A stretch of DNA of 64,000 nucleotides from Escherichia phage EcSzw_1. Positions within the stretch are counted from its first letter, which is position 1. The number at the start of each line of letters is the position of its first letter. The DNA lies in sequence record MH791413.1. One strand, written 5' to 3'. This document shows positions 1 through 64,000 of this stretch, piece after piece. Under the pieces are notes generated by a model, which worked only from the letters and a program-made list of their open reading frames with translations, was not told the origin of the DNA and ran no database searches. The translations under genes were made by a program, and so were the position numbers.

Positions 1-931
1 TATCTTCATCAGCCATATCTGAACCAAGTAAACCAAATGTTAGAGTTGTGAATGCAAAGTCACCACGGCTGCAAGGTACAGTATTCAGCTTCATCTCCAG
101 TGACTGAAAACCTTGAGTTAGTTCAATCTGTAGCTGTTCCATTACATAATTGTAGTAATGTTCTTTTGGAATCCCATAAGAAGTTGCTTTCTCAGCATGG
201 TAGCGTAAAGACTTCTTAGCATACGGTACGAGAACCTTATCAATCTCTGGGATTGTGAAGCCACCAAATTGCTGTGCAGTTGCTGATAACACAACATCAC
301 CAATAACCTGTAAAGCTGACAGAACAGACTTAGGTTCACAGTATTCAATACCGGACATTTCAAAGCCACCTTTCAGGACTTTACCAATGTCAAATAGGCA
401 ACAGTTAATACCACCAAATACCAAATCTCTCAGGTCGTGAATGTAGATGAAACCTGCTTCAATAGCTTCAAGTTCTTCTGGTGTCAAGTGATACTGCTTA
501 AAGATTTCTTTAGTCAGGTATCCACGAATGATAGAACCTTTTGTAGAGATTAAGCTACTGTCAAAGTTAGCATTCTCACGGTCACCTAAGAAGAGGGTAT
601 CTTTGGTCTTCTGATAGAGTTCATCCCAATTCTGTGCAACCTCTTTACGATAGTTACGATAGGTTGAATAAGATTCATAAATCTCGTGATTAACTTCTGC
701 TAAAGCCCCTTCAACAATGCTGTGAATGTCATCTACAGAAATCAGCAAAGCATTCTGGTTAGAAGCCTTTACAAGAATCCGCATAAAAGCTGACTCAAGA
801 GCATGAACAACTTCTAATGGGAGTTCTTTATAGCCAACTCGGTTAGCTGACTTTGTAACTGCTGCTAGGACTTTCTTAATATCTGGTTCTTCAAGTGAGC
901 CATTCTTTTTAATAATTTGTACTTTGACCAT
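1..931 (-). CDS. nrdD: Anaerobic ribonucleoside-triphosphate reductase NrdD, N-terminal part (continues beyond window start)
   Basis: Not in ORF track (runs off edge). Hand translation from ATG 931..929 with AAGGAG SD gives MVKVQIIKKNGSLEEPDIKK...; motifs GINCCLFDIGKVLKGGF and QFGGFTIPEIDKVLVPYAKK resemble T4 NrdD. Confidence 0.75.
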   Translation of the reverse strand, partial: MVKVQIIKKNGSLEEPDIKKVLAAVTKSANRVGYKELPLEVVHALESAFMRILVKASNQNALLISVDDIHSIVEGALAEVNHEIYESYSTYRNYRKEVAQNWDELYQKTKDTLFLGDRENANFDSSLISTKGSIIRGYLTKEIFKQYHLTPEELEAIEAGFIYIHDLRDLVFGGINCCLFDIGKVLKGGFEMSGIEYCEPKSVLSALQVIGDVVLSATAQQFGGFTIPEIDKVLVPYAKKSLRYHAEKATSYGIPKEHYYNYVMEQLQIELTQGFQSLEMKLNTVPCSRGDFAFTTLTFGLLGSDMADED

Positions 932-950
932 TTGTGCTCCTTTATATACG

Positions 951-971
951 AAAAAGGTCTCCGAAGAGACC
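951..971 (-). terminator. Rho-independent terminator (UUCG tetraloop)
   Basis: Minus strand GGTCTC-TTCG-GAGACC followed by TTTTT. Confidence 0.75.
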
Positions 972-977
972 CTTATA

Positions 978-1184
978 TTAATTCTTTTTGAAAATCTTCT
1001 CAACAAACTTTTTGAGTTTGCTGCTAATGTCAAGATGGATTTCTAGAATCTCAAAGATTACCCATACTAGCATAGCACCAAACAAAGCACCTTGTTTGAT
1101 ATCAATAAACAGGTTCACAAAGAAGAAACCTAAGACAATCATCGGTGCATCAACTGTGAAACCTTCCCACAAACGCTTAAGCAT
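978..1184 (-). CDS. Small hydrophobic protein, hypothetical
   Basis: 68-aa ORF, ATG overlaps upstream stop; hydrophobic core. Confidence 0.4.
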   Translation of the reverse strand: MLKRLWEGFTVDAPMIVLGFFFVNLFIDIKQGALFGAMLVWVIFEILEIHLDISSKLKKFVEKIFKKN

Positions 1185-1419
1185 TGTTCACCTCTGCCAT
1201 AAAGTTTTGTAGTGTTCCAACCGGAGTCAGAACATTGCCATCAGTCTTCATGATGAATGGCATCTGACGAACTGGCATCTGTGCAATATCCATCAGTCCT
1301 GTCAGTTCATAGTCCTGTCCTAACATTCTTACAACGTGGTCAATACCACGAGCCTTTGCAAAGTTCTTTGCAGTTTCACACTGAGGGCAACCAGTTTTGG
1401 AGTAAATTACGTAAGTCAT
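1177..1419 (-). CDS. Glutaredoxin/thioredoxin-like redoxin
   Basis: 80 aa with CPQC active-site motif near N-terminus; sits in nrd cluster. Confidence 0.7.
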   Translation of the reverse strand: MTYVIYSKTGCPQCETAKNFAKARGIDHVVRMLGQDYELTGLMDIAQMPVRQMPFIMKTDGNVLTPVGTLQNFMAEVNNA

Positions 1420-2492
1420 TAAGGAACCTCTAAATATCCTGAGTTTAAATCATCTACAACGGTATTCAACAAGTACGCACCGTTTTGCTGTTCTTGGTTA
1501 GCATTCTGCTCTTTATCAATTTCCATCTTCTTAATCATGTATTTCAAAGGTGGTTCTTTAGGAGCTACGAAGTCTCTTGGAATACCAAACATATCATACA
1601 ATGGTGCAGCGTTATAGTAAACCCACTCATGCAGAAGTTTTGTATTCAAACCAACTACGGCACGACCTTCAGAGAAAATATAATAAGACCATTTCTCTTC
1701 ACTTTCAACCACTTCATCAAGAATTACTTTGATTTCTGGAAGAACCTGACGGAAAGCTTCTTGCCACTCTTCATCTTTCAAAGTTTCTTTCAGTGCTTCA
1801 ATGTCAATCTTCGTGTGAAGGATTTCATCAAGCATAATTTTCTGTACTGCCTGAGCAATACCTTGGAACTTATCTTGTGCATCAAGTGCAAAGGTACATG
1901 CAAAGGATGCCATAAAGGATACGCCTTCCAAGGCTGTTACTGCAAAGAGACCTTTCAAAATCACTTTGTGGAAGTGTAAAGGGTCTTTCTCAAGCAGTGA
2001 ATCACGAACATAGCCTAAGCGATAGTTGATACCTTCGTCAAGTAGTTCTTCCAGTGCTCTGTTCACAGTCTTCAGACGGTCTTGCACAGCAGCATTCTGG
2101 TTAATCTCATCAAGGATTGTTTCAGGATTCTTAATACACTGACGAACAATCTCTGAATAAGTCAAGGCATGAAGGTTCTCAATTTCAGATTGCTTCATAA
2201 TTGCCGTTGCGTAGATATCATCAGAGATGAATGGTGCAAAAGCAAATGCCAAGCTCTTAGCAACCTGTGTATCAGCTTCCCACTGCCACTTAAGAATCTC
2301 AAGCATTACACCAGACATGGATTCTGGAACACTTTCAAAGTCTAATCGTGACTGCTCAAATGGGAACTCATCTTCAGACCAGTCTTGTGCTTTCTGCTGT
2401 TTGTACAGTTCAAAGATTTTTGGATAGTGTTTGTTGAGTGAGTCAAAAGTTTTTCGCTCACCACCTAAAAAGATTGGATGTTGGTTAATCAT
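1419..2492 (-). CDS. nrdB: Ribonucleotide reductase class Ia small subunit
   Basis: 357 aa; ferritin-like ExxH motifs (MLDEILHT), EGVSFMASF segment; adjacent to nrdA. Confidence 0.8.
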   Translation of the reverse strand: MINQHPIFLGGERKTFDSLNKHYPKIFELYKQQKAQDWSEDEFPFEQSRLDFESVPESMSGVMLEILKWQWEADTQVAKSLAFAFAPFISDDIYATAIMKQSEIENLHALTYSEIVRQCIKNPETILDEINQNAAVQDRLKTVNRALEELLDEGINYRLGYVRDSLLEKDPLHFHKVILKGLFAVTALEGVSFMASFACTFALDAQDKFQGIAQAVQKIMLDEILHTKIDIEALKETLKDEEWQEAFRQVLPEIKVILDEVVESEEKWSYYIFSEGRAVVGLNTKLLHEWVYYNAAPLYDMFGIPRDFVAPKEPPLKYMIKKMEIDKEQNANQEQQNGAYLLNTVVDDLNSGYLEVP

Positions 2493-2764
2493 AATGGTAG
2501 GTTTCCTGTTTCATAAAATTCTCTGGCTTCTGATGCTGTTAAAACTTGCCAACGGTCAACTTTAAACATATCAAGAGACCTTGCATAAGTGTTGCTTGGG
2601 TTAAAGCAATCAATGTAACGAAGATGCTCTTTCCAAGAACCATCTGGCATTTTAACTTTCAAGTGATGGTCTGCAATATAATATAAAGACTCTCTTGGTA
2701 TATAATACAGATACAAAGCACAGTTTGGTTCTCTGTTTCTTGCATCTTGAATGAGTTCTAACAT
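2489..2764 (-). CDS. Hypothetical protein
   Basis: 91-aa ORF, ATGA overlap with nrdB. Confidence 0.45.
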   Translation of the reverse strand: MLELIQDARNREPNCALYLYYIPRESLYYIADHHLKVKMPDGSWKEHLRYIDCFNPSNTYARSLDMFKVDRWQVLTASEAREFYETGNLPL

Positions 2765-2772
2765 GGTTTCTC

Positions 2773-2793
2773 CAAAAGGGGCTTTGCAGCCCC
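2773..2793 (-). terminator. Rho-independent terminator after nrdA
   Basis: Minus strand GGGGCT-GCAA-AGCCCC followed by TTTT. Confidence 0.7.
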
Positions 2794-2801
2794 CTGTTTA
2801 G

Positions 2802-5036
2802 TTAAACTCCACAACCTTCACAGTAAGCATCTTGAAGTGCTGACTTACCAACACCAATACGACTGTTAAGGTAGTACATAGTTTTCATACCAACTGAGTT
2901 AGCATAAATCATGTACTTCAAAGCTTGCTCTAATGATACCTTTTTCGATTTTGAATAGTCAACATAGAAATCTGAAGAGATAGCTTGACCAGTGAATTTT
3001 TGAACAATTGCATAGCAATCAATCATGTCAAAGGTGTCAATATCCCAAGCAATTTCATAGACATACTTCAATTCTTCGTAATCTGGAACGATGAACAGGA
3101 CGTTACCAGTAGCTGACTTCTTGGTTAAGATGAAGTCACGAATTGGGTACAATCCGTTTGTCGTATTAGTTGCCAGTGAAGAACTCTCGTTAGGCATGTA
3201 AGCCTCAAGTACAGAGTTTCTAATACCACTGTTTGCTTTAATACGGTCTGCTAAGTCATCCCAATCATAACGAAGTTTTGCATCGTGTTTTGTATCAATC
3301 TTCCTGTTAGCTGTCTTCGGAGGAACCCAACCTTCAGGATACTTGGTGAACTTCATATATTCAGGTACACCACGTTCTTTTGCAAGTCTTAATGAAGCCT
3401 CATGCAGATAGTAAGAGTGCATCTCTGCGAGTTCATGTAGCTTCGTTTTACCTGCTCTTGAAGAGTAGTTCACGTAGTTCTTCGCAAGGTAATGAGCCAC
3501 ATTCGTAAGACCAATCCCAACAGAACGACGTTTCTGAACGTGGTTACGCATTGACGGATACGGATAGTCCATAAGGTCAATAACGGAGTCAACCATTGCA
3601 AGAGCATAATAAGCAACGTCAGCGTATTCATCTTCTGTGATTCTCCCTGCTACCAGACTAGCCAAGAAGCAAAGAGCAACTTCACCATCTTCTTTAGGTG
3701 CTGTGTAACTGTAAAGGTCACGTTCATCTTCGAATCCGTGAACTGGCAATACAATTTCCATACACAAGTTAGACATTTTCAAAGGTTCTTTAAACGGCGT
3801 GTGAGTGTTAGCATTGTTCGTAAAGAACGGGTACACACGGCCTGTAGCATAACGTTGCTGGATGAACAGCTTGGCAACTTCACGAGCCTTAACACGTTTA
3901 TGCTTAACACCTGAATGAACTGCGTGACCAACTGCCATAGCAAACTCATCAGCAGATGCTGTGTAGAACATGTCATAAAGTTTTGGAGCGTCCTTGTAAG
4001 AGAACAGCAACCAATCTGTATCGTACTGCACACACTGCCAGAAATAGTCATTTGCACCAAATGAATAATCCATCTCATTAATACGCTTAGAAGGAACCGT
4101 TGTAGGGTGCTTCAAACGCAGTAAATCTTCAATCTGCGGGTCTATGGCAGTGTAGAAGTTGTTAGCTGAACCACCACGACTCTTCTGCTTATTGGCCTCT
4201 ACAGCAGCACGTACAAGCTTGTAATAAGGTAGTTTACCCATGTGTTCAATGGTGTTTTGACGAATACCATCACCAATTGTACGGGTCTCCATCAGCATAC
4301 CAATGCCAGCTTGCTTCGTGGTCATATCATAAGCTACCTTAGTAGCAATGCCAAGAGACTCAGCAGTATCATTAGCTTTGATTAAGCAGCATGACGCATA
4401 ACCTGACTTAGTAGCACGTAAACCATTCAGATAAGGCGTAGGAGCGTTAATCTTCAGGTCAGACAGGTAAGTGTACAGTTTGATAACATCTTCCAGTCTA
4501 CGGTGCTTAGGTTGTCTCTCAAAGGCTTTCATAGCCATACCCATAAACATAAATTGTGGAGACTCAAACAGACGACCTGACTTGATATCTCGGATACCGT
4601 ATTTGTCACGGAACTGTTTCAGTACTGCATAACCGTAAGAGATATCTTTTGAGTGAACAATGTGACCTTGTAAATAGTCAATCTCTTGTTCAGTGTAATC
4701 CATGTGTTCCCACAAACCCATCTGCTCCATTTTCATAACGAAGTTAAACAGTTGAGGAACTTTTGTGAAACCACCAAAGGCTTCTTTGTAGATGATGCCA
4801 AGAAGTAATCGACCAGCCATATCAGAGTATTCTTGAGTCTGCTTATCAATACAAACGTCAATCATAGCTTGGTGCATCTCTTTGGTAGAGCAACCTTCAT
4901 AGACACGCTTCATAGCTTCCATAGTTACTTCTGACCAAATGATTCCTCGTTTGTCAGCCCATGAAGCCCATTTGTTTAAACGTTCTGGTTCGAATGGTAC
5001 GATTGTACCGTCAGATTTGCGAATGGTCTTAATCAT
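2802..5036 (-). CDS. nrdA: Ribonucleotide reductase class Ia large subunit
   Basis: 744 aa; N-terminal ATP-cone (IRKSDGTIVPFEPERL), size and C-terminal Cys pair typical of NrdA. Confidence 0.85.
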   Translation of the reverse strand: MIKTIRKSDGTIVPFEPERLNKWASWADKRGIIWSEVTMEAMKRVYEGCSTKEMHQAMIDVCIDKQTQEYSDMAGRLLLGIIYKEAFGGFTKVPQLFNFVMKMEQMGLWEHMDYTEQEIDYLQGHIVHSKDISYGYAVLKQFRDKYGIRDIKSGRLFESPQFMFMGMAMKAFERQPKHRRLEDVIKLYTYLSDLKINAPTPYLNGLRATKSGYASCCLIKANDTAESLGIATKVAYDMTTKQAGIGMLMETRTIGDGIRQNTIEHMGKLPYYKLVRAAVEANKQKSRGGSANNFYTAIDPQIEDLLRLKHPTTVPSKRINEMDYSFGANDYFWQCVQYDTDWLLFSYKDAPKLYDMFYTASADEFAMAVGHAVHSGVKHKRVKAREVAKLFIQQRYATGRVYPFFTNNANTHTPFKEPLKMSNLCMEIVLPVHGFEDERDLYSYTAPKEDGEVALCFLASLVAGRITEDEYADVAYYALAMVDSVIDLMDYPYPSMRNHVQKRRSVGIGLTNVAHYLAKNYVNYSSRAGKTKLHELAEMHSYYLHEASLRLAKERGVPEYMKFTKYPEGWVPPKTANRKIDTKHDAKLRYDWDDLADRIKANSGIRNSVLEAYMPNESSSLATNTTNGLYPIRDFILTKKSATGNVLFIVPDYEELKYVYEIAWDIDTFDMIDCYAIVQKFTGQAISSDFYVDYSKSKKVSLEQALKYMIYANSVGMKTMYYLNSRIGVGKSALQDAYCEGCGV

Positions 5037-5057
5037 TATTTTAGAGTCCTACAGGTG

Positions 5058-5080
5058 AAAAAGGGTCTCCGAAGAGACCC
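5058..5080 (-). terminator. Rho-independent terminator (same stem-loop as at 951-971)
   Basis: Minus strand GGGTCTC-TTCG-GAGACCC followed by TTTTT. Confidence 0.75.
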
Positions 5081-5088
5081 CTTAGAGA

Positions 5089-5424
5089 TTAAATGCTAAA
5101 GATTTGTTTATTTTGCCAAAGTTCATAGAACTTGTTAGAAACCTTAGTCAGTGAAGCTTTTGACATTGCGTTGCAGTACCACCAACGTTTAGTTTCATCA
5201 AACAGTTTTTCAAGGTCTTCGTGCAGGTTGTCTTCCATTCGTGAAATAACAAAGTTACCACGCTTCTTACCAGTAACACGACCAAACTTGATATCACTTC
5301 GTCCTTTACAATCTTCTGTGTACATCACTATGTCACCGAACCGTAAAGGTTTGCCAAACTTATCTACTCCAAGTTCAACGCCAGCTTTTACATCTTCAAT
5401 TGTAAGCTTGTTTGCTTTAGACAT
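5089..5424 (-). CDS. Hypothetical protein
   Basis: 111-aa ORF with ATG start. Confidence 0.5.
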   Translation of the reverse strand: MSKANKLTIEDVKAGVELGVDKFGKPLRFGDIVMYTEDCKGRSDIKFGRVTGKKRGNFVISRMEDNLHEDLEKLFDETKRWWYCNAMSKASLTKVSNKFYELWQNKQIFSI

Positions 5425-5740
5425 GATATTTATCCAAGTTTCGTTTCAGGTAAAGCCACCCATCATCAGTGCGTTCAACACCCATGAACAGTGGAGCCGT
5501 TACAACCTTTCCAAACGTATTACGATGCTGACAAATCTCATAAGAATACGTTTTCTCAATGTCCAGGCCATATTTGAAAAGAACTGCTTTCAAGACCTGT
5601 TCATTATCCAGTAAAGTTTCTGGTGTCTCTCCATATTTTGCTAACAGTGAATCACTCATAAACACTGTCATAGAGAGATTATAGTTTGAGAAATGGCTCT
5701 TTGGAGCCACCTCTTCAGTATTAATGTTCTGTGAATCCAT
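5417..5740 (-). CDS. Hypothetical protein
   Basis: ORF-track start at 5749 is TTG; first ATG at 5740. Confidence 0.45.
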   Translation of the reverse strand: MDSQNINTEEVAPKSHFSNYNLSMTVFMSDSLLAKYGETPETLLDNEQVLKAVLFKYGLDIEKTYSYEICQHRNTFGKVVTAPLFMGVERTDDGWLYLKRNLDKYHV

Positions 5741-6476
5741 TATAACCAACCCCTTTTAACCAATTCTTCAGGTTATTTGCATCATAGTTCAGTTTCGGGT
5801 ATGAGGTCACATGGAACTTCTCACCGTCATAGTAAACAATATCTGCAAGCCATAATCCGTTTTCTCGGCAGAAGTCTTTGTCTGCTTTTGAACTGATTGG
5901 TCGAACTTCTGTGAAGTCACTCAATCCAAGGTCTTTCAAACTTCCTACAAGACCTTTACAGATAACGCATGTGTCAGATGTTACCACGAATAATTCTTTG
6001 CTTTCAAGTTCCGCAATGAACTCTGCAAGCTGTACTTTAGGAAGATTAGACTGCTTCATAACCTTCTTATCAGACTCACGGATAATGGCGTACCATTCTT
6101 TTCCATCAATCATTGAGGCACGTACATGACATTCATCACCAGTATACTTCTCGATATCTGCAAGACGCTTCAAAGCTTCTTCGTAGTTATCGGTATACTT
6201 CAGGTTGTTATTCTCACAGACTGCTTTCATAGCTCCGTCATGGTCATGCTGTGAAAGGTAAATCAGTCCATCAAGAACATACTGTAAATCCGCCTGAGCA
6301 TCAAGAGCCTCAATAGGGTCTTTTTCATCAACAGCTTTTAAAAGCTCTTTGGCCTCTTCTAACATACAAAGTGCTTGGCTACGCATTGAAGACCAGTACT
6401 CAGGTGTATAAGGAGTCAACGGGGTTTTACCACAACGCTGATTCCAAGTTAAAACGGATTCTCTGGAATTAAACAT
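5721..6476 (-). CDS. Hypothetical protein, possible MazG-like NTP pyrophosphatase with C-terminal CxxC domain
   Basis: 251 aa; helical acidic N-terminus (EEAKELLKAVDE...), VVTSDTCVICKG motif; assignment tentative. Confidence 0.4.
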   Translation of the reverse strand: MFNSRESVLTWNQRCGKTPLTPYTPEYWSSMRSQALCMLEEAKELLKAVDEKDPIEALDAQADLQYVLDGLIYLSQHDHDGAMKAVCENNNLKYTDNYEEALKRLADIEKYTGDECHVRASMIDGKEWYAIIRESDKKVMKQSNLPKVQLAEFIAELESKELFVVTSDTCVICKGLVGSLKDLGLSDFTEVRPISSKADKDFCRENGLWLADIVYYDGEKFHVTSYPKLNYDANNLKNWLKGVGYNGFTEH

Positions 6477-6703
6477 TAAACCTCCTGAAACAGTTTCTGC
6501 TGAGACTCAATATAATCCAGTCGGCCTTTCAGTTCAACACGTTTGTTAATCAGGTGCTGAATCTGGGACTCAAGAGCCTCCATTTCGGACTCCGTAGCTT
6601 CTTTAGCTTTGACAATTGCATCTTTCAGTGCTGCAATGTGACTGTCAATCTTAGCTACGTGGTCATTATTAATTTTGTTAAATATCATCTTATTCTCTCT
6701 CAT
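6476..6703 (-). CDS. Small coiled-coil protein, hypothetical
   Basis: 75-aa ORF. Confidence 0.4.
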   Translation of the reverse strand: MRENKMIFNKINNDHVAKIDSHIAALKDAIVKAKEATESEMEALESQIQHLINKRVELKGRLDYIESQQKLFQEV

Positions 6704-7190
6704 TAAGTTTCATGATTTTATGGATTCTCTTCTCAGCATCTTCATAAGTCTCTTTAGTCAGAAACTTGATTGCTGCAATGTTTGCATTGTAGAAGAGTCG
6801 AAGCTTGGAGTCAATCCTTTTTGTCATGACGTCAAACTTATGTTGAAGGTTAGCTTCTCCGTAGACCAACCCACCTCGCGTATAATAAGTTTGCACAATA
6901 TAGAAGTCAAACTCTTTTTCACCGAAAGTTTCAATATCTTTCTTAATGTACTCAGAAGAGGTCTGGTAAACCTTCCAGTCACTCTCTTTTGTCACAATCT
7001 TACGTCTGGTCTTTCCAGCTACTTTCTTCTTGGTGACATTGTTAAACTGCTTCTTACCCAAATAGTACTGTCCAGTCTTTTTGCAGTACACTAAGTAGAC
7101 AAACCCAAAGTATTTAGTTGGGTCAATTTCTCCACAAAGTGAAATCCAATGTCCATATTCAGGGCAATTACCAAAACCTTTAATCTTCAT
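6690..7190 (-). CDS. GIY-YIG family endonuclease (homing-endonuclease-like)
   Basis: 166 aa; N-terminal YFGFVYLVY...YYLGKK matches GIY-YIG pattern. Confidence 0.6.
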   Translation of the reverse strand: MKIKGFGNCPEYGHWISLCGEIDPTKYFGFVYLVYCKKTGQYYLGKKQFNNVTKKKVAGKTRRKIVTKESDWKVYQTSSEYIKKDIETFGEKEFDFYIVQTYYTRGGLVYGEANLQHKFDVMTKRIDSKLRLFYNANIAAIKFLTKETYEDAEKRIHKIMKLNERE

Positions 7191-7687
7191 TCATAAGTTT
7201 CTCCATGATTTGTGAACTCTCTATGAAGTTCTTCTCTTTTCTTTCTGACTGCTTCTGCTGCATCAGTAATATTTTCAAAGACCCCTAAATGATAGCACAC
7301 CTTTAGGTGTTTGACTTGAGCAACCCACTTTCCAGTATGCTTGTGGAAATAGACACCCTTAATCCCAGATTTATTATCTTTCCTTTTTGCAGCATTACAA
7401 TTATTTTGTGACCTGCTGCAAGCCCTGAGATTGCCAAACCAGTTTTCATCCCTTACACCATTACGATGGTCAACATATTTAGGGATGTAACCAAGCATAT
7501 ACAAGAAAGCAAGCCTGTGTGCTGCATAACACTTACTAAATAACTTTATGTACACATATCCAGAGTGGTGTTTTACCCCAGCTACAGAGCCAGCCTTTAC
7601 TTTGCTTGACCTATCCACAATCCAAGTAAAGACCCCTGTTTCGGGGTCATAGTTTAGATATTCTTTAAGAGTTTGCTGAGTCAACAT
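7187..7687 (-). CDS. HNH endonuclease with AP2-like DNA-binding domain
   Basis: VDHRNGVRDENWFGNLRACSRSQNNCN HNH core; C-terminal GIKGVYFHKHTGKWVAQV AP2-like; ORF-track start is TTG, ATG at 7687. Confidence 0.65.
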   Translation of the reverse strand: MLTQQTLKEYLNYDPETGVFTWIVDRSSKVKAGSVAGVKHHSGYVYIKLFSKCYAAHRLAFLYMLGYIPKYVDHRNGVRDENWFGNLRACSRSQNNCNAAKRKDNKSGIKGVYFHKHTGKWVAQVKHLKVCYHLGVFENITDAAEAVRKKREELHREFTNHGETYE

Positions 7688-8711
7688 TTGGAGTCCACCC
7701 ATACTTCTCAAACGTAAAGTCGTCTTTCTTATTTCTTTCTTGATAAGCTAAGAAGAAATGCTGCTTCATCAACTCTAAAGGTGTTCTGGTGATTGTTTGA
7801 CCATCCCATGATACATATGTATATGAATCTTTCTTAGCATACAACTCGTATATTGCATCAAGACACTCTTTGTATGTTGTCTTACCCTCTAAGGCTTTCA
7901 TGACAGCAACTTTGCCAACACCCTTTAGTCCAAAGTAGTTGTCTGCTACATCACCTGCTACAGCTTGATAGCAGAGAAATTTAAAACCTACTCCAACAGT
8001 CTTTTTAGCTTTCGGCTTAGACTTGATAGGGCAATCCCAAATATCACCTACGTTACCGTCTGCAATGAAAATCAGAGGGGCTTTCTCGTAAGTCATATCA
8101 ATACAGTAAGTTCCTTCCGCTTGGCGAAGGTCTTTATCAATGCTCATAAGAGCAGCCTTCTTACCCATCTTCTCAGCTTTTGCAATAACGATTGAGTCAG
8201 CTTCAAACCCATTAAGTAAGAGCTTAAACTCAGGTCGTGACAGAAGATACTCACGACAAGCAACTAAATGTGTAGGGGTTACTGATTCTTTACGGTTACC
8301 TTGATACTGGTGTTCAAGACCTTTAATGTCTTTGTGTTTGTGTACACCTTTCTCTGTGAGGTATCCCATCCAAGTTCGTTCTTTACCAACAACCTTCAAC
8401 CATTCCTGAAGAACTTGTTGAGTTGCCATAATAGCTTCTTTTTCACTCTTGGCTTCTTTCCAAGATTGTCTTTCCCATTCATCTTCATCGAATGCAAGGC
8501 CAAGTTCCTCTGTCAGAACTCTCTGGTCAGATAACCATTGATTAGCATCTTTAGCACTCTCAAAAGCATCAGACTCTTCAGCAGTGAGTTTATTCACATA
8601 CTTGTACTTTGCTTTCTCAACGACACAGGCTCCCTTGTAAGCGATACTGTCAGAGTCAATAAAGACATGTGTCACAGTATCTGGGAGTTTTGTTAATGTG
8701 TACTTTTCCAT
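7665..8711 (-). CDS. RNase H / 5'-3' flap exonuclease
   Basis: Acidic PIN-like region (SIDKDL) and H3TH-like GLKGVGKVAVMKAL; ATG at 8711 with GGAG SD (ORF-track TTG at 8723). Confidence 0.7.
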   Translation of the reverse strand: MEKYTLTKLPDTVTHVFIDSDSIAYKGACVVEKAKYKYVNKLTAEESDAFESAKDANQWLSDQRVLTEELGLAFDEDEWERQSWKEAKSEKEAIMATQQVLQEWLKVVGKERTWMGYLTEKGVHKHKDIKGLEHQYQGNRKESVTPTHLVACREYLLSRPEFKLLLNGFEADSIVIAKAEKMGKKAALMSIDKDLRQAEGTYCIDMTYEKAPLIFIADGNVGDIWDCPIKSKPKAKKTVGVGFKFLCYQAVAGDVADNYFGLKGVGKVAVMKALEGKTTYKECLDAIYELYAKKDSYTYVSWDGQTITRTPLELMKQHFFLAYQERNKKDDFTFEKYGWTPNVDSANS

Positions 8712-8725
8712 TTGTATCTCCAATA

Positions 8726-8754
8726 CGAAAAAGCCCCATACTAAGTACAGGGCT
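8726..8754 (-). terminator. Putative terminator after SSB gene
   Basis: AGCCC/GGGCT stem with 13-nt loop, then TTTTTCG. Confidence 0.45.
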
Positions 8755-8773
8755 TTGTAGTAACTACTGAGAA

Positions 8774-9625
8774 TTAATCTTCAGTATCGAAATCTTCTTC
8801 GTCGTCGTCATCTGGGTCTGGCATATCATCGTCGTCATCGTCAGAGTTTGTATCTTCAGAATCCTTCGCATCTTCTTCGGTGATTTCACCGTTATCTTCA
8901 ACGCCATCCAGACCAAGCAGAGCCAGTTCATCTTCATCAAGTTCAGGCTCACCGTTACCACCTGTACCACCAGTGTACGGAACCAGAGTATCAATGATAA
9001 ACTGTTCCTGAATCGGCTTAGTCAGAACGTTGCTTTCAAAAGTGTAGAAGTGAGTTGCAAGAATCACACTACCAAATGAACCGTTACCGACTGCGATATC
9101 TGGGTGAATAACATCATAAGTTTTGTCGTCATCGTGTTTGTCAGAATGTTGAGCCTTGATTTTCTTCATCGGCTGTTTAACTGCAACACGCTTACCGTTA
9201 ACTTCTTCAATCAGCATAACAGGGAATGACTGTTTCGCTGTCCAGACTGCACCATCTTTATAAGCAGCAGCACGACTTACTTTCAGAATGTGATAAGTGT
9301 CTGCTTCGAATGGTGGTTTGCAACCAAACTTCTCTTCGAAGTCATCTGCATCAACTGCTTCAGTTGTAACCTTATCCCAACCGTCAGGATTCTTTTTAGA
9401 CTTGGTGAACTCTTTGAAGAGTTTGTTACCGTCTTTTGCCAGAATCGAAACGCTGTAGTTGCAGTCCTTGCCTGGGAATTTCTTATCAACTGACTTACCT
9501 TTTCCCGGACGTGGGATAGTATTCAGGTAGTAGAACCAAACATCTTTCAGCAAATAACGCAGAGTCTGACGTTCAGTACCGTTGTATTTTTCTACCGGAG
9601 ATTTCATTTTAACAACTTTAGACAT
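8774..9625 (-). CDS. Single-stranded DNA-binding protein (acidic C-terminal tail)
   Basis: C-terminus DDDDDDMPDPDDDDEEDFDTED; start moved to internal ATG 9625 with AAAGAGGA SD. Confidence 0.6.
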   Translation of the reverse strand: MSKVVKMKSPVEKYNGTERQTLRYLLKDVWFYYLNTIPRPGKGKSVDKKFPGKDCNYSVSILAKDGNKLFKEFTKSKKNPDGWDKVTTEAVDADDFEEKFGCKPPFEADTYHILKVSRAAAYKDGAVWTAKQSFPVMLIEEVNGKRVAVKQPMKKIKAQHSDKHDDDKTYDVIHPDIAVGNGSFGSVILATHFYTFESNVLTKPIQEQFIIDTLVPYTGGTGGNGEPELDEDELALLGLDGVEDNGEITEEDAKDSEDTNSDDDDDDMPDPDDDDEEDFDTED

Positions 9626-9710
9626 TCTTAAATCCTCTTTCTCAAAATTATTTCTTTCAAACTTGAAGGAGTACAATCTTACAGACTTCATACTCCCTTG
9701 TCAAACACTT

Positions 9711-9848
9711 TTAAGCAGATTTTTTAGCTGCTTTACGTGCTGTCTTACCAGTGCGAACACGTTTTGCTTCGTAGTGTGCAGCAGATTTACCAGCAGTTGC
9801 TTTCAGTGAATCGCCAAATACTTTTTCAAACGCTTTAGAATGTTTCAT
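9711..9848 (-). CDS. Small basic Lys/Ala-rich protein (45 aa), hypothetical
   Basis: Below ORF-track cutoff; MKHSKAFEKVFGDSLKATAGKSAAHYEAKRVRTGKTARKAAKKSA; ATGA overlap with upstream stop. Confidence 0.4.
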   Translation of the reverse strand: MKHSKAFEKVFGDSLKATAGKSAAHYEAKRVRTGKTARKAAKKSA

Positions 9849-10126
9849 ACAACTCTCCGATAAATTTCGTATTCAAATGTTTTGTCAGTCAACTTAAACA
9901 TATATCCAGTATCATTGTCAACAGAAACTAAGATTCCATCAAGGCCAATCTCAAGCTCTCTGTGCTCTAACTCAACCGTATGCCCTTCGTTGATGAGTAC
10001 TTTACAGAAATCGTCTATACGAGTCAAGCACTCTTTTTTAAATTCTACTGAATTTGTTTCTTCATAGAAGGGCGTAAAGCCCTCCTTAAGATACGCATCA
10101 GTCAGTTTCAAAAGGGCAGTCATCAT
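9845..10126 (-). CDS. Hypothetical protein
   Basis: 93-aa ORF. Confidence 0.45.
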   Translation of the reverse strand: MMTALLKLTDAYLKEGFTPFYEETNSVEFKKECLTRIDDFCKVLINEGHTVELEHRELEIGLDGILVSVDNDTGYMFKLTDKTFEYEIYRRVV

Positions 10127-12089
10127 CTTCTCCGTCTTCGTTTAATACTGGTGGAATAGTAGAACTTTGACGTTGCTCTTGAGTGTAAATCTCTCCAGTA
10201 TCACGGTCAAAGACTTCATCATCATAATGCGGCATAGAGTCATCGTAGTGGTCATCGGCTTCACCAATACCAAACTGCTGACGAATATTCTCTGCTGCAC
10301 CATCAATATCAACACCACTGCCAGCAGCCTTGATAAGACGGCCTGTATCTGGATTATACCAAGTGTGACCAGCAATACCAGTTGACTTACCATGACGACG
10401 ACATTTCGTTAACTTGATTTTGGTCAAGTTTTTCTTAACAGGGTCTGGGTCAACCTTGTTACGCATTAACAGAATGTTGTTCATGGAAATCTGGAAGTAT
10501 GCACCAGAACCCTTGATATCCTCTTCAGAAATATCACCACCTTCAGAGTTAGCTTTCTGACCACCTGCACTCTTACGAACGTGACAGACGTTTACCTGTG
10601 CATATTGGTAACGCTTGCAACGACGCAACAGTTCAGACAATACTTCTTCTTCATCCGTATCAGAACGTGACAGAGCCAGTGTGATAGGGTCAAGAATAAT
10701 AATCTTACAGTCTAAGCTGTTAACCAGATAGTCAACAAACTCTAACAGGTTATCTTGGTCGATTGCCCCTTGGTGGTCAACGATATGAATACGACGACCA
10801 GCAGACAACTCAGCATGTGCAACCTTGATTTCATCCCAATTACGTTCATCGTAAGGAATCTCTGAAATCTGTTTGCTAAGGTGAATTGCACAGAGCATCT
10901 CCATTAACTCTTCATAAGTATCTTCTACAGGAATTACACCGATATTGTAATCAGTTTCCTTCCAAGCAGTATAAATCATTTCACGAGTGTAAGCTGATTT
11001 ACCTACTGAAGATGGTGCTGCCAGAGTTGTAATCTCACCTAAACCATAACCGCCATAAGTTAGTCTATTCAAGTCTCCGAAGGATTCTGGGAATGGAATC
11101 AGTGGAATCTGACCACGATTCTTCATTGCCTCAAAACCATCTGCGAAGTTCTTGATACCAGCAGGGCAGTAACGAGGTGCATTATAGATACGCTGTTTAA
11201 ATCCTTCCAGCACTGTATCTTTCTCTTTATAAAACTTAGTCCACCATTCGTTAAGGTCTTTGACACCTTCTGGATACTGGAATAAGCGAACCTTCTCAAT
11301 CGGAAGGATACCAGCAGCCTCTTTAGTGGCTTTTGCACCTGCTTCATCATTATCAAAGCACAGGTAAATCTCATCAAACGATGTGATGTACTGGTAGTTA
11401 TCCTTGATAGACTTAATGTTTGCACCTGATGGAACAGATACGTGACAGTAATTCTTACGGCGAGACTTGTCTTTAATTGCAAGAGAAGTCATGTAGATTG
11501 CTGTAGCACATTCCATCTCACCTTCCCAGATGAATAGACGGTTACCACCTTCTGGAGCAATCCATGAACCGAACATTGCCAGTTCACCTTTGATATCACC
11601 TACGCCACCAGAGAAGTCTTTCAGCTTGCCACGAAGATGTTCTTTCGGATGGTCTTCTGGGTAACGGTGACGAACACGGTAGCCTACATGCTCAAGCTTT
11701 CCATTTTCATCTTTCTTGTAAGTTGGGTAAAAGTGCGCATCAATCTCACCTTCACCATCTACATCAACCTTAATACCAAGACGGTCAAGCACCTTTGCAG
11801 GAATCTTACGGTCTTTCAAATCCATTGCTTCAAGGTTGTCTTTTACATCGTCTAAATCCATACCACGGAAGGTACGATTTTTGTTGTCTGAACCTGTAGA
11901 ATAAGTACTCACAATTTGCCCTTTATCAAAATCCCACTCTGGAAAACCTTTGTTGCAACTAAAGCAAGTCATCGAATAAGAATCATCGTCATGATGATAG
12001 ATTGAACCAGCATCTGATGAACCACACTTAGGGCAAGCACAATGACCAACAAACTGACCAGCTTCCTTCAATTTACGACCTTTAGACAT
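10098..12089 (-). CDS. DNA primase/helicase (T7 gp4-like)
   Basis: N-terminal Zn ribbon CPKCG...CFSC, TOPRIM-like acidic motifs, Walker A GKSAYT; ATG 12089 with AGAGGTG SD (ORF-track GTG at 12095). Confidence 0.85.
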   Translation of the reverse strand: MSKGRKLKEAGQFVGHCACPKCGSSDAGSIYHHDDDSYSMTCFSCNKGFPEWDFDKGQIVSTYSTGSDNKNRTFRGMDLDDVKDNLEAMDLKDRKIPAKVLDRLGIKVDVDGEGEIDAHFYPTYKKDENGKLEHVGYRVRHRYPEDHPKEHLRGKLKDFSGGVGDIKGELAMFGSWIAPEGGNRLFIWEGEMECATAIYMTSLAIKDKSRRKNYCHVSVPSGANIKSIKDNYQYITSFDEIYLCFDNDEAGAKATKEAAGILPIEKVRLFQYPEGVKDLNEWWTKFYKEKDTVLEGFKQRIYNAPRYCPAGIKNFADGFEAMKNRGQIPLIPFPESFGDLNRLTYGGYGLGEITTLAAPSSVGKSAYTREMIYTAWKETDYNIGVIPVEDTYEELMEMLCAIHLSKQISEIPYDERNWDEIKVAHAELSAGRRIHIVDHQGAIDQDNLLEFVDYLVNSLDCKIIILDPITLALSRSDTDEEEVLSELLRRCKRYQYAQVNVCHVRKSAGGQKANSEGGDISEEDIKGSGAYFQISMNNILLMRNKVDPDPVKKNLTKIKLTKCRRHGKSTGIAGHTWYNPDTGRLIKAAGSGVDIDGAAENIRQQFGIGEADDHYDDSMPHYDDEVFDRDTGEIYTQEQRQSSTIPPVLNEDGEDDDCPFETD

Positions 12090-12279
12090 TAGCACCTCTG
12101 CGTTTTAGTTCTGCTTTCAAGCCATTTTCAATCTTGTCTAGCTCGTGAATCTCTTCTGCAATCTCTTTCCGTCTTGAAGCGACCCTTTCAAGTCGCTCCA
12201 TCATAACTTCTTTGGAAAGAGATGAGAGTTCCACCGAACGATGGTCAACGACTTCTAAATTATTTACTCTCATCTTCAT
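12082..12279 (-). CDS. Hypothetical small protein
   Basis: 65-aa ORF overlapping primase start. Confidence 0.35.
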   Translation of the reverse strand: MKMRVNNLEVVDHRSVELSSLSKEVMMERLERVASRRKEIAEEIHELDKIENGLKAELKRRGANV

Positions 12280-12284
12280 CTCTC

Positions 12285-13028
12285 TTATTTAATGATAATA
12301 GCTTTCAGCTTATTTTCGAGGTCTTCAAGACTACCATTGTTTTGAATAATGTCACGTTCAAATTTGGTAGAAATCCCATTTTCTGATTTATGTGATGAAA
12401 CCTTAACCAGATTGTCTCTTTTTACCTCAATGATTTGGCTGTCAAAAGACTTTAAGAACTCTGCTTCGTGGTCAAATCGCAAGTCACTAATCAGTGCAAT
12501 ACCATACTGGTTAGCTTTTGAGCATGATTCAAAGAACCTTTCCATTCTCTCTGCAAGGTCACGAATCCAGAACTTCTCTCCAAGAACCTTCCTGACAACT
12601 TCAGTTCCCCAGATTTGTTGAATCTGACGTGAAGAGAACTTATAGGTTTTACTAAGCCCCATTCTGGTTAGCAGAGTAGGTTTAGCAACCTTCTTTAGTT
12701 CCATGATTAATCGTCCAGTTAGTTCACCACATAACTTAACGTCAAGGTGTAAGTTTTTGTGTGGGAATACCTGTTCAAGTGACCATTGAACTGCAAAGTA
12801 CAGGTCAGAGAATCTTAAGTTGAACTTTTGAGGTGTCTCTTTAGTTTCACCATACAAATCATTCCAGTCAAGCCCAAAAATGTATGCAGCAGATTCTTTT
12901 AAACTATCTGCAAAAGCAAAGATGTGAACGTTGTAACCTTCCTCTTCTTGAAGGAAGTTCTTTGTCAACATGCAGGAAGTGTCCTTACCAGAACGAGCCT
13001 TTCCAGTAAATGCAATAATACTTTTCAT
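12285..13028 (-). CDS. Deoxynucleoside monophosphate kinase
   Basis: N-terminal P-loop AFTGKARSGKDT typical of phage dNMP kinases. Confidence 0.65.
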   Translation of the reverse strand: MKSIIAFTGKARSGKDTSCMLTKNFLQEEEGYNVHIFAFADSLKESAAYIFGLDWNDLYGETKETPQKFNLRFSDLYFAVQWSLEQVFPHKNLHLDVKLCGELTGRLIMELKKVAKPTLLTRMGLSKTYKFSSRQIQQIWGTEVVRKVLGEKFWIRDLAERMERFFESCSKANQYGIALISDLRFDHEAEFLKSFDSQIIEVKRDNLVKVSSHKSENGISTKFERDIIQNNGSLEDLENKLKAIIIK

Positions 13029-13046
13029 ATAACATTATCTCCATAC

Positions 13047-13070
13047 GAAAAAGCCCCCAATTAAGGAGGC
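13047..13070 (-). terminator. Rho-independent terminator
   Basis: Minus strand GCCTCC-TTAATT-GGGGGC followed by TTTTTCG. Confidence 0.6.
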
Positions 13071-13088
13071 TTTGGGAAAACAATTCTA

Positions 13089-13892
13089 TTAGTGAATCTG
13101 CGTAGAATCAAGCTTTTCTTTATCAGACAGAGCCTGAATAGTTGCTACAAACTCATCACCGAAGTGGATAGCAATCTTATCTTGAAGAACTGCTGCACCA
13201 GTTTGCATAATCACTTCACGAAGTGCTTCACCACTTACGTTACCAGCAATCTGCTCTACAAACTCAATAGGTGCATCAATCAAACCTGCAACTTCAAACA
13301 GAGCGTGAATGCTCATAACAGTGATGATTGAAGGAACCAGAGCAGTCAGTTTGACCTGAATCTCATCAAGGCCACGTTCAGCTTCGTTGTCAACAACCTC
13401 TTGGAGTTGCTCTTTAGTCAGCTTCACCATTTCCTGTGAACGTTCAAAGATATCTGCAAAGCCCCAATCCAGTTTTTCATAACGTGGAAGTTTCTCTTGA
13501 ATACGCTTCTCAAGTACAGCCATCACACTAGCAATGGAGTTGATAATCAGGTTGAACGTATCATCTTCAGTGAAGTCAAGCAGTGATTCTTTCTCTTCTT
13601 CAGAGAGAACCTTGTAGTCACCAGTTTGCATCTTATCAAAGATGTAGCCTGTAAAGGCATCTACACCAACAGCTACTGAAGCCAGAGCCAGTTGACGGTT
13701 ATTCAGAAGCAGTTCAACCTGTGAGCGAAATGCTGTCTCATCAGAGATTTCTGCATTAGCCTGATAGGATTCAGGAGTTGCTTGTGAACTGAAGGTATTA
13801 CTACGCATAACAATAGCAAGGCTTTCAACAGTGTTCAGCATAAAGTTGCTATCAATACCTTTAGCTGCCAGCATTTCATTTACAGTAGTCAT
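13089..13892 (-). CDS. Hypothetical protein
   Basis: 267-aa ORF. Confidence 0.5.
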   Translation of the reverse strand: MTTVNEMLAAKGIDSNFMLNTVESLAIVMRSNTFSSQATPESYQANAEISDETAFRSQVELLLNNRQLALASVAVGVDAFTGYIFDKMQTGDYKVLSEEEKESLLDFTEDDTFNLIINSIASVMAVLEKRIQEKLPRYEKLDWGFADIFERSQEMVKLTKEQLQEVVDNEAERGLDEIQVKLTALVPSIITVMSIHALFEVAGLIDAPIEFVEQIAGNVSGEALREVIMQTGAAVLQDKIAIHFGDEFVATIQALSDKEKLDSTQIH

Positions 13893-13893
13893 A

Positions 13894-14316
13894 TTAATTC
13901 TCTCTCATTTTGTTAAGTGTTTGTCGTGATAACTTTAAGCTTTCTGTAGAGGAAAAGTCAAGAACTTTTTCAGACCTTGGGAAGTAATGTCTATCCCATG
14001 AACTTTCTACATCGCTAATCAGTGTTGCTAGGTTATCTAAGTCTGTTCCGTTTTGCAACTTCTTTTTTAAAGAATCTATCAAGAAGAGTGTATCTTTAGC
14101 TTTACGCCTCTCAGCCGATATCTCCTTCATATGCTCAAAGACTGAACATTTCATTCTTTCGTCGTAACCTTCGGAGAGTTCAATCTCATGTTGAACATCA
14201 ACCATTCGACGATGATGGTAAGCGTATTCTTTTTGAGCAGCAATGTCAAGTTCTTCCAACTTTTTTAAAGCTCTCATGAAGTCAGCTATGTCTGGGTGAA
14301 CAAACATTCTCTGCAT
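13894..14316 (-). CDS. Hypothetical protein
   Basis: 140-aa ORF at start of leftward operon. Confidence 0.5.
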   Translation of the reverse strand: MQRMFVHPDIADFMRALKKLEELDIAAQKEYAYHHRRMVDVQHEIELSEGYDERMKCSVFEHMKEISAERRKAKDTLFLIDSLKKKLQNGTDLDNLATLISDVESSWDRHYFPRSEKVLDFSSTESLKLSRQTLNKMREN

Positions 14317-14492
14317 AATGCCCTCTTTTAAGTACCTATTAAACTTAATCTGTTTTCTTTACGTATTCTATACGTATAACTTTAAAGCTTCTTAAAAGCT
14401 ATTAAAAATCTTTTAAGGGTTTTAAAGAAACTGTATAGTTAATCTGTAAAGGGAGTCTTTTAAGTTAAAACCCACTTCGCAAAGATTAACAC

Positions 14493-14536
14493 CTTGTCAA
14501 GTGAATTGTCAACTTGCTTTTTGAAACTTTTTGCAG
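14493..14536 (+). promoter_or_regulatory. Conserved TTGTCAAGT-N3-TTGTCAAC motif upstream of DNA polymerase gene
   Basis: cTTGTCAAGTgaaTTGTCAACttgctttttg; near-identical copy at 55294-55325. Confidence 0.45.
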
Positions 14537-14573
14537 TAATGTATTGAGTCAATGATTTTGAGAGGGAGTAAAA

Positions 14574-17273
14574 ATGGAAAACGTAGATTTTGAAAACTTG
14601 CACTTGGTAGGTGATACCGAAACTGATGGGTTACTCCTTGAGTTCACAAAAGCACACGTAATGGCATTTGCAGATTACAAAGATGACAGTGACGAACCTG
14701 CTGTGTGGGTCTTCACCGATGAACCTATTCTTGGTCACAAATGCACTAAGTATATTAAAGGTGGTCTTCGTGAAGGTGTAGAGTTTGCTCTTAAGGCAAA
14801 GCGTCTCTGCATTCATAACGGTCTTGGCTATGACTGGTGGGTGTTCAATCACATTGCACCGGACTTATGGAACTTTGACAATCCAAAGTGTAAACCTTGG
14901 GGAGACTTCTTTCAGGATTCTCTTATCCAGTCTCGTGTTCAGTGGATGGATAGACCTACACCGAAAGGTTATAAAGGTGCTCATGGTTTGGCTGCGTGGG
15001 GTGCTCGTGTTGGTGTTCGTAAACCAGAGATTGAAGAATGGGGTGTTTGGAATGCTGATATTCTGAACCGTGTTGTTGAGGATATTCGAATCAACGCCAA
15101 AACTAAACGTGCTCTTGATAACGAATACCTGAAGTTGAAGAAGTGTGGTGTAGATACTTACGAAACCTACATGCGAGCTAAAGAAACATCTTTCTGGATG
15201 AGTCAGCAAGCTATCAACGGTTGGAAAGCTGATATTGAACTTATGCAGTTCCATGTCAAAGAACTTGACAGAATGACTGATGAGTTAGCTGCTGAAGTTG
15301 AGCCTCATCTGCCACCGACTATCAAGACGAAAGGTAAAGTCACTGGTGAAGAGTTTGCAAAAGCTTGGAACGAGTATGTTGAGACATTTGGTAAAGCAGA
15401 TGGTCTGAAGCGCATCACTAAGTATCCAAAAACTAAGTTCCGTCAGCAGGTTCGTAATGGTGAGATGCAGACTTACGCTATCAAACCTTTTGGTAAACCA
15501 ACTACCAAGATTTTCAACATTGAGAAGCGTAACTGCTACACTCCAACTAACACGGTTACTGGAGAAGAGTACAAAGAAGGCTTCGTGGCAATGAAAGATG
15601 CTCGTGCAGTTTGTAACAAGTTGAATGCTGCGATTGATAAGAAGTGCAAAGACTGGAAACCAGTTAAGACCGTGAAGACTGTGAAGTACTACAATAATCA
15701 CGTAGTAAATCACTTTGAACTTGAGTCAAGTCGTTACACAGGTTTGATTGATGCACCTTATACACCAATTGAGTTCGAAGTTTCACGCATGACTCAGGTT
15801 GCGGTTGTGAAGGATTATCTGAAAACTCTTGGCTGGATTCCTGATGACTGGAACTACAAGAAAGATTCTGATGGTCGTCCGGTGAAGGTTTGTCGCTTCA
15901 AAGATAACAAGAAGATGATTCGTAAACATCCGAAATGGCAAGAGATGGTAGACCGTTGCGGATTGAATTACGTTGAGCATGAAGGTGTACAGTACATCGA
16001 ACACAACTGGTCTGTGAAGAAGTACACAGATTTGCTTGAACCTTGCTTGATTCGTACTTCACCGAAACTGACTGAATCTTCTTACGATACGATTGAAGGT
16101 GAACTTGGACAGAAGATTGCGAAGTACTATACTTTGATGCACCGACGCAGAACTATCGAGAACTCAAAGGATGATGAAAAGGGTTGGTTAAACCAGATTC
16201 GTCCAGATGGTCGTTTGAGTGCTGGTGCAATGGTGTTTGGTACTTCAACTGGACGTATGACACAATACGGAATTGTGAACGTACCTTCTGGGGCTGCTGT
16301 TTACGGTGAACCAATGAGGGCAGTCTGGATTTGTGAAGAAGGAGCCAACGTAGTCTCCGTTGATATGAACTCTGCACAGCTTGTTCTACTGTGTAACTTT
16401 ATGGGTGATAAAGAGTTCACAAAAGCGGTAACTCAGGGTAAAGAAGAGATTGAGTTTATCCGTCAGGAAGATGGCAGATACTACTGCAAACACTTTGACG
16501 AATACCTGAATCCAGAAGTTGATAAGTATCTGCGTTATGACTCTGAAAACGACTTGTACGTAGTTTACTCAGGTACTGATGCGCATACACTGAACAGTAT
16601 CTACTTCAGCTTGAACGAAGAACAAGATATCCTGACTTGTCGTATGACTCAGGATGAGAATCTTCTTCACGAAATCAGTAAAGGCCGTAAGAAAGCTAAG
16701 AACGGTATCTATGCGTTACTGTTCGGTGCTGGCGATGAGAAGTTTGCTAAGACGATTAAAGCTGCGACTACTCAGGAAGGTGCATTGACTAAACAGACTT
16801 ACTTTGTTCGCTTGCCGAAGATTAAGAAACTGTTAGATGACTTGGAAGCTGACTTTAAAGCGACTAAGAAAGCACTTGAAGAGGTGTTTGGTAAGACTGC
16901 TGCAATTGCTAAAGGTGGTTTTGTCAAGGTTGCTGGAGCATGGTTGTGGTGTAAGTCTCCACACAAACTGTTGAACTACTTGCTGATGGGTTCAGAAGCA
17001 CAAGTTCAGAATGAAGCAATCAACCTTGCATGTCGTCGTATGATTGATGAAGGTTTGATGAAGTTGAATGGTCGTAAGCCAGCTATCGGTGCTCGTTTAC
17101 TTTGTGCATATCACGATGAAACAAGTTGGGAATGTCCAGAGAGCATGACAGCAGAAGTTAAGGCTGTAACTGACTGGTACTACGGACAAGCTTCTAAGAA
17201 CTTAGGGCTTCGTAAAGAAACTCTGGTAACAGGGACTGGTAAAGTTGGTAAGTCTTGGTTGGAAGTTCACTAA
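14574..17273 (+). CDS. DNA polymerase, family A, with 3'-5' exonuclease domain
   Basis: 899 aa; Exo I motif VGDTETDGL near N-terminus; GAGGGAG SD before ATG. Confidence 0.85.
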   Translation: MENVDFENLHLVGDTETDGLLLEFTKAHVMAFADYKDDSDEPAVWVFTDEPILGHKCTKYIKGGLREGVEFALKAKRLCIHNGLGYDWWVFNHIAPDLWNFDNPKCKPWGDFFQDSLIQSRVQWMDRPTPKGYKGAHGLAAWGARVGVRKPEIEEWGVWNADILNRVVEDIRINAKTKRALDNEYLKLKKCGVDTYETYMRAKETSFWMSQQAINGWKADIELMQFHVKELDRMTDELAAEVEPHLPPTIKTKGKVTGEEFAKAWNEYVETFGKADGLKRITKYPKTKFRQQVRNGEMQTYAIKPFGKPTTKIFNIEKRNCYTPTNTVTGEEYKEGFVAMKDARAVCNKLNAAIDKKCKDWKPVKTVKTVKYYNNHVVNHFELESSRYTGLIDAPYTPIEFEVSRMTQVAVVKDYLKTLGWIPDDWNYKKDSDGRPVKVCRFKDNKKMIRKHPKWQEMVDRCGLNYVEHEGVQYIEHNWSVKKYTDLLEPCLIRTSPKLTESSYDTIEGELGQKIAKYYTLMHRRRTIENSKDDEKGWLNQIRPDGRLSAGAMVFGTSTGRMTQYGIVNVPSGAAVYGEPMRAVWICEEGANVVSVDMNSAQLVLLCNFMGDKEFTKAVTQGKEEIEFIRQEDGRYYCKHFDEYLNPEVDKYLRYDSENDLYVVYSGTDAHTLNSIYFSLNEEQDILTCRMTQDENLLHEISKGRKKAKNGIYALLFGAGDEKFAKTIKAATTQEGALTKQTYFVRLPKIKKLLDDLEADFKATKKALEEVFGKTAAIAKGGFVKVAGAWLWCKSPHKLLNYLLMGSEAQVQNEAINLACRRMIDEGLMKLNGRKPAIGARLLCAYHDETSWECPESMTAEVKAVTDWYYGQASKNLGLRKETLVTGTGKVGKSWLEVH

Positions 17274-17335
17274 TTAATGTTGACAGGGTGCTCATGGAAG
17301 AGTACCTTATGCAACATATCGTATAGGAGAACTCT

Positions 17336-17545
17336 ATGAGCCATCGTGGTCGGACTCACCTTGCAATGATGAAAGGTGCTTCAAAGGAGACTATCAAGAA
17401 CCGTAAGCAGAAGTTGTTTGAGAGAATGAACAGACTCATTGACAACACTTCTCTTTCTGGTAGTGAGAAGGTTTTCTTGAAAGGAAATCTGAAGAGTATT
17501 GCACAGGAACTTATGGATATTGAATTTTGGAGAAACCAAAAATGA
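17336..17545 (+). CDS. Hypothetical protein
   Basis: 69-aa ORF with SD. Confidence 0.45.
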   Translation: MSHRGRTHLAMMKGASKETIKNRKQKLFERMNRLIDNTSLSGSEKVFLKGNLKSIAQELMDIEFWRNQK

Positions 17546-17754
17546 CTTATGAAGAAGCTGTTGAAGCAATGAAGCAAGGTAAGAAAGTTCGTAACGAGAA
17601 CTTCACATCTGATGAGTTCTTTGAAATGAAAGATGGAAAGATTGTCTGTGAAATGGGTTACCCGATGGCTTCATGGTATCGTGGCCTTGATTGGCAGAAA
17701 TCTGGGTGGAGTATTGTGCAAGATTCTCCAAAAGCATCTGACTTATTCTTTTAA
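17542..17754 (+). CDS. Hypothetical small protein
   Basis: ATG 17542 with GGAGA SD; MTYEEAVEAMKQGKKV... Confidence 0.45.
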   Translation: MTYEEAVEAMKQGKKVRNENFTSDEFFEMKDGKIVCEMGYPMASWYRGLDWQKSGWSIVQDSPKASDLFF

Positions 17755-17764
17755 GGAAAACCCT

Positions 17765-17971
17765 ATGCAAGTTTTAGTAAACTATATCTACCGTTATGAT
17801 GTTGTTCACTCCACTACAACGGTAGCTCAACGTAATCCAATTGTGCCACGAGAAGGTGAATGGGTTCGTATTGAAGGTTGGACTTACACTGTAGAGAACA
17901 TCATTCACAAGTTTGATGTTGCTGGTGATGTTCAGGTTATTGATGTAGAAATTGGTGGGAAGAGAAAATGA
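17765..17971 (+). CDS. Hypothetical small protein
   Basis: ATG 17765 after AAGGAAAA SD; longer ORF-track call overlaps previous gene. Confidence 0.4.
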   Translation: MQVLVNYIYRYDVVHSTTTVAQRNPIVPREGEWVRIEGWTYTVENIIHKFDVAGDVQVIDVEIGGKRK

Positions 17972-18159
17972 GTAAAGAAGATAAATTCAAGAATGCTGTA
18001 AGAACTGAAGATGGAAAAGTTGAGTCTTTCACTCTTAAAGTTGGTGGCAAACCATTCCATTGCCGTTGTGGAGCAAACTGTTTCCATAAACCTAACAAAG
18101 ATGATTTAGAACTTTACACATGTAACTCATGTGACACTTGGTATCATTCTGGAGATTGA
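17968..18159 (+). CDS. Small Cys-rich (zinc-ribbon-like) protein
   Basis: 63 aa with CRCG...C...CNSC. Confidence 0.45.
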   Translation: MSKEDKFKNAVRTEDGKVESFTLKVGGKPFHCRCGANCFHKPNKDDLELYTCNSCDTWYHSGD

Positions 18160-18162
18160 GGA

Positions 18163-19262
18163 TGACAATTCTGTACAAACAAAACAAAGATGGCTCTTTT
18201 AACGTCTGGTCATGCGTTGCCGTAGGTGACAAAGTTGTTACCACGTATGGTAAAGAAAATGGCAAGATGATGTTTGAAGAGTACACAGCAGAACCGAAAA
18301 ACATCGGTAAAAAGAATGAGCGTAATGCTGAACAGCAAGCTCTCTTTGAAGTTGCTGCTAAGTATAAGAAGCAGGTTGACCGTAAAGGTTATGCTTACAC
18401 AAAATCTGAAGCAGAGAACACTGAAAAGGTTGGTGTACAACTCGCACAAGATGCTGCAAAGGTAAGTCATGCAAAGTATTTGAAGTTCCCTGCTGATGCT
18501 CAACCTAAGCTTGATGGTGTTCGTTGCCGTATATCAAGAGACACGGACTCAGTGAACTTCACAGCTTATTCCCGTGAAAATACTGTGTACAACGTACCTG
18601 AAGAGTTGATTCCAGACTTGCTGCTGATGATTAAATGCCACCCACAAGTTCAAGATTTTGATGGTGAAATCTATGCTCACGGATGGGATTTAGAAGATAT
18701 TGTATCTATGATTAAGAATGCTGACAATCCAGACCGTCACCTACTTAAATTCTACTGGTATGATATCTGCGACAAAACTAAAACTTGGCCTGAGCGTCGT
18801 GAAATCATTGATAACTCGCCAATTGTTGAACTCGGTGATGCTTGCAGGGTTGTACCTGTTCAAACTATCCGTGTTAACTCTTGGGAAGAGTTTGACAAAG
18901 CCCATGATAATTGGGTTAAGCTGAAGTTTGAAGGGGCAATGTACCGTTCCATCTCAGCAGATTCTTTCTATGAGTGTGGTCACCGTTCATACTTCCTGAT
19001 TAAGCATAAGAAGATGCACACGGAAGAATTTAAAGTAACTGGTGTGAAAACTGATAAGCGTGGTCATGGTAAATTCGTTGTAGAGACACTCCCTAACGTC
19101 TTTGTGGATGTTTCATGGAAAACTACCCATGAGAAGAAACAGTATCTTGCTGAACACCCTGAAGAGTTTATCGGGAAACCTTTGACGGTTCAGTTCCAGA
19201 AGATGACTCGTAAGGGGTCTTTGCAGTTCCCTGTTGGTCTCGTTATACGAGATTATGAATAA
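18163..19262 (+). CDS. ATP-dependent DNA ligase
   Basis: Adenylation motif KLDGVRC; about 366 aa; ATG 18163 with GGAGA SD. Confidence 0.8.
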
Positions 19263-19268
19263 AAGTTG

Positions 19269-19296
19269 TTGACATACACTCTCCGGTAGTTATACT
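19269..19296 (+). promoter_or_regulatory. Sigma70-like promoter bracketed by a 9-bp inverted repeat
   Basis: TTGACA (19269-19274), 16-nt spacer, TATACT (19291-19296); IR CCGGTAGTT (19283-19291) / AACTACCGG (19320-19328). Confidence 0.55.
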
Positions 19297-19346
19297 AGCA
19301 ATATAAAATTTGATATAGGAACTACCGGATGAGTTAGGAGAAGAAA

Positions 19347-19727
19347 ATGAAAAAGGTTATGGTAAGTGTCATTCTGGCAACTCTGAGTTTTGGTGCATCA
19401 GCTATGACGATGCCTGAAGCAGACTTTAGTAAGGTCTCTATAGAGGCTTGTCAGATTGTTCGTAAAGTCGTAACAGATGCTGGAGAGTTGACTAAACCGT
19501 TATCTTCTCCAACCGTCATGGAAATGTCTGACCGTATCACTGACTACAATTATCGTGTGATGGCAGATTACTACGAAGCTGTTTCTGATGCTATGGTCAC
19601 TCAAGACATTGACTTGCTTGATGACAAAGACATTGAGAAGGTTGAAGATACCAAACGTGGAATGATGGATGAAACTTTCAAAGGTGTTCATTATTTTGTT
19701 GAAAAGCGTACTTGTGTAGGTCTATGA
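19347..19727 (+). CDS. Secreted/periplasmic protein (signal peptide), hypothetical
   Basis: N-terminus MKKVMVSVILATLSFGASA; strong promoter-like site upstream. Confidence 0.55.
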   Translation: MKKVMVSVILATLSFGASAMTMPEADFSKVSIEACQIVRKVVTDAGELTKPLSSPTVMEMSDRITDYNYRVMADYYEAVSDAMVTQDIDLLDDKDIEKVEDTKRGMMDETFKGVHYFVEKRTCVGL

Positions 19728-19728
19728 T

Positions 19729-19932
19729 ATGAAGAAGAATCATTGCAAGAAGAACTATGGAGAAGTGCTTGACGACGAAGGTCATGTCATCTTCCGAGTT
19801 TACTGTGCAGATGACTCTGAAGTAGGTAAAGCACTTGATGACTATATCAATGGTACTCGTGAAAACGTCAGAGCAACAAACATAGATTCATTGATTGACA
19901 CTTCCAGAAAACGGAGGAAGAAGGATGAATGA
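19729..19932 (+). CDS. Hypothetical small protein
   Basis: 67-aa ORF. Confidence 0.4.
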   Translation: MKKNHCKKNYGEVLDDEGHVIFRVYCADDSEVGKALDDYINGTRENVRATNIDSLIDTSRKRRKKDE

Positions 19933-20224
19933 AGTCTTTGACCCTTACGCCCCACAAGATAAGTGGGAAGCTGATAGAGAGTATGAGATGGAAAGTTATA
20001 TCTGTCCAATGGATGTAGACGAAATGAGAGAGTTCGTTGCATTCCGTTTTGAAAAAGAAATTGAGAAAAGAAAACTTTCTCAGGCACAAGTTGCAAAAAT
20101 TTGTGATATCTCTCAAAGTCGTGTTTCCAACATTGTCAATGGTACTGGAAAGATTACCCTTGAATACATGTTGAAAGCTTGTGAAAAACTTGGTGTTAAC
20201 TTCAACTTAAGGCTGTCAGATTAA
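19925..20224 (+). CDS. HTH (XRE-like) transcriptional regulator
   Basis: LSQAQVAKICDISQSRVSNIVNG HTH pattern; ATG 19925 with GGAGGAAGAAGG SD. Confidence 0.55.
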   Translation: MNEVFDPYAPQDKWEADREYEMESYICPMDVDEMREFVAFRFEKEIEKRKLSQAQVAKICDISQSRVSNIVNGTGKITLEYMLKACEKLGVNFNLRLSD

Positions 20225-20225
20225 T

Positions 20226-20585
20226 ATGAAACGTGAAAATGCAATCATCAAAGGTAACTTCGCAATTGGCTTCTATGGTAAACCTACTGAAGCTGAAAAG
20301 GTGTGGGGTCATGAGATTCTTGAAGAGATGATTCCAAAACTCCAAAAAGGAGAAATTAAGCATTCTGAAAAGAATCGTGTGAAAGGCTATATGGCAATTG
20401 GTTCAGCTATATCCAACATCAAACTTGAGACGACATGTGCAAAAGATGTTCGTAACTCGTTTATCAAGGAACTCTTCAACAACCTTGATGGTGTAGATGC
20501 TACCGCTATCTGGCTTGATGTTGATGGTGCTAAGTATACAACTTTCGTATTTAAAAATGAGGATATCAAATGTCTCTTCCCGTAA
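20226..20585 (+). CDS. Hypothetical protein
   Basis: 119-aa ORF. Confidence 0.5.
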   Translation: MKRENAIIKGNFAIGFYGKPTEAEKVWGHEILEEMIPKLQKGEIKHSEKNRVKGYMAIGSAISNIKLETTCAKDVRNSFIKELFNNLDGVDATAIWLDVDGAKYTTFVFKNEDIKCLFP

Positions 20586-21070
20586 AAATTGACTTGTTCT
20601 TTGGATACAATCTGATGACAGGGTGTATGCTTAGTCTTCCAAAGTCTCCTTATCGTACTGAGAAGGGTGCTGTGAAACGTGCTGCACACTACAATAATGA
20701 CTTAGGTCGTTTGCAGACGATTTACAAGTGGCTTGAAGAAGATGGTCGAGTAAATGAGTACTTCCATCAGCTTCGTATGGCTAACGAAGAAAATAAGATG
20801 GGCTATGAACTGTTCCCACGTCTTTACAAAGTGACTTCACCAACTTCTCAAACTTGGAATGAGAAATCTATTGAGGGTTACAAAAAGGTCACAATGTCTC
20901 CGTTTAGTAGTGGTGCAGAGTTTGAGAAGCTACGTGAGATAATTTATCAGACTGTTGCAAAGCGTGTTGCAAAGGGTCTTTCTTATAATGAAAAGATTGA
21001 CTGGAACACTCAAAAGGTTATACAATTCTTTGCATACGATAATGACAAACAAACTTTTGTAGAGGTTTAA
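20570..21070 (+). CDS. Hypothetical protein
   Basis: 166-aa ORF. Confidence 0.5.
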   Translation: MSLPVKIDLFFGYNLMTGCMLSLPKSPYRTEKGAVKRAAHYNNDLGRLQTIYKWLEEDGRVNEYFHQLRMANEENKMGYELFPRLYKVTSPTSQTWNEKSIEGYKKVTMSPFSSGAEFEKLREIIYQTVAKRVAKGLSYNEKIDWNTQKVIQFFAYDNDKQTFVEV

Positions 21071-21071
21071 C

Positions 21072-21590
21072 ATGAAGATTGGAAACAGCTTAACAGAGCC
21101 AGAAGCAATTCTGCTTAAGGGTGTTATCAAAGAACATCTTAAAAATCGTAGACTTCAAGAGGGCACAATCCTTATTGAGACAAACTACGAAGCTGGAACG
21201 ATTGAGTTTCTTGACGAAGATACTGGTGATGCACTTTGCCTTTTGCCAACTCACCTCTTCACTACTGAGTTTCGAGATTCTAAATCAATCTCTGTGAAGC
21301 TGGTTCCAAGCATTGAGTTGTATGAAGGTATGCAATACCCACGTAGCTTCAAAGCTTTACTTAACATCTTCATAGATGATATTGTAGATTTAGTAAGGCC
21401 AGAAGCTGGTGAGTATGTAATCACTGCTGAGTGTCAGAATAGCAGCTACATCACTCTTGCTGGCAATCTTTCAACGATGAACTTCTTAGATTTCATTCCG
21501 AAACACTTTGAAGACTTCCTTTCATCGTGTGGTGATGACCTTGATTTCATTGTAAAATTGGAACAAGAATATAAGGTGAATAAGAAATGA
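21072..21590 (+). CDS. Hypothetical protein
   Basis: 172-aa ORF. Confidence 0.5.
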   Translation: MKIGNSLTEPEAILLKGVIKEHLKNRRLQEGTILIETNYEAGTIEFLDEDTGDALCLLPTHLFTTEFRDSKSISVKLVPSIELYEGMQYPRSFKALLNIFIDDIVDLVRPEAGEYVITAECQNSSYITLAGNLSTMNFLDFIPKHFEDFLSSCGDDLDFIVKLEQEYKVNKK

Positions 21591-21856
21591 AAATCTTTAA
21601 AGTTGAACACTGTTACATGCAGAGTGGTGAGCCAATTCGTTGTCCTCATTGTGGTTGTACAGATTTTCAAGGTGAGGTTACAGATATCGTCTCTGGTCAT
21701 GTAGCAGAAGAGTATACTCGTTGCCGTGGATGTATGAAGATTGTTTCATTTTGGGCTTACGGAAGTTATGAGCCACATCCACATGTTATTTATCATCCAG
21801 TAAAAGTTGTTAAGAATATCATCAACTGGCTTATTATTAAAGGGTTTTTCAAATGA
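21587..21856 (+). CDS. Small Cys-rich protein
   Basis: 89 aa with CPHCGC...CRGC. Confidence 0.45.
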   Translation: MKIFKVEHCYMQSGEPIRCPHCGCTDFQGEVTDIVSGHVAEEYTRCRGCMKIVSFWAYGSYEPHPHVIYHPVKVVKNIINWLIIKGFFK

Positions 21857-22398
21857 TTCGTTTAGTGTTTGCAAGTGGTCGTAAAGGTGAGTTTGGCACT
21901 CCTGATGGGATGCCTTGGGAACGTAACCGTGAAGACATGAAAGAGTTTAAAAAGCTGACTCAAAACCAGCTTGTAATCATGGGTAATGAGACTTTCAAGA
22001 CTCTTGGACGTAAACCTTTACCAAATCGTGAGAACATGATTCTGTCAAACAACCTCCCATATTACGGGATAGACTTTGATAATGACGGTTTTGTTATTGC
22101 GAAAGCTGACCCAGATTCTTTCGGTGCATTCTTGAAGAAAATTGACAGCCAGATTGATGAAAATGTCTGTGTGATTGGTGGTGCAAACATCTTAAAAGCA
22201 GCTTTACCATTTGCTGATGAAGTTTACCACACAGTTATCTATGAAATTACTAAAGAGCCAACTGTGTATCTTCCTGAAGAGGGTTTCTTTGAGTATTTAC
22301 ATGAGCCTGAACTCTTTGCTAGAATACAAGCTAAACCTCTGGATGATAAATCTGGAGTGGTAAACTTCTATGTTCCACAAGTAAGAGGACGATTCTGA
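21853..22398 (+). CDS. frd: Dihydrofolate reductase
   Basis: 181 aa; DGMPW and VIGGANILKAALPFADE resemble phage/bacterial DHFR. Confidence 0.75.
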   Translation: MIRLVFASGRKGEFGTPDGMPWERNREDMKEFKKLTQNQLVIMGNETFKTLGRKPLPNRENMILSNNLPYYGIDFDNDGFVIAKADPDSFGAFLKKIDSQIDENVCVIGGANILKAALPFADEVYHTVIYEITKEPTVYLPEEGFFEYLHEPELFARIQAKPLDDKSGVVNFYVPQVRGRF

Positions 22399-22399
22399 T

Positions 22400-23296
22400 A
22401 TGTCACAAGCAGATGTAAGTTATAAAAATATCCTGAACCACGTTTTGACAGTTGGTGAGCAGCGTAAAACCCGAACTGGTTCTGTAATTTCAACGTTCTC
22501 GCCTCCAGAGTTTCGTTTTGATATGCGTACTGGTTTCCCTTTACTGACGTCTAAACAGGTTCTGACCAGACAAGTTATAGGGGAAGCTTTATGGTTCTTG
22601 AATGGTGAGAATAAACTTGGTCATCTTCGCTATCGTACTTGGGGAGAAAACGATGGGGAGCGTTGGACAATCTGGACAAATGATTTTGAACGTTGGCTTA
22701 AAACAACATATGCAAGCGAGCAAGATTGGCTAGATGATGCAGGTGGACGTATCTACGGTGTACAGTGGAGAGCCTCAGAAGGTCATGGTGGCGTTACAGT
22801 TGACCAGCTAGACAATCTGATTACCAAGATGAAAAAGTCTCCTACAGACCGTTACATGCTGGTTAATGCTTGGAATGCTGCTGATATCTCAGCTAATGCA
22901 ATGGCTTTACCACCTTGTCATGTGCTTTTCCAGATTTACATCTCAAATACTGGTGAAGTTGATTTAAAATGGTATCAACGTTCTGTAGACAGCTTCTTAG
23001 GTTTACCGTTTAACATTGCGTCTTATGGTTTTATCTTGGAAGTGCTTTGTAAGATGACTGGATACACGCCTCGTTATCTGATTGGTACTTTGGGTGATAC
23101 TCAGATTTATCAGAACCATATGAATCAGGTATTCCAGCTTTTAGGTAATGAAGAGTTTCCTGCACCAAAGTTTGAGATTGTTCAAGATTTGAAATGTCTG
23201 GATGACCTCAAACATATGACTGCAAGTGACTTTATCGGCGGTTTCAAAGACTATCGACATGCAGGGAAGATTGAAGCTCCCTTGTCAGTAGGTTGA
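22400..23296 (+). CDS. thyA: Thymidylate synthase
   Basis: 298 aa; catalytic ALPPCHVLFQIY motif. Confidence 0.85.
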   Translation: MSQADVSYKNILNHVLTVGEQRKTRTGSVISTFSPPEFRFDMRTGFPLLTSKQVLTRQVIGEALWFLNGENKLGHLRYRTWGENDGERWTIWTNDFERWLKTTYASEQDWLDDAGGRIYGVQWRASEGHGGVTVDQLDNLITKMKKSPTDRYMLVNAWNAADISANAMALPPCHVLFQIYISNTGEVDLKWYQRSVDSFLGLPFNIASYGFILEVLCKMTGYTPRYLIGTLGDTQIYQNHMNQVFQLLGNEEFPAPKFEIVQDLKCLDDLKHMTASDFIGGFKDYRHAGKIEAPLSVG

Positions 23297-23304
23297 TAGA
23301 TACA

Positions 23305-23330
23305 AAAAAGGCTCCTTTTTACGGGAGCCT
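23305..23330. terminator. Bidirectional terminator between convergent thyA and 23336..23710
   Basis: GGCTCC/GGAGCC stem; T-tract on minus side, weaker T-rich run on plus side. Confidence 0.65.
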
Positions 23331-23335
23331 TAAAC

Positions 23336-23710
23336 TTATTTCTTCTTAGCATTTTGAGTGTTCTGTTCAGTGATTGCTTGCAAAGCCGATACAGACTGTG
23401 CTAGGTTATTAACACTGTCAGAGAATTTATCAAGGGTCTTGGTCAACTTGGCGTTTTCACCCTTTACGTTCTCTAGCTGAACCTTCTGGTTCTCCATGCC
23501 TAATTGCAGGAGTTTCATGTCAGACTGTAAGTCACGAATAGCTGAGTAGTTGCTTTTGTTGTAACTATCAAGCTGTTGTAACTTTGTCGAAACGGAAACT
23601 TCCTGCTTCCCATCAGACACCTGCATTGTAGTGTACATACCAATTACACTGAAGATACCCACAACAATTGCACCAATGTTATTTTTGAAAGCATCCTCTA
23701 ACCACTTCAT
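23336..23710 (-). CDS. Membrane-anchored coiled-coil protein, hypothetical
   Basis: N-terminal TM helix then coiled coil; downstream of tail fiber gene. Confidence 0.45.
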   Translation of the reverse strand: MKWLEDAFKNNIGAIVVGIFSVIGMYTTMQVSDGKQEVSVSTKLQQLDSYNKSNYSAIRDLQSDMKLLQLGMENQKVQLENVKGENAKLTKTLDKFSDSVNNLAQSVSALQAITEQNTQNAKKK

Positions 23711-23904
23711 TCTTTCTCCCCTTTAAAGGCTTTTTCCAAGTTATTAACAAATTCATCATCAATAGGCGTATCTGTCTTGCTCGCAAGGTATCTTGCAAGT
23801 CTGAAGAAGGCTTTCTCAATCATGTATTCACTCAGAAGGGAAAGTAAGAGTTTCCAGAGGAAGCTACCCAAGTTTTTTAAGAGGATTGCTAGGATAGTCG
23901 GCAT
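23707..23904 (-). CDS. Small membrane protein, hypothetical
   Basis: 65 aa, hydrophobic N-terminus, GAGGTGA SD, ATGA overlap with next gene. Confidence 0.45.
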   Translation of the reverse strand: MPTILAILLKNLGSFLWKLLLSLLSEYMIEKAFFRLARYLASKTDTPIDDEFVNNLEKAFKGEKE

Positions 23905-23983
23905 TATATCACCTCATCAGCCAAGATGGTGAGAATACCTATGAAAATATTAACACCATCTTAACAATTAGTCAACAAATTGA

Positions 23984-26368
23984 TTACGCCGTTCTAACCC
24001 ATGCCATCAATCTAATAAACAGGTTTACAACACTGAATGCTGAACCAGAACCTGTACCACCAGTGTTACCACTAACTGTGTGGGTGTGAGCACCGATACC
24101 TACTGTGTGGGCATGGTTACCAGCAGAGGCAGCAGTACCAGAGATTGTGTGGGTGTGAGCACCACCTGCATCAGTATAACCTGGCCCTGTACCAATCTTA
24201 CCACCACCACCACCAGAATAGTGTGTAGAGTTCTGACCAATCCACGAGATTGCATGGTTATGGCTACCAGCAGATGCAGCAGAACCACTCACAGAGTGAG
24301 TATGAGCACCCGTTGTGTTAGATGTTTTAGTACCGTAGTCAAAGCTTGATGTTGTAGCTGAGAAGCTGTGAGTGTGTGAAGGGATATGCCCTACAGATAA
24401 CGTCACAGTATCCGCACCACCAACTGATTTAACATCTGAACCGTTTGCTGCACCAATCCTAACTGTTCTTCCAACACCCTCATTCAGATACGTCCAAGTC
24501 ATACCTGCAAGAGTCGTGTTAGGGTTCTGGTTAGTTGCAAACCATGTTACAATCCCCACTGGATAGACTTTCTTAAGGTCTGTTGAGTCAGTTACAGCAG
24601 ATGCAATTTTCTGGTCAACTTCAGCTTTAGTGTACGCACCAAGTTCTGAAGGGGTTGGCTTAGTACCGTCTGTGTAAATCTTCTCAAAAGTTACTGTGTC
24701 AGTTTCTGTCAAGTTTCTTGCAAGCCAGATACCTTTTGCTGAGTAGTTAGCTAAGAAAGCCAACTGACCAACACCTGTATCTCTCTTCGCAAAAACATGA
24801 AGATATGCTGCTGAATCTGCTGGATAGCTTGGGATAACACTTGCAGCAGGTGTCTGTAGCATTGCTGAGTAGCCTTGAGGCTTGTTCCAGTCTGCTCTTG
24901 TAGCAATAGAGATAATTCTACCAACTGTTGCACCATGACCTGTAGAACTAATCACCAAGTCTGTCGCTGTGCTTCCACTCACTTTCAAGAATCTTGCATC
25001 TAAGTTGCCCCAATCAGAAGGTTTTACCTGTCCAGTAATCTGTAGAGATTTAGACAAAAGGACTTCATCAGACAAATCAATTCTTGCACCAGTCAAGTAG
25101 TTGTGGAAAGATGCAACACCAGAACCATTTGTACCACAACCAATATACCACTTGTTAGAGTTATCAGTATTCTTCCCAACGATGTAAGAAGCATTATTCT
25201 GAACTTTGCTGTAGATTCTTAGTGCTTCGCCATCTGATTGAATGTTTTGTTGAAGAGTGAACGTGTTAGCTTCATTCTTCTTAGCAAGATTAGCATATGT
25301 ACCAATCAAAACATAGCGAGAGTCAATATTAGTCCAATCGGTAGGCTGAACCTGTCCAGTGATTGCAAGACTCTTGTTCACCCTAACCATGTTGTCAAGC
25401 AACACATAGGTATCATTTGAGATGTTTGTCAAGACAACTGAGCTACTACCATCTGCATAGTTACCTACAGCCCACTTCATAGAAGCATCTGTGTTCTGAC
25501 CTTCGATGTAAAGTGCCTTACCACTTGTCAAGTTCTTCAGAGTTAATCTTGCACCATCACCAAGTAACGTTGTAGTACCTCTGAAGGTGTTGTTTCCAGT
25601 AATCGTGTTAGCCGCTGCCAACTGAACAAATCTTTGGTCTGCTGCATCACGAGTGTAGAATCTTGCATCAAAGTTACCAAAATCTGAAGGAACAACCTGT
25701 CCAGTTACCTGAAGAGACTTGTTAATACCTACAGCACCAGCACCAAGAACGATATTAGTGTTCTGCCTTGTATTAGCCAAAGTCACATCTGTTCCAGCAC
25801 CAAGGTTACCAAGGGTGAATCTGACGTTATTTGCTACATCTCTTCCCTCATAATACAACGCAGACTCTGTAGTGTTTTTTAAAGTTAAACCTGCGTTATT
25901 GGTCTGGAAAATTTGACTTGCCGTGAAGGTGTTTTGAGTACCTTTGATAGCAAATCTTGCATCATTCTCATCATTAGTTCTCATCCCAAGTTCGTTAGGA
26001 GATGGCTTATTCAGAGTGTGATAAACTGTTGCACTTCTCGAAGCATCTGCAATAGTTAGTTTAAGACCATTTGCATTAAGTTTGAAAGTTTTTGCAGTGT
26101 CGCCAAAGACAATTTCAGAATTACCTGTTGGGTCAAGTAAGTCTTTTCCTCCATAGGTAAGTTTAACAATTCCTAAATTACCTGTCATGGTTCCACCAAC
26201 TAATTGCAGAAATCTTTCCAATCTAAATGATGCAAGGAAATCTGCATAAGTCATTCTACGGTCTTCATCACCTAGCATCTCAGTTCTTTTCTTTACTCTG
26301 ACATGCAATAGGTCATCAGAACGAATCTCACTAATCGAGTTTAATTCACTCAATTTAAATTCTGCCAT
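23984..26368 (-). CDS. Tail fiber protein with C-terminal HxH repeats
   Basis: 794 aa; repeated HTHS/HNHA/HAHT motifs; C-terminus shared with 26411..27559. Confidence 0.7.
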   Translation of the reverse strand: MAEFKLSELNSISEIRSDDLLHVRVKKRTEMLGDEDRRMTYADFLASFRLERFLQLVGGTMTGNLGIVKLTYGGKDLLDPTGNSEIVFGDTAKTFKLNANGLKLTIADASRSATVYHTLNKPSPNELGMRTNDENDARFAIKGTQNTFTASQIFQTNNAGLTLKNTTESALYYEGRDVANNVRFTLGNLGAGTDVTLANTRQNTNIVLGAGAVGINKSLQVTGQVVPSDFGNFDARFYTRDAADQRFVQLAAANTITGNNTFRGTTTLLGDGARLTLKNLTSGKALYIEGQNTDASMKWAVGNYADGSSSVVLTNISNDTYVLLDNMVRVNKSLAITGQVQPTDWTNIDSRYVLIGTYANLAKKNEANTFTLQQNIQSDGEALRIYSKVQNNASYIVGKNTDNSNKWYIGCGTNGSGVASFHNYLTGARIDLSDEVLLSKSLQITGQVKPSDWGNLDARFLKVSGSTATDLVISSTGHGATVGRIISIATRADWNKPQGYSAMLQTPAASVIPSYPADSAAYLHVFAKRDTGVGQLAFLANYSAKGIWLARNLTETDTVTFEKIYTDGTKPTPSELGAYTKAEVDQKIASAVTDSTDLKKVYPVGIVTWFATNQNPNTTLAGMTWTYLNEGVGRTVRIGAANGSDVKSVGGADTVTLSVGHIPSHTHSFSATTSSFDYGTKTSNTTGAHTHSVSGSAASAGSHNHAISWIGQNSTHYSGGGGGKIGTGPGYTDAGGAHTHTISGTAASAGNHAHTVGIGAHTHTVSGNTGGTGSGSAFSVVNLFIRLMAWVRTA

Positions 26369-26382
26369 TATACAATCCTCTT

Positions 26383-26402
26383 AAAAGGGGCTACAAAGCC
26401 CC
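26383..26402 (-). terminator. Rho-independent terminator after tail fiber gene 26411..27559
   Basis: Minus strand GGGGCT-TTGT-AGCCCC followed by TTTT. Confidence 0.65.
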
Positions 26403-26410
26403 TATTATAA

Positions 26411-27559
26411 TTAAGCAGTTCTCTGCCATACATATAGAACAAATGATGGCTGTTCAATGTTAAATGCCTGACCAGAACCAGTTGAGCCAGTTGTACCAGA
26501 GTGGGAATGCTCACCTGCACCAGTAACCGTCACCGTAGCCGTATGTGAGTGACTACCAATAGCAACGGAGTGGCTGTGAGCACCAATACCAACTGTGTGG
26601 CTGTGAGCACCAATTGCTACAGTGTGAGTATGGTTGTTAGCAGTTGTCAGAGTGGCTCTTGGGTCATAGTCTGCACCAACTACTGAAAGTCCCGGCAAAC
26701 TACCGTTATCATAACCACGGTTAATCCACGTTGTCTGGGTGAATCCAGCAGAACTCGTAGTTTTATTACCATAATTGAATGATGATGTTGTCTTAGTACC
26801 ATAATCAAATGTGGTAGTTCCTTTAGTACCATAATCAAATGAACTAACTGAAGCAGTTGCACCGTGTGAGTGACCGCCACCAGTTACATACACTGAGTGG
26901 GTGTGTGCAGGAATATTATTAGCAGATAGTGAAGCAGTTTGAGAACCAAACGTTGAACCCGCTGGTCTGGATGTGCTATCAAAACCTACTAAAGCTCTAC
27001 CTCTGGATACTAACACCCAAGTACCACCACAAATTAGATATGTAGATGGGTTAGCAGCATTCATAGACAGATGGATAGTACCTACTGGATAAGAAGCCTG
27101 TACAGCCCTATACAAGCTGTTTACTGCCCTTGCTGTAGCATACTTATCAGCGTCTTCATTATATGCGTTGGAAGCTAACCAGTTCTGAACATTCCCCAAA
27201 CCAACTTGTGATTTAGTTGTATTGTGAGGGTTATTCTTGTCATTAATGTGGTTCTGGATAAGTTGATTAACTTCATCAGAAGACATAATCTGTAAGTTTG
27301 CTCTTGCTTCAGCTACGTCAACGATATCTGATAAGTTGTTTGCAGCGACAAGCTGTAAAGCATTTAACACGTTGCCTAGCTCAACCTGAACTTTTGTAAC
27401 ACCGTGAGGGTTATTCCTCAAGGATGCGTGAGGGTCAAGTAATTGTTCAAGTGTACATCTCTTATCCTCAATACCTTGTTTAAGGTGGAAGATATCACTT
27501 AACTCAATTGGTAACGACGCTTGAGGCAAGGCACTAATTTGAATTTCACCTACTGCCAT
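26411..27559 (-). CDS. Tail fiber protein 2 (paralogous tip, HxH repeats)
   Basis: 382 aa; FDYGTK tandem repeats and HTHT/HSHT motifs. Confidence 0.65.
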   Translation of the reverse strand: MAVGEIQISALPQASLPIELSDIFHLKQGIEDKRCTLEQLLDPHASLRNNPHGVTKVQVELGNVLNALQLVAANNLSDIVDVAEARANLQIMSSDEVNQLIQNHINDKNNPHNTTKSQVGLGNVQNWLASNAYNEDADKYATARAVNSLYRAVQASYPVGTIHLSMNAANPSTYLICGGTWVLVSRGRALVGFDSTSRPAGSTFGSQTASLSANNIPAHTHSVYVTGGGHSHGATASVSSFDYGTKGTTTFDYGTKTTSSFNYGNKTTSSAGFTQTTWINRGYDNGSLPGLSVVGADYDPRATLTTANNHTHTVAIGAHSHTVGIGAHSHSVAIGSHSHTATVTVTGAGEHSHSGTTGSTGSGQAFNIEQPSFVLYVWQRTA

Positions 27560-27561
27560 TA

Positions 27562-27876
27562 TTAGCCTCCGATAAATTCATAAGTGTACTGATTAGTTGT
27601 GCTTGTTGGAGCAGTACCTGTCACGGTATTAATAAGGTTCCATCCAGCCGATACTAAATCAGGTTGCTCGGTAGCAAAGCTTCTGACTTCACCAACAATA
27701 GCTGTTGTCCCATTTGCTCTTTCCAGCAAATAGTTTAAAATATAGTTATACCACTGACGACCCATTGGTTCGCCACGAAGTAACCCTGTTGCCTGAATCT
27801 CAGGAGGTGGTAACACTTTTAACTGGTTACCATCAGCGTCTACATCATCTGTAGCCCATCTTACTGCATCTGCCAT
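27562..27876 (-). CDS. Hypothetical tail/fiber-associated protein
   Basis: 104-aa ORF between fiber and baseplate genes. Confidence 0.45.
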
Positions 27877-28733
27877 TATGAACTTCCTTCCTGTTGAGAT
27901 TTATCTTTTCTGCCTTTGATGATTTGTGCAACTTCAGCCATTACACCATATTCACCACCTGCAACCGTTTCTTTACCGACAATAAAGTTGTCGTTACTGT
28001 TATTCGTTCTGCTCACATTCATATAATCTTTTGAAGTGCTTCCAGCAGTTCTATCAATTCTGAAATATCCGTCTCTTACACCTGCATCTGCTAAACTACC
28101 CAACAAGTTAGCCTCAAGAGAACCACCTGTGTTATTCGTTACAAGACCTCTGTTATTATCTGTTACAAACCAGTTGTCTTTGTCGTCAACGATGGCTAAG
28201 GCTGAGTCAGCAACCTCTACAGGTGTCCAAGCAGTACCATTCAAAGTCACATCCCTTAAGATGACTGCTGAACCAATTGTTGTTGCAGCAATCTTTGAAA
28301 GTGTGTATGCTGTATCTAGAACGTTATTTCTCGTATTAACACGAATAACAATACCACCAGTCATCGGTGTAATATGCTCAAACACCTGTGAAAATGTAGC
28401 ATTGTAAAGTGTCATTACAGCATTTTGAAGAAACGCTGGAGTTGTGTCAGAACGTCTTAGGAAAATTTGGATATACAGCATTGCACGATATGAATCGTCA
28501 TCAGCACCAAGAGGTCTAGGGACTTTAATCAAAGCCCCGATATTATCTAGTTGCTGACCAATAGCTGTACGGATATTACGTTCTGTGTGCATCTGCCAAG
28601 TAATATCCTCTAACAATTGTAACTCATCTGTAATAGATTTCAATAGACTAGTGTAAATAAACTTTTCTTTGAATTGAGTTACAGTTCTTTCATCCAATGT
28701 TTTGTAATAGACGTCTTCAATCTTTTCAAACAT
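27876..28733 (-). CDS. Baseplate/tail protein, hypothetical
   Basis: 285 aa in baseplate block. Confidence 0.45.
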
Positions 28734-28735
28734 TG

Positions 28736-30204
28736 TTACTCCTTAGTGATAGTGTACTGGCTGCTTTCCCATACCGTATACTGGTCACCATCAACTGTGA
28801 TTCTTGAAGTAGTGTACTGGTCATCCGAAGGTGGAACTGCTTGGTTATTTGAAAGAGCAACTTTAATTTCGTTGATTTCAATACCCTGAATAACGTCATA
28901 GATGTATCCATAGATTCTGTTAGGAATCACGTCATTACCAACTTTCAGAGTTCTACCATAATCGTTAATACCCTGTACAATACTGTCATGGATATCTTCT
29001 TCAGGAATTGTCAAGCTTTCTTCATCATACAACTCGTAAGTTACCTTAACAAAGACATACTTAGGTGTTGGTCTGCTGAAGTAAACGTTATGAGCCAAAC
29101 CTCCAAGGTCGTATGCAGTACCAAAGATGGAACCATAAGCCCTGATACCAGCAGGTTTAGTATCCCAAATAGCTTGAGCAACGTTATCGTTCTGACCACC
29201 TACAACGACAATCTTGAAAGATTTCGGAGGAATACCGTCAGGGGTTGTTGTCTCAGTATCATTCTCCACACCTGAAGCATCTGACACACCCTGAACCCTC
29301 TTGACAGCAGCAACGATAGCATCTAAAGTACCTACACCGGTAACGGTTAAAGACTCTAGGTAACGCTGGCGAAGTTCTGTATCAGTTTCTTCATCACGTC
29401 CTGTTGTCAGGTCGTATCTGTTGAATACACTATCAAGGCCGTCTACAGTTGTTTCAATTTCAATCAGTGTTCCTGCCAAAGCTGGAATAGCACCAACCTG
29501 TTCAGCAACCACATCGTGAATTGTAGTAATCTTCGTAAAGCTTAAGAAGGTCGTTGCAGTAACAACCATAGGGTTTGTTCTGGCAATGATATCTCCTTCA
29601 TCTTTGTAGATTCTTAGAGATGAGCCATCGTTAATAACTTCAGCTTTAGCAACAATACCACCATTGATAGCATCTGCAAGTTCGTTTAGCAGAGTTGTGA
29701 TAGTGTCTGAAGAAGTTGGCTGATAAGAGAAAACAACGTTATCAATAATGATAACATAGTTTGCATCAGTACGTAAAGAGTTAACTTCTAAAACTGCTTC
29801 AACACAATAAGATGGTGTCAATGTGAATGTAGAAACTGGATAGAAAATATTACCAGCAGTACTTCTCAGTCTTGTTGTTGCAGGAATTGAAGCACCAGTT
29901 GTACCAGTAAATTCAGCCTGTCCTCTTGTAGCCTGAGCAACATATCTGTAGATTGCGTTTAAGGCTGTGATATCATCTAGGTTGAATCCTTCAGCTTTAT
30001 CAATGGTGTTGCCATCATAAATCTCAGACAGAACTTCATGGGTATCTGCCAAGGCTCTTGCTACTGATGCTAAGAACAGACCTAACTGGCTGTCTTCAGA
30101 TACGTCAAGGTTTGGGGAGATATCTCTTAAAAGTCTTGCTTTGATATTATCAAAGATTTCTTGATATCTCAGTGTTTGTAATCCTGTTGCGGTTAATCCA
30201 GCCA

Positions 30205-30205
<1 letters not shown>
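28736..30205 (-). CDS. Baseplate protein (J-like wedge), putative
   Basis: 489 aa; position and size in contractile-tail baseplate module. Confidence 0.5.
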
Positions 30206-33361
<3,156 letters not shown>

Positions 33362-33362
<1 letters not shown>

Positions 33363-35602
33363 TATTCTTCCTCTGGGTAACTTGAGTTAAGAAGGATATC
33401 TTCTTGGTTCTTGTCCATGATATCAACCGTCTTATTAGCAATCTGCTTACCATCCAGATTGAATGAAACATTCAGGGTCTGTCTAGTCTGCATAGGGAAA
33501 CCAGAAGGTGTCATCATCATTGGGGTTTGGTTGAACTTAGTTGCAAAGTTATTTAAAGACTCTGACAAGTTGTTCATGATAATATCCCAATTGGACATTC
33601 CATTATCAACAAAGCTACGATTACCTTGAGCATCTACAGAATATTGTGCAAACTGTAGCTGTCCATTCTGGTCAAAGAACATTGGACGTTTTGGGTTGGT
33701 AATGCTTGATACGGCATCTTCGAAAGGTTTTGGAAGATTTACTTCACTATATCTTCCGTTATTCTTTCTGTCTGTAGAACCGGATAACATCAATGATGAA
33801 CCAACTGTACCAAGAGCCATTCTTGTTGCTGTGACTCCTGCAACACCTGCTGCTTCAGATGCGGCTGCTGCACCACCTAAACCAAATCTCTGCATGATTT
33901 TTGCAAAGATACCTTCTTCAAAGATACTCTTAACGAATGCTACAGTCCCACCAAAGATTTTTGCAACCTTCGTGATAGCGGCAATTGCAACACCAATCAT
34001 AGCAAAGGTTGAGACCAGTTCAGCAGAATCCTTGATAAGTTTCTGTTGACTTGCATCCAAATCCTTGTACCATGCCATTGCAGAGTAGTACAGTGAAGAT
34101 GTTCTATACATGATATCTGTTACGAAGTCAAGTAAGTTACCAGCACCTTTTAACAGGTAACCAATCACTGTACCGAGTGCTTCAGCAGTACCCATAGAAC
34201 CTTGTAAGAACATTGCAATGGATTGTGAAAGCTGTGAAATACCGTCGCTAGAGTTGTTAAACAATGCAACTAACATGTTATCCCACATAGACTTTGCTTG
34301 ACCCATTGAGGTAGCTGTCTGCTTAGATACGGCATTCATACCACCTGCTGCCTGTACCAACTCAGCCATCTTTTCAGATACCTTTGGAAGTACATCTTCA
34401 GCAAGGAGTTTACCGTCCTTCATCATCTTATCAAGTTCTTGTGGTGTCTTACCGATAGCGTCAGCAAACAGCTGTACAGCACCTGCCAAACGGTCACCTA
34501 ACTGACCACGGAGTTCTTCAGCCTGAATCTTACCCTTAGAAGCCATCTGCTGGAAAGCAACCATGATACCTTTCAGGTCTTCGTCTGTTGCACCCCTGAT
34601 ACGGGAGAACATCGCAGCGTTCTTATAGAACTCCTGAGTTCCTTGGAATCCAAGAGCAGGTTGAGCACCAGCAGCAAAGTTTGCGTATTGCTTCATGGTC
34701 GCTGTGTAGTTCTGTCCAATCTGATGAGCGAACGATGCAGCGAACATTCTGGCTTGCTGTGTATCTGCTCCGAAGATAGCTGTTGAGGCTAACTGTGCAG
34801 ATTGTCTTTTAACACCTGCATCAATTGTTTTCTGAGCCAATTCTAAGGCTGCATAAGCTGAAACAAAACCACCAATCATCTGACGTAGAGATGAGTTAGC
34901 TCTTTCCTGAAGCCAAGCTGATTCTCTGACTGACTTGAGTCTAGCATTTTCTGCAATAACCCAACGCTTGGTAACGTCAATGAGCTTTTTGACTTCCATC
35001 TCATATTCACCGACTTTACCAGTTCCCTTATATTTGTTATAAAGACTTTGCAAGTTCCCTCTGAAGGAAGCTGCCATTTGATTACCTTGTCCACCAATAG
35101 TTTCAAGGCGACGTGTCAGACCAGAATAGAAGTTGTTGTTAAACATTCTTTCCATCTGTCTCTGAGCAATATCGGGTCTTGGAGGTCTTGGGTTGCCACT
35201 TCCACCAGTAGGAGGGAAGCCAGTACCACCTTTTCTACCACCACGAACAGTGACTTTTCCATCAACTTTCATAGCGTCTCTTAAAGCCTTGTTAATTTCC
35301 TTGGCAGTTTTTCTACCTTGCGTCTCCAGTCTTTTAAGAGATTTAACACCTTGTGAATCAAGGTTAAGGGAGTTGTTGAGTGCTTTATTGATTCTGCCCG
35401 AAGCAGTCTGAGCGTTTTTTACAATTCTGTTTAATGCTTCCTGTGAAGACTTATTAGGTTTCACGTCAAAGGCTTTGTTAATATTACGTTCAATTCGTTG
35501 AGCAGACTGCATAGCCATCTTTTCAACTCTCTGCAAACCTTTAACAACCTTTTCACTGAAACCCAACTCCACAATAAAGCTATCAACTGTATATTGTGCC
35601 AT
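33362..35602 (-). CDS. Tail tape measure protein
   Basis: 746 aa, Ala/Gly/Gln-rich, follows chaperone pair. Confidence 0.7.
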
Positions 35603-35841
35603 TAAATTTTACCTGCCCTTCTAAGTTCGTTATAAGCAATTTCTTCTTTGTATGACCTCTGGATTTCTAAATACTGTCGCAGAGATAATAAATCAGAGAA
35701 AGTCATTGAGAAGAGTTGGTCGAGTGTTTCTTTACACCCTTCCATACCGTAAATAGCAAGCACAAATTTCATCTCATCTGCTTCTTCATAAGTTGCTGCT
35801 ACAGCCCCATCAGTCAATGGGGTCTGCATAGCACTACTCAT
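35602..35841 (-). CDS. Tail assembly chaperone, -1 frame extension
   Basis: -1 frame stays open from slippery T_TTT_TTC (35880-35886) through this ORF. Confidence 0.6.
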   Translation of the reverse strand: MSSAMQTPLTDGAVAATYEEADEMKFVLAIYGMEGCKETLDQLFSMTFSDLLSLRQYLEIQRSYKEEIAYNELRRAGKI

Positions 35842-35843
35842 GC

Positions 35844-36254
35844 TTACTGAGAAGTTAGGCTTTTGAAAATGCTTGCTTCGAAAAAACTTCCGAAATTAGC
35901 CTCCAGAGCAAATGCCAAGAAGTCAATAAATTCACCGTAGTTTGCTTGGAAGTATTTATCTACGTTTAGAGGGAAGTCATCTACAGTTGCACCTTGGAAT
36001 AACAGAGCAGCCATTGAGTCAATATCGAGTTCATCAATACGGTCAAAGCAAGCTTCAACTAATTCTTTGAAAGGTACTGCTGTTACACTTTCTTCACCTT
36101 CTTTCTGCTCTTTCCCAGATAAACTTGAAAACATCTGAGCAATTGTCGGTACAACAACTTTACCAAGTTTCATCGACATTTTAATACCATCTCTTGCACC
36201 TAGCAGGACAATATTCACTTTCTTACCATTAATAATTTTAGATTCTGTCTTCAT
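35844..36254 (-). CDS. Tail assembly chaperone
   Basis: 136 aa between tube and tape measure; slippery heptamer near 3' end. Confidence 0.65.
   Translation of the reverse strand: MKTESKIINGKKVNIVLLGARDGIKMSMKLGKVVVPTIAQMFSSLSGKEQKEGEESVTAVPFKELVEACFDRIDELDIDSMAALLFQGATVDDFPLNVDKYFQANYGEFIDFLAFALEANFGSFFEASIFKSLTSQ
35880..35886 (-). other. Programmed -1 ribosomal frameshift site (slippery heptamer)
   Basis: T_TTT_TTC read in chaperone frame; -1 frame stays open into 35602..35841. Confidence 0.6.
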
Positions 36255-36333
36255 TGTGATTCCTTAAATTTCTTAGGTTCTATAAACGAAAAAAGGGAAG
36301 ACCTTTTACAGTCTCCCCCTTATTAGGATGTTC

Positions 36334-36780
36334 TTAAACACTTGACGCAGGAATCGTAGAAGTGTAGTCTAGCTTCTCACAACCAAAAATCCAAGTTTTA
36401 GAGTTCTGGTCACGACCAAGTTCAATCTGTGGCAGTTCCTGCAACCATGCGTTAATACCAGTTGCCAGAACAGAACCAGATGGGTCGTAGATTACGAAGT
36501 TAGAAGAGATATCTACTTCAAGTTCCATGTCATCTTGTTTAGCTTGAATCGCAGAAAGCATCTGATTAGAGAGTGAAGTCTGCATTAACTCAATCTCAAT
36601 AGTACCTGTCTTATCTGCGTTTCTTGTCAGAGCTACCTGACCACCTGCACCAACAACTGGTGTAACAAGTGGAGAAGTTCTCTGTAGACGTAAGAATGAA
36701 TCTGGAGCAAAGCCTTCAATGGCAATACCATTCCAGCTACATACAACGTCTTTAGGGGAATATTGCTGATACATAGCCAT
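36334..36780 (-). CDS. Tail tube protein
   Basis: 148 aa immediately after sheath gene. Confidence 0.6.
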   Translation of the reverse strand: MAMYQQYSPKDVVCSWNGIAIEGFAPDSFLRLQRTSPLVTPVVGAGGQVALTRNADKTGTIEIELMQTSLSNQMLSAIQAKQDDMELEVDISSNFVIYDPSGSVLATGINAWLQELPQIELGRDQNSKTWIFGCEKLDYTSTIPASSV

Positions 36781-36795
36781 TCCAATTTACCTCTA

Positions 36796-38148
36796 TTATT
36801 CGTAAGCCACTGTACCTTTCAAGTCAACATCCAAGATAGCACCTGCTAAGATACCTGCGAAGGTAACATCTTTCAGGATACGAGCTTTCTTGTCTGCTAA
36901 AGCAACTTGAGAGGCTTTAGGAACATTAACTGTGTAAGATGACAGGAAGTTTCTGTTAACTGCTCTTTGCAGAGAGGTTTCAATGACCTGACGAATACGG
37001 GTAATACCAGTATCATCATAAGTAATCTTACCACCCTTCTGATTAATTAGCAAGTCTCTAAGAGAAGTTTTCAAGTCAGATTCTAACCAGTCAACACCAC
37101 GGATGATATCAATCCATTCACCACCAGAAGTGATACCTCTACGTACAACTGGAACACCGCCATCAAGGTCGATGAAGTTGCAGTGACGTACATCCAAAGC
37201 GGATTTCTGAATGCTTGTCAGAGGTCTCTGGTTAGCTGGCTGAAGAGATGCTTCAACACCAGTCAACTGAGCGTTACCCCAAGCAATGGAACCTGCGTCA
37301 TATGGAGCACCATAAGCGATGTAAGCCATTTCTGGGTAGTCATAACTTGCAGTGTGATGCCATAGGCAAACAGTACGTGTGTACATGCTCTTAGCAAGTT
37401 GTGCAGGAACATCAGAAGCTGATGCCAATTCAGTACCTTGCAGGGCAGCTACATCAGAGTTAGCTGTGAAGAAAATCTTCTTACGAGCCTGAATCTCAGA
37501 AGCCATTGCCAAGACGAACTGTGTAGTTCTGTCTTCAGCAGAAATGAAGTACCAGTCAGTTGAGTACGTTTCAATTGCAGCCAGAGCACTTGCAGCAGTA
37601 TCAGCAGTTGTACCAGCGATTGACACAGAACTTGTTGTTGATGTAACTTTTACGAAGTCATTGTCACCAGCTTTTGTAACAATCATGGTTGCAGAGCTAC
37701 CAGTACCTGTTACGTTGATAGTAACATCATCTTTGATTGTTGGGTCAGCTTCAATCTGCTCTTTAAACTGCGTCAGTACAATCAGAGCGGTGTCATCAGC
37801 TTGAGCAGTGTATTGGTATGGCTGAGAAACCCCACCACCTACAGCAACCGTCAGAGAGTAATCTGTGCTTTCAGTTACTTCATCGGGGATTGAAACTGTA
37901 TACTGCATAGCACGTCTACCAATATATAGCTGAGTTACTTTTGGAGTCTGACTCCATAGTTGTTTTGCAGCTTTATAAGCAGCAGTACTTTCACCGAAAT
38001 CTTCAGCAACTTCAGTCAGAGAAGTATAGCCACGAACCCTTTCTTCAAAGTTGTCTGTTGACGCTAAGAATAATGGTAGACCAAAACCTTCTCTCGTAGT
38101 TCCTGCGGTGTTCAATGTAATATCTACATTAACAATTGGATTCCACAT
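36796..38148 (-). CDS. Tail sheath protein
   Basis: 450 aa, upstream of tube gene; contractile-tail order. Confidence 0.6.
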   Translation of the reverse strand: MWNPIVNVDITLNTAGTTREGFGLPLFLASTDNFEERVRGYTSLTEVAEDFGESTAAYKAAKQLWSQTPKVTQLYIGRRAMQYTVSIPDEVTESTDYSLTVAVGGGVSQPYQYTAQADDTALIVLTQFKEQIEADPTIKDDVTINVTGTGSSATMIVTKAGDNDFVKVTSTTSSVSIAGTTADTAASALAAIETYSTDWYFISAEDRTTQFVLAMASEIQARKKIFFTANSDVAALQGTELASASDVPAQLAKSMYTRTVCLWHHTASYDYPEMAYIAYGAPYDAGSIAWGNAQLTGVEASLQPANQRPLTSIQKSALDVRHCNFIDLDGGVPVVRRGITSGGEWIDIIRGVDWLESDLKTSLRDLLINQKGGKITYDDTGITRIRQVIETSLQRAVNRNFLSSYTVNVPKASQVALADKKARILKDVTFAGILAGAILDVDLKGTVAYE

Positions 38149-38748
38149 TTATTTTACCCCTTTGGAGTCTACATCTAGATGGATAGTATATTCTGGTGGC
38201 TCCTGTCCTTCCTCATAAACCAACTCACCATCAACGATAACGCACTCAATAATACCGCCACGTTCATCTTTCAAGACTGAGTTCATTACAAGGGTTACAA
38301 CAAGAGGTGCAGAATTTTCGAAATCTGTATTAAGATAAGTGTAATCATTCGGGATAGCTCCAGTATCAAGTACCGTAGCACCTGTCTGTTCAAGCAAGAA
38401 ATCCCTTGTGGAACTCATCTCTAACCTTTGTTTTAGCTCCAGCATAATACTGTGAGCACCTTTACCATTTACAGTAATTAGTACGGGAATCTGAAAAGCA
38501 ATTCGATAACAAACTACATCATCTTCCACGAATTTATCAAGTAGCCAACCATAAGGTGTTGTAGCATCTTGGCAGTATACTGTAATGAATGGCTGGTCAG
38601 GTTTTAAACCTTTATCGTTAGAGTTGTCAGAGGGGTAAGCCCTAATAACGTTTGGTCTGTTATTCTTATCACGCGCTAATCGGTGACCAATAACATCTAC
38701 CAAAGTTCTGACAATCCCTTTCTCAAGTTCTGCTGTTTCTAACTGCAT
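38149..38748 (-). CDS. Head-tail joining / tail completion protein, hypothetical
   Basis: 199 aa, position. Confidence 0.4.
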   Translation of the reverse strand: MQLETAELEKGIVRTLVDVIGHRLARDKNNRPNVIRAYPSDNSNDKGLKPDQPFITVYCQDATTPYGWLLDKFVEDDVVCYRIAFQIPVLITVNGKGAHSIMLELKQRLEMSSTRDFLLEQTGATVLDTGAIPNDYTYLNTDFENSAPLVVTLVMNSVLKDERGGIIECVIVDGELVYEEGQEPPEYTIHLDVDSKGVK

Positions 38749-39124
38749 TCATTTTATCCCTTCTAATAATGATATATTCATAATGGGATGTGTAAGCTAA
38801 TTGATTTGACCAGTCCATTGTCATAAATACTTCGTACTCGTGACCATCAATCATCACAATATCAGATTCAGTCCAATCAACATCATCAGATGTTCTCAAC
38901 TTAGCTACAGTATAAAGGATTCTGGTATCAGTCAGTCGAATACCTTCAGGTAAAACAATCTGTGTACCATTCTTCACAGAACCCTTAATATATGGCTGGA
39001 TATTACCTTTGCAGTTAATCTCTACAATATCTTCTGAAGCTACCCAATCACCATCGTTATTGTAATAACCATCTTCAGATACTTTGCGCTTAACTACAAA
39101 GCGGTGTCTGTTTAAGAGTCTCAT
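38723..39124 (-). CDS. Head-tail joining protein, hypothetical
   Basis: 133 aa, position. Confidence 0.4.
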   Translation of the reverse strand: MRLLNRHRFVVKRKVSEDGYYNNDGDWVASEDIVEINCKGNIQPYIKGSVKNGTQIVLPEGIRLTDTRILYTVAKLRTSDDVDWTESDIVMIDGHEYEVFMTMDWSNQLAYTSHYEYIIIRRDKMNAVRNSRT

Positions 39125-39603
39125 TTCTTAATACCTTTTTTAGTAGAAATTTTATAAGCAAGCTTGTCTCTCAAATCACCTGTCTCTACAAGAGGTGCGT
39201 TAAAACCTTTTTTCTTGACTGTGGAAGGTGCGTTAGGAGGAAGGATAGCAGTATTACCGAAGCCTCTTTTAATTGACTTTTGAGCACTCTTTGCAAATGC
39301 TTCCAAAGTGTTTGTAGGGTCTACGTTAAGACTGTTAAGTTGCTTATAGAGATTCTTCTTAGTCTGCTCTAACAAGGTCTGTCTGTTTAGCATCATAGTG
39401 ATTTCAAACAACCTACGATATACTTTACCAGAAGCTGAGGGAACCCCAATAACTTCGTGTAAATACATTAAAGCAGGATAAGAAAAACCAGAGCTATGTT
39501 GACCTTGTTCTTGAAAATACCCAACTTGAGCATTAGCCGTATGCAAGTTCTTCATAGCCCCGACTAATTTAGCTCTCGCGGGGTGAATAACCCTTTTAAC
39601 CAT
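39121..39603 (-). CDS. Head-tail joining protein, hypothetical
   Basis: 160 aa, position. Confidence 0.4.
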   Translation of the reverse strand: MVKRVIHPARAKLVGAMKNLHTANAQVGYFQEQGQHSSGFSYPALMYLHEVIGVPSASGKVYRRLFEITMMLNRQTLLEQTKKNLYKQLNSLNVDPTNTLEAFAKSAQKSIKRGFGNTAILPPNAPSTVKKKGFNAPLVETGDLRDKLAYKISTKKGIKK

Positions 39604-40055
39604 TATTCATCTCGCTCGATAATAAATACGCCATTGACATTAGGGCAGAAGTCTCTACCATGATATCTAGCAGCATCGCCATATTCAGTATATTTCTTGA
39701 CAGAGCAAGGATTCTGTTGACGCCTGATATCAATATCACACTGACTAATCCCACCCGCATAAGGTAGACCAGACACTGAACTTTTAATCAGGTCGTCGTA
39801 GACAGCTTTTAGAGACTTGAATCTGGAAGAGTTACGTAAGTAAACACCACCAACTTTCTCATCTCCCATCTTGGCTACTTGAAAGAGTAAATATTTAAGA
39901 GCTTTGATGGCTGCTTTCTTTTCGTCTTTACCAGATTCCACATAGAACCACTCTAGCACCGACTGCTCAATAAGAATTTCATCATTATTAGTGTCGGTGC
40001 AGAGGATTCTAACTCTATCAAGAGGGTTATTGGCTGGGTCGCCTGTATAACACAT
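39603..40055 (-). CDS. Head completion/connector protein, hypothetical
   Basis: 150 aa, position. Confidence 0.4.
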   Translation of the reverse strand: MCYTGDPANNPLDRVRILCTDTNNDEILIEQSVLEWFYVESGKDEKKAAIKALKYLLFQVAKMGDEKVGGVYLRNSSRFKSLKAVYDDLIKSSVSGLPYAGGISQCDIDIRRQQNPCSVKKYTEYGDAARYHGRDFCPNVNGVFIIERDE

Positions 40056-40076
40056 TTATAACCCTCCTTTCAAGTA

Positions 40077-41189
40077 TTAGCCTTGTGGTGCAGCGTCAGA
40101 ACGTACATCTACCAGCAACTGAGGACGTGTGCAGTATGGCAGCATGTAAGAGTGAGCTTCGAAGTCAATACCTTCGTCACGGTCTTTTTCGTATTCGAAT
40201 ACGTACAGTTCCTGACCAAGAGTATTCGCGTAACCCATCTTAGGACATGGGCCATATGCAACTTCGAAGATGTTGTTAGCTTCACCTAACATAGCGACGT
40301 TAGGGAACGCATGACCAACACCTACAGTGTTTGCTACGCCGTCGATGCTTACCAGAACGTGAGTCTTACCACGCTTATCTTGGAACTTACCATTGTACTG
40401 AACAAACTTCACACCACCGTAGTAGAATGTGTTCATGTGAGCCTGAACTCCATCAGTACCACCAGTTCTCAGAGAGCCAGTAATCTGCTGCCAAGCCAGC
40501 GGAGTCTGCTGTGCAAGGTATGCGTCACGAATCTTCGGATGCTTGATAAGCTTGCTGAAGAACAGACGGTCAACAACAATGTGAATTTCTTCACCGTTGA
40601 TTACAGTACCAACTTTAGCTTCATCTTCCATGTGCATACGAAGTTCTTCGATAGCAGCGTCGATATCAGCGTTTGGATTGTCAAGGTCGAAGTAAACAGT
40701 CTTCTTCTCAACGTCGAACTGCTTGAACAGGTCAGCGTACAGAACACCGTTAGCGTCGATTACTTTACCCTTCAGAGCTTGCATGAACAAGAACTCACGA
40801 GTAATATCGAACTTGGTACGAATCTTCATCAGCTTACGAGCACGAACGATAGCTTCAGTAGTCAGTTCGTTTGCAGTGCCTGGCTGACGTACACCCTGAA
40901 TCTCATCAGGAGTAATGCTTTCCACTTCCTTGAAGTACATCATTGGGAAGCTAATCTGCTTAACTCTTTCTGGAGCACTCGTCTCAGCTTTACGGCTGGT
41001 ACGGTCTACTGCATCCAGTAAGCTAATGTCAGACTCAGTTAAATCCATCAGAAAAGTAGTCTGAGTAATTGGGGCAGAACGGAAAAGACCCAAACCGGAA
41101 ATATAACCGTAAGTATTTGGGATAGACTGGACTTCACCAGTCAGGTCAGCAAGGAAAAATCTGCTTTTTTCAGAATTAGTTAATGCCAT
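40077..41189 (-). CDS. Major capsid protein
   Basis: 370 aa; follows protease/scaffold and small head protein. Confidence 0.65.
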   Translation of the reverse strand: MALTNSEKSRFFLADLTGEVQSIPNTYGYISGLGLFRSAPITQTTFLMDLTESDISLLDAVDRTSRKAETSAPERVKQISFPMMYFKEVESITPDEIQGVRQPGTANELTTEAIVRARKLMKIRTKFDITREFLFMQALKGKVIDANGVLYADLFKQFDVEKKTVYFDLDNPNADIDAAIEELRMHMEDEAKVGTVINGEEIHIVVDRLFFSKLIKHPKIRDAYLAQQTPLAWQQITGSLRTGGTDGVQAHMNTFYYGGVKFVQYNGKFQDKRGKTHVLVSIDGVANTVGVGHAFPNVAMLGEANNIFEVAYGPCPKMGYANTLGQELYVFEYEKDRDEGIDFEAHSYMLPYCTRPQLLVDVRSDAAPQG

Positions 41190-41219
41190 TATAAAATTCT
41201 CCAGAATGTCTTATTGTTA

Positions 41220-41597
41220 TTACAGGCCAGTTGGTACGAAATCAATGCCTTTTGCTTTCAGAGCCGCCTTAACTGCGTCGGCATCAACATCTTCAGCCAG
41301 AGTTAAGAGGTCTTTCAGTTCAGCATCACGGTAGATACCAACAACTTTCAACTGACCGTGGTAAGACAGTTGCAGGTCTGCGTAGAAGTTAACGATGCAA
41401 ACAGAATCAGCCTGAGCTTCTTCACCAGTTGCAACTTTGGTTCCATCGGCTTTCAGAACTTCACCTACACGGTATTCTGTAGCAGCGACTGGAGCGTACT
41501 CTTTACGAGAGTGACCTGTTGGTGTAATCTGTTCCCAAAGAATGATATCATTCAGTGGTTCTCTGTTACCTAAGTGAGTAAAACCTTCATATGCCAT
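41220..41597 (-). CDS. Head decoration protein, putative
   Basis: 125 aa between protease and capsid genes. Confidence 0.4.
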   Translation of the reverse strand: MAYEGFTHLGNREPLNDIILWEQITPTGHSRKEYAPVAATEYRVGEVLKADGTKVATGEEAQADSVCIVNFYADLQLSYHGQLKVVGIYRDAELKDLLTLAEDVDADAVKAALKAKGIDFVPTGL

Positions 41598-41609
41598 TAT
41601 TTGTGTTCC

Positions 41610-42953
41610 TTATTTGATAAGAGATTTCAAAGCATTCTGGAGAGCCAGTTTGCGTTGTTCTGCGGTGTCATCAGATGCGTTTTCAGAAGGTTTTTCTTCG
41701 TCAACCAGTTCTGCTTCACCGTCATTACCCATTTCTTCCATTGCGTTAGAGTGTTCCAGAACAGCACCAGCAGTTTCTTTAAGCTTAGTGATTTCGGAAT
41801 CTTTCTCTGACAGTGCAGAAGCATGAGCCGCGATAGTTTCATTTAGTTTCTGGTTAGCACCTTCCATAGCATTCATAAAGAGAACACTCAGAGGGTTGTC
41901 AAGACCAGCGCCTAAGATAGCCTGAGCAGCTTCTGTTGCGTCAAACCCGAAAGCTTCAGCAGAAGCAGAAATCTTACCAGTCAGTTCAGACATAGTTTTT
42001 TCCTGTTCTTTTGCTTTCATCTGAGCAACCTGAGCGCGTAGAGCCTCTAGTTCTTGCTTTTCTTGTTCAGTCATTTCTTCACCTGAATTGTTAACGTTTA
42101 AACTTACAGGAGCTTCATCAGAACCTTGTAAGTAATTTAAGAAATCATCTTGAGACATGATTGAATTAATTAAACCAAGTTCAAGAGCTTCCTGAGCAGA
42201 ATAAACATTCGCCTCAGTATTCTTTACAGCTTCTTCAGAGATATTACGTGCATCAGCTACAAAACCTGTGAAGGTGTTATAGGTGTCATTAATTCTCTGT
42301 TGAAGTCTTGTTTTGCTTTCTTCTGAGAGTGCTTGGAATGGAGAACCTAAACCTTTAAATTCACCAGCTTTAATAACGTTAATTGTAACGCCATTCTTTT
42401 CAAATGCTTTAGTTAACTCTTGGTGAACCATAATTACACCGATTGAACCAACATCTGCATCTGGTGATGCAATTACTTCATCAGCAGAACATGCAAGTGC
42501 ATACGCAGCGGAACATGCGAACTCATCAACATATGCTACAATTTTCTTTTTGCCTCTGGAGGCTACGATGTGACGTGCTAATTCAAAACAACCTGAAGCT
42601 TCACCACCACCAGAATCAACGTGCAGTACAATTGTCTTAATAGATTCATCTGCTAAAGCTTCGTCGAAGCCTCTGCGCAAACCTTCATAAGAACTTAGAC
42701 CACCAGTACACATTGCATCCATAAAGGTCATACGATGTGTTAGGCCACCCATAATAGGGATAATAGCAATGTCGTCTTTAACTTTTAAAAGACTTCTTGC
42801 CTCACCTTTAGGTTTGTCGAAATTGACTGCTGCTTGAACTTCACCTAACAAGCGGTTATTTACATAAGTCGCTGCTGAGTGAGCTAGAGATTCAGTGGCT
42901 AGTAAAGGTTGGTTGAATAATCTATCAGCAAGTCTGAAGATATTTGAACTCAT
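41610..42953 (-). CDS. Prohead protease (S49/ClpP-like) with C-terminal scaffold-like region
   Basis: IVLHVDSGGGEASG motif; coiled-coil acidic C-terminus; ATG 42953 (ORF-track GTG 42962). Confidence 0.6.
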   Translation of the reverse strand: MSSNIFRLADRLFNQPLLATESLAHSAATYVNNRLLGEVQAAVNFDKPKGEARSLLKVKDDIAIIPIMGGLTHRMTFMDAMCTGGLSSYEGLRRGFDEALADESIKTIVLHVDSGGGEASGCFELARHIVASRGKKKIVAYVDEFACSAAYALACSADEVIASPDADVGSIGVIMVHQELTKAFEKNGVTINVIKAGEFKGLGSPFQALSEESKTRLQQRINDTYNTFTGFVADARNISEEAVKNTEANVYSAQEALELGLINSIMSQDDFLNYLQGSDEAPVSLNVNNSGEEMTEQEKQELEALRAQVAQMKAKEQEKTMSELTGKISASAEAFGFDATEAAQAILGAGLDNPLSVLFMNAMEGANQKLNETIAAHASALSEKDSEITKLKETAGAVLEHSNAMEEMGNDGEAELVDEEKPSENASDDTAEQRKLALQNALKSLIK

Positions 42954-42963
42954 TTTACTCACC

Positions 42964-43296
42964 CTATTTGTTTAAATCCACCGATACTGAAGCGATAACA
43001 TAGATACCTTCTTCAGCAAAGAATTGAGGGCTGCTAAGAGCACCTGTTGCCACGCATTTATCGTTGGCATCCCATAGGCTATAGTGTGAGACCGTTGCAG
43101 AAGCTGGTACAGTAATATTGACTGTATCTTCTGAGGCAATTAAGCCGTTGTTCGGTTCAGAGAAATAAATAGCCACTGGCTGAGTAACCTTATTTGCTGT
43201 AGGGTCTGCCGTTGGGTCTACATTGTGTAAAACAATAGTCGTTGGGGTTAGCGTGGCGAGGATTTTATTCTTACCATCAATAGTTAATGTTCCCAT
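42964..43296 (-). CDS. Hypothetical protein
   Basis: 110-aa ORF. Confidence 0.45.
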   Translation of the reverse strand: MGTLTIDGKNKILATLTPTTIVLHNVDPTADPTANKVTQPVAIYFSEPNNGLIASEDTVNITVPASATVSHYSLWDANDKCVATGALSSPQFFAEEGIYVIASVSVDLNK

Positions 43297-43796
43297 TAAT
43301 TGAACCTTACTTTCTGTTTAAGGACTGTTGAATGGTTACCAGATTCATCCACCACATTTACAATCATATCATATACTTTACCTTTGACAAGTACTTTGTA
43401 ATCATTTTGTGAAAAAATGTACTCAAGTCTGTTAGACTCTTTGTTTACTGTCATTGGAGATTGAAATGCTGTGTCAATGGTAATGAACGCAGCTTCAACG
43501 CTATTAACGTTTATACGTTTATTCTCACAGTTATATAACTTTACACCCAAAAGGCATGAACTGTCAAATGGAATTTTAACAATTTCGCTACAATTGTTTG
43601 AAATAAACGAATTTCCATTCATTGGAGCATCAAGTAACCTGCAAATAGTGAAAACGTTAGAGGTTCCACCATCACTTACATAACCTGAAAGGCTGACCCT
43701 TGAGCCAGCCTCTACAGATAACGTATCAGTAATAAACAGAACACCTCTATACGAATGCACTCGTGTAGCATTTGAAATAGAGATAACTTCAGCCAT
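43296..43796 (-). CDS. Hypothetical protein
   Basis: 166-aa ORF. Confidence 0.45.
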   Translation of the reverse strand: MAEVISISNATRVHSYRGVLFITDTLSVEAGSRVSLSGYVSDGGTSNVFTICRLLDAPMNGNSFISNNCSEIVKIPFDSSCLLGVKLYNCENKRINVNSVEAAFITIDTAFQSPMTVNKESNRLEYIFSQNDYKVLVKGKVYDMIVNVVDESGNHSTVLKQKVRFN

Positions 43797-45262
43797 TATT
43801 TATTTGCCTTATTCGCTGTACTTGGGTCTTTTGCTGAAGGGGTCTTCGCAGTTCCCTCTCCGGCAGTCTTATAACCATCACCTGAACGACTTTGAGTGTT
43901 AGGAGATAGTTCTTCAGACACAGGTTGAGACTCATCAGCAGGTGGTAAGCCAATGTGTTCTCTAAGCTTGTTAGACAGTTCCTTATCAACTTCCATAGCA
44001 CCAACTGCGACGGTCTTCTGAATATAAGCACCGATAGCTTCAAGGTCTGGTGTTTCAATGTCGTCATAAACGATTTGAACGTGTTCTTCATCATCCCACA
44101 TATTCAGAGCGTAAGTCTGTGCTACTAGGTCACGGTTAATTACGTTCTTAATTTGTTTCAGAAGAATATCTACAGACATTGCAAGTAAACTTGTCTTAGA
44201 ATCTGCTAAAGAGAATGAACCATATTTTGACTGACCCATTGCAAGAACATCCGACATAAACGCCATCATAATCTGCTTAGAATAACGGTCAATGATAGCT
44301 CCGGTGTCATAAGCCTTTGCACCCTGTCTAGATACTAATGAGAACTCAAAGATATCCTCTTTAGTTTCTGGGTCGATGAATCTAGGCCAGATTAAACCTG
44401 CTCGGTCATTTGCAATCATATCATTAACTACAGATTTGCAGTATTCTACGAAAGCTTTCTTTTCAGGTTCAGCATTCTCATCCAGATAATCAGGTGGTAA
44501 ACCAATCTTTGGCATACCTACTAAGTCTCTGGAAACACCAACTGCTTCGTACTCTTCAATTTGTACTTTATATTTCCAAGGCACATAAGCATTAAGTAAT
44601 GGTGAACGACCTTCTGGGTTACCGTACTCATCATCATATTTGAACAGCAAGAATTTACTTCTTGGAAGTTTTCTTGTTAGTGGCTGTTCAGCCAGATTAA
44701 TAGCTCCAGCAATGTGTGAAACGTTTCTCAGATTCTGTCTAACACCTGTTACTTTTCGATAGTCTGAATCAAAATACCATTTATCAAGAGTTGACTGGTT
44801 TCTGATAGGGAGTTTAGCCCAACCAATTAAACCGTCATTATATCTTGAAGGGTATTTCCCTTTATTACCCTGACGCTTCTTGTAAACTTTCTCATTCACG
44901 CAGAATCCGTAAGTACAGAATGACATTACAGAGTTAATAAAGTCAGCCCAATCATGCTCCATGTCATCCATCAGAGAGTTAAAGAAGTCTGCTCGTTCAA
45001 TCATCTTAGGGTCTTGTTCTTTCCCCTTCGGAGGAACAAATCTCCAATTGACTTTTCTAACAAACATCTTAATAATGTTTACAGATGCCGCTACAGCAGG
45101 GTCACGCATCATCAGTTGGAAAGTCTTAATACTTTCTGGGAATCTTAAAGCTTGTCTAGGTTCTTCGTGGATTCTTCCATTACGAACCTTTAAACCAAGG
45201 CTCCCAACCTCACCCATTCTGAATGGAGGTAGGCTTTCTTGTGTTTCTGTAATTTCTGCCAT
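43796..45262 (-). CDS. Portal protein
   Basis: About 488 aa, directly downstream of terminase; ATG 45262 with AGGTGAGAAGA SD. Confidence 0.6.
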   Translation of the reverse strand: MAEITETQESLPPFRMGEVGSLGLKVRNGRIHEEPRQALRFPESIKTFQLMMRDPAVAASVNIIKMFVRKVNWRFVPPKGKEQDPKMIERADFFNSLMDDMEHDWADFINSVMSFCTYGFCVNEKVYKKRQGNKGKYPSRYNDGLIGWAKLPIRNQSTLDKWYFDSDYRKVTGVRQNLRNVSHIAGAINLAEQPLTRKLPRSKFLLFKYDDEYGNPEGRSPLLNAYVPWKYKVQIEEYEAVGVSRDLVGMPKIGLPPDYLDENAEPEKKAFVEYCKSVVNDMIANDRAGLIWPRFIDPETKEDIFEFSLVSRQGAKAYDTGAIIDRYSKQIMMAFMSDVLAMGQSKYGSFSLADSKTSLLAMSVDILLKQIKNVINRDLVAQTYALNMWDDEEHVQIVYDDIETPDLEAIGAYIQKTVAVGAMEVDKELSNKLREHIGLPPADESQPVSEELSPNTQSRSGDGYKTAGEGTAKTPSAKDPSTANKANK

Positions 45263-45279
45263 TCTTCTCACCTGAATTG

Positions 45280-46881
45280 TTAACGTCTAAGCCCCTCATA
45301 AGGATTGCTTCTCACTAAATCAGTGTGAGTACCCATAGAAGGTGGCTTGAATAGTTTTACTTCGTTGAGACTGTTGAAAGCATCGCTTGTGGCATCCACT
45401 TGGTCATCCTTGGTTTTCCCATCTCCACAAAAACCTTCCAGTTCTTGGAAATAGGCTTCGTTCCAGCTACCTCTAACGATTTTTACCAATCCTGCTTCTG
45501 AAGCAGCAGAGAAACCCGCAAAACGGGTAACTTTATCTTTATTGGTTGGTTTGGCTCTTGCACGATAACCTTTCTCGGCAAGTTTTCTGATAAGAGATGT
45601 TGCGTAGGATTTACCAGCAGCGCCTGGGTCTTGAGGAATAAAGATACCAGTACGTTTGCCGTCGCTTTCAGCAGTCAAGTTAATTTGTGTCTCGACTCCA
45701 GAAGGTCTATCTCTAAATCTTACTACGTTCATGACATAATAGCAACCATCTTTTTTAGATTTAGCCATTCTAACACCCGCTGTCCAGTCAGGGTTAGGGT
45801 TAACTTCAGAAGGTAAAGTAGCTGCTAAGTCCCATGCTCTAACGTCAAATACGTCAGGTGGAACTGAGTCAACAATCTCACACCATTGCCTTTGCCAATA
45901 GTTAGAACCTTCTGCACGAGCTTTCCAGTTACCAAATCTCAAACGTGCAACGTTTACTGGAGTGTTGTTTTCCAGCTTACCACGATACTTCGGTTCCAAG
46001 AAGTCAAGAATTGGGTTATCATCAATCGTACCAGAGATAAAGGTATACGTCTGAGGAATCTCCAGAGGGAACATTTCAAGAATCTTATCTCTATCCCAAT
46101 CAGATACCATCACACCATCATTCATCACATACCAACGAATACGACCACATTTCTCAGGGTCTGGGTAACCCTCTTCGTCTAAGAACGGTTCTACCCAATC
46201 ATAAATGAAGTGGTCTCTGTCTGGGTTCATGGAAATCTTCATGTAAGAGTCACCTTCAGCACCAGAACGTAAACGAGTTTGCAGGTATGAAATCTGTGAC
46301 GCAGAGAAGTGTGTACCTTCGTCAAAGTAAATTGCTGAGTATTCAATACCCTGATGACCTTCAGCGTGTTTTTCAAGTTCTAAGTAGGTAAACTTGATAG
46401 TAGCCCCAGAAGGGAATACAATAGTCATCTTTTGTTCATGTGGAACACCACCGAACTTACCAAAAAGCTTCTTCGCAGCAGGCCATAAACCACCTTGTAA
46501 CTGTGTCGTGTTTCGACGGAAGTATACAGCGTTGTAGTTAGGGTCTTCGATAAATCTGAGTGAATCCATCAGCAAAGCAGCAGTCTTACCAGCACCAGCC
46601 GCACCACCATATAGAACTAAGTCAGCATTTGTGTTAAGAAATACTTCCTGAGAGCCGGGTTGTGGAGCTACATAGTTCTTATCAGTCATAAGTTTGAAGA
46701 TAAGTCTTACTTGGTCTGGAGTGTATCTTAATAAAGTCAGAATCTGAGTAGGAAGGAATTTAGAGGGGTCTTTACCAAATGATTTGATAATATCTTTAAC
46801 TTCATCAGAAAGCCCCAACTCTCCAGCTAGGACTTTCCTTACATCTTCCACTCGCTTCTGCTTAACAGCATTCAAATCCAT
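45280..46881 (-). CDS. Terminase large subunit
   Basis: Walker A LYGGAAGAGKTAAL; about 533 aa; ATG 46881 with GGAGG SD (ORF-track TTG 46896). Confidence 0.8.
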   Translation of the reverse strand: MDLNAVKQKRVEDVRKVLAGELGLSDEVKDIIKSFGKDPSKFLPTQILTLLRYTPDQVRLIFKLMTDKNYVAPQPGSQEVFLNTNADLVLYGGAAGAGKTAALLMDSLRFIEDPNYNAVYFRRNTTQLQGGLWPAAKKLFGKFGGVPHEQKMTIVFPSGATIKFTYLELEKHAEGHQGIEYSAIYFDEGTHFSASQISYLQTRLRSGAEGDSYMKISMNPDRDHFIYDWVEPFLDEEGYPDPEKCGRIRWYVMNDGVMVSDWDRDKILEMFPLEIPQTYTFISGTIDDNPILDFLEPKYRGKLENNTPVNVARLRFGNWKARAEGSNYWQRQWCEIVDSVPPDVFDVRAWDLAATLPSEVNPNPDWTAGVRMAKSKKDGCYYVMNVVRFRDRPSGVETQINLTAESDGKRTGIFIPQDPGAAGKSYATSLIRKLAEKGYRARAKPTNKDKVTRFAGFSAASEAGLVKIVRGSWNEAYFQELEGFCGDGKTKDDQVDATSDAFNSLNEVKLFKPPSMGTHTDLVRSNPYEGLRR

Positions 46882-46902
46882 TAAGCGCCTCCGCAAATAG
46901 AA

Positions 46903-47100
46903 TTATTCAGCAGCAACTTCTGGAGACTCAACACCAAACTTCTCATCAACTGCGTTTAACAGTTCGTCCATGTTGGTTTCTTTAATGTCTTTACCAGTTG
47001 CATTAGCTAGACGGTGAGCAACACTGATAATAGTGTTCTGCAACAGTTCGGCTCTTTTGTTTGCTTCATAAAGTTCTTTATAAACATTAGTCTCGTTCAT
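46903..47100 (-). CDS. Hypothetical small protein
   Basis: 65 aa; too small for a typical small terminase. Confidence 0.4.
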   Translation of the reverse strand: MNETNVYKELYEANKRAELLQNTIISVAHRLANATGKDIKETNMDELLNAVDEKFGVESPEVAAE

Positions 47101-47138
47101 TGTATTTCTCCAAAAATAATAAGTGAATGGTTCCCCTG

Positions 47139-47162
47139 AAAAAAGACGGCGCAGAGACCGTC
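47139..47162 (-). terminator. Rho-independent terminator at 3' end of tRNA array
   Basis: Minus strand stem GACGG/CCGTC followed by TTTTTT. Confidence 0.55.
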
Positions 47163-47322
47163 AAGGAGAAACCACAATGTATGCCAGAGACATACTGTAT
47201 AAGCCTTCTTATAAAGTATACATCTGTAAAAAAGCCCTGTCTAAAAATACTCTTCGGTAGCGAAAGGAAGAATACTCGTAGCAGGGCGTTATTATTTTAT
47301 TTTGAGAGAGAGTAAAATAATT

Positions 47323-47398
47323 TGGAGCGTCGAAAGGGAGTCGAACCCTCATAATCCTGTTTTGCAGACAGGTACATAGCCATTTCTGTCATCGACGC
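47323..47398 (-). tRNA. tRNA-Cys (GCA)
   Basis: Hand-folded cloverleaf: acceptor GCGTCGA/TCGACGC, anticodon loop CTGCAAA, T-loop TTCGACT, CCA encoded. Confidence 0.75.
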
Positions 47399-47405
47399 AT
47401 TAAAT

Positions 47406-47498
47406 TGGAGGAAGATACCAGACTTGAACTGGTACGCCGATTTCTCGGTTACTGACAGTTTAGCAAACTGTTCCCTTACCTTTTAGGGTTAATCTTCC
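47406..47498 (-). tRNA. tRNA-Ser (GCT), class II
   Basis: 93 nt; acceptor GGAAGAT/ATCTTCC; anticodon loop TTGCTAA; long variable arm. Confidence 0.75.
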
Positions 47499-47500
47499 AA

Positions 47501-48235
47501 TTATTTGTTCAAGGCATCCTTCATTTCTGGAGTTGCAATTGAATCAATCACGCCAGTTTTACAAGCATCATCAAACCAGTCTGGTAAGACACCTGCAAGG
47601 AAACCATTAATATTCGTTTTCAAGTAATCAGCAATTAACGCTGCTTCATCTGCAATCATCTGAGTGACCTCATTAGTGTATGCAGTAATCTTAGCAATGC
47701 CCTGATTAATCGCTGTAACGGCTTGTGAGGCTAAGGAAGAGATAGTGTCTAGTCCTTTGTCGATTGCGTCTTTTAAGTCGCTTAGAATGCCATTCACAGT
47801 GTCTATGGAGGTGTTAATCAAATCCATAGCTTGTTGACCGTACTCTGTAGCTACTCCCATGATTCCACTAAACGGTGTACAACCAACTTGTTCTCCTGCT
47901 GCACCCATAACGTTAGAGTAACCTTTAGCTACCTGCATACGTGATGAGAACTCATCTACAGAAGTCTGACCGTATTGAGTCAGTGTGTTAGTTGTCGTTG
48001 TAGTGCTTCCAAGGCTCGTTGAGAAGCTACTTAACAAGGCTGTAGTCAAACCAGCAGCAATAAGTTTATCTTTTACTGTAGGGTCTGATACCGAGCTAAT
48101 AGAGCTTACTAATGAAGTAGAAGCGGCAATTGTGCCACCAAGGATTGCTGCACCAGTAATAAGGGGGTTGGAAAACCCGTTACCGGATTTCAGGAGATTA
48201 AAAATCTCTTTACCTTGTTCTGTCATCTCTTTCAT
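47501..48235 (-). CDS. Hypothetical Ser/Thr/Ala-rich protein inside tRNA array
   Basis: 244-aa ORF. Confidence 0.5.
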   Translation of the reverse strand: MKEMTEQGKEIFNLLKSGNGFSNPLITGAAILGGTIAASTSLVSSISSVSDPTVKDKLIAAGLTTALLSSFSTSLGSTTTTTNTLTQYGQTSVDEFSSRMQVAKGYSNVMGAAGEQVGCTPFSGIMGVATEYGQQAMDLINTSIDTVNGILSDLKDAIDKGLDTISSLASQAVTAINQGIAKITAYTNEVTQMIADEAALIADYLKTNINGFLAGVLPDWFDDACKTGVIDSIATPEMKDALNK

Positions 48236-48252
48236 TAAGCACCTTTTGAAAT

Positions 48253-48329
48253 TGGCGGGTTAGTGGGATTTGAACCCTCTTCTCATGTTTTTCAGACACG
48301 CGCTTTAACCATATAAGCTACTTAACCCA
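48253..48329 (-). tRNA. tRNA-Phe (GAA)
   Basis: Anticodon loop CTGAAAA; T-loop TTCAAAT; 3' register uncertain by 1 nt. Confidence 0.65.
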
Positions 48330-48336
48330 TTAAATT

Positions 48337-48413
48337 TGGGGTGACCTACGGGAATCGAACCCGTATAGACCATGTTCACAGCATGGGTCATTATCCATTT
48401 ATGATAAGGCCAC
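48337..48413 (-). tRNA. tRNA-His (GTG)
   Basis: Anticodon stem-loop CCATG-CTGTGAA-CATGG; T-loop TTCGATT. Confidence 0.7.
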
Positions 48414-48444
48414 ATGTAAGGACTCTCGTAAGAACCCTTAGAAG

Positions 48445-48520
48445 TGGCAGCAGCGTAAGGATTTGAACCTTAATCTTTCAGCTTCAGAGGCTGGAGCATT
48501 GCCAGTTATGCTACACTGCT
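48445..48520 (-). tRNA. tRNA-Gln (CTG)
   Basis: D stem GCAT/ATGC; anticodon loop CTCTGAA; T arm TAAGG-TTCAAAT-CCTTA. Confidence 0.65.
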
Positions 48521-48527
48521 ATTAATT

Positions 48528-48606
48528 TGGTACTCCATATCGGATTCGAACCGATACATAACACAGATTTTAAGTCTGGCCTCTCTGCCAATTGGAGTAA
48601 TGGAGC
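48528..48606 (-). tRNA. tRNA with Leu anticodon TAA but short (7-nt) variable region
   Basis: 79 nt; anticodon CAGA-CTTAAAA-TCTG; D loop AATTGGCAGAG; A73; no long variable arm. Confidence 0.55.
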
Positions 48607-48608
48607 AT

Positions 48609-48685
48609 TGGCGGGGGATGTTGGAATTGAACCAACTTCTTCGATTTCAAAGACCGAGGTTTTAACCTTGTAAACTAATCCCCTT
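48609..48685 (-). tRNA. tRNA-Gln (TTG)
   Basis: Anticodon stem-loop TCGGT-CTTTGAA-ATCGA; T arm GTTGG-TTCAATT-CCAAC. Confidence 0.65.
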
Positions 48686-48692
48686 TAAATCT

Positions 48693-49250
48693 TTACTTTC
48701 TTAGTGGATGAATAAAGAATGCCAACATAATTCTTTCCCTTGAGAATGCTCTTTCTTCTGGGACAACACTTTTAAGTTTCCATCCAACATAAATTCTCCA
48801 GTAAAACTGTTTACCAAAGACTTTAATTGATGGGATAAAAGCGAATAATCCCCAAGCATTACTATTCCACATTAGGAGATAACCTGTCTGATTATCTTCA
48901 GGGTTAGAACTTACGTTGATATTACCTTTCCACTTAGTAACATCTTTTACATCTCTTCCCAATACATGGTAAGAGAAGTTATAAGCTTTGTTTCTCCAGA
49001 GCCATCCAACTCTCTGCATATAAACACCGAGCTTGCCAATCTTTCGAATCTTAGCCCACCGTTCAACGTGACCTTTGTCACCGTCAATCGGGTTGTCATA
49101 AGTCTCCATCCATCTGAATCCAAAAGGCAAGTGACCTTTCTTCTCACTGTAGAATGGAACTACAAAGGGTGCTAAGATTACTGCTAAGATTGCTGCAAAT
49201 GGCTCTAGCAAAGCTAGGAAAATCCATGAAGCATACTTCAAATATCTCAT
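48693..49250 (-). CDS. Membrane protein, hypothetical, inside tRNA array
   Basis: 185 aa with N-terminal hydrophobic helices. Confidence 0.5.
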   Translation of the reverse strand: MRYLKYASWIFLALLEPFAAILAVILAPFVVPFYSEKKGHLPFGFRWMETYDNPIDGDKGHVERWAKIRKIGKLGVYMQRVGWLWRNKAYNFSYHVLGRDVKDVTKWKGNINVSSNPEDNQTGYLLMWNSNAWGLFAFIPSIKVFGKQFYWRIYVGWKLKSVVPEERAFSRERIMLAFFIHPLRK

Positions 49251-49269
49251 TTAAATAGCCTCTTTAAAT

Positions 49270-49346
49270 TGGTGCAGAATAAGGGATTCGAACCCCTAAC
49301 AAACAACTTCGTAGGTTGCTGCTCTATCCATTTGAACTAATTCTGC
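49270..49346 (-). tRNA. tRNA-Arg (ACG)
   Basis: Acceptor GCAGAAT/ATTCTGC; anticodon loop CTACGAA; T-loop TTCGAAT. Confidence 0.7.
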
Positions 49347-49508
49347 AATGTTCTTTTGAGATTCCTGTCTAGCTCTCTTCTTATCTCTTCTGAGAAAGCG
49401 TCTACGATGGTCTGTACGCCACTTGTAGTAATCTTCTTCACCATCGTGAGAAGCACAGCAACCACAACTTGCAATTTCAACTTTACCGTGTCTACCATAA
49501 GGCTTCAT
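49296..49508 (-). CDS. Small Cys-rich basic protein, questionable (3' end overlaps tRNA-Arg)
   Basis: 70 aa with AGGAGA SD before ATG 49508, but last 50 nt overlap tRNA 49270..49346. Confidence 0.3.
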   Translation of the reverse strand: MKPYGRHGKVEIASCGCCASHDGEEDYYKWRTDHRRRFLRRDKKRARQESQKNIAELVQMDRAATYEVVC

Positions 49509-49524
49509 AGGAATCTCCTAAAAT

Positions 49525-49602
49525 TGGTGTTCCAAGACGGATTCGAACCGTCACTAATACAAGGTTTGAGCTTGCATCCTCTGCCAATTGGGATACTGGA
49601 AC
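49525..49602 (-). tRNA. tRNA with Leu anticodon CAA but short variable region
   Basis: 78 nt; anticodon GCAAG-CTCAAAC-CTTGT; D loop AATTGGCAGAGG; A73. Confidence 0.55.
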
Positions 49603-49604
49603 AT

Positions 49605-49679
49605 TGGTACTCGCTGAAGGACTTGAACCTTCTTCACCAACTTGTAAGGATGGGGCTTTACCGTATAAACTAAGCGAGT
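49605..49679 (-). tRNA. tRNA-Val (TAC)
   Basis: Acceptor ACTCGCT/AGCGAGT; anticodon loop CTTACAA; T arm GAAGG-TTCAAGT-CCTTC. Confidence 0.65.
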
Positions 49680-49775
49680 ATGAAAAGAGGTCTGAAGTTG
49701 TGCCGCTAACTCAACTCCGTGGAATTTGTTACGGTCTTCAGTTGACTCAAGCGGTCTTTCACTCGACCTCTGAAT
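49680..49775 (-). ncRNA. Structured non-tRNA spacer element (candidate small stable RNA)
   Basis: 96-nt gap between two tRNAs; nested inverted repeats GAGGTC/GACCTC, TGAAG/CTTCA, CCGT/ACGG; no T-loop. Confidence 0.3.
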
Positions 49776-49852
49776 TGGTGCTGCTCACAGGAGTTGAACC
49801 TGCATCTCCATCCTTACAAGGGATGTGTAATAGCCAATTATACGAAAGCAGC
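49776..49852 (-). tRNA. tRNA-Thr (TGT)
   Basis: Anticodon stem-loop CATCC-CTTGTAA-GGATG; T-loop TTCAACT. Confidence 0.7.
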
Positions 49853-49858
49853 ATTATT

Positions 49859-49933
49859 TGGAGCATCCAGAGGGAATCGAACCCTCAACCTCAGTTTGGA
49901 AGACTGTAATTTTCCCGTTTAAACTATGGATGC
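49859..49933 (-). tRNA. tRNA-Gly (TCC)
   Basis: Acceptor GCATCCA/TGGATGC; anticodon loop CTTCCAA; T arm GAGGG-TTCGATT-CCCTC. Confidence 0.7.
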
Positions 49934-49939
49934 ACTAAT

Positions 49940-50015
49940 TGGTGGAGAAGCAGGGAATTGAACCCTGTACTTAAGTTTGCAAAACTTATGTTTTAACCAT
50001 GTAAACTACATCCCC
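49940..50015 (-). tRNA. tRNA-Ala (TGC)
   Basis: Anticodon stem-loop TAAGT-TTTGCAA-ACTTA; T arm CAGGG-TTCAATT-CCCTG. Confidence 0.7.
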
Positions 50016-50021
50016 GATATT

Positions 50022-50097
50022 TGGTACAGGTGGAGGGAATTGAACCCATCGTCTTACTGATTAAGAGTCAGCCGCATAACCATTTTGCTACACCTGC
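50022..50097 (-). tRNA. tRNA-Lys (CTT)
   Basis: Anticodon GCTGA-CTCTTAA-TCAGT; T stem weak (GGG/CCC plus two mismatches). Confidence 0.55.
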
Positions 50098-50104
50098 ATT
50101 AATT

Positions 50105-50181
50105 TGGTACACCTAGAGAGAGTCGAACTCACACTGAACAGATTCTAAGTCTGCTGCCTCTTCCAATTGGGCTATAGGTGC
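50105..50181 (-). tRNA. tRNA with Leu anticodon TAG but short variable region
   Basis: 77 nt; anticodon GCAGA-CTTAGAA-TCTGT; D loop AATTGGAAGAGG; A73. Confidence 0.55.
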
Positions 50182-50182
50182 A

Positions 50183-50635
50183 TTAAATCAAATGTCTTGA
50201 GAATTGACTATGACAATTTGGACACAAGAATCTTAAGTTTTCTTTTCTATCGTCTAACCAGTTTTCGTTGATATGGTCAACATCAAGTGTTAGTGGTTTA
50301 CCTAACCATTCTGGTTGCTGTCCACACTTAGAGCATTTGTATTCAACACCAGAAGCTATTAAAGCCCTTCTAAGTTGTGTTGACCTTGCTCTTTCACCTG
50401 ATTCACGAAGAATCAAGATTTCTTCAGGCTTTCTTTTTGGTAAAGTTTTAACCTTACCTGCCTTTTGTCCAAGGAAATGAGAAGTATCTAACTCAAACTT
50501 CTCTATAACACGTTTCAAGTGTGACTGAGAACCACCTGCTGGTTTTCTTCCAAGCTTGATAAGTACTTCTCTAAATGATACTGATTCTTTCACTAAAGGT
50601 TCAAGAACCTCTTTAGTCAAACTTCTACGTGTCAT
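50183..50635 (-). CDS. HNH homing-type endonuclease
   Basis: C-terminal LDVDHINENWLDDRKENLRFLCPNCH; inside tRNA array. Confidence 0.7.
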   Translation of the reverse strand: MTRRSLTKEVLEPLVKESVSFREVLIKLGRKPAGGSQSHLKRVIEKFELDTSHFLGQKAGKVKTLPKRKPEEILILRESGERARSTQLRRALIASGVEYKCSKCGQQPEWLGKPLTLDVDHINENWLDDRKENLRFLCPNCHSQFSRHLI

Positions 50636-50893
50636 GTGTCAATCTCCCATTAAATCTTTGTAGAGAACTGCTAAGACGCCAAAGCAACAATGGTATCAAA
50701 TGCCTTAACAATTCTCTAAAAAGACCTAACTGGTCTTTGCATAGTCTTGTTTAATCCGGTGACTAGAACCTTTGGAGAGCTTGATATTATCTCTTCTCCG
50801 TGACACCTACTAGGTGCTTTACTGTGCGTGTACGACAATACACGAGGGAAACCGAACGCAACGACGAAGTAGCGCAGGTCTTAAATCTCATTA

Positions 50894-50983
50894 GGCGGTA
50901 GATAAAGGAGTCGAACCCTCACCGTATCACTACAATGGCAACAGTTTTCAAGACTGTTTGGCTTCCATTAGCCGCTATCTACC
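50894..50983 (-). tRNA. tRNA-Ser (TGA), class II
   Basis: Acceptor GGTAGAT/ATCTACC; anticodon ACAGT-CTTGAAA-ACTGT; long variable arm; 3' CCA not encoded. Confidence 0.65.
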
Positions 50984-50996
50984 CCTAATAAGACTT

Positions 50997-51079
50997 TGGC
51001 ATGGGACGGAGGATTCGAACCCCTTTGAGTAAGTTTTGGAGGCTTACGCTCATGCCTTAGAGTCTTAACATCGTCCCAT
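50997..51079 (-). tRNA. tRNA-Trp (CCA), atypical extended D region
   Basis: Acceptor ATGGGAC/GTCCCAT; anticodon loop CTCCAAA as in E. coli tRNA-Trp; T-loop TTCGAAT; D region about 7 nt longer than canonical. Confidence 0.5.
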
Positions 51080-51221
51080 ACTACAATTCGAAGCTTACCG
51101 TATTATCACAACACTGTAAAGCCCCTTCTCAGATTTTTTACATGTTCTGGAAAACATGAGATACAGACCACCTCCATACAGGAAGACCCGCTAAGGTCGT
51201 CTAAGTAATCTGCTAACTATT

Positions 51222-51289
51222 TGGCAGTCAAGGTAGGAGTCGAACCTACTTACTATCGAAGGTAGCTAACCTTCAGTAACTTTCCGACT
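51222..51289 (-). ncRNA. Degenerate tRNA-like element lacking a D arm
   Basis: 68 nt; canonical T arm GTAGG-TTCGACT-CCTAC and CCA; hairpin GAAGG-TTAGCTA-CCTTC; no D arm. Confidence 0.35.
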
Positions 51290-51348
51290 TTCGTACACCT
51301 GCTAACATGTATTCAGATGGCTTACTAGTGTTGTCTTGACCATTAAAC

Positions 51349-51425
51349 TGGCACACCCTACAGGACTCGAACCTGTAACTCAGTGCTTAGAAGGCACTTG
51401 CTCTATCCAATTGAACTAAGGGTGC
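51349..51425 (-). tRNA. tRNA-Arg (TCT)
   Basis: D arm GTTC-AATTGGATA-GAGC; anticodon AGTGC-CTTCTAA-GCACT; T arm ACAGG-TTCGAGT-CCTGT. Confidence 0.75.
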
Positions 51426-51675
51426 ATTCTTATCTTTAAAGGCTCTCTTAGAAAACCCTTAAAGATGCCCACATTATTAATCATACCGTGGGCGAGTACG
51501 CCAAATTCTTTGATGAGGGGTTGGAAGACCTCACTGGTGTTTAGCCTATTAAGCTACTGCCAGAAAAACATTATCGTTTGCATTTATTTTAGTTTGCAAA
51601 AATAGACGCTACGCTAACGAAAACTAAGGTTACTATAAAGTGGTCACATCTGAATGTCAACAACTTTATCAAATT

Positions 51676-51750
51676 TGGTAGTGGTAGCAGGAATCGAACC
51701 TGCGATGTTCGGTTATCAGCCGAGTGTTATGACCGTCTTAACTATACCAC
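51676..51750 (-). tRNA. tRNA-Ile (GAT)
   Basis: Anticodon loop CTGATAA; T arm GCAGG-TTCGATT-CCTGC. Confidence 0.7.
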
Positions 51751-51753
51751 CAT

Positions 51754-51830
51754 TGGAGGTTCAGATGGGATTCGAACCCACATTCATAGGGCTTATGAAA
51801 CCCTTGCATTACCTTATCTGCGACTGAACC
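51754..51830 (-). tRNA. tRNA-Met (CAT); could be initiator, elongator or Ile2
   Basis: Acceptor GGTTCAG/CTGAACC; anticodon AGGGT-TTCATAA-GCCCT with three G:C pairs; T-loop TTCGAAT. Confidence 0.65.
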
Positions 51831-51909
51831 ATAATAAGTTGCCCTTTGGAGAAGAGCTATTGAGTGGGTGTTTCCAGCCGCGCAGGTGTTCTTCAGTTAA
51901 GGGCGAATT

Positions 51910-59935: not shown

Positions 59936-59967
59936 GCTTGACAGCAGTATACATGTTTTTATATGAT

Positions 59968-59995
59968 GGGGCTACTTAATGGTAGTCCCTTTTTC
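59968..59995 (+). terminator. Hairpin plus T-tract between genes, with promoter-like hexamers upstream
   Basis: GGGGCTAC-ttaatg-GTAGTCCC then TTTTT; preceded by TTGACA (59938) N18 TATGAT (59962). Confidence 0.45.
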
Positions 59996-60013
59996 ATATG
60001 CGAGGAAAGTAAA

Positions 60014-60706
60014 ATGAAAGTACAAAAAGGTGATGTAATAGCTATTCGCGTCCTTCATGGTCTAGCAACAAAACATGACACAGTTTATGCTGACGTAACA
60101 TTTGTATCAGGTAATGGAAGAGTATACTTCAAACCAAGAGCTAATATGCGTTTTCTTGTTGACCGTCGCGGAAAGGTTGAGAATGGAATCTACGCTGGTC
60201 AAGTGTACTCAACCGATGAGTTTGGCAAAGGCATATTCACAGGTGCTTGGCGAGGTATTTTAACACTTGGGCTATGTACAAGTATGAAATCTGAAGAAGC
60301 TGAAGAAGTATGTGAAGAAACCTTTGAAGCACCTGTCATTAATGCTGAAGACCTCCCTAAACATGACTATGGTGCAGCACGTTTCACAACTAAGGCAGAT
60401 GCTAATGGGGCAGCTTCAGTAGTTGTCGACAAAGCCCAAGACTTCTTCAAAGCTTTCTCTTCAAGTAACCAACATCATCACCACTTCAATCCTCAAACAA
60501 AACTTGATTCAGTGTTGACTAGTAAATGTGAAGATGCTAAGAAGTTGGCTAAAGAGGTTTATGAAGCTTCTTTTACAGCAAGTGAAGTGATTGAAGAGAA
60601 TCAGTTTGAAAAGGTCATTCGTACAATGATGAAAGCTGGTTTAACACCTCATCAGATTGCTGAAGAGATTCAACGTCAGTTCTACAACGCTATGGTGAAC
60701 GAATGA
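60014..60706 (+). CDS. Hypothetical protein
   Basis: ATG 60014 with GAGGAAAG SD (MKVQKGD...). Confidence 0.5.
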   Translation: MKVQKGDVIAIRVLHGLATKHDTVYADVTFVSGNGRVYFKPRANMRFLVDRRGKVENGIYAGQVYSTDEFGKGIFTGAWRGILTLGLCTSMKSEEAEEVCEETFEAPVINAEDLPKHDYGAARFTTKADANGAASVVVDKAQDFFKAFSSSNQHHHHFNPQTKLDSVLTSKCEDAKKLAKEVYEASFTASEVIEENQFEKVIRTMMKAGLTPHQIAEEIQRQFYNAMVNE

Positions 60707-60924
60707 AAAAATTTACAACACTTGGTGAGTACTGGATGCTTGCTGCTACAGAATCATACAGGAAAGCCAAAAAGACTAAACAGTGCTATGGTAAGAAAGC
60801 TGAAGGTGACATTCTGTACTGCACAGTGTATGATGGAATGCCTCATGTTACACCAAGAGGTAAAGCTTTCAAACGTCTGATGGATATTGAGTGGAATGCT
60901 CGTTTAGAGAGGGTAGCAAAATGA
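60703..60924 (+). CDS. Hypothetical small protein
   Basis: 73-aa ORF. Confidence 0.45.
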   Translation: MKKFTTLGEYWMLAATESYRKAKKTKQCYGKKAEGDILYCTVYDGMPHVTPRGKAFKRLMDIEWNARLERVAK

Positions 60925-61427
60925 TTTATGAAGATAGCCGTGATGTAATTTCTTATCAGAAATCTCAACACCATGTCTCTATCAAGATTGTCAAACCTGA
61001 TGGTGAAGAAGGTGTTATCTCTCACTTTGGAGGAGACAATTGGTTTGGCACAGGGTGCTTTGAAGGTTACAGTAAAGAATATCTGAAAGCATTCTACCGA
61101 GACTTTAGCAGTGACTACAATGAACTGATTGAAGTGAAGAATAAGTGTACAGCCAGTGAGTACAAAGTCAGGGGTTGGGCTGGAATGATTCTGATGCTTG
61201 GCATTTTCCTTCTGATGATTTGTGCAATCTCCTTCATGGGCTTCTACACCCAAGATTTAACACTGAATCAGACCGAAAAGAAAATAGGTGAAATTTGGTT
61301 CTTGTATGTCCTTCCAATTGCTGGTATGATTGCTGCCTATTGGAGAATGAAGGTTCATAAGAAACGACTTGTGGATGCTGAGAATAAATTTGAAGAGGTA
61401 AGTAAAGAATGCAACCTAAGATTTTAG
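60921..61427 (+). CDS. Membrane protein, hypothetical
   Basis: ATG 60921 with SD; hydrophobic helices (GMILMLGIFLLMICAISFMGF). Confidence 0.5.
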   Translation: MIYEDSRDVISYQKSQHHVSIKIVKPDGEEGVISHFGGDNWFGTGCFEGYSKEYLKAFYRDFSSDYNELIEVKNKCTASEYKVRGWAGMILMLGIFLLMICAISFMGFYTQDLTLNQTEKKIGEIWFLYVLPIAGMIAAYWRMKVHKKRLVDAENKFEEVSKECNLRF

Positions 61428-61501
61428 CTGTATGTATCCGCTATGCAATTGCTGATATGATTAATCAAGCAATCCTGAAAGATGCTTATAAGGAGTGATA
61501 A

Positions 61502-61729
61502 ATGATTAAGACACCTATCCAGCCATTCGGCTTTAGCTCTCTTAACGAACTGAAAGAGCACCTTGATAAGAACTACTACAACGAACAACCTGTAACGGTT
61601 CTTAAAGCTGACCTTTCAAAACTTCTGGACATGGCTATTGAAGCTACTGTAGAATCAAAACCAGAAGTTGAGAAGAAAGCTGAAAAGAAAACGAAGAAGA
61701 CTGAGAAGAAATCTGAGGATTCTGAGTAA
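61502..61729 (+). CDS. Hypothetical small protein
   Basis: 75 aa, Lys/Glu-rich C-terminus. Confidence 0.45.
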   Translation: MIKTPIQPFGFSSLNELKEHLDKNYYNEQPVTVLKADLSKLLDMAIEATVESKPEVEKKAEKKTKKTEKKSEDSE

Positions 61730-61782
61730 AATCTTGAAGGGGTTACTTGATAGCCCCTCTTAACCAAACAAGGTAGCGAAAA

Positions 61783-62196
61783 ATGAAACACATAGTTGGT
61801 AAAGTTCTGAATGTCAAACATATATTGACTGGTGAGCATATAACTTCTGTCAAAGTTCAGAAAGTAAATGATGATGCTAACTACCCAATCTACTGTACTG
61901 TCATTGAAGATTTCATGGCTGCTGGTTTCCATCATGCAGAAGGTGAGTACTTAACGTTTGATAAAGAAGGTAAGTGGCGTGGCAAAAATCATTCAGATGC
62001 AAGTGATTTTGATATGATTCTGGATATTCCGTCAGGTGATTCTAAAACTGTTGAAATCTTGATGAGTGACTATGAAGAACAAGTTATGAAGGTTGCTGTA
62101 GACGTTGATATGGCTGTTGAACTGCTTTTACCACATCTGAAATCTGGTAAACTCTCTTTAGAAACTTTTGAGAAGATTGTTAAGGGTAAACTATGA
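61783..62196 (+). CDS. Hypothetical protein
   Basis: 137-aa ORF. Confidence 0.5.
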   Translation: MKHIVGKVLNVKHILTGEHITSVKVQKVNDDANYPIYCTVIEDFMAAGFHHAEGEYLTFDKEGKWRGKNHSDASDFDMILDIPSGDSKTVEILMSDYEEQVMKVAVDVDMAVELLLPHLKSGKLSLETFEKIVKGKL

Positions 62197-62660
62197 AACT
62201 TAAAGAAATCGTTCGCAAAGCAATGCTGGACAACTCCACTAAAGATGAGATGTACAAAGAAATCTGTGATAAGTTGAACTGTTCAAGACATGCTGCCAAG
62301 GTTCTTGTCGCAAGTTTTATCTGGGAGTGTTCAGAGGCTTATATGAACTATACAGCTTTTGAGAGTTCTCACTTGATAGGCGACATAAAGGTTGGTACAG
62401 AGTTCAAAGAGCCTGAAATGAAACCTTCAGTGAAAGTAGGTAACCTTTATCAGATTAAAGATTTCCAGACTGCACAGATTGTTGCAAAAGGTGAAGTAGA
62501 AGCTGTGTACAATGATGGTACATACCTCATTAAAATCTTTGAGTATGCTAAGTCATATGCTCACCTTTGTGGAATAAGATTTCTTGTGACGAAAGAAGAT
62601 TTAGTTATGTCATCTGGTGATAAAGCTTATGCTGTACCACATTATGAAATTGTACGATGA
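62193..62660 (+). CDS. Hypothetical protein
   Basis: 155-aa ORF. Confidence 0.5.
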   Translation: MKLKEIVRKAMLDNSTKDEMYKEICDKLNCSRHAAKVLVASFIWECSEAYMNYTAFESSHLIGDIKVGTEFKEPEMKPSVKVGNLYQIKDFQTAQIVAKGEVEAVYNDGTYLIKIFEYAKSYAHLCGIRFLVTKEDLVMSSGDKAYAVPHYEIVR

Positions 62661-63340
62661 AGAGTCTTATGGGACACCTTCGCAGGATGAATTGGACGAA
62701 CTTGAAAGATACGGTTCTCCTTCGGAAGAAGAAAAAGATTCAATCTGATGAATGGTCAAAACTTACTAAGAAGTGTTTTCAGGATTTGATAGATATGGAA
62801 AAACAATTTGAGTTAGAGAGAAAGTACTTGGTACTGAGTTTGGAAGATATTGATAACTATCTTTCACCAGAATGCAGAGACCAGCTTCAACAAATTGTAA
62901 TGTCACTGAGGCATTCAAGAGAACTTGTAGATGGTAAAGAGCCACTTGAAGGTATCTTTGTTAAGAACTCTTATCCGTTCTATAAAGATACTTTGCAGAA
63001 ACTTGAAATGTACGTTAAACAGCAGAATCGTAAAGAGTTCACTATGGTTTCTCTTGGTGGACAACAAATGCTTGTTATGGAGGATATCAATCCTAAACGA
63101 GTTAACAGAGGTGTTTGTATCAAGGTCACAGGTAAAGAAGAATTTGTTGATTATGACATACTCAGACATATTATAGATGGTTTGGGTGCTGTACTGAACA
63201 TGAATGAATACCATATTAGTTCACACCCAATTAAGGGTGACCAGATAATGATTCAGGTAAGAGAACGTCATAATGGGTTCACACACTTCTTCCAGACTTC
63301 TAAAACTTCATTGCAAGCTATGCTTAGTGAAGTGATGTAA
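62657..63340 (+). CDS. Hypothetical protein
   Basis: 227-aa ORF, last gene of rightward block. Confidence 0.5.
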   Translation: MKSLMGHLRRMNWTNLKDTVLLRKKKKIQSDEWSKLTKKCFQDLIDMEKQFELERKYLVLSLEDIDNYLSPECRDQLQQIVMSLRHSRELVDGKEPLEGIFVKNSYPFYKDTLQKLEMYVKQQNRKEFTMVSLGGQQMLVMEDINPKRVNRGVCIKVTGKEEFVDYDILRHIIDGLGAVLNMNEYHISSHPIKGDQIMIQVRERHNGFTHFFQTSKTSLQAMLSEVM

Positions 63341-63349
63341 AACTCTACA

Positions 63350-63396
63350 GCCCCTTAAAATGGATTCGATAGAATCTATCTCATAGGGGCTTTTTA
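63350..63396 (+). terminator. Rho-independent terminator with nested hairpin
   Basis: GCCCCT...AGGGGC stem enclosing GATTC/GAATC hairpin, then TTTTT. Confidence 0.6.
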
Positions 63397-63420
63397 TTGA
63401 GTAAAATAATTTTTATAAAA

Positions 63421-64000
63421 TTTGGATTCACTCCGTTCATCTTGGGTCACCATATCATGTGATAAAATATCTACCCTTCTTAACAGCCTACTTAATCTTA
63501 CTCTCTATATATATATAGTTATATAGTACTATATAGTATCTTAGTCCCTTAACAGTGAGTCTCTATAGCCCTCTGTATAACCCTTCTATAAAGCCCTATA
63601 AGCATCCCTCTTCCAAACCTATACAATCACCTTAACCATCTCTTCATAGCCCCTTAGAAGCCCCTATACCCATCTTAATCTCTATGTCAGAGATAGTACC
63701 CTCTATAGGGTGTTCACTAGGTTCTACTAATCCTCTATATAGACTGTTTTAGATAACTAAACAGGTATCACCTTCTAGTTGATTCGGTTGTTCTTAAGAA
63801 TCAACCTCTTAGGCTTATCCTACAAGGTCTAACACGTTATTAACAAGGTATCTTATAAGCCTGTATTTACCTGTTTTATACAGAATACTATATAGATATT
63901 TATGCAATTCTTAAAATTTTTATAAAATAGAACTGTCAAGTCATTTTTTAGGGTCTTGAGAGCAACTCAAAAATATCTGTTTAGGATGTATATCTGCTTG
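63421..64000. repeat. Non-coding region rich in short CTATA/TATAG-containing repeats and inverted repeats
   Basis: No ORF; about 10 degenerate (A)GCCC(C)TATA-like units at 63500-63740; IRs TTGATTC/GAATCAA, GGCTTAT/ATAAGCC; flanking AATTTTTATAAAAT direct repeat. Confidence 0.5.

Follow-up and report, generated by a model that had tools for sequence, protein, structure and literature searches.

How exact direct terminal repeats (DTRs) arise during packaging is, according to a 2026 review, less understood than the cos and headful mechanisms. Nearly all the existing data on DTR generation come from T3 and T7, and T7 is, by likeness of arrangement, the closest worked-out analogue of the locus described here. 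In the T7 sequence, the 160-bp terminal repeat is directly bordered on either side by CCTAAAG arrays with a 13-nt period, and to our knowledge no function has been established for these arrays, SRL and SRR, themselves. The cis signals for concatemer cutting in T3 and T7 reportedly lie in and beside the repeat, as is said of the work of Dunn & Studier 1983, Chung & Hinkle 1990 and Fujisawa & Morita 1997.

The Felix O1-like phages (Ounavirinae) are widely isolated and are used in diagnostics and biocontrol for Salmonella and E. coli. Their ends have been mapped in several members. In UAB_Phi87, Bal31 degraded two restriction fragments and run-off sequencing gave exact 608-bp terminal repeats, and heat treatment of the digests showed no cohesive ends. 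The HP1 paper describes direct repeats at both termini, the Pr103Blw paper reports two 581-bp repeats by PhageTerm, and the D4 genome was ordered by PhageTerm. Since such end positions are published for relatives, the location of the region described here is known biology. A literature search on the function of the Ounavirinae flank found end mapping only; none of the papers that it found describes the internal grammar or the function of the flank.

The window analysed here is the whole 64,000-nucleotide stretch from Escherichia phage EcSzw_1 (MH791413.1). A total of 254 phage records match the region at its end, all but one of them named for enterobacterial hosts (Escherichia, Salmonella, Shigella and Citrobacter), the single exception by name being a mislabelled Staphylococcus phage SA1 entry. 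Every matching record that was inspected is classified in the Ounavirinae (Felix O1-like myoviruses), and the best matches are the Suspvirus phages EP1, mistaenkt, SUSP2 and EcSzw-2 together with P219, a record placed in Felixounavirus. EcSzw-2 comes closest, and its identity with the window stops at 63372. On sequence grounds the window is thus assigned to a phage of the Ounavirinae (Felix O1-like, Suspvirus). It carries 24 tRNA genes, as Felix O1-like genomes do, and its large terminase gene lies at 45280-46896 on the minus strand (match to phrog_979, E 4.6e-233); the clade placement of the terminase among DTR terminases is taken from the literature on UAB_Phi87.

The last plus-strand gene of the window ends at 63340, and it is followed by an intrinsic terminator (63349-63396) and then by the repeat-rich region, which continues to 64000. 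Within the terminator loop lies a further hairpin, about 25 nt long (GGATTCGATAGAATC...), and a simple terminator scan missed the site because the loop is long. In SUSP2, phiSUSP1, Sf13 and D4 the inner piece is absent and the terminator is a plain hairpin, CAGCCCCTT.ATTGGGGCTTTTT; the Michonne record carries a terminator annotation at the equivalent site.

Comparison with the termini of related phages, which the earlier note had proposed as a check, places the end of the window, to within 0-3 nt, at the inner boundary of the DTR in four relatives. Where the ends of relatives are mapped, a DTR of 570-608 bp begins at the homologue of the last 1-3 bases of the window. HP1, a Citrobacter phage, has an exact 570-bp DTR at both record ends (1..570), and its inner boundary aligns with the window end. 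The record of Pr103Blw annotates positions 1..581 as a short direct terminal repeat, again with this boundary, and D4 has a DTR of 581 with the same start base and boundary as Pr103Blw and HP1. When reverse-complemented, the last bases of the window read CAAGCAGATATAC and so match the inner boundary of these three phages, ...GTTAAGGGCTACC / AAGCAGATATAC. For UAB_Phi87 the DTR sequence was taken from the supplement of the paper, the GenBank record version not being ordered by ends, and its DTR end, ...GTTAAGGGCTACCAA-3', also matches the window end. The ends were determined by Bal31 and run-off sequencing in UAB_Phi87 and from reads in HP1, Pr103Blw and D4, so that the DTR would start at 63998 by the run-off result and at 64000 by the read-based boundary. 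The match at the boundary therefore means that the last base of the window belongs to the repeat by the read-based ends, and the last three bases by the run-off end (...GGGCTACCAA-3'). The junction TGTATATCTGCTTG-GTAGCCCTTAACA is invariant in 15 of 15 genomes, and the relatives continue with GTAGCCCTTAACA... past the window end. A homologue of the DTR was not found inside the 64-kb window, which stops at the boundary; that it stops at the exact boundary base suggests that the source record was ordered by its ends. By homology, then, the region is placed as the unique non-coding flank between the operon terminator (63349-63396) and the DTR cut site.

These relatives also bear on the kind of end involved. 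The earlier note had suggested a replication origin or a packaging (pac/cos) region. Packaging, or more generally the genome termini, gains support from the ends of the relatives and from the conservation described below, whereas an origin is left without positive support, and cos or pac in the strict sense is not supported, as the relatives have exact DTRs and UAB_Phi87 has no cohesive ends. Against a cos site stands UAB_Phi87, in which heat revealed no cohesive ends and exact DTRs were sequenced, and against a headful pac site, indirectly, stand relatives whose exact repeats have identical starts and ends in independent isolates. A degenerate tandem copy of the DTR was likewise rejected, since self-comparison of flank and DTR in six relatives gave only short and weak matches.

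The features of the region and of the terminator before it are as follows, with the strand given where one was assigned.
63349-63396, plus strand: intrinsic terminator of the rightward operon, stem AGCCCCT (63349-63355) / AGGGGCT (63385-63391), then a T-run.
63408-63423: box A1, AATTTTTATAAAATTT, with the 10-bp palindrome TTTTATAAAA inside; first copy of the direct repeat.
63443-63472, plus strand: conserved block, TGGGTCACCAT..ATGTGATAAAATATCT.
63447-63462, inside that block: imperfect palindrome TCACCATATCATGTGA.
63460-63468, inside that block: extended -10-like sequence TGATAAAAT.
63464-63472: box B1, AAAATATCT, recurring at 63970.
63505-63540: (TA)5 and then three phased TATATAGTA units 9-10 bp apart, detected by TRF.
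63560-63675, plus strand: about 10 degenerate units, rich in C and poor in G, repeating every 12 nt (approximate consensus TCTNTATARCCC).
63653-63750: near-invariant run of boxes, CTTAGAAGC, TCTTAATCTCTA, ACCCTCTATAGGGT, TCACTAGGT and CCTCTATATAGACTGTT.
63778-63810: lineage-specific 33-bp insertion GTTGATTCGGTTGTTCTTAAGAATCAACCTCTT, absent from 14 of 14 relatives.
63811-63864: nearly invariant block in which the inverted repeat AGGCTTAT/ATAAGCCT encloses two ACAAGGT boxes about 20 nt apart.
63859-63899: two CCTGT boxes 10 nt apart, then ATACTATATAGATAT with a third CTATATAG palindrome.
63913-63978: second bipartite module, box A2 AAAATTTTTATAAAATAG (63913-63930) and box B2 AAAAATATCT (63969-63978).
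63987-64000: junction with the DTR, TGTATATCTGC followed by TTG, invariant in 15 genomes.

The repeats listed in the earlier note were all found within a few bases of where it had put them, and as a class they exceed chance. The density of TATAG/CTATA is 29.3 per kb in the region and 0.9 per kb over the remaining 63 kb. There are 28 direct repeats of 8-mers where resampling gives 9.6 +/- 4.9 (reached in 0 of 300), and 21 inverted repeats of 7-mers no more than 120 nt apart where it gives 8.1 +/- 4.0 (2 of 300); the individual inverted-repeat arms of 6-8 nt are each within chance and are enriched as a class. The (TATAG)n-like tract at 63505-63540 is recovered by TRF at 63506-63539 (period 8-9, 3.9 copies), and the ten (A)GCCC(C)TATA units make up a true array at 63560-63675, in which about 10 units repeat every 11-13 nt. 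The flanking direct repeat, AATTTTTATAAAAT, was confirmed at 63408 and 63915, its sole two copies in 64 kb, and both copies are invariant among the 15 genomes. All three pairs of inverted repeats are present (TTGATTC at 63779 and GAATCAA at 63798, AGGCTTAT at 63811 and ATAAGCCT at 63855, CTGTAT at 63861 and ATACAG at 63878). CTGTAT/ATACAG is not kept as an inverted repeat in other genera. TTGATTC/GAATCAA belongs to the 33-bp insertion at 63778-63810, a hairpin with an 8-bp stem, and it lies outside the conserved element because this insertion is unique to the EcSzw_1 genome. Exact matches to the insertion are absent from viral and metagenome collections, and no dispersed copies of the small hairpin insert were found elsewhere in the window.

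Conservation was studied in an alignment of the window with 14 relatives from three genera, that is, 15 genomes. The non-coding region is 77-83% identical between genera (gaps excluded) vs 55-65% for the adjacent upstream 1400 nt of coding sequence, and 60% of the columns in 63396-64000 are invariant or differ in one genome only. The region is strongly conserved, above the neighbouring genes. In the distant, Erwinia-infecting Kolesnikvirus Fifi106 (Ounavirinae; an older circular record that is not terminus-ordered), nucleotide similarity was absent, and this genome was set aside as uninformative.

The invariant positions fall into blocks along the whole length. Positions 63411-63423 of box A1 are invariant in 15 genomes (block TTTTATAAAATTT from 63411), 63443-63453 (TGGGTCACCAT) and 63462-63472 (ATAAAATATCT) are near-invariant, and the three TATATAGTA units, each of which includes or resembles the palindrome CTATATAG, are kept in 15 of 15 genomes, four being present in phiSUSP1, with invariant blocks at 63519-63536. 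Within 63653-63748 the blocks CTTAGAAGC, TCTTAATCTCTA, TCACTAGGT and CCTCTATATAGACTGTT are invariant, and ACCCTCTATAGGGT is an imperfect palindrome (63698-63711). Near-invariant stretches also occupy 63822-63836 and 63841-63864 (ACAAGGTCTAACACG and TAACAAGGTATCTTATAAGCCTGT), and boxes A2 and B2 are both invariant in the 15 genomes.

What is conserved appears to be DNA rather than a product encoded by it. The earlier claim of about 600 bp without ORFs was borne out: no ORF of at least 60 aa was found in 63396-64000, and only two TTG-started ORFs are present, of 34 aa (63422-63526, plus strand) and 30 aa (63815-63907, minus strand). A small protein from one of these, or a structured small RNA, might still be the product of the region; short hypothetical proteins are annotated here in the records of some relatives, and the extended -10-like TGATAAAAT is present at 63460-63468. 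Small proteins were rejected, as indels of 1, 2 and 4 nt, which are not multiples of three, disrupt both ORFs in relatives. A structured RNA or known RNA family was rejected as well, because an Rfam search of the region gave no match at E<=1 and folding showed no excess (z -0.9 and -0.8). Promoter-like sites are fewer than in shuffles (3 vs 6.1), and a 1-nt insertion in Felixounavirus breaks the spacing of the extended -10. A coding or small-RNA role is, therefore, considered very improbable. Nor do the repeats belong to a genome-wide promoter motif: all three window copies of CTATATAG and both of ATTTTTATAAAAT in the 64 kb scanned are in the region (as are 5 of the 6 copies of TATATAG in the window), and hence are no general promoters; sigma-70-like sites are rarer than expected by chance. 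At the DNA level, many of the invariant boxes are palindromic, and the left arm of AGGCTTAT/ATAAGCCT is degraded in Felixounavirus without compensation, so it is the sequence that is conserved and not the hairpin. To judge from these patterns, selection acts strongly on the region as DNA.

The two edges of the region resemble each other. The exact 13-mer of box A occurs only at 63409 and 63916 in 64 kb, the A-to-B spacing is 54 nt in both modules, and the A pair and the B pair are each about 506 bp apart, so the same boxes mark both edges of the region. Alignment of the A1/B1 module with the A2/B2 module scored 11.5 vs 3.5 +/- 1.7 in resamplings (0 of 500), and it is the boxes that drive the score, not the spacer. 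A duplication of the region edges was rejected, the likeness being confined to three short boxes and not extending to the spacers, with the same boxes and the same spacing kept.

In relatives the non-coding sequence continues past the window end. Beyond the DTR, about 420-450 bp more of non-coding sequence lead up to the terminator that closes a converging operon on the minus strand. The DTR end ...TGTTAAGGGGGC is the inverted form of the DTR start motif GTAGCCCTTAACA, so that the two ends carry TAGCCC(CC)TTAACA in opposite orientations. Furthermore, TATAGCCC-like motifs have opposite orientations on the two sides of the DTR, and in each of EP1, Michonne and HP1 one flank resembles the other in inverted orientation; as the far flank repeats about every 10 nt and not every 12, the mirroring is not perfect. 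Such mirror symmetry of the flanks is also expected from convergent transcription.

This wider block brings in a replication origin, or a replication or recombination site at the genome end, in which iterons would bind an initiator and AT palindromes would unwind. Iteron-like arrays bordered by AT-only palindromes, strong conservation of the region and an adjoining DTR that contains about 24 TAACA-type motifs (CTTAACAG and CTAACAAG) in 580 bp, vs 3 per kb genome-wide, are what such a site might present, and in relatives the 1.6-kb non-coding block passes from C-rich to G-rich in its local GC skew (-0.6 to -0.8 on the side of the present flank vs +0.4 to +0.7 in the far flank). However, the skew switch arises from the orientation of the motifs, and genome-wide skew, which the earlier note had proposed to analyse, tracks gene orientation. 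The AT tracts are just 13-18 bp, and no DnaA box is better than one mismatch. Host-factor sites for DnaA, IHF and Fis were looked for and none is conserved, the sole perfect IHF consensus (63799) being inside the non-conserved 33-bp insertion. Moreover, the region lies between convergent, not divergent, transcription units, and the early divergent transcription presumed by Whichard et al. is at another site, between genes 96 and 97 of Felix O1. An origin here is accordingly regarded as quite unlikely.

The C-rich array requires separate consideration. Its CC(C)T junctions are at 63571, 63583, 63596, 63608, 63619, 63631, 63653 and 63664, its lag-12 autocorrelation is 0.403 vs 0.273 +/- 0.033 in shuffles (0 of 500 reach it), and TRF also gives a period of 12; the GC skew amounts to -0.6 to -0.79. 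Homologous arrays measure 119/120, 131, 142/143 or 154/155 nt in the 15 genomes, that is, they differ in 12-nt steps, EcSzw_1 having the 131-nt variant. The composition is steady (C 32-37% and G 5-8% in 15 of 15 genomes), and the array is the least sequence-conserved sub-region, with 34% of its columns near-invariant; it keeps composition and period rather than sequence. This low conservation of sequence is a counterpoint to the packaging reading, and the pattern of composition over sequence suits a composition-dependent role, for example Rho loading, at least as well as specific binding. In T7, in addition, most insertions in the end region were tolerated.

The array might accordingly be a transcription insulator, namely a Rho-loading (rut) site whose mirrored far tract would stop the converging operon, so that read-through from both sides would be kept out of the DTR and the packaging site. 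Composition and 12-nt phasing are kept over 119-155 nt in 15 of 15 genomes although sequence is kept poorly, the predicted RNA of the array is mostly unpaired, and both tracts lie just downstream of the terminators of the convergent operons and are composed as Rho-loading sites would be. The far flank is G-rich on the plus strand and hence C-rich in the sense of the converging minus-strand genes, with the 12-nt phasing in the near array only. In Rho-dependent terminators, C residues reportedly recur regularly about every 12 nt in C>G regions, as is said of the work of Alifano et al. 1991. A rut site, however, leaves the many invariant palindromic boxes outside the array unexplained, the negative skew extends well into the DTR, and similarly designed arrays occur in T7, whose genome is transcribed by a Rho-insensitive polymerase. 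The literature search found no transcript data for Ounavirinae phages. We regard this insulator as possible though doubtful; it could coexist with a packaging role of the other boxes.

Selection at the DNA level, palindromic and phased boxes, and an end at the DTR cut site are the grounds on which the region is read as an end-maturation and packaging flank. We put at about 60% the probability that it is the cis-acting end-maturation and packaging flank of the Felix O1-like DTR, which would make it an element of a known kind. The protein binding, the cutting and the role in packaging that we infer would proceed as follows. Replicative concatemers would hold one DTR copy between genome units, and the terminase together with its small subunit or an accessory DNA-binding protein would recognise sequence-specific boxes of the flank, candidates being the AT-palindromes TTTTTATAAAAT and AAAATATCT, the phased TATATAGTA/CTATATAG sites and the ACAAGGT pair. 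Cutting by the terminase would follow at the invariant junction TGTATATCTGC/TTGGTAGCCCTTAACA. At its opposite boundary the DTR bears this motif in inverted form (TGTTAAGGGGGCTA), with mirrored motifs in the flank there, and such an arrangement would imply two cuts on opposite strands, which is what duplication of the DTR by strand-displacement synthesis would require. The C-rich array with its 12-nt period may act as a degenerate multi-site platform, comparable to T7 SRL/SRR.

A more speculative extension of the packaging reading takes the 1.6-kb block of flank, DTR and mirrored far flank as one two-fold-symmetric end-maturation module. The same ordered boxes would lead toward inverted TAGCCC(CC)TTAACA at each side, a single, asymmetric complex of the terminase would yield the DTR by nicks on opposite strands, 570-608 bp apart, and the C-rich arrays would double as Rho-loading insulators between the convergent operons. 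This extension is thought unlikely. If true, such a symmetric module would be a polymerase-independent route to DTR generation, distinct from that of T7.

The region is a terminal non-coding block more conserved than the genes, with its boxes parsed beside a cut site mapped in relatives, and may thus offer a second, RNA-polymerase-independent system for the cis requirements of DTR packaging. In addition, of the roughly 250 genome records of Ounavirinae most begin at an arbitrary point, and the invariant junction TGTATATCTGCTTGGTAGCCCTTAACA is a simple way to orient these records and open them correctly.

Compared with known systems, the region shares different traits with each. With rut sites it has in common a tract over 100 nt long in which C far exceeds G, little structure is predicted and clusters of C recur at intervals of about 12 nt; unlike them, the EcSzw_1 tract is set among palindromic boxes that are invariant as DNA, and T7 has a counterpart of it. 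The cosB site of lambda and pacL-pacR of SPP1 have phased short repeats beside the terminase cut site, a design proposed here for the TATATAGTA triplet and the A and B boxes as putative binding sites, but their ends are cohesive or headful, whereas the relatives of EcSzw_1 have exact DTRs and no cohesive ends. T7 SRL/SRR are closer, with a short exact DTR and about 10 or more degenerate units at a period of 12-13 nt, C-rich on one strand, non-coding and present on both inner sides. The two systems have no sequence similarity, the units being CCTAAAG in T7 and of the CTATAGCCC type in EcSzw_1. In T7 some 15 bp separate the arrays from the repeat, and the arrays run in the same direction on both sides, whereas the EcSzw_1 array is 320-440 bp from the boundary and the Ounavirinae flanks are mirrored. 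Moreover, T7 links the processing of its DNA to an RNA polymerase of its own, and the Felix O1-like phages have no such polymerase. Because of the different unit consensus and the mirrored flanks, the relation to T7 is one of analogy and not of membership. The flanks of the Ounavirinae themselves (Felix O1, UAB_Phi87, Pr103Blw, HP1, Michonne, SUSP2 and mistaenkt) are homologous and 73-91% identical to that of EcSzw_1. EcSzw_1 differs from them in the 33-bp hairpin insertion at 63778-63810, which it alone has, and in its 131-nt variant of the array, and it shares with them the order of the boxes, the junction with a DTR of 570-608 bp and the site between two convergent operons.

A short piece of DNA, about 24-33 nt long and able to fold into a hairpin, is found by alignment as an insertion or deletion at three different sites within the terminal non-coding block, and the genomes that carry it differ from site to site. 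The sequence variants are TGGATTCGATAGAATCTATCTCAT, TTGATTCGGTAGAATCTACCTCAT and GTTGATTCGGTTGTTCTTAAGAATCAACCTCTT, and the sites, among the window and its 14 aligned relatives, are as follows:

63360-63384, in the loop of the intrinsic terminator; present in eight genomes and absent from seven
homologue of about 63984, beside the junction with the direct terminal repeat (DTR); two genomes, Moogle and the metagenome contig L013
63778-63810, third site; window genome only

No further copies were found elsewhere in the 64-kb window, and the piece resembles a tiny hairpin that is mobile or prone to recombination.

The hairpin in the terminator loop is also the place where another record ends. EcSzw-2 (MH791400, marked "UNVERIFIED") is 100% identical to the window over 56000-63372 and stops at 63372/63373, that is, in the middle of this hairpin; past 63372 the best identity in the phage collection is about 91%. 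The terminator-loop hairpin may be a mosaic or assembly breakpoint. At the start of the EcSzw-2 record, furthermore, the terminal region occurs twice, as diverged copies at 1-995 and 2770-3690, pointing to a mis-assembly or a mixed culture.

The 147-kb record GU169904.1, "Staphylococcus phage SA1", has a Felix O1-like terminal region at 136463-137053 (76.5% identity), and because this region sits in a record labelled Staphylococcus, a chimeric or contaminated entry is suggested. In the "circular" Suspvirus record OR687644.2 (PC79-13), the annotated "repeat_region" 1..127 falls within the DTR homologue; since 127 is a k-mer length commonly used by assemblers, the annotation probably marks an overlap left by the assembly rather than a biological terminal repeat.

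The DTR of the relatives is itself rich in TAACA-type motifs (CTTAACAG/CTAACAAG), with about 24 per 580 bp, or about 13-fold over the genome average, at the following loci:

P219, 3621-4199, DTR
HP1, 3638-4207, DTR

About 20 of these motifs are oriented one way and the 4-5 inverted ones lie near the far end, and inverted copies of TAGCCC(CC)TTAACA bound the DTR on both sides. The terminase and tRNA genes are located as follows:

45280-46896, large terminase gene, just downstream of the tRNA cluster and about 17 kb from the terminus
47323-53128, minus strand, cluster of 24 tRNA genes

On the window side of the terminal repeat there is also a promoter-like site:

63460-63468, plus strand, TGATAAAAT, match to the extended -10 promoter TGnTAAAAT

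This candidate is directed into the C-rich array, towards the terminal repeat, and it is kept in Suspvirus and Mooglevirus, while in Felixounavirus a 1-nt insertion displaces the TG. If this site, recognized by its sequence, were indeed a promoter beside the terminal repeat, the arrangement would resemble phiOR of T7.
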